Shown: positions 1 through 32,000, counted from the stretch's first letter. The stretch is 32,000 nt of DNA from Candidatus Saccharimonadota bacterium (GCF_000185985.2 NC_014909.2:690001-722000); one strand, 5' to 3'. The notes: a model not told the origin generated them from the sequence alone. Numbers and translations are program-made.

Positions 1-559
1 TCTAAAACCACTGCATTCCTTTTATTAATCAAAAAAACAACTTTATCACAAGAAATTTCAAAATAACCAAACACATACCCTATAATAAAATTATATACCA
101 CGATAAAAAAAAACACACACCACACAGAAACTAAAAATAAATGCCTCTCTGTAAATGCCACCAATTCTCTTAATAACATCATTAACAACAATTAATCATG
201 ATTTTCTTACATCAACTCTTTAAAAACAAAAATAATTAAATATTTCCCTTTTTTACCGATTAATCATCCCCTATTCAAATAACAATCAAACTAACACACC
301 TCAAGTTTAAACTCATATACTTTACAAACAACCAACCCATGCATAAGCTTTTATGCACTAAAACAAATTACCTCTCATACAATAGTAACACACATACATA
401 TATTACTACCAAAATTATTAAAAGTAAACATTTTCTCTTATCTGATTTTCATACCTAAAATAGATAAAAGAAACAACGTACAATTTTCTATAATTCAATT
501 GACAAACCCCTCCAATTCAAAGATACTACTCAGTATAATGGGAAGAGAGAAGAAAACTA

Positions 560-660
560 ATATATATATAACTATAACATACCACAATCAAATAATATAT
601 ACACACCTTCGTATGTGGCTGTAGCGTTTGTGTGTGCTACGATTGAGCTGTGGTATGATG
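560..660. other. Candidate replication-origin region: abrupt strand-composition inversion (plus strand C/A-rich to G/T-rich) at ~608/609
   Basis: Approximate hand counts: 1-600 has ~30 G vs ~130 C with A>T. From 609 on G>C and T>A (661-1020: ~60 G vs ~28 C), and all later spacers keep that polarity. Imperfect dyad cataccacaatc (578-589) / gattgagctgtggtatg (641-657) and a (TA)5 tract (561-570) flank the junction. No ORF >=60 aa in 1-959. No good DnaA box seen. Confidence 0.4.
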
Positions 661-1254
661 AATGAAAAAAAATAGTTTATATTTGTGCCCGGCCTTTATT
701 ATTATTGTATGCTACCTTCACTATTTTTAGCGGTTAATGTTCTTTAGAGAAAATCTAAAAAGAAATTTGAAGAATAGATTTCTTGTATAGTTATAAGAAG
801 GGTCGGTAATAAGTCTTGGGAAGTAAAGTTGGACTTTTTAGTGAAAGTAACAGTTATATATAAAATATATCATAGAATTATTGATCAGTAAAAATAAGAT
901 ATTGTAAAGTGTATTTATTCTTAATGATGAAATTAAAAAATCAATGTTGGGATATACACTTATGGTGGTGTGATGATATTAGTATAGTATATATGTTTTA
1001 AAATTATTTTACTTTCCTTATTTATATAATTAAAATGGTAGAAAAGCATGTGGTATTGTTGTGGGGTCAGAAATAAAAAATCCATTAAATAAAGATACAA
1101 AGTAATGTATAGAGATGACTTATTGAAAATAAGAAATTGATCCGATATGTTCATTGTGTAAAAAATTAAAAATAATAATTTAATATGCACTAAAGGGCAT
1201 ATATTTAGTATATATCATATATTTTTTATGTAGAAAACTCAGAGATATTGAGAC

Positions 1255-2229
1255 ATGATTATAGTTACTGGAGGAGCTGGATTTGTTGGTAGAAATATTA
1301 TAAAAAAGTTGAATGAGGTAGAGAAAAAAGAAATATTAGTAGTCGATAATCTTAGTAATGGTAAAAAATATAGAAATTTAATGAATTTAGATATTTCAGA
1401 TTATTTAGATAAAGATTATTTTATAAATAAATTATTAGATAACCCTAGTTATTTTAAAAATATAGAAGTAGTATTCCATGAAGGTGCTTGTTCTAATACA
1501 AGGGAATGGAATGGTAAATATTTGATGAAAAATAATTATGAATATTCTAAATTACTTTTATTTTACTGTATAAAATATGAGATTCCTTTTATATATGCCT
1601 CTTCTGCTTCAGTGTATGGATCAAATATGTGCAATGTTTATTGTCGTAATAATAAAATTATTAATTCAATTGAGAATCCGGTTACTATGTATGGTTACTC
1701 TAAATTTTTATTTGATCGGTATGTACATAATATATTGCCTAAGGTAAAGTCTCAAGTATGTGGTTTACGATATTTTAATATATACGGTCCTCATGAATTT
1801 CATAAAGGCCGAATGGCAAGTGTTATTTTAAATATATATAAAAAAGTTAAAAATAAAGAAAGTCCTATTTTATTTGTTGGAAGTAAAAATTTTAAAAGAG
1901 ATTTTGTATACATAGATGATATAGTGAATGTGAATTTATGGATTTGGTATAATAAAATATCTGGTATTTTTGATTGTGGTACGGGTCACGCTAGGTCTTT
2001 TGAATTTGTCACTAGTATTGTATTAAATCTTTTAAATTATAACACAATAAAGTATGTTACTATGCCAAAAGAAATACAAAAATATTATCAATATTTTACA
2101 AAAGCAAATATTTCTCAACTTCAAGGGATAGGATATGAAAATAAATTTATTGATGTAAATGAGGGTATTTATAAGTATTTAAATTGGCTGAATTTATATA
2201 TGTGTATGATAGTATATTATTTTGTATGA
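1255..2229 (+). CDS. hldD: ADP-L-glycero-D-manno-heptose 6-epimerase
   Basis: 324-aa ORF. MIIVTGGAGFVGRNI (Rossmann GxxGxxG), YGYSKF, RYFNIYGP and FKRDFVYIDD align end-to-end with E. coli HldD/RfaD as recalled (MIIVTGGAGFIGSNI, YGYSKF, RYFNVYGP, FKRDFVYVGD). About 14 aa longer at the C-terminus. Confidence 0.9.
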   Translation: MIIVTGGAGFVGRNIIKKLNEVEKKEILVVDNLSNGKKYRNLMNLDISDYLDKDYFINKLLDNPSYFKNIEVVFHEGACSNTREWNGKYLMKNNYEYSKLLLFYCIKYEIPFIYASSASVYGSNMCNVYCRNNKIINSIENPVTMYGYSKFLFDRYVHNILPKVKSQVCGLRYFNIYGPHEFHKGRMASVILNIYKKVKNKESPILFVGSKNFKRDFVYIDDIVNVNLWIWYNKISGIFDCGTGHARSFEFVTSIVLNLLNYNTIKYVTMPKEIQKYYQYFTKANISQLQGIGYENKFIDVNEGIYKYLNWLNLYMCMIVYYFV

Positions 2230-3481
2230 ACAGTGTTAATGATTAATTGTTTGGTAGAAAAAGATACAGTAATAGTGTATATTTTATATAAAAATTATTG
2301 TTTATGAAATATGGGTTATAATTAAAAGGTTGGTTGTATTGTTTCAATTCGGTATAAATAAATTTATAGTAAATAAAATGATAGGGTGAAAGAAATAAAT
2401 CTTATTACTTTCATAATATATTATTATATATAGAACTTTAAAATTATCAGCATATTATTAATAAAGAACAATTATTCGACAACTGTATGCAAGTAATAGC
2501 GTTAATTAATTCATTTAAATTTGTTTTCATATTTTTTATTGGGTACTTTTTTATTAGAGAAAAAAATTAGTTTGATGAAAATAAAATGATGCAATATAGG
2601 CTTTTATAGAAAATGATATACGTTAAAAATACAGTAGCAATTTTATTCATAATAGAAGATATGATTCTTTATAATATTATGTAGTATGATTTAAATATAA
2701 CAAAAATTTTCAGATTCGTCTTTTTATTGATATTATTTGTATTAAAAAATAAGGTAGTGAAATTCATAATAAATAATTTAGGTTTAAATTGCATAATTTT
2801 TATGTAAATAATTAATTGGGTATGATGATCTTGAATTAACATATGAATTATTAAAATTAGTTCTCTATTATTATTATATAATTTAAATTTAAAAGTAATT
2901 TGTATCATGGATGATACGTAGTAATTTGTAAGATTGTGATAAAATTGATTATCAATAAATAACGTTATTAAATTTGTTAAATTTAATAAACTGAAAAAAA
3001 TTTATTAGAATCTATTGAAATCATACTTCTTTAGAATAAAAAATTTTGGTTTTATTTATGTATTATATATGTCGCAAGGGGTAATAATTCAGGGATGGAG
3101 TATTTCTCTATAGTAAACGTAGTTTGTAGCAGATAATGTATAATGTATTTTTTTGTATTGGGAAAACATTATTATAAATCACATACACAAGCTTATCGTA
3201 GGGAGGTTGATGTGAATTCAATAGACATACATATATGATTCATATCATATATGTTACGTACGTTATTTTCTATTCCGATTTTTAGATAATAAGTAGTGTT
3301 TTGTCATCAAACATAGTATAACAGATATATATTGATATGTAGAATGAATAAAAATCGTCATATTATTCAATATAATGATGATTATCATAGGAATTTAATT
3401 AAAAAACTTCAATTCAAAAGTATTTAAAGAATTGAAACATTATTGAAGTAATAATTTTAATTTGTTAATGTAAATATTATA

Positions 3482-4462
3482 ATGAGTACGTATCATGCAT
3501 TGATTATAAAAATTTCTTCTATGGGAGATATCATCCATACCTTACCTGCGGTGACTGATGCTGCAAATTTTATACCTAATGTATTATTTGATTGGGTTGT
3601 TGAGGAAACGTTTGCTGAAATTCCACAGTGGCATTTATCCGTATTTCAAGTTATACCCATCAAACTAAGACTGTGGAAAAAGAAATGGTATACATTGCGT
3701 TCCTGGAAAGAATATAATAATTATATTACACAAGTAGGGGCTAAAAAATATGATGCTATAATTGATGCTCAAGGTTTGTTAAAAACATCTTTATTTGCAA
3801 CATATTTTGCTGTTGGAATAAAGCATGGTTTAGATCGGTTTAGTGCTAAAGAACCTATAAGTTGCTGGGTTTATGATAAGTGTTATCGTATTAATAAAAT
3901 TCAACATGCTATAGAACGTATAAGAAAATTATTTGCTTATAGTTTAGGATATTCAGTCCCATCATGTATAGGACAATACAATATTCGACATATTTTTCAA
4001 TCTTGTATAAAAAAGAGTGAGGCCCCATATTTAATATTATTACATTCCACTACTTGTTTACTGAAGTGTTGGCCAGAATCTAGTTGGCTAATTTTTATAC
4101 AAAAAGTATTAAAATTTTCAGATTATCGTATAAAAATCCCATTTTGGACAAAACGAGAAGAGTGGTTTGTTAAATGTCTTAAAAATTATTTTTCTCAAAT
4201 TATAGTTTTACCGCATTTAACTTTGTGGGAAGTTTCTATTCAAATTATACAAGCTTCAGCTATTATCTCAGTTGATACTGGATTAAGTCATCTAGCAGCA
4301 GCTTACGATTGTTCTAATCTAACTTTATACGGGCCAACTAATCCAGAATTAATAGGTACGTATGGATTGAATCAAACTATTTTAAGATCTAAAACAGGAC
4401 GGATGGATAATCTTCATCCAGAGTTTGTTTGGAGTAAATTTAAAGATAAGTTTTTTACATAA
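3482..4462 (+). CDS. waaC: LPS heptosyltransferase I
   Basis: 326-aa ORF. IIKISSMGDIIHTLPAVTDA, FDWVVEE, YDAIIDAQGL, VDTGLSHLAAA and LYGPT match E. coli WaaC/RfaC (VKTSSMGDVLHTLPALTDA, FDWVVEE, YDAVIDAQGL, VDTGLSHLTAA, VYGPT). Confidence 0.88.
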   Translation: MSTYHALIIKISSMGDIIHTLPAVTDAANFIPNVLFDWVVEETFAEIPQWHLSVFQVIPIKLRLWKKKWYTLRSWKEYNNYITQVGAKKYDAIIDAQGLLKTSLFATYFAVGIKHGLDRFSAKEPISCWVYDKCYRINKIQHAIERIRKLFAYSLGYSVPSCIGQYNIRHIFQSCIKKSEAPYLILLHSTTCLLKCWPESSWLIFIQKVLKFSDYRIKIPFWTKREEWFVKCLKNYFSQIIVLPHLTLWEVSIQIIQASAIISVDTGLSHLAAAYDCSNLTLYGPTNPELIGTYGLNQTILRSKTGRMDNLHPEFVWSKFKDKFFT

Positions 4463-4718
4463 TTCTTTTATTTGAGATCCGATAAAGAATAAGTTTATAC
4501 ATAAAAAATTTTTAGGATTAGTAGAAGTTCCATAAGACTGCATGCAATATTTTATTTTAAACTTTCATTAAATTTTAATTAATTTATTTTTTAAAATATT
4601 TTACAAGTATAGTAATTAATTTGTTTATAAAAATTCGGTACTTGTTGAGTAGAATTTTATACATAATTAGACCCCTTTATTTTACTATTTGGTTTTTATT
4701 AAAAATTTATATTTTTAT

Positions 4719-4760
4719 CTCAAACATACAAACCTAATTTTTTAGATTTGTATGTTTGAG
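4719..4760. repeat. Perfect 14-bp inverted repeat (extended hairpin) in the waaC-waaA spacer
   Basis: ctcaaacatacaaa (4719-4732) is the exact reverse complement of tttgtatgtttgag (4747-4760). An inner ctaa/ttag pair (4734-4737 / 4742-4745) leaves a tttt loop. Confidence 0.85.
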
Positions 4761-4891
4761 TGAATAAACCATACACTATGAAATATACTATCATTAAATC
4801 AACATTTTTTATATATATTTATATATAATGATTATAGTATTGGGGAGTTCTATTATATTAGAGATTTGTTTATATTTTAATTAATAAATAT

Positions 4892-6196
4892 ATGTATATT
4901 TTTTATTTTGTAATATATGACATAATCATGTATATTGTTCAACCTATAATTTGGATCCGGTTGTTGTGGCTTAGTATAAAAGTTCCTGAATATCGTAAAA
5001 ATTGGTTAGAACGTTATAGTTATCATTATACTACTATCGGCAGTAGTAAGCTAGGAGGGATAGTATTACATGCGGTATCAGTAGGAGAAATATTATCGAT
5101 AGTGCCGTTAATTAAGAAGTTTAAAAAAAAATATCCTAATCTTGCTATTATTGTTACTACAATGACCCCTTCTGGTTTAAAATTAGCTTGTCAGGTTACG
5201 ATTAATTATCAGAATGTACAATGTATGTATCTTCCATATGACTTACCTAATGCTGTAAAAAGATTTATTAATCGTATTAAACCTAAATTATTTATTATTG
5301 TGGAAACAGAATTGTGGCCTAATTTAATTAGAACTTTATACTTGTATAAAATTCCTATTGTTATTTTAAATGCTAGATTATCTCATTCTGCTTTTAAAAA
5401 ATACAAAAAAATTAGTTGTTTTTTTAAGTACATTGTTCAATGTATTACTATAGTTCTTGCTCAAGATAAAGAAAATGCGGGTAGGTTTCTTAAATTGGGG
5501 TTAAAAAGGTATCAATTACGTATTATAGGTAATTTAAAATTTGATGTTGTGGTTACTCACGATATATTAAAACAAATTTCAGATTTAAAACAAAATTGGA
5601 CTAGAAATCGAATAGTATGGATAGCTGGTAGTACACATCAGGGAGAAGAAAAAATATTGTTGAAAGTACACGAAAATCTTTTAACTATATTTCCAAATTT
5701 ACTTATGATTTTGTCTCCAAGACATCCTGAGCGTTTTTCGCATGTTATTAATATTACTAAAAATTTTGGTTTTTCTTATATCACAAAAAGTAGTGGAGTA
5801 ATTCCATCAGAAAATATACAAGTAATTATTAATAATACTATAGGAGAATTAATGTTGTTATATGGAATTTCAGATATAGCTTTTGTTGGAGGTAGTTTAG
5901 TGCCACATGGAGGGCATAATCCTTTAGAACCGGCTACATATGCTATTCCTATAATTATGGGACCTTATGTGTTTAATTTTAATAGTATTTGTTCTACTTT
6001 ACATAAATTAGGAGGATTAATTAATATTGTTGATGTTGATTCTTTAATTAAAGTTATGTATCTTTTATTAAAAGATCAAGAACTTCGTTTACATTATGGG
6101 AAGTGTGCTTACAAAGCATTTCAAAAAAATGAAGGAGTAACATCTCAAGCGTTCAATATTTTGAATGATTATTTAACTAAAAATTATGTACAATAG
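4892..6196 (+). CDS. waaA: 3-deoxy-D-manno-octulosonic acid (Kdo) transferase
   Basis: 434-aa ORF. QPIIWIRL, GGIVLHAVSVGE, VTTMTPSG, ETELWPNL, GSTHQGEE, PRHPERF and GGSLVPHGGHNPLEPA match E. coli WaaA/KdtA over the full length. The start could instead be the internal Met at 4928. Confidence 0.9.
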   Translation: MYIFYFVIYDIIMYIVQPIIWIRLLWLSIKVPEYRKNWLERYSYHYTTIGSSKLGGIVLHAVSVGEILSIVPLIKKFKKKYPNLAIIVTTMTPSGLKLACQVTINYQNVQCMYLPYDLPNAVKRFINRIKPKLFIIVETELWPNLIRTLYLYKIPIVILNARLSHSAFKKYKKISCFFKYIVQCITIVLAQDKENAGRFLKLGLKRYQLRIIGNLKFDVVVTHDILKQISDLKQNWTRNRIVWIAGSTHQGEEKILLKVHENLLTIFPNLLMILSPRHPERFSHVINITKNFGFSYITKSSGVIPSENIQVIINNTIGELMLLYGISDIAFVGGSLVPHGGHNPLEPATYAIPIIMGPYVFNFNSICSTLHKLGGLINIVDVDSLIKVMYLLLKDQELRLHYGKCAYKAFQKNEGVTSQAFNILNDYLTKNYVQ

Positions 6197-6460
6197 TATA
6201 TGTTAAGTTGATTTAAGAAAATTATATGTATTTAATATATTTTAAAGCAAATGAAAATTTTTAAAGTATGTTTGTTTATTTTTGATAAATAAATTATTTT
6301 TATATTGTAAAGAATTGCGCTTGTAATTTAAATAATGAGTAATTGTAGTATTTATAAATGACATACTTTGGTATTTTTTATTACGTTAAAGTGTTATTTT
6401 TTATAGATGATAAATTGAATTGTATTGTAAATTTTAAATTAGGTAAATTATTATTTTATA

Positions 6461-6634
6461 TTATTTTTTATTTTTACTTCTTTCTACGTATATTACATGT
6501 TTTCGTATAATGGGATCATATTTTTTTAATCTTATTTTTTCAATGTTTGAGCGTTTATTTTTTGTAGTACTATAGAAATGCCCATTTTTAGAAGAAGAAA
6601 ATAAATAAATTATTTCACGAATTTCTTTAGCCAT
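6461..6634 (-). CDS. rpmG: 50S ribosomal protein L33
   Basis: Too short for the ORF track. Minus-strand ATG (6634) to TAA (6461) translates [57 protein letters not shown]. Compare E. coli L33 [55 protein letters not shown]. It starts 4 nt after the rpmB stop, as in the rpmBG operon. Confidence 0.9.
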
Positions 6635-6638
6635 GATT

Positions 6639-6887
6639 TTATTTCTTTTTTGTTATTTTTATATTTTTAGAAGATAAATTTGATAAATATTGGTCAATAC
6701 CCAATTTATCAATAAAACGTAGACCTTTAGCAGAAATACGAATTGAACAAAACTTTTTTTTGCTATCTATCCAAATACGATGATAATGAATATTTGGAAT
6801 AAACCAACGTTTGGTTGCATTCATAGAATGAGAACGTTTATTTCCGTTAATGGGACGTTTTCCAGTAATACGACATATTCTAGACAT
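6639..6887 (-). CDS. rpmB: 50S ribosomal protein L28
   Basis: 82-aa [42 protein letters not shown]... versus E. coli L28 [39 protein letters not shown]... Confidence 0.95.
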
Positions 6888-7518
6888 AATTTTATTTTTC
6901 TACTCTCACATATATTTTAAAAATTTATTCAAGTAAGTAGTATAAACTAATTGTTATAATGATAGTAGTTATTTTCGATATTATTAATTTTAATTATAGT
7001 AATTTTTAGATTTTATGTTTATAGTTTATTATGATTGGTTTGAATTATCTTTAAATTATATATATATTGTTTATTTATATTTTGTAATTTTAATTTTTTT
7101 ATAGTATTTAGAATATACAAATAATTTTATATAGGAGATTTTTATTTTTTATTATTGTAAAAATTTAACTTTATTTTAGAAATATTAATATGTTTTAATT
7201 GTATGGTATTTTTTTACATAGGAGAATATTTTTGATTAAATTTATTGAAATGATATTTATTAGCTAATAATAATACCTATTAGGGGTTAATAGGCGTACG
7301 TAAGTAATATTGTACTGAGATTTAAGATAAATTTGATTTTTTTATGAATAAAAGGATAATTTTAATCCTTTTATTATAGTGTGTATTTCATTAAAATAAA
7401 TTTATATGTATATGTTATATTATTTGATTGTAAATTTTAGTTTAATAATTGTTGACGATATTGAATTAAAGGGGGTTTCAAAAAAGATGGGTTTTGTTAT
7501 TCATTGTATTTAATTTTA

Positions 7519-7983
7519 ATGAAAAATATGAAGAAGACCATTGATATAAAAATTGTGGATAATCGAGTGTGTAGGGATTTTCTATTACCAAGGTATATGA
7601 CTGAAGGATCTGCGGGATTAGATTTGTTTGTCTGCCTTGATAGACCTGTTATTATTTATCCTAATAAAACTAAACTTTTTTCTACTGGAATTGCGGTATA
7701 TATTTCTGATCCAAAAATAGCAGGTATCATATTGCCTCGTTCTGGGTTAGGACATTATCATGGTATAATATTAAGTAATTCTGTAGGGCTTATTGATTCA
7801 GATTATCAAGGAGAAATACAGGTTTCTTTATGGAATAGGGGGGAAGAAGAATTTATTCTTACTCCTGGGAAAAGGGTGGCGCAATTATTATTTATTTCTC
7901 TTGTGCAAGTTCAGTTTTCTTTGGTTACATCTTTTAAATCTTGTAGTATGCGTGGTACTAAGGGTTTTGGTCATTCTATGTGA
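7519..7983 (+). CDS. dut: dUTP pyrophosphatase (dUTPase)
   Basis: All five dUTPase motifs are present (SAGLDL, PRSGLGH, GLIDSDYQGE, RVAQL, RGTKGFGHS). Colinear with E. coli Dut (MMKKIDVKILD...). The track start at 7504 is a TTG; the first ATG is 7519, and the ATG at 7528 (MKKTIDIKIVD) aligns best with E. coli. Confidence 0.9.
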   Translation: MKNMKKTIDIKIVDNRVCRDFLLPRYMTEGSAGLDLFVCLDRPVIIYPNKTKLFSTGIAVYISDPKIAGIILPRSGLGHYHGIILSNSVGLIDSDYQGEIQVSLWNRGEEEFILTPGKRVAQLLFISLVQVQFSLVTSFKSCSMRGTKGFGHSM

Positions 7984-8101
7984 GAAGTTATTATAATAAT
8001 GTAGATTTATCTTAAAACATGTAAATTTTAGTTATGTCAAATATATAAATTGGGTTTTTTGATATCTATGTAATTGATATTTTATTATGAATCATTAAAT
8101 A

Positions 8102-8137
8102 AAACGGGATATTATGAATTGGACCCGTTTGTTTTTA
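8102..8137 (+). terminator. Possible intrinsic terminator downstream of dut
   Basis: aaacggg (8102-8108) pairs with cccgttt (8124-8130) around a 15-nt loop, followed by gttttta. It lies ~120 bp after the dut stop. One of the few G/C-containing stems followed by a T-tract in the window. Confidence 0.4.
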
Positions 8138-8324
8138 GTTACTACAATCATAATTGTATATTTATCAATGAGGTATATTTTTTAAAAAGCATAATTTATT
8201 TTTTATATAAAAATAGCGTGTATTATTTTTAATATACAATGGGAATATGCTTTATATTTGCAAATAAGTGTTTGATGTGAGTGTATATTTTGATTTTAAT
8301 TTTCTAAATATAATAGAGTAAATT

Positions 8325-9197
8325 ATGATTAATAGTATGACTGCTTTTTCAAGGCAAGAGATATCTTATGTATGGGGATGTGGATTTTGGGAAGTTCGTT
8401 CTTTAAATCAACGTTATTTAGATATTTGTATTGATTTGCCTAAAAATTTTCAGTGTTTATCGTGGACGATTAGGAAAATAATTAAAACTCATATAGCGCG
8501 AGGAAGGATTGAGTGTAATTTAAAATTTGATATAGATTATTGTAATGAGTATTCTAATTTCATTATTAATGAAAATTTGGTTTCCTTTTTAATAAAATCG
8601 GCAGAGAAAATTAAATTAAAAATTCCAGATGGAACTATTGATCTTACAAAAATATTATTTTATCCCGGTGTAATTTCATATGAAAAATATGATATGAATC
8701 ATATTTCTAGAGAGTTATTAATTCATTTTAAAAGTGCATTAAATCAATTAATGAAAAATAGGAATGAAGAAGGAATATGTTTAAAAAAACAATTGGTTGA
8801 TAGATTATATAAAATTTTTGAAATAATAAAAAAGATTAAGTTATATATTCCTGATTTTTTAAATAAAAAAAGAATAAAACTTTTAGAGCAAGTACAAAAT
8901 ATTTGCTCAATGGTAGATAAAACTAGATTAGAACAAGAATTATTGGTAATGACCCAAAAATTAGATATTTCAGAAGAAATAGATCGTTTATTTATTCATA
9001 TCCAAAGTATGGATAAATGTATTTCTAAAGATAAGGTAGGTCCTATTGGAAGAAAATTAGATTTTGTAATTCAAGAAATACAGAGAGAAGCTAATACTTT
9101 AATTTCTAAATCAGCAGATATGAATATAATACGTTTATCAATTTCTTTAAAAGTACTGGTTGAACAGATTCGCGAGCAGGTACAAAATATCGAATAA
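8325..9197 (+). CDS. yicC: YicC-family stress-induced protein / endoribonuclease
   Basis: 290-aa ORF. N-terminus MINSMTAFSRQEISYVWGCGFWEVRSLNQRYLD versus E. coli YicC MIRSMTAYARREIKGEWGSATWEMRSVNQRYLE. Similar length (287 aa) and the expected position downstream of dut. Confidence 0.85.
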   Translation: MINSMTAFSRQEISYVWGCGFWEVRSLNQRYLDICIDLPKNFQCLSWTIRKIIKTHIARGRIECNLKFDIDYCNEYSNFIINENLVSFLIKSAEKIKLKIPDGTIDLTKILFYPGVISYEKYDMNHISRELLIHFKSALNQLMKNRNEEGICLKKQLVDRLYKIFEIIKKIKLYIPDFLNKKRIKLLEQVQNICSMVDKTRLEQELLVMTQKLDISEEIDRLFIHIQSMDKCISKDKVGPIGRKLDFVIQEIQREANTLISKSADMNIIRLSISLKVLVEQIREQVQNIE

Positions 9198-9768
9198 GGA
9201 ATATAGGATAAGTATATGAATTTTTATTATTATTTTTTAATTTTTTTAATTAAAGGAGTAGAAATCCTAAAATTTTTTTTATTTTTTTACATCAAATAAT
9301 ATAAAAATATTTAAATTTTTTTTAAAAAAAATGTGTTTAATAAGAAAAATTTCTAATTTTTATTAATTTTTTATTATTAAATAATAAAAAAAATCACAAA
9401 ATATAAAAAATATATCAAAAAATCCCTTTTTTTTCATTTTTCTTTTTCCAGTTAGGAATATTTCAAATTCTGTAAAACTTCGATAGAATAAAAATCATTC
9501 GTGATTTATATCAATACTCATATATTTTTTATATTGAATTATAAGTTAGGAGGTAAAATTTTTAACAATGATTTTTTGATTAGTATTCGAGCTATTTATA
9601 GCTCTAAAAACGAATTGTCTAAAATTACTTATTGTCTGTACAACATAGAGAGAGTAGTAATTTTCTTGTTTTAGAGTTTCTGGGATGTTTTTGTTTATAC
9701 AGTAACTACACTGTTATTACAAATACAGATCTTATGATTATTTTTAATGCAATTAGAGATATATAATT

Positions 9769-10203
9769 ATGAATAGATTAACAGATATTTCAAATATGGT
9801 AGAATCCTTATCTCGAGTTTATCATCGTCTTCGTAAAGAGGTAAATGGTCAGTTAATTAATGAAGGATTGTCTATGTCCAAAATGAAAATACTCCATCTC
9901 ATCACAACTGGTCAAATTAGTGCAACAGATATTAAGAACTATATGGGGTTTTCATCTAGAACTGTGGTTACAGTTTTAGATGCGTTGGAGAAAGATGAAA
10001 TGTTACGACGACAACAAAGTCTTACAGATAGACGAGTAAAATATGTACATATTACAGAGAAAGGAAGAGATAAATTACGTATAGCTAAAAATACTCATAA
10101 TATAATTTTAGATCGTATATTTTCTCCTTTATCGGAGGTACAACTTAAAAATTTTTATGAAGTATGTCATTTGCTGGAAATTCAACAAAAAACATCTAGA
10201 TAA
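9769..10203 (+). CDS. MarR/SlyA-family winged-helix transcriptional regulator
   Basis: 144-aa ORF. The core LSMSKMKILHLITTGQISATDIKNYMGFSSRTVVTVLDALEKDEMLRRQQSLTDRRVKYVHITEKGRDKL fits the MarR pattern: HTH, then LxxLEkxGlvxR, then the DRR wing, then lTekG. No orthologue at this position in E. coli (dinD-yicG-ligB there). Confidence 0.75.
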   Translation: MNRLTDISNMVESLSRVYHRLRKEVNGQLINEGLSMSKMKILHLITTGQISATDIKNYMGFSSRTVVTVLDALEKDEMLRRQQSLTDRRVKYVHITEKGRDKLRIAKNTHNIILDRIFSPLSEVQLKNFYEVCHLLEIQQKTSR

Positions 10204-10335
10204 ATTTTTATTATTATTTTATTTTATGAACAAAAGTAATATGTTAAACTGATCAGATATTTAAGATTCATATTATGAGTTACTAAGATAGTAGTAACGT
10301 GTTATTTTAAGTTGGTAAATTTTTAAAAATGTAAA

Positions 10336-10390
10336 ATCATGCACCTTCCCCCGGGGAAATTTCTTATTTCCCCGGGGGAAGGTGCATGAT
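10336..10390. repeat. 55-bp GC-rich perfect palindrome (25-bp arms, 5-nt spacer) between the MarR-family gene and gmk
   Basis: atcatgcaccttcccccggggaaat (10336-10360), spacer ttctt, then atttccccgggggaaggtgcatgat (10366-10390). The arms are exact reverse complements, 14/25 G+C, each containing cccggg. Confidence 0.95.
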
Positions 10391-10430
10391 AGTAATCATT
10401 TAATTAAAATAGTAGAATGTTTTAGGGTAT

Positions 10431-11099
10431 ATGAAAAAATGTATAGGTTCATTATGTGCTGTATCTGCTCCCAGTGGTACAGGAAAATCGACATTAATAT
10501 GTGCTTTACAAAAGAAAAATTGTTTATTATTTGATACTCAGTTATCAATTTCTTATACTACTCGTAAGCGCCGTTTTGGAGAAAAACATGGGGTAGATTA
10601 CTATTTTATTTCATTTAAAAAATTTAAGTTTATGATTGATAATAATATGTTTTTTGAGTATGCAAAAATTTTTAATAATTATTATGGAACTGGAAAAAAT
10701 AAAATAGAATCTATGTTAAATGCTGGAACGCATATCATTTTAGATATTGATTGGAAAGGAGTACAGCAAATCAAAAATAGAGTAACTAATTTTTTTACTA
10801 TTTTTATTCTTCCACCTTCAAAAGAAGAATTAGAGCTAAGATTACGTCTTAGGAGAAAAGATACAAATGAAATTATTAGTAATAGAATGAAACATGCTGT
10901 CAACGACATATGTCATTTCAAAGAGTATGATTACATCATTATAAATGATGATTTTAACATTGCATTATTTCATTTACAATCGATTATTTTATCCGAACAG
11001 CTACGCTTAGTATATCAGAAACAACAACATAATGATTTAATTATTGATTTATTGTCTGAAAATTATTGTAAAATAAAGCGAACCTATAGTATAGAATGA
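10431..11099 (+). CDS. gmk: Guanylate kinase
   Basis: 222-aa ORF. [12 protein letters not shown] (P-loop), [45 protein letters not shown] and [10 protein letters not shown] match E. coli Gmk ([67 protein letters not shown]). Confidence 0.92.
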   Translation: [222 protein letters not shown]

Positions 11100-11132
11100 G
11101 TGAATATTACTATTACATAATAGATAAAAAAA

Positions 11133-11309
11133 ATGAATGAAACAACTATAAAGCAATCTTTAAAAACAGAGATAAAAAATAGATTTAATTTGATATTAGT
11201 AGCATCCAGACGAGCAAGACAAATTCAAAATGAAGAAAGAGAGAATTGTTTTGTTAAACAGAATACAAGTAAATGTACTGTTCGTGCTTTTAAAGAAATG
11301 GAACTATAA
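11133..11309 (+). CDS. rpoZ: RNA polymerase omega subunit (short, 58 aa)
   Basis: Too short for the ORF track. ATG 11133 to TAA 11307-11309 translates MNETTIKQSLKTEIKNRFNLILVASRRARQIQNEERENCFVKQNTSKCTVRAFKEMEL. The core IKNRFNLILVASRRARQIQ matches E. coli omega IGNRFDLVLVAARRARQMQ. It starts 34 nt after gmk, as in the gmk-rpoZ arrangement. Confidence 0.8.
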   Translation: MNETTIKQSLKTEIKNRFNLILVASRRARQIQNEERENCFVKQNTSKCTVRAFKEMEL

Positions 11310-12353
11310 TACATATCTTGCATACAAAATAAAAGTCTTTCTTTGATTTAAATTTATCAATTATTATCATTAATTTATGTATTAATTATATATCAAGAAG
11401 GACGGGGTATGCTAAAACAAGCAAGGTATTTTATAAAATTTTTTATATAGCAGAATATAGAATTAAATGGGTGAATTTTATTATATTTGAATACTATAAT
11501 TTAAAAAATTATTATATTGGGGGGTCGTTTATTTTTTGTATCCTGGGTTTAGGTAGAATTTAATAATGAATCTTATATATCATATTGATATATACTATCA
11601 AAGTATGTAATTGTTCACGTATACATTCAAAATATAAATAAAGTTATTGTGTTTTTGTGTTTACCGGTATAAGTAAAATAGTATACTTTCTATTTTTAAT
11701 AGTGGATAATCAATTCTTCATATTGTAGTGTGTGTAAGTATTGCAGTGCTCATTTGAACTTGATATTTTTGAATAAGTGTTAATAAATAACTAGGAAAGA
11801 AAAGTTTCGAATCAGAGTACTGTTGAAATAAGAATCATAATTTCATGATGCTTAAGGTATCAGTATTATTTAGTTTTATAAATAATAAAAAAATATCAAT
11901 AAATTTTGACAAGGATTTATATTAATATTCAATATATTTATATTACTTCAATTATTTAAATAAATTTTTTTATAAAAAATGAAAAATATCACGATAAATA
12001 AGTACATTACAATTGATTATGATATTTTAAGTAAATTTTAGAAATCAATAACATCATTGAACACTACATTAAAACTAAATTAAAAATTATTATTAATAAG
12101 TCGTTGATAAAATCTCCATAAGTATTCAATGTAAAAAGAAATTAGCTACATATAACTTTTTATTATTTGCGTTAAAAATTGAATTTTATTTTTTATAAAA
12201 GAATTTTATTTATTGAATAGAAGATTTTTAATAAATAAATTGTAGTTTTTTAATTTAATATTATAAGATAGAATATAGCAATTATTGTAGTATTTATATA
12301 CTCTATATACTATAGTAGTAATAATTTTTTAAACATTGGTATTATTTTCTTGA

Positions 12354-15206
12354 TTAATGGGCTTGTTCCCAATTTTTTCCAACTCCAATATCTACTTTTA
12401 AAGGAACATTTAAAATAAAACATTCTTCCATAAGTTTTCTAATTTGTTTTACTGCAATATCTACAAATGTATTATTTACTTCAAAAACTAATTCATCATG
12501 TACTTGCATAATCATGTGAACAGGGATATTATCTGTTTGTAACCAAGAATCAATAGATATCATTGCTCTTTTAATGATATCTGCAGCGCTTCCTTGCATA
12601 GGAGCATTAATTGCTGATCTTTCGGCTCCTTTTTTTTGGGATATATTAGAAGAGTAAATATCTGGTAAATATAATTTACGGCCATCTAAAGTGGATACGT
12701 ATCCATTTTTTTTAGCATAATCCTTAATATATTGCATATATTGCATAACTCCAGGATAGCGTTGAAAATATCGGTCTACATATTTTTGAGCTTCTTGACA
12801 TGTTACTGATAATTGTTTTGATAATCCAAAAGCAGTCATACCATAAATTAAACCAAAATTAACAGTTTTTGCGCGCTGTCTTTGCTCTCCTGTCACTAAA
12901 TGTAATGACGTAACAAAGATTTCAGAGGCTGTTGTGGTATGAATGTCTTTTTCTTCAAGAAAATCATTAATTAATTTGAGATCGCGAGATAAATGAGCCA
13001 TAATTCTTAATTCTATTTGAGAGTAATCCGCTGATATAATTAAAGAATTTTCTGGAGCAATAAAGGCTTGCCGTATTTTTCTTCCGTCATAATTGCGATT
13101 GGGAATATTTTGAAGATTAGGATTTGTGGAAGAGAGTCGTCCAGTGGAAGTTCGAGTTTGATTATATGAAGTATGTATACGATTTGACTTTTTATTGATC
13201 ATAGATATTAATTTATTAGTATATGTTGATTTTAATTTAGATAAACTTCTATATTTTAAAATAATCTTGGGTATAGAGTGTTTTTTGGATAATTTTTTTA
13301 GTACTTCTTCGCTAGTAGAAGGAGCTCCATGAGGAGTTTTTTTAAAAATTGGTAATTTTTCTTGATTATATAAGATTTCTTGTAATTGTTTGGGAGAATC
13401 TAAATTAAATGAAGACCCTGTTAATTGATATGCTTGTGTTTTTAAATTGTTTAGCTGAGAATTTAGTTTTATTGAATGAGAATATAAAAATTTTTTATCT
13501 ATTAATACTCCATAATCTTCAATTCTAGAAAGAACGGATATTAATGGTATTTCTATATTTATAAATATTTTTTTTAATTCGTTATGTTGTTTTATTTCTG
13601 TCCATAAAATTTGATGTAAATTTGATATGGCATATATTAATTGCGTTGAACATGATGATTCTAATTGTATATCTCTAATATTTTTTTTAATAAGATATTT
13701 ATTATTATTATAGATTTGTTGGAATTTAAAAATATGATCTAATATTGTAGTTTTATTTAAAAAACGTTTTATATTTTGATAATTAGAAGTGCCATATAAT
13801 ACATATAATTCTAGTATTACATCAAAAATTGGTCCAGATAAATGTATATTATGTTGTTTTAATAAAGAAAAAATAAATTTCATATTATGTCCAATTTTTT
13901 TTATTTTTATATTTTCTAAAATTGGTTTCAAAATAGATAATACTTCTGTTAGATTTAAATACCATTGGTACGTATCGTTATTATTATCTATATTTAAAGT
14001 ATGTTGAATATTGATTGGTATATATGCGTTATGCATGGAATTCATAGTGTATGTAGATATACATATTCCAATGATATTAGGAGTAAAAATATCAAAATTA
14101 TTTGAATATATATTCAAGATAAAACAGTGGTGAGTGTTATTTTGTTTTATCCAATTTGTTAGTGATGAAATATTAGATATAATGTCGTTATTATTACTAG
14201 ATGGGAATGATGGATAATAGTTACATGTATGTGTTATAGTATTTGAAATAAGAGAGGTGTTGCTTAGTTGAGAATTTTGAGTTGATGATTTTTTAGTATT
14301 TTTGTATTTTTTTAACCATGTACCTGCCTGTAGCTCTGATACCCAAGTATTAAATTCGTATTTTTTAAATAATAAAAATAATTGTTGGGAATCAATATTT
14401 TGTATTAATAATTTATAGTCAGATTGGTTTAAAGGAACATCGATTTTCACAGTTGCTAATTTATAGGAAAGGAAGGCTAATTTTTTATTTTTAATTAATG
14501 TATTTTTTATCGATTGGGAATTTCGAAGATTTAAAATGGATATTTTATGTAAGTTTTGATATAGTGTTTGTAGGTTACCGATGTTGTTTAATAAAATTTT
14601 AGCGTTTTTTATGCCTATTCCTGGTACTCCAGGAATATTATCGGAACGATCTCCAATTAATGCTAAATAATCTGCTATTAGATTAGGTGATACCCCAAAT
14701 TTTTTTTTTATTTCTAAAGAGTCCAATATGATATTAGACATAGTATTTATTAAAATAATGTTAGAAGATACAATTTGAGCCATGTCTTTATCTCCAGTGC
14801 TAATTAACACTGTTTTGTTTTTTAGTTGAGCATAAAAATTAGATAATGTTGCGATTACATCATCTGCTTCTACATAAGGTACGCTTAGCGCGGTAATTCC
14901 CATTGCTTTTATTATTGTATTTAGAGGTGTAATCTGAATACATAAATCTTCGGGCATTTGAGGTCGATTCGATTTATATTGTTTAAATAAATCATTACGA
15001 AATGTTTTACCGGGGGAGTCAAATACAATACCCATATGAATAGGTCGATATTTTATTAATAAGCTTCTAATCATGTTTATAACTCCATATATAACCCAAA
15101 CAGGATATCCTGTGCTTGTTGTTAAAGGTGGATATGCATGATATGCTCGATATATATAAAAAGATCCATCTATTAAAATAATTGGATTATCTATAATATT
15201 AGTCAT
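12354..15206 (-). CDS. polA: DNA polymerase I
   Basis: 950-aa ORF colinear with E. coli PolA (928 aa). 5'-nuclease blocks: NPIILIDGSFYIYRAYHA, GDKDMAQ, DNIPGVPGIG. Polymerase motifs: SADYSQIELRIMAHLS, RAKTVNFGLIYGM, QVHDELVFE. The central 3'-5' exonuclease domain is recognisable but degenerate (see findings). Confidence 0.95.
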   Translation of the reverse strand: MTNIIDNPIILIDGSFYIYRAYHAYPPLTTSTGYPVWVIYGVINMIRSLLIKYRPIHMGIVFDSPGKTFRNDLFKQYKSNRPQMPEDLCIQITPLNTIIKAMGITALSVPYVEADDVIATLSNFYAQLKNKTVLISTGDKDMAQIVSSNIILINTMSNIILDSLEIKKKFGVSPNLIADYLALIGDRSDNIPGVPGIGIKNAKILLNNIGNLQTLYQNLHKISILNLRNSQSIKNTLIKNKKLAFLSYKLATVKIDVPLNQSDYKLLIQNIDSQQLFLLFKKYEFNTWVSELQAGTWLKKYKNTKKSSTQNSQLSNTSLISNTITHTCNYYPSFPSSNNNDIISNISSLTNWIKQNNTHHCFILNIYSNNFDIFTPNIIGICISTYTMNSMHNAYIPINIQHTLNIDNNNDTYQWYLNLTEVLSILKPILENIKIKKIGHNMKFIFSLLKQHNIHLSGPIFDVILELYVLYGTSNYQNIKRFLNKTTILDHIFKFQQIYNNNKYLIKKNIRDIQLESSCSTQLIYAISNLHQILWTEIKQHNELKKIFINIEIPLISVLSRIEDYGVLIDKKFLYSHSIKLNSQLNNLKTQAYQLTGSSFNLDSPKQLQEILYNQEKLPIFKKTPHGAPSTSEEVLKKLSKKHSIPKIILKYRSLSKLKSTYTNKLISMINKKSNRIHTSYNQTRTSTGRLSSTNPNLQNIPNRNYDGRKIRQAFIAPENSLIISADYSQIELRIMAHLSRDLKLINDFLEEKDIHTTTASEIFVTSLHLVTGEQRQRAKTVNFGLIYGMTAFGLSKQLSVTCQEAQKYVDRYFQRYPGVMQYMQYIKDYAKKNGYVSTLDGRKLYLPDIYSSNISQKKGAERSAINAPMQGSAADIIKRAMISIDSWLQTDNIPVHMIMQVHDELVFEVNNTFVDIAVKQIRKLMEECFILNVPLKVDIGVGKNWEQAH

Positions 15207-15363
15207 AAAATATTTTATTCATATGGTTTCTTATATGAAACAAATAGGAGGAATTTTATGATAATTAAGTTATCATATTTATTGTTAAAACAGAAGAATA
15301 AATATGATAAAATATGATAGTTTGTTTTAATATATGTTTTTGTTTAAAATTAGCCATATTATT

Positions 15364-15993
15364 TTATTTTTTTTCTATTAATAAATGTAGTAATTCAGAA
15401 AATTGTTGAATATATATTGGAATTGAAGCAATATTTAGTTGATCATTTTTCACCATGTATTTTCCATCTACAAATATTGCTGGAATACTTTTTAATTGAA
15501 AATTGATCGCTGCTTGTTCTTGGTCTTTAATTAAAGATTGAACTAATATACTGTTCCAAGTTGTATCATATGTATCAGCATCAATACCCAATTTTATGAA
15601 TGTTTTTCGAATGTCGTCTATAGTATGAATAGATTGTTGTTTTTGTATTGCTGTAAATAAAAAAGAGCTAACTTGATTTTCTATGCCTAAAGCCATTGCT
15701 ACCGCCCAGGCATGTGTTAATTGCTTTCCTAAATCTCCTATGTAGTTTACATGGTATTTATAAAAAATGATATTTTTAGGTAATTTTTTTTGTATATTGT
15801 TGGAAATATTATAAATCTGTTCAAATTGATAACAATGCGTACAATAAAAAGAAAAAAATTCTAAAATTTTTGGTGCATTGTGAATAGGTTTATGTAACTT
15901 TATATATTGTTTTCCTTCTATAATAGAAGATGACGCATGATTATGTAAATATATGCAAAACGTCATTACTAACAAAAAATATATTGCCTTCAT
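15364..15993 (-). CDS. dsbA: Periplasmic thiol:disulfide oxidoreductase DsbA
   Basis: [47 protein letters not shown] and [10 protein letters not shown] match E. coli DsbA ([58 protein letters not shown]). The ORF extends to 16023, but Met11 (15993) gives a signal peptide of E. coli-like length. Confidence 0.88.
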   Translation of the reverse strand: [209 protein letters not shown]

Positions 15994-16210
15994 TTTATTT
16001 TTACTATTAATATTATTAATCATATGTTAATTATAATTACTTTAGGAGCATGTACATAAACTATTATGTAAAAGTATTACATTAAATTATATTAATTATT
16101 TAATTAAATATGTGAATTAAATATGTATTAAACATTGGGGGGTTTATTTTTATAAATACCTTTTTATTTGAAAAGTTAGCAAAATGTTCTATTGCAATGA
16201 AATTGATTTT

Positions 16211-17686
16211 TCATAGGTTTAATATATTTAATTCATTCCATATGTTATCAATACGAGATTGTGTGTTAGTATTCATTTTAATTGGAATTCCCCAGGTTCT
16301 TTGAGTTTCTCCTGGCCATTTATTTGTAGCGTCTATTCCCATTTTAGATCCTAATCCAGCAATAGGGCTAGAAAAATCAAGATAGTCTATAGGAGTGTTT
16401 TTGATAATTATTATATCTCGGTTTGGATCCATACGAGTAGTCATAGCCCATATAACATCTTTCCAATCTCTAGCATTAATATCGTTATCGCAAACTATAA
16501 CGAATTTTGTATACATGAATTGATATAAAACGGACCATACTCCAAAAATTATTCTTTTAGCATGTCCTATATATTTTTTTTGTATAGTAATTATAGCTAA
16601 TCTATAAGAACAACCTTCTGGAGGTAAATAGAAATCCGTAATTTCTGGAAATTGTTTTTGTATAATAGGAATGAATAATTCGTTCATAGCCATTCCTAGT
16701 ATAGAGGGTTCATCTGGAGGTCGTCCAGTATATGTTGAGTGATAAATTGGATTATTTCTATGAGTAATATGAGTAATAGTACAAACTGGAAATTGTTCAA
16801 TAGAATTATAATATCCTGTATGATCTCCAAATGGACCTTCTGGAGCCATATTATTACGTTCTATATATCCTTCTAGCACAATTTCTGAATGGGCTGGAAC
16901 ATACAAGTCGCATGAGACGCATTTTATAATTTCAGTTTTACTGCCTCTGAGTAAGCCAGAAAAAGCATATTCTGATAGTGAGTTAGGAACAGGAATAACC
17001 GCGCTGATTAAAGTTGCTGGATCAGCTCCTATTGCTATAGCAATAGGGAATTTTTTTTCTGTAGAATTTATGCACCATTCTTTAAAGTCTAATGCTCCTC
17101 CGCGATGAGGAAGCCATCTTATAATTATTTTATTTTTAGATAACACTTGTTGACGATAAATACCTAAATTTTGTCGTTTATTGTGAAAGCCACGAGTTAT
17201 TGTAATGCCCCAAGTGATTGCACGGGTGATATCTTGTGGCCAGGATTTCATTATTGGCATACGTGTAATATCAACGTCTTGTGTATATTGTATGTTTTCT
17301 TGACATACGCCCTTTTTTAAAATTTTAGTAGGCATATGTAAAATATGTTTAAAATGAGTCATTTTAGATAGCAAATCTAATAATCCTTTTGGAGGTGTTG
17401 GTTCTTTTAAATAAGCTAATATTTTTCCAATATTGCGTAGGGATGAAATATTATTGTTTTGATTTATAGCTAATTCTATTCTATGAGTTGTGCCAAATAA
17501 ATTACATAACACGGGAATAGAATATCCTATAGGATTAGTAAATAATAATGCTGGGCCTTTAGCTTTAATGGTACGATTTGCAATTTCAGTAATTTCTAAA
17601 TTAGGATCAATAGGAAACATTATTTTTTTTAGTAATTTTTTTTGCTCTAAAGTCTTAATAAAATCGCGTAAATCTTTATATTTCAT
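16211..17686 (-). CDS. ubiD: 3-octaprenyl-4-hydroxybenzoate carboxy-lyase (ubiquinone biosynthesis)
   Basis: High identity to E. coli UbiD over the full length ([68 protein letters not shown]). The ORF extends to 17734; the Met at 17686 aligns with the E. coli N-terminus (MKYNDLRDF). Confidence 0.92.
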
Positions 17687-17796
17687 AATTTTATTTGTTT
17701 TTTGATGCTTGTATGTGTATAAATCGCTATTCAATTTATTGATATTATTAGAATATCATATTTGTTTTAAATATCAGAATATTGTTAATAGTGTAA

Positions 17797-19434
17797 TTAA
17801 ATGATTTGTTTCCATCCTATTATCCAAATAGAAATTCCAAGTGAAAAAATGCAGATAGGTAAAAATGTAGTATATTGATTGTGTATAACCAAATAAATAC
17901 TAACAATAATAAATACTAATCCAATACCGAATAAGAAAAGTACTCGAGTATTGTGTGTGCGTTGTGTTCGTAATTCTATGGTTAAAATGTCTATTTTTTT
18001 ATGTATTTCATTTGAATTTTTGAATTCATTGGATAATAGTGCAGGTAATTCTGGAATTTTATTTATCCAATAGGGCATTTTTTCATTCAACATATATATT
18101 ATATTTGATAGTTTTAATTGTTCTTTCATCCATTGTTCTAGAAATGGTTTGACGGATTCCCACAAGTTAAAATTAGGATACAATTGTCTTACTATACCTT
18201 CAACATATAATAGAGATTTTTGTAACAGAATTAATTGTGGTTGTACTTCCATATTAAAAAATCGAGCGGTGTTAAATAAATATAATAATATATTGCTGAA
18301 TGGAATGTCCTTGAGTGGTTTTTCAAAAATAGGCTCAAATACTGTTCTCATAGCATATTCAAAATCTTCAATGTTGGTATTCATAGGTATCCAACCTGAA
18401 TCTAAATGTAATTCTGCTATTTTTCGATAATCACGATTAAAAAATGCAATAAAATTTGAAGCTAGATAATATTTATCTTTTTTGCCCAAAGAACCCACAA
18501 TTCCACAATCGATGCTGATATATTTTGGGTTCTGAGGATCTTTATGACAAATAAAAATATTTCCAGGATGCATATCGCCATGAAAAAAGCTATCTCTAAA
18601 AACTTGGGTGAAAAATATTTCTAAACCTCTTTCAGCTAATAATTTCATATTGATACCTTTTTTTTTTAATAAACTTTTTTTGTATACCGGAATTCCATAA
18701 ATACGCTCCATAACCATTACATTTTTACTGCAAAAATCTACGTATACTTTTGGGATGTATAGTATATTGCTAGACTTAAAGTTTCTACGCAATTGAATAG
18801 TATTGGCAGTTTCTTTAAGCAGATTGAGTTCATTAAATAAAGTTTTTTCATATTCTGCAATGATGTCTGAAAATTTAAATTTTCGATCTTTTGGTAAAAT
18901 TTTGTAGGTCCATTTTGATAATTTATACATTAATTTAATATCTATTGTAATAATGGGTAAAATTCCAGGTCGAATAACTTTGATTACTATATTTTTTCCA
19001 TTTTTTTTAAATTTTGCGGAGTGTACTTGAGAGATCGATGCAGATGCTAATGGAGTTTCTTGAAAGTCTTCAAACCATGTTTCTAAAGAACTTCCAATAG
19101 ATTTTTCTATATATGTTTTAGCTAAATATCCATCAAAAGGATGTACCCGATCTTGTAGTATTGCTAATTGTTGTGCAATATCATCAGGTAAAATATCATG
19201 ACGAGTAGAAAGCATTTGCCCTAATTTAATCCATATAGGTCCTAGTTCTTGTAATGCTAGACGTAATCGTTCTCCTGGCAATGATTGAGAATGCTGATTA
19301 AATGTGTTTAATAAAAGTTGAATGCCTATTTTTAATGGCAAAATTAATCGATTTATAGGAATGAAATCTAATAGACCATAATTCAGTATTATTTTAATAA
19401 TTAAACAAAACCTATTCCATTCGTTAAAAATCAT
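17797..19434 (-). CDS. ubiB: Ubiquinone biosynthesis atypical kinase/regulator UbiB
   Basis: 545-aa ORF colinear with E. coli UbiB (546 aa). Matching blocks: GERLRLALQELGPIWIKLGQMLSTR, PLASASISQVH, FFHGDMHPGNIF, IDCGIVGSL, FNMEVQPQLILLQK. C-terminal hydrophobic segments are present. Confidence 0.93.
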   Translation of the reverse strand: MIFNEWNRFCLIIKIILNYGLLDFIPINRLILPLKIGIQLLLNTFNQHSQSLPGERLRLALQELGPIWIKLGQMLSTRHDILPDDIAQQLAILQDRVHPFDGYLAKTYIEKSIGSSLETWFEDFQETPLASASISQVHSAKFKKNGKNIVIKVIRPGILPIITIDIKLMYKLSKWTYKILPKDRKFKFSDIIAEYEKTLFNELNLLKETANTIQLRRNFKSSNILYIPKVYVDFCSKNVMVMERIYGIPVYKKSLLKKKGINMKLLAERGLEIFFTQVFRDSFFHGDMHPGNIFICHKDPQNPKYISIDCGIVGSLGKKDKYYLASNFIAFFNRDYRKIAELHLDSGWIPMNTNIEDFEYAMRTVFEPIFEKPLKDIPFSNILLYLFNTARFFNMEVQPQLILLQKSLLYVEGIVRQLYPNFNLWESVKPFLEQWMKEQLKLSNIIYMLNEKMPYWINKIPELPALLSNEFKNSNEIHKKIDILTIELRTQRTHNTRVLFLFGIGLVFIIVSIYLVIHNQYTTFLPICIFSLGISIWIIGWKQII

Positions 19435-20041
19435 TATATTTGCTCTAATTTTTTAAACGTTAATAAAAAATTTTGTTATTATTTTGACATATTGAATATT
19501 TTGATAAAATCACATGTTGGTTATCCCATGATAAATAAAAAGTAAGTTTTATATTTATTAGTAATAGTGAATTATTGTAATATTATACATTAATAATGAG
19601 TTTTCGTTTTTATTTATAAAGATATTATTATTATAATTTATTTTATGAAAGATGTGATGTTTAAGTAATAAAATTGTACGTATTATATCGTATTGTCAAA
19701 TACGTGATTTTATTATAATTTTTCTATATGTTGTTTTTTTGATAAATATTATTGGTCAATTTATTATTGACAATATTAATTATAATTGACTAGTTAAATT
19801 AAAGAACTTAAGTATTTTGATTTGATCACTATTCTCTTACCAAGGAGGAATAGTGATCAAATATTTATTTGTTTTGTAAAGTTGAATATTTATTAAATTT
19901 AAGTTATCGAGTTTTTGTTTAAGCAAGTAACATTTTTATTTGTTTATTTATTAGATGTTGAGCAGTTGTATGTATTGTATTGTTTAGGAAAGTAATGCGA
20001 TTCACGTGTTTAATAAGTATTATTAAATCAGTGCTAATTTT
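19435..20041 (-). pseudogene. ubiJ: Possible fully eroded ubiJ (yigP) remnant
   Basis: The ubiE-ubiB spacer is 607 bp, and E. coli ubiJ (~200 codons) sits exactly here. No ORF >=60 aa. The frame right after the ubiE stop reads ...HVNRITFLNNTIHTTAQHLINKQIKMLLA*, only weakly reminiscent of the UbiJ N-terminus (..GIESLLNTFLYRSPALK..). Size and position are the main evidence. Confidence 0.25.
19821..19861. repeat. Perfect 14-bp inverted repeat inside the ubiE-ubiB spacer
   Basis: tttgatcactattc (19821-19834) is the exact reverse complement of gaatagtgatcaaa (19848-19861). The 13-nt loop tcttaccaaggag overlaps an AAGGAGG (19842-19848) that runs into the first base of the right arm. Confidence 0.85.
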
Positions 20042-20797
20042 TTATTTGTATGCATAATGTAAAACAGCTATTCCACCCGTCATATTTATATATTTGATGT
20101 CTTGGAATCCTGTATTTGCAATCATAGTTTTTAATGTTTCTTGATCTGGATGCATACGAATAGATTCGATTAAATATTGATAACTTTTCATATCTTTTGC
20201 TATTATTGCTCCTATTTTAGGAATAACATGAAATGAGTATAGGTCGTATAATACAGATAATAATTTAAATATAGGTACACCAAAATCTAAAATTAGTAAT
20301 TTTCCACCTGGATTTAAAACTCGATACATTTCAAGTAGTGCTGCTGATTTGTTAGTAAAATTACGTAGGCCAAAAGATACGGCTATTCGATGAAAGGTGT
20401 TATTAGCAAAAGGTAGTGCTTCAGCATCAGCTTGTATGTATTGGACGTTATTCAATATTCCTAAATTTCGTAATTTTTTTCGTCCTATTTTCAACATTTC
20501 AGTATTATTATCTAATAGTACTACTATTCCAGTTTGACCTACTAATTTTGAAAACAAAATACTTAAATCCCCAGTTCCTCCAGCTAAATCTAATACCTTG
20601 CATCCGTAAAATATTTCACTTTGACAAATTAAAAAATGTTTCCAAAGTCTATGTATGCCAAAAGACATGCAGTCATTCATTAAATCATATTTGGTAGCTA
20701 TTGTTTTGAATATAGCATTTACTAAGTATGATTTGATATGTTTATTAACGTTTTGGAATCCAAAATGGGTTGTGTCATCTTTATGTTTATTTTTCAT
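20042..20797 (-). CDS. ubiE: Demethylmenaquinone/ubiquinone C-methyltransferase
   Basis: 251-aa ORF, the same length as E. coli Ubi[44 protein letters not shown] and [12 protein letters not shown] match it closely. Confidence 0.95.
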
Positions 20798-20826
20798 ACA
20801 TCTTTATGCAATAATGTATATTATAA

Positions 20827-22311
20827 TTAACGCTTGGTTTTATCGTCGGAGAATAATCCGGTTTCATTAGCAAGATTAATGTTATTAGAAACAATTGGAT
20901 GTTTTATTTGAACCCCAAGAGTTCTAAAATTTTCTGCTTGACTAATAATGTTGCCTTTACCTTCAGAGAATTTATTTTTGGCCGAATTATATATAATTTC
21001 TGCTTTATTTAAATATTGTCCGATTTTGTTTAAGTCGTCCATAAATAACTTTAATTTATCATATAATCGTCCAGCTTTTTCTGCAATTTTTTTGGCATTA
21101 AAGTTTTGATGTTCATAGCGCCATAAATTATTGATAGTTCTAAGAGCTATTAGTAATGTGGTAGGACTGACTAACATAATATTTTTATTCATAGCATCTG
21201 TTAATAATGAAGATTCTTTTTCAATAGCTATGGTAAAAGCTGATTCAATTGGAATAAACATTAAAATATAATCAAGTGTATTTAATTGAAATAATTCTTG
21301 ATAGTTTTTCTTGTTTAAGGATTTAATATGGGTGCGTAATGATTGTATATGATCATTAATAGCTAAACGTTTATCTTGTTCATTATTGCTATTGAAATAA
21401 CGTTCATAAGCTATGAGTGATATTTTTGAATCAATGACTACATCTTTACCATGGGGTAAATGCACGATTACATCAGGTTGTAATTTACGTCCATTTATTT
21501 CTTTTGTCATACTGACTTGTAAATGAAATTCATATCCTTCACGCATTCCAGATGCCTCTAATGCTTTAGTTAAAATCATTTCCCCCCAATTACCTTGAAT
21601 TTTATTATTTCCTTTTAAAGCTTGGGTTAAATTAATAGTTTCTTGCGTAATTTTAGTATTTAATTGATGTAATTTATGAATTTCATAAGTTAAATCATGT
21701 CGCATACGTTCTTCTTTAGAAAAATTGTTTTGTATTTGGTTAATAAAAATATTTATTTGTTCTCGAAGTGGATGAAGAATATTATCTAGAGTTAAACGAT
21801 TTTGTTCATTTATTGTATTTCTGTTTTGATCAAAAATACGGTTTGCTAAATTCTCAAATTGCATAGTTAACCGATGTTCATTATTAATCAGTATTTTTTC
21901 TTTGTTTATTGTAGATATTTTATATTCTTCAAATCGAACACATAACTCTTTTAGTTGTAAAGCTTGTTCATGATTAATATTTAATTGAATTTTTAATTCG
22001 TTACATAATCGTTCATATTGGTGGCGATAATGATCTAATGATTTCAAACGTTCTTCTGTTGCAGATAGTTTGCTGTGTAGTTCGTGTATAATATGTGTTT
22101 TGTTGTACAACTTTTTTTCTATTTCATTTCTGAAAGTAGATTCATGTTTTAAATTTTGTAGTGTTGTATTTAAAGATTTTTCGTAAGTTATACAGTTATC
22201 TTTGTATTTTTGAATATTTTTTTTTATTAATTTTTTTGAGAATATATAAAAAAATATTATGCCTATAGCTGTGCCAATTGTGATGTATATAATAATCGAA
22301 ATTATTTTCAT
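20827..22311 (-). CDS. rmuC: DNA recombination protein RmuC
   Basis: 494-aa ORF with an N-terminal TM helix and coiled coil. QFENLANRIF, LREQ, ALKGNNKIQGNWGE, LEASGMREGYE, QPDVIVHLPHGKDVVIDSK, VSPTTLLIALRTINNLWRYE match E. coli RmuC. It lies immediately upstream of ubiE as in E. coli. Confidence 0.87.
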   Translation of the reverse strand: MKIISIIIYITIGTAIGIIFFYIFSKKLIKKNIQKYKDNCITYEKSLNTTLQNLKHESTFRNEIEKKLYNKTHIIHELHSKLSATEERLKSLDHYRHQYERLCNELKIQLNINHEQALQLKELCVRFEEYKISTINKEKILINNEHRLTMQFENLANRIFDQNRNTINEQNRLTLDNILHPLREQINIFINQIQNNFSKEERMRHDLTYEIHKLHQLNTKITQETINLTQALKGNNKIQGNWGEMILTKALEASGMREGYEFHLQVSMTKEINGRKLQPDVIVHLPHGKDVVIDSKISLIAYERYFNSNNEQDKRLAINDHIQSLRTHIKSLNKKNYQELFQLNTLDYILMFIPIESAFTIAIEKESSLLTDAMNKNIMLVSPTTLLIALRTINNLWRYEHQNFNAKKIAEKAGRLYDKLKLFMDDLNKIGQYLNKAEIIYNSAKNKFSEGKGNIISQAENFRTLGVQIKHPIVSNNINLANETGLFSDDKTKR

Positions 22312-23480
22312 ATTTTTTTATGGGTTTGATCAAATTGTATTATCAATATTAGTATATGTTTGTAACATATTATTAAATAAATAAAAATTTATATAATAAA
22401 GTATTTTTTAATAAATTGAATATATAGAATGCGATTTGTTTTATTGTAAATTTAGAAATTGTAGCCTGTCTTTAGTAAGAAGTGTGTTAAAAACTTAATA
22501 ATAATTCCAATTTATTACAAGAGATAATTTTTTTATTTTAAAATTATTGTTGAGATGGTATGTGGTGTTTAAACAAGTGTTGAAACGTTGTATGTGCTGA
22601 ATTTTAGTTTGGATTCATATATATGCATAAAAATAATATCCCTATTACAAGATGAGAATATAAAATAGATTATTGCTTGTGTTATTTAATAATTATTTTT
22701 AAAGTATTTGCAACAATGAAGTTTTGTATTTTAATCAGATAATTTTATGCATACCAATACTATTGTGCAAGAATTTATGTTATATGTTAGTTACAGTTTT
22801 TTGTGAGTATGATTTTATCATAAAAAAGTATGTTGAAATATTTGGTAGATTAGAGTGTAAATTATTTGAAGAAGATATCTAATTTGTACTACTTTGTGTA
22901 TAATATATTCTAATTTCTCTTACTTTTAGTTTATGTGAGATATAAATTATTATAAAAATAAGCAACAGTTGTTTCCAATTTTATTGGAATATACGGTAAT
23001 ATCGTTAATAATTGTTTATTGTAATGATTTTATATATAGATGAAAAATAATTTTCTAATATATTCGCATAACACTTATATCTATATAAGAAGAGATATAT
23101 AATTTTAATTGATTTCTATATATTTTTAAAAATATTTTTTATCTTCTTATAATAAGATTAGGTTAATTTTTATTCTTATAAATAAGAATGTATGAATAAT
23201 ATTTAAATTTTTAAAAAATAAAGATCAGTATTTACTATTAATTTTTATTAGTTGTATCGTTAATATATAACGATTGATAAATATTTATAGTTATTTGTTT
23301 TGGTAAATCTATTTTTTATAGTAATCGAATTTTCGAAATATAAAATACCCAGAAATTGTATTATTATATTTTTTAGATTTAAATTACAAAAACAATGAAG
23401 GTTAATTACTAAATATTAGCAATAATACTGGTATTTTAGAAAATTTTAAAACATCCATATAGATAATTATAATGTCATGA

Positions 23481-25799
23481 TCAATGATTGAGGGAACTGC
23501 GTAATATTTTTGCAGCAGCAACCATATTATGTAATGAATGTTTTGTTTCAGACCATGATCTTGTTTTTAGCCCACAATCAGGATTTACCCATAATTTATC
23601 TTTTGGAATATATTTCAGAAATGTATTCAATTTTTTTACTAAACTAGATATAGAAGGCTTGTTAGTAGAATGAATATCATATATTCCTGGTCCAATTTCG
23701 TTTAAGTATTTTTCTGTATTTTTTTGTATAAATTGTAATAGTTTTAAATCTGATCTAGATGCTTCAATGCTAATGACGTCTGCGTCTAATTTTAAAAGAT
23801 AATGCATTATTTCATCAAATTCAGAGTAGCACATATGAGTATGAATTTGAGTGTCGTTTTGTACTGATGATACAGTTATTTTAAAAGCATGAATAGCCCA
23901 TGTTAAATATTTTTTTTGTTCGGATTTTTTTAAAGGCAATCCTTCTCTGAAAGCTGGTTCATCAATTTGAATTATACTAATTCCAGATTTTTCTAAATCC
24001 ATCACTTCATCTCGTATTGATAAAGCTAATTGTAAAGCCACAGTATGACGTTTTATATCTTCACGTACAAAAGACCAAGTGAGTATAGTAACGGGTCCAG
24101 TTAATATGCCTTTTATTGGTTTTTTTGTTAATGATTGAGCATAATTTATCCATTTTTGGGTAATAGGTTTAGTTCGACTGATGTCTCCAATAATTATTGG
24201 AGGCTTTACACATCTAGATCCATAACTTTGAATCCATCCGTGTTGAGTAAAGGAGAAACCATTTAAGTGTTCTCCAAAATATTCAACCATATCATTACGT
24301 TCAGGTTCACCATGCACTAGAATATCCAAGTCTAATTTTTCTTGTTCTGTAATAATTTGTTTAATATATTGTTCAAGATTAGCATGATAGTGATTTTTGT
24401 TAATTTGATTATTTTTAAATTTTAAACGCAAATTCCTAAGATCTTGGGTTTGTGGAAATGAACCAATAGTAGTTGTAGGATATAATGGTAAATTGAAACG
24501 TTTACGTTGTAATTTGAATCGTATATGATGCGCTGTTTGTCTTGATACAGGCACATCAGAAATATTTTTACAACGTTCTTGAACTTTAGAGTTGTGTATA
24601 AAATCAGAATGTAACCTTGTATTATGAACAGAGTCATAATGTTGTTTAAGTATGTTTATTTTTAATGAATTATTATGATTACGATTATTAAGAGTATCAC
24701 ATAGCATTTTTATTTCAGAACATTTTTGTAGTGCAAAGGAAAACCATGTTTTTATATTATTATTTAAATTGGTTTCTAAATTTAAATCTATTGGGCTATG
24801 TAATAAAGAACAAGAAGAACCTATCCATATCTTACGTTGTGTGATTATAGGATATAATTGTTTAAACCAATAATATAGATTAGTTTTCCAAATATTTTTA
24901 CCATTTATTATTCCGGCGGATAAAACCCAATTTTTTGGTAGTTGTTCATGTAGTAATAATATATTATTATTTTTTTGATTAGAAACTAAATCTACATGTA
25001 ATCCGTCTATTGAGAATTTTTCTATTAAATCTAATTGATGGTAAATACTATCGAAATAAGTTGTGAGTAATATTTTAAAATTGTTATGATGTAATTTTTG
25101 ATAAGCGTAAAGATATGCTTGTTTCCATTCATTTGGTAATTCTAAAACTAAAGCAGGTTCATCAATTTGTACCCAATTTATATTTTTTTTTGATAGGATG
25201 TCTAGGATTTCTTGATATACCAATAACAATGGGGATAATAAAGATAGTTTATCAAATTCTTTTTCTTTTGTTTTTCCAATCCAAAGATAAGTAAGGGGCC
25301 CTAGTATAATTGGTTTAATTGGATGATTATAATATGAAGAAGCTTCATCAATTTCATCAAATAGTTGAGTCCAATTGAGTTTAAATTCTTGATCTTGGAT
25401 AAATTCAGGAACTATGTAATGATAATTTGTATTGAACCATTTTTTCATTTCCGAAGGAATAATGTTAACATTATTTTTTGAATAGCCTCTAGCTATATTA
25501 AACAATATATCTAAATTATTTGTTGTTTGATTCGAAATAGAAGAATAGTATCGTTTTGGTATATTATTAAGCATCATACTTGTGGTAAGGACATGATCAT
25601 ACCAAGCAAAATCTCCAACTGGAATTAAATCTATTCCAGCTTTTATTTGTTGTCCCCAATGTCGTATACGTATCATTTTTCCGATATTTAATAGTTTGTC
25701 TTGATTAATTGTGTTACGCCAATATTGTTCCAGTGCATATTTTAATTCTCTATATAAACCAATTCTAGGAAATCCTAACGTATGACCAAGTACTGTCAT
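23481..25799 (-). CDS. metE: Cobalamin-independent methionine synthase
   Basis: 772-aa ORF colinear with E. coli MetE (753 aa). Matching blocks: HTLGFPRIG, PVGDFAWYDHVLTTS, KWFNTNYHYIVPEF, TTTIGSFPQT, HGEPERNDMVEYFGE, IHTHMCYSEF, WVNPDCGLKTR (Zn-ligand regions intact). Confidence 0.95.
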   Translation of the reverse strand: MTVLGHTLGFPRIGLYRELKYALEQYWRNTINQDKLLNIGKMIRIRHWGQQIKAGIDLIPVGDFAWYDHVLTTSMMLNNIPKRYYSSISNQTTNNLDILFNIARGYSKNNVNIIPSEMKKWFNTNYHYIVPEFIQDQEFKLNWTQLFDEIDEASSYYNHPIKPIILGPLTYLWIGKTKEKEFDKLSLLSPLLLVYQEILDILSKKNINWVQIDEPALVLELPNEWKQAYLYAYQKLHHNNFKILLTTYFDSIYHQLDLIEKFSIDGLHVDLVSNQKNNNILLLHEQLPKNWVLSAGIINGKNIWKTNLYYWFKQLYPIITQRKIWIGSSCSLLHSPIDLNLETNLNNNIKTWFSFALQKCSEIKMLCDTLNNRNHNNSLKINILKQHYDSVHNTRLHSDFIHNSKVQERCKNISDVPVSRQTAHHIRFKLQRKRFNLPLYPTTTIGSFPQTQDLRNLRLKFKNNQINKNHYHANLEQYIKQIITEQEKLDLDILVHGEPERNDMVEYFGEHLNGFSFTQHGWIQSYGSRCVKPPIIIGDISRTKPITQKWINYAQSLTKKPIKGILTGPVTILTWSFVREDIKRHTVALQLALSIRDEVMDLEKSGISIIQIDEPAFREGLPLKKSEQKKYLTWAIHAFKITVSSVQNDTQIHTHMCYSEFDEIMHYLLKLDADVISIEASRSDLKLLQFIQKNTEKYLNEIGPGIYDIHSTNKPSISSLVKKLNTFLKYIPKDKLWVNPDCGLKTRSWSETKHSLHNMVAAAKILRSSLNH

Positions 25800-26088
25800 A
25801 ATTTTTACTCCGTATAATAAAGTTTATAAATATTTTTGATTTATAAGAATGTCAATTGTAGTTCTTTAATTACAATTCCAAATAAATAGAACGAATATTT
25901 AAAAGGTATAAGTTACTTATAACAAAAATAAAATTTTAACTGACATCAATTTTTAGTTAAAAATCTAAACTAATTTAGATTGAAGATATAAATCTGTAAA
26001 CTAAATTTTATTGAATATTTTTAGTTTAGTCAAATGAATCTAGTAAAATATATATGTTCTAATAATTTAACAGTGTCATATGCTATAC

Positions 26089-26943
26089 TTAATTTTGTAT
26101 AATTAACTTCATTTTTTTCATAGCATTTTTTTCTAATTGACGAATACGTTCTGCTGAAACACCATATTGATTAGCTAATTCTTGAAGTGTGGTTTTATTA
26201 TCATTTGTATTTAACCATCGAGCTCGAATGATATGTTGACTACGTTTATCTAAAGAGTTTAAAGCTATGTTGAGTTTATTACTAACTTGGTTGATCCATT
26301 CTTCTTCTTCATCAATCATAGTAACTTTGTCTTGTAAATATAGCATTGGTATAGATAAGATATTTTTTTCGTCATCATCTGAAGATTGTTCAAAAGTCAT
26401 ATCTTGCGCAGCCATTCTAGATTCCATTTCGCGTACATCTTTACAAGTAACGTGCAAGGTTTTAGCGACCATTTCAATTTCTTCTTCATTGAACCAACCT
26501 AAGCGTTGTTTAGTTTTACGTAAATTAAAAAATAATTTTCGTTGAGCTTTAGTAGTGGCAATTTTTACAATACGCCAATTTTTGAGTACGTATTCATGAA
26601 TTTCTGATTTAATCCAGTGTACTGCAAATGATACTAATCGTACATCTAATTCTGGGTTAAATCGGCGCACTGATTTCATTAATCCAATATTTCCTTCTTG
26701 TATTAAATCAGCTTGGGCTAATCCATAACCAGAATAATTGCGAGCAATGTGAACAACAAACCTTAAGTGTGAAACAATCAGTTTTTTAGCGGCATTTAAG
26801 TCACTGTTGTAGTATAGACGTTCAGCTAATTCTCGTTCTTCTTCTGCTGTTAACATGGGGTACAGATTGGTTGCTCGAATGTAAGCTTCTAAAGTTCCTT
26901 GAGGTACTAAACTTATATTTTTGTACATGTTTTCTGCTGTCAT
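26089..26943 (-). CDS. rpoH: RNA polymerase heat-shock sigma factor sigma-32
   Basis: Very high identity to E. coli RpoH ([93 protein letters not shown]). The ORF extends to 27003. Met21 (26943; MTAENMYK...) gives 284 aa as in E. coli and has a GGGGA Shine-Dalgarno just upstream. Confidence 0.95.
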
Positions 26944-27770
26944 ATATTCCCCTACTAAAATGATTATATGTGTATTGTATATAGAAATAGAAATGCATAT
27001 CATATTTGATGTACAGAATTATATGACATACATGAAATTGTATATGGAGATAAATCTGTTGTTGAATTATTTATAATAATATCTTATATTTCAGGTACAT
27101 AATAGTTAATTATTATTATGTATTAGATTTAATTAATTTAGTACAATGTTGTTATGGTTATGTCGTATCGTATTAGATACGATGTTATTATTTTCCTTTT
27201 TAAGGAACTATTTCTTATAAAATAAATTAAAGTGAATATTTATTCATAGTATGTGAATAAGTATTATATTAAAAAATAGGTGTTTTAGTGTATATAAAAA
27301 TAATATATAAGTTATTTTTATATTATTGATTGTATTAGATATATTGTTCATATATTTATATGATTTTTTAAATTTAATTTAATCAAATAGTAACAATGCA
27401 TTTATTTATATTTAAATTTTATCATCATTTATAAAAATTGAATAGAATTCAATAAAATAATAATATGTTGGGTATGAGGGATAATTTTCTATTTGATTAA
27501 ACTAAATTATTTATTTATTAATAAAAATTATAATTGATCATTATTTTGTGTTTAAGAATGAAATTTGATTTTATATAGATTGTAAAATAAGCTAATTTGA
27601 TAAGTTTATAAATTTAATATTTTTATATTCGTTTATTATGTACATTAGGTTTTGTATAAAAATATATTTTGTAAATATTCTGTAGCACAGAGGTTTTATA
27701 TAATTGCGATTATTTCAACAATGTATAGAAAGATTGTTTATACTATACAAGGAAGGTATAAGTAGGGAAT

Positions 27771-28388
27771 ATGAAGATTCAGGCTAATTTTTCGAAAAGT
27801 AATAATGGAAAAATTCGGATCATTGCTGGCAAATGGAAGGGACGCAGTATACCTGTAATTAGTAAGATTGAAGTACGTCCTACTCTTTCTAGAATTCGAG
27901 AGACTTTGTTTAATTGGTTGAATCCTGTAATTGTAAATTCGATATGTTTAGATTGTTTTTCTGGTAGTGGTGCGTTGGGATTAGAGTCATTATCTAGAGG
28001 AGCTAAGAAAGTAACTTTTATTGATAATAGTAAAGCTTGCATTAATTTTTTAAAAAAAACTATTACTTCTTTTCAAGAAGATAGTAGTAGCATAACAATA
28101 TGTACTGATTGTGTAAGTTGGTTGAAACAGTTAAGTAAAAATACTGTAACAGGTTATAATATTGTTTTTATTGATCCTCCATTTAATAATAGATTCATAA
28201 TATATGATATAGTATATTTATTAGAAAAAAATAATTATTTACAGAAAAAATCTTGGATTTATATTGAGACGTCTAAATTATTTAATAAAGGGTTATTTAA
28301 TAAAAATAAATTTCCTAATAATTGGGTGTTGTACAGAAAGATAGTTACGCAAACTATTTTATGTTGTATTTATTTTCGAAGTTCTTAA
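27771..28388 (+). CDS. rsmD: 16S rRNA (guanine966-N2)-methyltransferase
   Basis: 205-aa ORF. IRIIAGKWKGR, RPTLSRIRETLFNWL, CLDCFSGSGALGLESLSRGA and VFIDPPF match E. coli RsmD/YhhF (IRIIGGQWRGR, RPTTDRVRETLFNWL, CLDCFAGSGALGLEALSR, VFVDPPF). Confidence 0.88.
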   Translation: MKIQANFSKSNNGKIRIIAGKWKGRSIPVISKIEVRPTLSRIRETLFNWLNPVIVNSICLDCFSGSGALGLESLSRGAKKVTFIDNSKACINFLKKTITSFQEDSSSITICTDCVSWLKQLSKNTVTGYNIVFIDPPFNNRFIIYDIVYLLEKNNYLQKKSWIYIETSKLFNKGLFNKNKFPNNWVLYRKIVTQTILCCIYFRSS

Positions 28389-28615
28389 GAAATAAAATAA
28401 ATCAATATTTTGTAGTTTTTATTCTGCATAAACGTTTCGAAGTGAAGATTTTTGGTTAGTTTTTGTATAGTAAATTGAATTAATGGTATAAATCAGTAAG
28501 CATTTCGGTATTTATTTTTATATATTGTGAGTAATGATGATTCATTATTTATTCTTGTTATAAGAATTGCAGATTATTGAATGCTTAGTAAATAATATAC
28601 ATGACATATTATTTA

Positions 28616-30292
28616 TTATGGACGAGTCCAAAATTTATAGCGATTAATTAATCCGTTTGTAGAACTATCATAGTAAGAAATATTATTAGTATGTTGTAAT
28701 TTTAAATAAATAGAATCAGCCAGTTTTTTTCCTAATTCTACGCCCCATTGATCAAAAGAATAGATATTAAAAATTATTCCTTGGGTGAAGATTTTATGTT
28801 CGTATAGAGCGATGAGAGCTCCTAAAGTATAAGGAGTAATTTTTTTAATTAAAATGGAATTACTTGGATTATTTCCTGGAAGTATTTTAAATGGCGCTGA
28901 ATTAAAATTTATGTTTTCTTCGTAAGGAGTTTTTGAGTTAGTTGTTTCATATTCTTGTTGGATTTCTGAAATGTTTTTACCAAAAGCTAATACTTTAGTT
29001 TGGGCTAAGAAATTTGCAATTAATTTTTCATGATGGTCATGAATAGGATGATGACTGATAGTTGGAGCAATGAAATCGCATGGAATCATTTTAGTTCCTT
29101 GATGTAGTAATTGATAAAAAGAATGTTGTCCGTTAGTTCCTGGTTCGCCCCATATTATTGACCCAGTTTGGTAATTAATAGGATGACCATTGCGATCTAT
29201 GCTTTTCCCATTAGATTCCATATTACTTTGTTGTAAGTATGCTGGAAAACGGTGCATGTATTGATCATAAGGAAAAATTGCTTCAGTTTCCGTTAAAAAG
29301 AAATTATTATACCAAATTCCAATAAGTGCTAAAATTACTGGTAAATTTTCATTTAAAGGAGTATTTTGAAAGTGTAAATCCATTGCATATGCTCCATTTA
29401 ATAATAATTCAAAATTATCAGAGCCTAACGATAACATAATCGGTAATCCAATAGATGACCATAATGAGAATCGACCTCCTACCCAGTCCCATAATTCGAA
29501 CATATTTGTGATTGGGTTAATACCAAATTTTTTTACAGCTTCAGAGTTCGCAGATAATGCTATAAAATGTTTAGATATATGTTTAAGGTTACGATTTGTA
29601 GTTGTTTTTGAAAAAAACCAATTTCGAGCACTGCATGCATTAGTCATAGTTTCTTGTGTAGTAAAAGTTTTTGATGCTATTATAAATAATGTCGTTTCTG
29701 GATTGATTCGATTTAATGTTTCAAAAATATGAGTACCATCTATATTAGATATAAAATGTATGTTTAAATGGTTTTTATACGGTATTAACGTTTCAGTAAC
29801 CATATATGGACCTAAATGTGATCCTCCAATCCCAATACTAACTATATCTGTAATGTTTTTATTTGTGTATCCTTTCCATTTACCTTGGATCACATCTTGA
29901 CAAAATTTTTTCATATTTTCTAGTACTTTATTAATTTGAGGCATTACATCTTGTTTATCTACTACAATAGGTATGTTTTGTCTATTTCTTAACGCTACGT
30001 GTAGAACAGATTTATTTTCGATGCGATTGATTTTTTCTCCTCGAAACATTGCTGAAATAGCTTCATTTAATTCACATTCTTTAGCTAGTTTTATTAATTT
30101 ATTCATTGTTTTATGTGTGATTAAATTTTTAGAATAATCGATTAGAATTTCATTATTAAATGTTTTAGAAAAATGTTTAAATCTATCTGTATCTTGTCTA
30201 AATAAATCAATAATATGTATTTTTTTCATTTGATTAAAATGTCGTTTTAAAGATTTCCATGCTTTTGTGTGGCTGGGATTGATATTTTTCAT
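28616..30292 (-). CDS. pgi: Glucose-6-phosphate isomerase
   Basis: High identity to E. coli Pgi over the full length ([94 protein letters not shown]). The ORF extends to 30310; Met7 (30292) aligns with the E. coli start. Confidence 0.95.
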
Positions 30293-30598
30293 AATTTTAA
30301 ATTGATCCAATATGGCTTAGAGTGTTTAATCTAAATAATTTAGCAGACTATATCATTTTTTTAGTTAACGTCAATGTTGGATTCATATGAATTAGTTATA
30401 AGAATTTTTGTATCGTAAAATTGATAGAATAAATAGTAATAGGATCGATCGTTTCAATGACTTAATAAAAAATAATATTTTGTATGTGATGTTAAATAAT
30501 ATGATTTATATAGTTGCAATATATGATAAGATATTTTGATAATACTTGATGGATATGCATAATTATTATGTATATCATGTGTTTTGTGTGATGGTAGA

Positions 30599-31546
30599 TT
30601 ATACTGAGTTGTTGCTAGTGTTTGAATTATTGAAGTTTTTTGATAAATTATTATGAGAATTGCGGTGTACATAATAATTAATCCAATTGTTAAATAGTAA
30701 ATGTGCATGGCTTCTCCAGGTTATTTTAGGAATTAAATTAGAATTATTTTTAGGAAAATAATGGTCTGGTAGACTTGGGTGTAATCCTAAAATTAAATCT
30801 CTATGGTATTCTTGAGATAAGGTATGTGCATCATATTCTGGATGTCCAGTAACAAATATTAATTGATTATTTCGGCTAATTAATAAATATACTCCGGCAT
30901 CGTCAGATTCTGCTAAGATCTCTAAATCTGTATCTTGATAAATTAAATCTTTAGGAAAATATGAAAAACGTGAATGAGGCACTGAAAATATTTCATCAAA
31001 TCCTTGAGTTAATAGTGAATTAGATTTTGTAATTCTATGTTTATAAATTCCTACTAATTTTTTTTTTCTAACAAATTTTGGTAAATTATACAATATTTTT
31101 AAAGCTGCTTGTACTGACCAGCAAATAAATAATATCGATGTGATGTGTTGTTTTGCCCAATTGCATAATTGTTTTAATTTAGGCCAAAAAGTTACATTGC
31201 TAAATTCAATAAGTCCTAATGGAGCTCCAGTGATAATTAACCCATCAAAATACTGGTTTTGAATATCAGAGAATGTACAGTAAAAATTATTTAAGTGCTC
31301 AATGGATGTGTTTTTAGAAATATGTTCATCGATTCTTAATAATTGTACATCAATTTGTAAAGGAGAGTGTGCTAATAGTCGTAGAAATTGATTTTCTGAA
31401 TCGATTTTTTTTGGCATTAAATTAAGTATTAAAATTTTTAAAACACTAGGGATTTTAAAAATATCTTTTGTTTTCTTCAGTATGTGAATATTTTCTTTTT
31501 TCAAAAATTTAATAGCGGGTAATTCGTCTGATACTCGAACTGGCAT
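30599..31546 (-). CDS. metA: Homoserine O-succinyltransferase
   Basis: MPVRVSDELPAIKFL, LKILILNLMPKKI, ENQFLRLL, YFDGLIITGAPL, FICWSVQAAL, VPHSRF and FVTGHPEYDA match E. coli MetA. The ORF extends to 31564; Met7 (31546) aligns with the E. coli start (MPIRVPDELPAVNFL). It has an N/S-rich C-terminal tail. Confidence 0.92.
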   Translation of the reverse strand: MPVRVSDELPAIKFLKKENIHILKKTKDIFKIPSVLKILILNLMPKKIDSENQFLRLLAHSPLQIDVQLLRIDEHISKNTSIEHLNNFYCTFSDIQNQYFDGLIITGAPLGLIEFSNVTFWPKLKQLCNWAKQHITSILFICWSVQAALKILYNLPKFVRKKKLVGIYKHRITKSNSLLTQGFDEIFSVPHSRFSYFPKDLIYQDTDLEILAESDDAGVYLLISRNNQLIFVTGHPEYDAHTLSQEYHRDLILGLHPSLPDHYFPKNNSNLIPKITWRSHAHLLFNNWINYYVHRNSHNNLSKNFNNSNTSNNSV

Positions 31547-31848
31547 AATATTAAGACCTGACAACTCTGTAAGTATTTAATATAGTTGTGTTTATGTTGA
31601 TTAGTGTGTAAGTGTTCACATAAATATGTGTTTTATTTATTAATAAAGATCTGTAATAATCGAGCACTAATTCAAATATATTAATATAGAGCGCTAATTT
31701 TTATATTATATTAGTACCTAACATATATGTAATTTATGTTTTATTCAATAAAAAATATGATAGTTTTTATATAAAAATGTTTGATATTTGTTTGTTTAAT
31801 AATATTAATTAAAGTATGTATTGTGTTTTTTTAAAGATTTTTATTTGT

Positions 31849-31857
31849 GGGGGGGGG
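31849..31857. repeat. G9 homopolymer tract
   Basis: Nine consecutive G on the plus strand (gtgggggggggttg), ~50 nt beyond the 3' end of the minus-strand tRNA-Ile. It is the longest G/C run in the window. Confidence 0.95.
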
Positions 31858-31907
31858 TTGAATAATATTATAATGATATACCTTATTTTATGTTTATTTA
31901 TTTATAA

Positions 31908-31980
31908 TAGGCCTGAGTGGATTTGAACCACCGTCCTCACCCTTATCAGGGGTGCGCTCTAACCGCTGAGCTACAAGCCT
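31908..31980 (-). tRNA. ileT: tRNA-Ile (anticodon GAU)
   Basis: The reverse complement reads AGGCTTGTAGCTCAGCGGTTAGAGCGCACCCCTGATAAGGGTGAGGACGGTGGTTCAAATCCACTCAGGCCTA. It folds as a full cloverleaf: acceptor AGGCTTG/CAGGCCT, D stem GCTC/GAGC, anticodon stem CACCC/GGGTG with loop CTGATAA, T arm GGTGG-TTCAAAT-CCACT. Nearly identical to the E. coli rRNA-spacer tRNA-Ile. CCA is not encoded. Confidence 0.93.
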
Positions 31981-32000
31981 AATTCGTAAATTTTAGTTTT

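Follow-up and report, generated by a model that had tools for sequence, protein, structure and literature searches.

How bacteria replicate their chromosomes without DnaA is an open question, and Blochmannia is a classic case of it. Is there still one fixed place from which the replication forks diverge in such a chromosome? The 32,000-nucleotide stretch of DNA analyzed here (hereafter, the window) raises this question in its first lines. An earlier note, made from the raw sequence, had described a sharp inversion of strand composition at around position 608/609 and had read it as a candidate replication origin. I reanalyzed this locus together with the orthologous loci of related genomes and with the published record.

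Identity of the window and the published record

HldD, encoded near the left end of the window, matches the Candidatus Blochmannia (Blochmanniella) vafer BVAF protein with 100% identity, and the same is true of MetA at the other end. Judged by these two proteins, the window comes from the carpenter-ant endosymbiont Candidatus Blochmannia vafer BVAF, whose genome is 722,585 bp in size. The earlier note had suspected an endosymbiont possibly without dnaA and had mentioned Blochmannia by name, which was a good guess. The dnaA gene is absent from the Blochmannia of Camponotus (PMC4389277), and the lineage is reported to have neither dnaA nor a DnaA-box cluster (PMC3017870, PMC3268670). In the window, dnaA was not found, and mnmG was absent among the ORFs of at least 80 amino acids. 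The features of the window are summarized in Table 1.

The first part of the window had been taken as gene-free. It was revealed that the minus strand at its left end encodes the YibN N-terminus, which confines the spacer proper to the interval between yibN and hldD. In tblastn searches, residues 4-58 of the B. floridanus YibN matched window positions 170..6 with 45% identity (E = 6e-14), and YibN queries from B. floridanus, B. chromaiodes, and the L010 genome all hit the same positions with 37-46% identity (E = 6e-14 to 1e-11). The yibN gene is missing from any ORF list because its ORF runs off the window.

The locus is not new to the literature. [quoted passage not shown] According to the same two papers, the shift lies about 31.5-32 kb upstream of mnmG (gidA), the ancestral site. 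A relocation of the origin before the split of B. vafer and B. floridanus was proposed (PMC3268670), and the 32 kb covered by the window was described as a deletion hotspot in which gene loss is concentrated (PMC3017870). The skew switch in the window is a correct rediscovery of this known feature, at the same locus of the same genome and with nothing essential that differs, and the window is essentially the published 'relocation region'. The finding alone adds no new biology, while it confirms that the reading of raw sequence can recover a real and subtle feature. What this study adds is a change point at base level, the yibN boundary at 182, the finding that the dyad at the switch is at chance level, a GC-rich and structured island where the composition switches in B. 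vafer and B. floridanus alike, relatives in which ancestral polarity goes together with several of the gene losses, and a further origin position in B. ocreatus that may be read from its skew. They are leads for experimental origin mapping.

Table 1. Features of the B. vafer window, in nucleotide positions counted from its first letter.
Feature	Position	Strand	Remarks
yibN 5' end (rhodanese-domain protein)	1-182	-	Start codons Met-Met 182-177; runs off the left window end
yibN-hldD spacer	183-1254		1,072 bp
C-/A-rich (lagging-type) half of the yibN-hldD spacer	183-608		G22 C89 A188 T127; GC skew -0.60, AT skew +0.19
G/C change-point support interval	518-615		Best estimate 610/611; putative fork divergence point
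AT-rich tract, including (TA)5 at 561-570	553-600		85% AT; left flank of the GC-rich island; candidate unwinding region only
GC-rich island with imperfect dyad	578-657		Arms CATACCACA 578-586 and TGTGGTATG 649-657; nested ACACAC 601-606 and GTGTGT 630-635; center ~618, at the switch
G-rich (leading-type) half, 5' of hldD	609-1254		G118 C49; GC skew +0.41
Leading-strand signature	609-32000	+	~31.4 kb; between the putative present (yibN-hldD) and ancestral (mnmG) origin positions
hldD (ADP-glyceromanno-heptose 6-epimerase)	1255-2229	+	NCBIfam TIGR02197, E = 1e-112; first complete gene
hldD, rfaC, waaA	after yibN	+	Gene map order
rpmG, rpmB	after waaA	-	
dut, yicC, MarR-family gene, gmk, rpoZ	after rpmB	+	
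polA, dsbA, ubiD, ubiB, ubiE, rmuC, metE, rpoH	after rpoZ	-	
rsmD	after rpoH	+	
pgi, metA, tRNA-Ile	after rsmD, to the window end	-	tRNA-Ile 31907-31981; window ends ~0.4 kb past metA
rfaF loss site	2230-3481		By comparison with B. floridanus
glnA loss site	11310-12353		By comparison with B. floridanus
Apparent udp loss site	22312-23480		Between rmuC and metE; by comparison with B. floridanus (L015)
Apparent ftsY loss site	27004-27770		Between rpoH and rsmD; by comparison with B. floridanus (L015)

A skew switch in the yibN-hldD spacer

Is the composition inversion real? The approximate hand counts of the earlier note were close to the exact ones: 29 G and 128 C in 1-600 (estimated as ~30 and ~130), and 61 G and 27 C in 661-1020 (estimated as ~60 and ~28). 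The first interval also has 272 A and 171 T, giving a GC skew of -0.63 and an AT skew of +0.23, while the second has a GC skew of +0.39. The two non-coding halves, 183-608 and 609-1254, differ in G/C with a Fisher p value of 3.8e-17. The cumulative G-C minimum is at 610, in agreement with the inversion proposed at 608/609. In a two-segment model, the maximum-likelihood change point is at 610/611, and the 2-lnL support interval of 518-615 is wide because of a G cluster at 540-552. Thus, the claim that the switch is completed within about 10 bp was over-precise; it is sharp at the 100-bp scale.

The inversion had been described as C>G with A>T flipping to G>C with T>A. The G/C reversal is strong, but the A/T reversal is weak, since the AT skew changes from +0.19 to just +0.01 across the switch (p = 0.011). 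Likewise, the later spacers had been described as G/T-rich. All 18 intergenic spacers right of the switch do have more G than C (pooled skew +0.33 over 9.2 kb), but the T component is faint, with a pooled AT skew of just -0.07. The cumulative skew climbs monotonically right of the switch. The GC3 skew on the plus strand of the window is positive in 17 of the 19 genes on this side, while that of the yibN fragment on the other side is -0.88. On the left, the window offers 608 bp, 182 bp of which belong to the minus-strand gene yibN.

One may suppose that the switch is an effect of transcription or of the coding strand at a divergent gene pair, because yibN and its neighbors run leftward while hldD to gmk run rightward. 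A gene-strand component does exist. The GC3 skew of the plus-strand genes right of the switch ranges from +0.46 to +0.76 (except for gmk, +0.21) and exceeds that of the minus-strand genes (-0.17 to +0.36). However, gene orientation modulates the skew without setting its sign. G exceeds C at the third codon positions of nine of the 11 minus-strand genes, and also in the spacers that lie between minus-strand genes. These minus-strand genes, together with the spacers to the right, are decisive, and the argument that a decayed minus-strand gene should leave T>A is superfluous. Furthermore, the B. floridanus plus-strand genes fpr and tpiA, upstream of its switch, sit in C-rich sequence, and the same divergent gene pair occurs without a flip at L010, L011, L012, B. 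chromaiodes, B. ocreatus, and L013. An origin of the switch in gene orientation is therefore very improbable.

Comparison with other Blochmannia genomes

Orthologous loci were gathered via HldD and MetA homologues, giving seven related loci and, with B. vafer, eight genomes. The gene order and orientation, yibN(-), hldD(+), rfaC, waaA and so on, are identical in all eight, with or without the flip. B. floridanus flips in the orthologous yibN-hldD spacer, where the support interval is 9827-9940 of its record (L006), 60-170 bp upstream of hldD. Over 10 kb on either side, its intergenic skew is -0.79 upstream and +0.32 downstream, and the G-rich polarity persists to the record end at metA.

These loci bear on the possibility that the break has nothing to do with the start of replication and is the end of a local inversion or insert, in which either 1-608 or the 31-kb block on the right was flipped. 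A composition break alone cannot separate an inversion end from a replichore boundary, and the 608 bp visible on the left are a short piece to judge from. However, the gene order and orientation of B. vafer match those of the seven other Blochmannia loci, at least five of which have no flip, and a flipped 31-kb block would put metA, not hldD, beside yibN. Positions 1-182 are the orthologous yibN in its normal orientation. The earlier note had held that a return to G-rich sequence upstream of the window would speak for an inversion; in the B. floridanus orthologue, the sequence stays C-rich for at least 10 kb on that side. Since synteny is kept across the switch, an inversion is practically excluded, and I give this explanation hardly any credence.

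The remaining genomes show other polarities. L010 and L012/L014 (Logan contigs; L012 and L014 are parts of the 43.7-kb contig 81 of SRR32934490) are C-rich to the left and to the right of hldD, and this continues in L014 through to the mnmG-metA spacer. This C-rich polarity is the ancestral arrangement. B. chromaiodes has almost no skew. Five proteins were concatenated for a neighbor-joining tree, in which B. vafer and B. floridanus group together with 89% bootstrap support and L010 and L012 form a separate pair (99%) within the same larger clade. The tree fits a single relocation of the origin in the common ancestor of B. vafer and B. floridanus. L012/L014, with their ancestral polarity, share several of the gene losses. 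Because they belong to the same clade, some of the losses attributed to the relocation may predate it or be independent of it.

In B. ocreatus, the hldD strand is G-rich to either side of hldD (L009, CP097762.1, 674392-695333; intergenic skew +0.25 and +0.36), and the flanks of the mnmG-metA spacer are G-rich on this strand too (L016, 709580-730464). Therefore, the origin-type switch is at neither site and lies more than 10 kb upstream of hldD. Tentatively, the skew places the origin of B. ocreatus at a third position. L013 (contig 301 of Logan SRR32934492) has a B. ocreatus-like polarity, with skews of +0.56 and +0.53. Neither skew nor origin is mentioned in the B. ocreatus genome paper (PMC9251289).

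The switch as a probable replichore boundary

What does the switch mean, then? It is known that G comes to exceed C on the leading strand and, weakly, T to exceed A, mainly via deamination of cytosine while the strand is single-stranded. At an origin, the sign of the skew changes because one and the same strand is leading on the right side and lagging on the left. Very probably, 518-615 is the boundary between the two replichores of B. vafer, with origin polarity, and thus the point at which the forks have diverged over the long term. The same polarity had been assigned by the earlier note, and it is supported by the persistence of the skew over 31 kb, by genes on both strands, by the B. floridanus orthologue, and by the published skew. 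For the persistence of C-rich sequence upstream in B. vafer itself, the published plots and the B. floridanus orthologue are the basis. The first gene of the right replichore would be hldD. The skew amplitude is unusually large in Blochmannia owing to the loss of replication-restart and repair genes (Klasson and Andersson 2006, cited in PMC2671203).

On this basis, the origin would sit between yibN and hldD, at a distance of about 31.5 kb from the ancestral gammaproteobacterial site beside mnmG, and the intervening 31 kb would have re-equilibrated to the new polarity. Initiation at the switch would have to be DnaA-independent because dnaA is absent. The switch is the best available pointer to the initiation site in B. 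vafer and B. floridanus. In addition, the 31 kb whose replication polarity was changed offer a natural experiment on gene loss and on mutation pressure that is specific to the strand. These implications were already recognized by Williams and Wernegreen in 2010 and 2012.

The skew is a long-term average of fork direction and not a record of present-day firing. The switch might be a historical footprint only, recording where the forks diverged during most of the past of the lineage; without DnaA, PriA, and RecA, initiation may now be dispersed, may occur at multiple sites, or may have moved again. The skew integrates over very long times, the origin site has been labile in evolution, and no conserved cis-element was found, all of which would suit such a history. 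On the other hand, the sharpness of the switch (100 bp or less) and its high amplitude require a single well-defined site that was used for long. Dispersed initiation gives a flat or irregular skew, as described for DnaA-independent cyanobacteria (PMC7198777). In contrast to these, the Blochmannia switch is very strong and sharp, which implies one fixed site. A mere footprint is thus distinctly improbable, and a boundary at a site of lasting use is the preferred reading.

Sequence elements at the switch site

If the forks diverge in 518-615, is there any element that could define the site? The earlier note had pointed to several motifs around the switch, namely the (TA)5 tract, an imperfect dyad (CATACCACAATC at 578-589 versus GATTGAGCTGTGGTATG at 641-657) with ACACAC/GTGTGT nested in it, and the DnaA-box-like TTATGCACT at 351-359. 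All of them were placed correctly, but the dyad and the (TA)5 tract turned out to be at chance level. Inverted repeats of 9 bp with loops of up to 80 nt occur at 5.7 per kb in B. vafer spacers, and a repeat straddling the boundary arose in 8.4% of shuffles that preserve the composition of each side. For these reasons, the dyad by itself was rejected as a significant feature. The AT-rich tract at 553-600 is undistinctive, as the spacer mean is ~80% AT and no 40-bp window reaches 95% AT. Simple repeats are plentiful in the B. vafer genome (PMC3268670, Table 2), which makes the (TA)5 tract uninformative.

The dyad lies in a GC-rich island. The 50-bp window starting at 604 has a GC content of 0.52, while the spacer mean is 0.197 and the 99th percentile 0.38. 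Among the five islands with at least 40% GC in 10.3 kb of B. vafer spacers, three fall at 503-735, around the switch. The island at 578-657 is the most stable 100-nt fold of the yibN-hldD spacer, with a DNA fold of -13 kcal/mol (z = -2.2). No RNA gene was detected at the island by ARAGORN, nor by Rfam at the gathering score; the sole Rfam match at a relaxed threshold was viral, with a meaningless E value of 0.58.

The spacer is also unusual in size and composition. It is 1,072 bp long in B. vafer, compared with 314-562 bp in the seven relatives, and its G+C content is 25.9%, compared with ~19-20% in other B. vafer spacers. The extra length lies entirely on the G-rich side, 609-1254, where B. 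floridanus has only ~60-170 bp. A decayed gene was considered for this spacer and rejected: a six-frame Pfam scan of 183-1254 was empty at E values up to 1, and so was tblastn with the GrxC and SecB of relatives. In 609-1254, Rfam gave no match at E <0.5.

The elements of a conventional origin were searched for. The earlier note had found no convincing DnaA boxes. Indeed, the spacer has no DnaA-box cluster, and boxes with up to one mismatch are not enriched in the window (145, compared with 137 +/- 12 expected). However, one perfect TTWTNCACA had been overlooked at 1155-1163 on the minus strand, and there are four one-mismatch sites in the spacer. Clustering of GATC is absent, too, the two sites in 1,072 bp matching the 2 per kb of the window as a whole. 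The E. coli-type 13-mer unwinding element is absent from the spacer, as no GATCTNTTNTTTT match was found. In the published analysis, TTATCCACA had no match near either origin position, even with one mismatch (PMC3268670). Sigma-70-like sites number nine in 1-1400, compared with 11.6 +/- 3.0 expected. One of them (499-527, 10/12 matches) faces the switch and is indistinguishable from chance. There is no enrichment of promoters or terminators.

The octamer ATACCACA/TGTGGTAT was seen three times in the spacer (579-586, 649-656, and 1049-1056) and once more at 12933, while ~1.1 occurrences are expected per 32-kb window. It was set aside because it had been picked post hoc out of the dyad arms and does not occur in the B. 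floridanus spacer.

Does B. floridanus have a similar element? In blastn comparisons of B. vafer with the seven orthologous spacers, conserved blocks were lacking; there were merely AT-rich matches of ~60% identity in both orientations. Positions 560-700 of B. vafer and the palindrome region of B. floridanus described below were no more similar than expected by chance (Smith-Waterman p = 0.28). No block is conserved between the two spacers, and no shared cis-element emerged. What the two flipped genomes have in common is the place of the switch: in each, it falls on the island of the spacer that is richest in GC and folds most stably. The B. floridanus island is a perfect palindrome with a 34-bp stem (L006 9897-9966, -41 kcal/mol, z = -13) on the right margin of the switch interval, and it is the sole spacer island with at least 36% GC in the 21-kb locus. 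The islands of B. vafer and B. floridanus have no sequence in common. The six non-flipped genomes have no island above 32% G+C in the yibN-hldD spacer, and their best local folds range from -11.5 to -31 kcal/mol with RNA parameters, compared with -59 for B. floridanus.

From the positional coincidence in two genomes, the best candidate for a cis-element would be 578-657, the GC-rich dyad island, together with the AT-rich DNA on either side. One may go further and suppose that in DnaA-less Blochmannia, with B. floridanus reportedly also lacking PriA and RecA, the origin is set by structure, that is, by a structure-forming GC-rich dyad with AT-rich flanks and no conserved sequence, so that such sites arise anew and the origin wanders. 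The islands at the two switches, the lack of such islands in the six non-flipped genomes, and the third origin position suggested by the B. ocreatus skew speak for it. I regard this extension as unlikely, albeit with a small chance of being right. The B. vafer dyad is at chance level, and the two islands differ in sequence. B. chromaiodes, which has no flip, folds better (-31 kcal/mol) than B. vafer (-25 kcal/mol) with RNA parameters. The two flipped genomes count as one event because they are sisters. B. floridanus spacers are rich in long palindromes (five in 21 kb), and 20 were counted genome-wide (PMC3017870). The palindrome at the B. floridanus switch lies only 69 bp from where hldD starts and may have a regulatory role. 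L014 was examined for a palindrome at its ancestral origin near mnmG; there, the skew switch is poorly resolved, and the sole GC-rich island is tRNA-Ile.

Comparison with known modes of initiation

Which known system does the switch resemble? The E. coli-type oriC lies between mnmG and mioC and has DnaA boxes, a 13-mer AT-rich unwinding element, and a GATC cluster. The B. vafer switch is like the canonical gammaproteobacterial oriC in its skew polarity and in its position in a spacer between divergent genes. In contrast, it is 31.5 kb from mnmG, has no DnaA-box cluster, no GATC cluster, and no 13-mer, and belongs to a lineage without dnaA.

To my knowledge, PriA/RecA-dependent stable DNA replication (oriK) and ColE1-type R-loop origins are the only well-studied modes of DnaA-free initiation in enterobacteria. 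A hairpin-forming site beside an AT-rich tract resembles a primosome assembly site. The key proteins PriA and RecA are, however, probably missing in Blochmannia, as judged from their reported absence in B. floridanus. In that genome, priA, recA, dnaT, topA, and fis are reported absent (PMC2671203, citing Klasson and Andersson 2006), which makes R-loop or D-loop routes via PriA/RecA unlikely. Other dnaA-less symbionts (Wigglesworthia, Baumannia, Carsonella, Sulcia, and Blattabacterium) and some cyanobacteria resemble Blochmannia in the lack of dnaA, and a control of replication by the host has been proposed for the dnaA-less symbionts (PMC4389277, PMC7198777).

Gene losses and palindromes in the proposed relocation region

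In relatives, mnmG follows metA. The long spacers of the window mark gene losses of B. vafer in comparison with B. floridanus (Table 1). Among the lost genes, udp and ftsY are apparently missing in B. vafer; ftsY encodes the SRP receptor, and its loss would be notable for a bacterium.

In the spacer that separates gmk from the MarR-family gene, B. vafer has a long palindrome whose core is GC-rich (TGCACCTTCCCCCGGGG...), at 10323-10403 of the window. The orthologous B. floridanus spacer has a perfect palindrome with 26-bp arms (L006 18237-18288) of unrelated sequence. The two genomes share the position of the palindrome but not its sequence.

Follow-up and report, generated by a model that had tools for sequence, protein, structure and literature searches.

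A GC-rich palindrome between a MarR-family regulator gene and gmk in Blochmannia: a hairpin of conserved position and mirrored arm changes, with a possible role at a transcript boundary

Large palindromes are a known feature of Blochmannia genomes: the published counts are 10 for B. vafer, 20 for B. floridanus and 6 for B. pennsylvanicus, almost all of them intergenic (Williams & Wernegreen 2010, BMC Genomics 11:687, PMC3017870). The definition required arms of at least 30 nt with no more than 3 mismatches, separated by 20 nt at most. The authors suggested a role in the control of transcription or in mRNA stability; in their view, palindromes not under selection would be expected to decay. The palindromes also disrupted Sanger sequencing and assembly of the B. 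vafer genome and were closed by hand, the closures being confirmed at 470-626x coverage (PMC3017870). A second related system is template switching, which perfects quasi-palindromes in E. coli (PMC7202029) and is also proposed as a process that generates RNA hairpins and keeps them intact (Monttinen & Loytynoja 2022, PMC8794818). Intrinsic terminators place a stable, G+C-containing stem-loop downstream of a gene, followed by a U-rich tract on the strand of that gene. REP-type extragenic palindromes protect upstream mRNA from 3′ exonucleases in E. coli and Salmonella.

The window studied here, a single stretch of 32,000 nt with a G+C content of 25.2%, carries a palindrome at 10336-10390, between the stop of a MarR-family regulator gene (10203) and the start of gmk (10431). 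A first-pass annotation had described perfect 25-bp arms, each with 14/25 G+C, around the loop ttctt, and the arms are indeed exact reverse complements, forming a 25-bp stem with 14 G-C pairs. Its description of a GC-rich core in an AT-rich genome also stands, although the genome figure of ~27% exceeds the G+C of the window, and its placement between the two genes is right apart from the distances: 133 and 41 bp become 132 nt from the regulator stop to the palindrome and 40 nt from the palindrome to the gmk ATG. Outward of the perfect core, weaker complementarity continues to 10323/10403, and inside each arm there is a nested near-palindrome, TTCCCC(C/G)GGGGAA. The features are as follows.

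9769-10203, plus strand: MarR-family winged-helix regulator, 144 aa, Pfam MarR match 2.4e-10; BVAF_617 in the B. vafer ortholog table
10323-10335, no strand assigned: decayed outer extension of the left arm; its minus-strand reading is the T-rich tail TTTACATTTTTAA
10336-10360, no strand assigned: left arm of the perfect palindrome (ATCATGCACCTTCCCCCGGGGAAAT), 25 nt
10346-10358, no strand assigned: nested near-palindrome TTCCCCCGGGGAA of the left arm, in the lineage-specific GC-rich core
10361-10365, no strand assigned: loop TTCTT, the sole asymmetric part of the palindrome
10366-10390, no strand assigned: right arm of the perfect palindrome, exact reverse complement of the left arm
10368-10380, no strand assigned: nested near-palindrome TTCCCCGGGGGAA of the right arm, its centre 22 bp from that in the left arm
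10391-10403, no strand assigned: decayed outer extension of the right arm (AGTAATCATTTAA), giving 38-nt arms, 84% complementary
10431-11099, plus strand: gmk (guanylate kinase), TIGR03263 match 1e-64
11133-11309, plus strand: rpoZ, next after gmk, TIGR00690 match

Extended to 30 nt, the arms contain exactly 3 mismatches, all within the 5 positions next outward of the 25 perfect pairs, so that with its 5-nt gap the palindrome reaches the published definition only at its limit. Judged by its form and intergenic location, it is one lineage's version within the class of Blochmannia palindromes already reported: a long intergenic inverted repeat with a short gap, found in the same group of symbionts and, very likely, in the same genome. 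However, the earlier study gave counts and lengths only. Neither the palindrome at 10336-10390 and its GC-rich core, nor a conserved position amid sequence turnover, nor mirrored evolution of the arms is described there.

Genes in the window run in the order hldD, rfaC, waaA, dut, yicC, regulator, gmk, rpoZ, polA, dsbA, with glnA missing between rpoZ and polA. This order agrees with the B. vafer ortholog table (BVAF_615 to BVAF_621) but not with B. floridanus or B. pennsylvanicus (PMC3017870); the nearest relatives of the regulator are Blochmannia proteins. Together these observations identify the source genome as a Blochmannia, probably B. vafer or a very close relative. Between rpoZ and polA lies a 1-kb non-coding stretch (11310-12353), where glnA is encoded in B. 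floridanus (L001), B. vicinus (L003) and two further Blochmannia assemblies (L004, L006); the stretch agrees with a glnA loss already published for B. vafer. In another assembly (L005) and in Colobopsis-associated Blochmannia (L011), polA directly follows rpoZ, as in the window. Over the first 1 kb of the window the GC skew is below zero, and past that point it is positive, hldD starting at 1255. The yibN-hldD spacer has been put forward as the replication origin in both B. vafer and B. floridanus (PMC3268670); the skew at 1-1250 matches that origin, and the window is thus essentially the '31.5-kb region' of the same report. Cumulative GC skew does not turn at the palindrome, and the earlier suggestion of a cruciform-forming recombination site found no support.

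The palindrome is real and statistically extreme. By itself the hairpin folds as RNA at about -51 kcal/mol. With 131 nt of context the values were -56.7 kcal/mol on the plus strand (z -9.9) and -53.5 kcal/mol on the minus strand (z -11.0), and 0/200 shuffles folded as well; as DNA the palindrome gave -33.8 kcal/mol (z -11.9). The longest perfect stem in 100 block shuffles of the window was 13 bp, and no other perfect stem of more than 15 bp occurs in the 32 kb. The plus-strand tail past the stem (AGTAATCATTT / AGUAAUCAU) has 3 U in its first 9 nt and no T-tract, and the minus-strand tail (TTTACATTTTT) is T-rich, both as first annotated. In a search for terminators the palindrome was the sole strong terminator-like match in the window, called on the minus strand, on which the nearest gene is polA at 12354; canonical intrinsic terminators were nearly absent from the 32 kb. 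Rfam returned no match at the gathering threshold, a relaxed scan giving generic long hairpins (e.g. miRNA precursors) well below thresholds. Further perfect hairpins, with 14-15-bp stems and 13-14-nt loops, were seen at 4719-4760, 15270-15310 and 19820-19862, in same-strand gene spacers (rfaC-waaA, dsbA-polA and between two minus-strand genes).

The spacer was compared with those of B. floridanus (L001), B. vicinus (L003), the Blochmannia assemblies L004-L008 and L023, Colobopsis-associated Blochmannia (L011), Wigglesworthia (L010) and Sodalis (L009). The order regulator-gmk-rpoZ is kept in every locus that reaches far enough. Moreover, a long inverted repeat is found in the regulator-gmk spacer of every Camponotus-type Blochmannia examined, with the following forms outside the window.

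L001 (B. floridanus), 3052-3103: 26-bp perfect arms, no loop
L003 (B. vicinus): 19-nt arms with one G-T pair, 63 nt between the arms
L004: 23-bp perfect arms, 4-nt loop
L005: 20-bp perfect arms, 9-nt loop
L006: 14-bp perfect arms, 27-nt loop
L007: 28-bp perfect arms, 15-nt loop
L008: 23-bp perfect arms, 10-nt loop
L023, 1472-1497: contig end falls inside the regulator-gmk repeat

Across lineages these repeats lie 62-132 nt past the regulator stop and 32-66 nt before the gmk ATG. Their inner sequence is different in every lineage: the GC-rich core occurs only in the window, and none of the related loci contains CCCCGGGG. The window hairpin is also the most stable, those of the orthologues ranging from -20 to -45 kcal/mol. 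Alignment of whole spacers with MAFFT was uninformative (mean column identity 39%), the spacer outside the palindrome being unalignable. Further afield, the Sodalis spacer folded no better than shuffles (z -1.2 and -0.04), the Wigglesworthia spacer held only an 11-nt, 91%-complementary repeat, and a comparable hairpin was not found in the spacer of Colobopsis-associated Blochmannia. The long palindrome therefore arose within Blochmannia and has been kept since; it is not indispensable, as Colobopsis-associated Blochmannia and Sodalis do without one. In L004, yicC is seemingly split into fragments of 63 and 84 aa (1154-1677) and may be a pseudogene.

The outer arms are where the lineages can be related to each other. 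TAACGT/ACGTTA is common to the arms of L004, L006, L007 and L008 (...ACAAYAANTAACGT / ACGTTANTTRTTGT...), and a by-eye alignment matches the left edge of the window palindrome (AAATG-TAAAATCATGCAC) to that of L008 (AAATGATATAATCATAACAAC). By this alignment the window palindrome shares descent with those of the other lineages through its outer arms. Compensatory changes were looked for in relatives, as the first-pass annotation had proposed. Among 14 homologous outer pairs in L004, L006, L007 and L008, 5 have changed two-sidedly and 0 one-sidedly, with 100% of positions paired; this covariation was reached in 0/500 shuffles, and slid registers were only 25-57% paired. Between L004 and L006, 13/14 outer-arm positions are retained. 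Over seven lineages, 159 stem pairs include 0 mismatches and 0 G-T pairs, and pairing ends abruptly at the arm ends. G-U pairs gave no assignment to a strand, since perfect arms read alike on both strands and the outer flanks are uninformative owing to base composition; the single G-T pair of L003 would be G-U on the plus strand.

The lack of G-T among 159 pairs, the abrupt boundaries and the exclusively two-sided changes point to a process acting on DNA. Selection on RNA pairing seems insufficient, as it would tolerate G-U pairs and occasional mismatches in stems so stable. Perfect arms, abrupt ends and mirrored changes with no intermediates are the pattern expected of a hairpin maintained by template switching, and the comparison suggests that this is what the spacers contain. 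As in the template-switch hotspots described elsewhere, an arm copied from its partner would yield multi-base 'compensatory' changes at a stroke (PMC7202029; PMC8794818). The present case differs in that the mechanism is deduced from a comparison of endosymbionts, and its stems far exceed in length the rRNA helices studied there. The first-pass annotation had offered the alternatives of a young element or one under selection. Selection may indeed account for its retention, but a third option, DNA-level correction templated by the hairpin, was omitted and is the one we favour for its perfection.

From E. coli genetics, the absence of SbcCD, mismatch repair and RecA should permit long palindromes and favour template-switch events. 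The Blochmannia ortholog table lists rho, nusA, rnc, pnp, sbcB and recBCD, and sbcC, sbcD, recA, mutS, recJ and xseA are not in it (PMC3017870). Given these missing genes, the palindromes might persist as a selectively neutral by-product of DNA replication, template switching in A+T-rich spacers creating repeats and then correcting them, with no function in RNA or DNA. The G-T-free stems, abrupt borders and two-sided changes would follow from such a process, as would loops and inner stems that differ in every lineage. A+T-only palindromes without obvious signal in the neighbouring yicC-regulator spacer are likewise consistent with it. They form a second palindrome of conserved position, long and perfect in the other lineages (arms 15-31 bp), and occur in the same loci as follows.

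Window, 9272-9394: degenerate palindrome, 59-nt arms, 71% complementary
L001, 2026-2132: yicC-regulator palindrome
L003, 1983-2045: yicC-regulator palindrome
L005, 2030-2079: yicC-regulator palindrome
L007, 2036-2095: yicC-regulator palindrome
L008, 2070-2112: yicC-regulator palindrome

However, a homologous palindrome has persisted at one site despite high indel rates and despite gmk proteins that are only 59-72% identical, and its outer arm was retained while the rest of the spacer became unalignable. Correction would keep the arms alike; it gives no protection from deletion. Persistence of the element in a spacer otherwise randomised therefore argues for a function, and we consider a purely neutral origin rather unlikely.

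The explanation that we prefer, with about even confidence, is a transcribed stem-loop at the boundary between the regulator and gmk-rpoZ, its symmetry kept by hairpin-templated replication errors. From the observed structure, conserved position, sequence turnover and mirrored changes, we infer that the palindrome is transcribed, that it terminates or protects a transcript, and that its arms are corrected against each other. Transcription from the regulator promoter would run into a very stable stem-loop, which would form the 3′ end of the regulator transcript and act as a stop or pause site for RNA polymerase, as a barrier to 3′ exonucleases, or as both. Expression of the regulator would thereby be kept apart from that of the housekeeping genes gmk and rpoZ, which would start from a promoter of their own at or just past the right arm. 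The symmetry is probably not kept base by base through selection. Instead, a change in one arm would be copied to the other or erased when the replicating strand briefly templates on the hairpin, a quasi-palindrome template switch that would be possible in a genome without SbcCD, mismatch repair and RecA.

Several observations support the boundary reading. The yicC palindromes follow the upstream stop (44-183 nt past it in 4/5 loci, ~470 nt in L003) and lie hundreds of nt, roughly 390-520, before the regulator ATG. In Sodalis, a consensus gmk promoter (TTGACA, 17-nt spacer, TATAAT) is found about 43 nt before the ATG, which maps to the right edge of the Blochmannia palindrome or just after it. 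The palindrome is, in addition, the only strong terminator-like structure in the window. A terminator or insulator had been among the roles first suggested and is the best supported of them, but the plus strand lacks the U-tract of an intrinsic terminator. This counts against the reading, as do the T-rich tail on the minus strand, where nothing obvious needs terminating, and a position nearer to gmk than to the regulator stop. Nor is hairpin termination clearly the normal mode in this genome, as canonical terminators are scarce and rho is retained, its rate of 0.011 being among the lowest in the B. vafer evolutionary-rates table (PMC3017870). A literature search gave no usable transcript maps for Blochmannia.

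The window palindrome shares with intrinsic terminators a stable G+C-containing stem-loop downstream of a gene, and the orthologues share with bidirectional terminators arms rich in A at the 5′ side and in T at the 3′ side. At 25 bp and so low a folding energy, though, the window stem is far beyond typical terminators, and termination needs no perfect pairing free of G-U. Like a REP-type palindrome, an intergenic stem-loop past a gene could stabilise the upstream message, and pnp is kept in Blochmannia. REP elements, however, are a repeated family with a consensus, whereas the palindrome here is single copy in the available sequence.

Under the boundary reading the GC-rich core would be a lineage-specific replacement of the inner stem, adding stability without being required for the existence of the element. 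The core makes up the inner stem, which is different in each lineage; a search of the rest of the window for 9-mers of the palindrome found none that could mark a donor. Without its central 23 nt (CGGGGAAATTTCTTATTTCCCCG) the palindrome would be perfect and lack a loop, as in B. floridanus. The core may, speculatively, have arisen by duplication or by template switching at the hairpin tip.

A competing view places the hairpin in the 5′ leader of gmk-rpoZ, with a promoter upstream of or overlapping the left arm and the stem acting in the 5′ UTR as a 5′-terminal stabiliser or an RNase III processing site. An uninterrupted duplex of 20-28 bp is an RNase III-type substrate (~20 bp of uninterrupted dsRNA being needed); the window stem has 25 bp, the orthologues have 20-28 bp in 5/6 lineages, and rnc is retained (PMC3017870). 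The fairly constrained distance to the gmk ATG (32-66 nt) also fits a leader element. Extended -10-like motifs are present at the left edge or upstream of it: TGTAAAAT in the window (10330-10337), TGATATAAT in L008, and TGATATACT in both L001 and L007. Motifs of this kind were seen in 7/9 spacers against 3.3 expected from shuffles, but they are common in 75% A+T DNA and some shuffles reach 8/9. Downstream of the palindrome, too, every lineage has -10 candidates that are just as good, so gmk transcription may start on either side of it. The Sodalis promoter at or past the right edge, and the distance of the yicC palindromes from the next gene start, do not suit a leader. A leader structure controlling gmk-rpoZ, as first suggested, stays a live rival through the upstream motifs and is weakened by their downstream equals; we judge it rather unlikely, about as probable as the neutral reading.

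The regulator gene bears on the two other roles proposed for the palindrome. Its protein is 88-95% identical in amino acids among Blochmannia lineages, which makes it far better conserved than Gmk (59-72%), and still 74-85% identical in Sodalis, Wigglesworthia and Colobopsis-associated Blochmannia, and it is always linked to gmk-rpoZ, in genomes stripped of most regulators. By these comparisons the regulator is vertically inherited. An operator for the adjacent MarR-family dimer would be symmetrical and adjoin the regulator gene, as the palindrome does, and the centres of its nested TTCCCCNGGGGAA motifs are 22 bp, or about two helical turns, from each other. A site bound by so conserved a protein should, however, be conserved with its DNA-binding domain and hold its half-sites at fixed spacing. 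The cores share nothing while the regulator is conserved, CCCCGGGG being confined to the window, and the gap between the outer half-motifs TAACGT and ACGTTA ranges from 8 to about 41 nt, unlike a fixed dimer footprint. The operator reading was rejected on these grounds and has very little chance of being correct. Upstream of the regulator ATG, the leader at 9748-9771 (TTAGAGATATATAATTATG) is nearly invariant in Blochmannia loci and recognisable in Sodalis. About 40 nt upstream, several lineages have a weak ATCAAA...TTTGAT inverted repeat, not clearly present in the window, which is a possible autoregulatory site. Neither the leader nor this repeat was related to the gmk palindromes when compared with them.

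The palindrome could also derive, as a copy or a footprint, from a palindromic element of REP or MITE type that is repeated or mobile, GC-rich palindromic repeats having spread in some A+T-rich genomes, or it could be an artefact, palindromes having broken the B. vafer assembly before closure by hand. A search for further copies, recommended in the first-pass annotation, found no second one in the window or in the collections scanned. The palindrome is single copy in the 32-kb window. The 18-mer ACCTTCCCCCGGGGAAAT gave 11 single matches, about the chance expectation, in unrelated genomes and none in Blochmannia among 185,579 species genomes (a collection evidently without this genome), and the twin-core pattern was not found in metagenome and viral collections. 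Relatives do not show an empty site; they carry a homologous palindrome, recognisable by its outer arms, and only the inner core is new. Mobile delivery of the regulator, which the first annotation had considered, was rejected in view of vertical inheritance, gene order being kept in Sodalis, Wigglesworthia and all Blochmannia loci examined. An artefact is unlikely, as comparable palindromes stand at this site in independently assembled genomes of other lineages, and the closures of gaps in the published genome had deep coverage. Taken together, we regard a mobile or artefactual origin as highly doubtful. Short-read contigs do break in repeats (L023 in its palindrome, L006 beginning within (AATT)n at 1-28), echoing the assembly breaks reported for B. 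vafer.

A more speculative reading, which we consider improbable, is that these are self-correcting DNA palindromes evolving by a treadmill, in which the inner stem and loop would be rewritten again and again by template switching, in the window into a GC-rich core, while the outer arms decay. They would be retained since the extruded DNA hairpin itself acts, e.g. as a priming or pausing site, in a genome without dnaA, recA and sbcCD. If true, this would be a natural case of concerted palindrome evolution with a function at the level of DNA, not of an RNA terminator.

For the single palindrome little is changed, as it belongs to a known Blochmannia class and has an unusual GC-rich core. The comparative pattern is more useful, in that symbiont lineages, though deeply diverged, keep a hairpin at a single gene boundary. 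It would offer a clean natural example of a stem kept by DNA-level copying and not by stepwise compensatory substitution. It also provides a simple setting in which to ask how transcript boundaries are marked in tiny A+T-rich genomes that have few regulators and almost no canonical terminators.

Two minor observations were made alongside. In a free-living metagenome relative whose regulator is 72% identical (L024/L025), a hairpin TTCCTGC-ATACG-GCAGGAA at 1926-1958 begins directly after the regulator stop and has a T-run 7 nt past it; this looks like an ordinary terminator-like structure. Lastly, a run of nine G at 31849-31857, the longest G/C homopolymer in this 25% G+C window, lies ~50 nt from tRNA-Ile(GAT) (31907-31981, minus strand).
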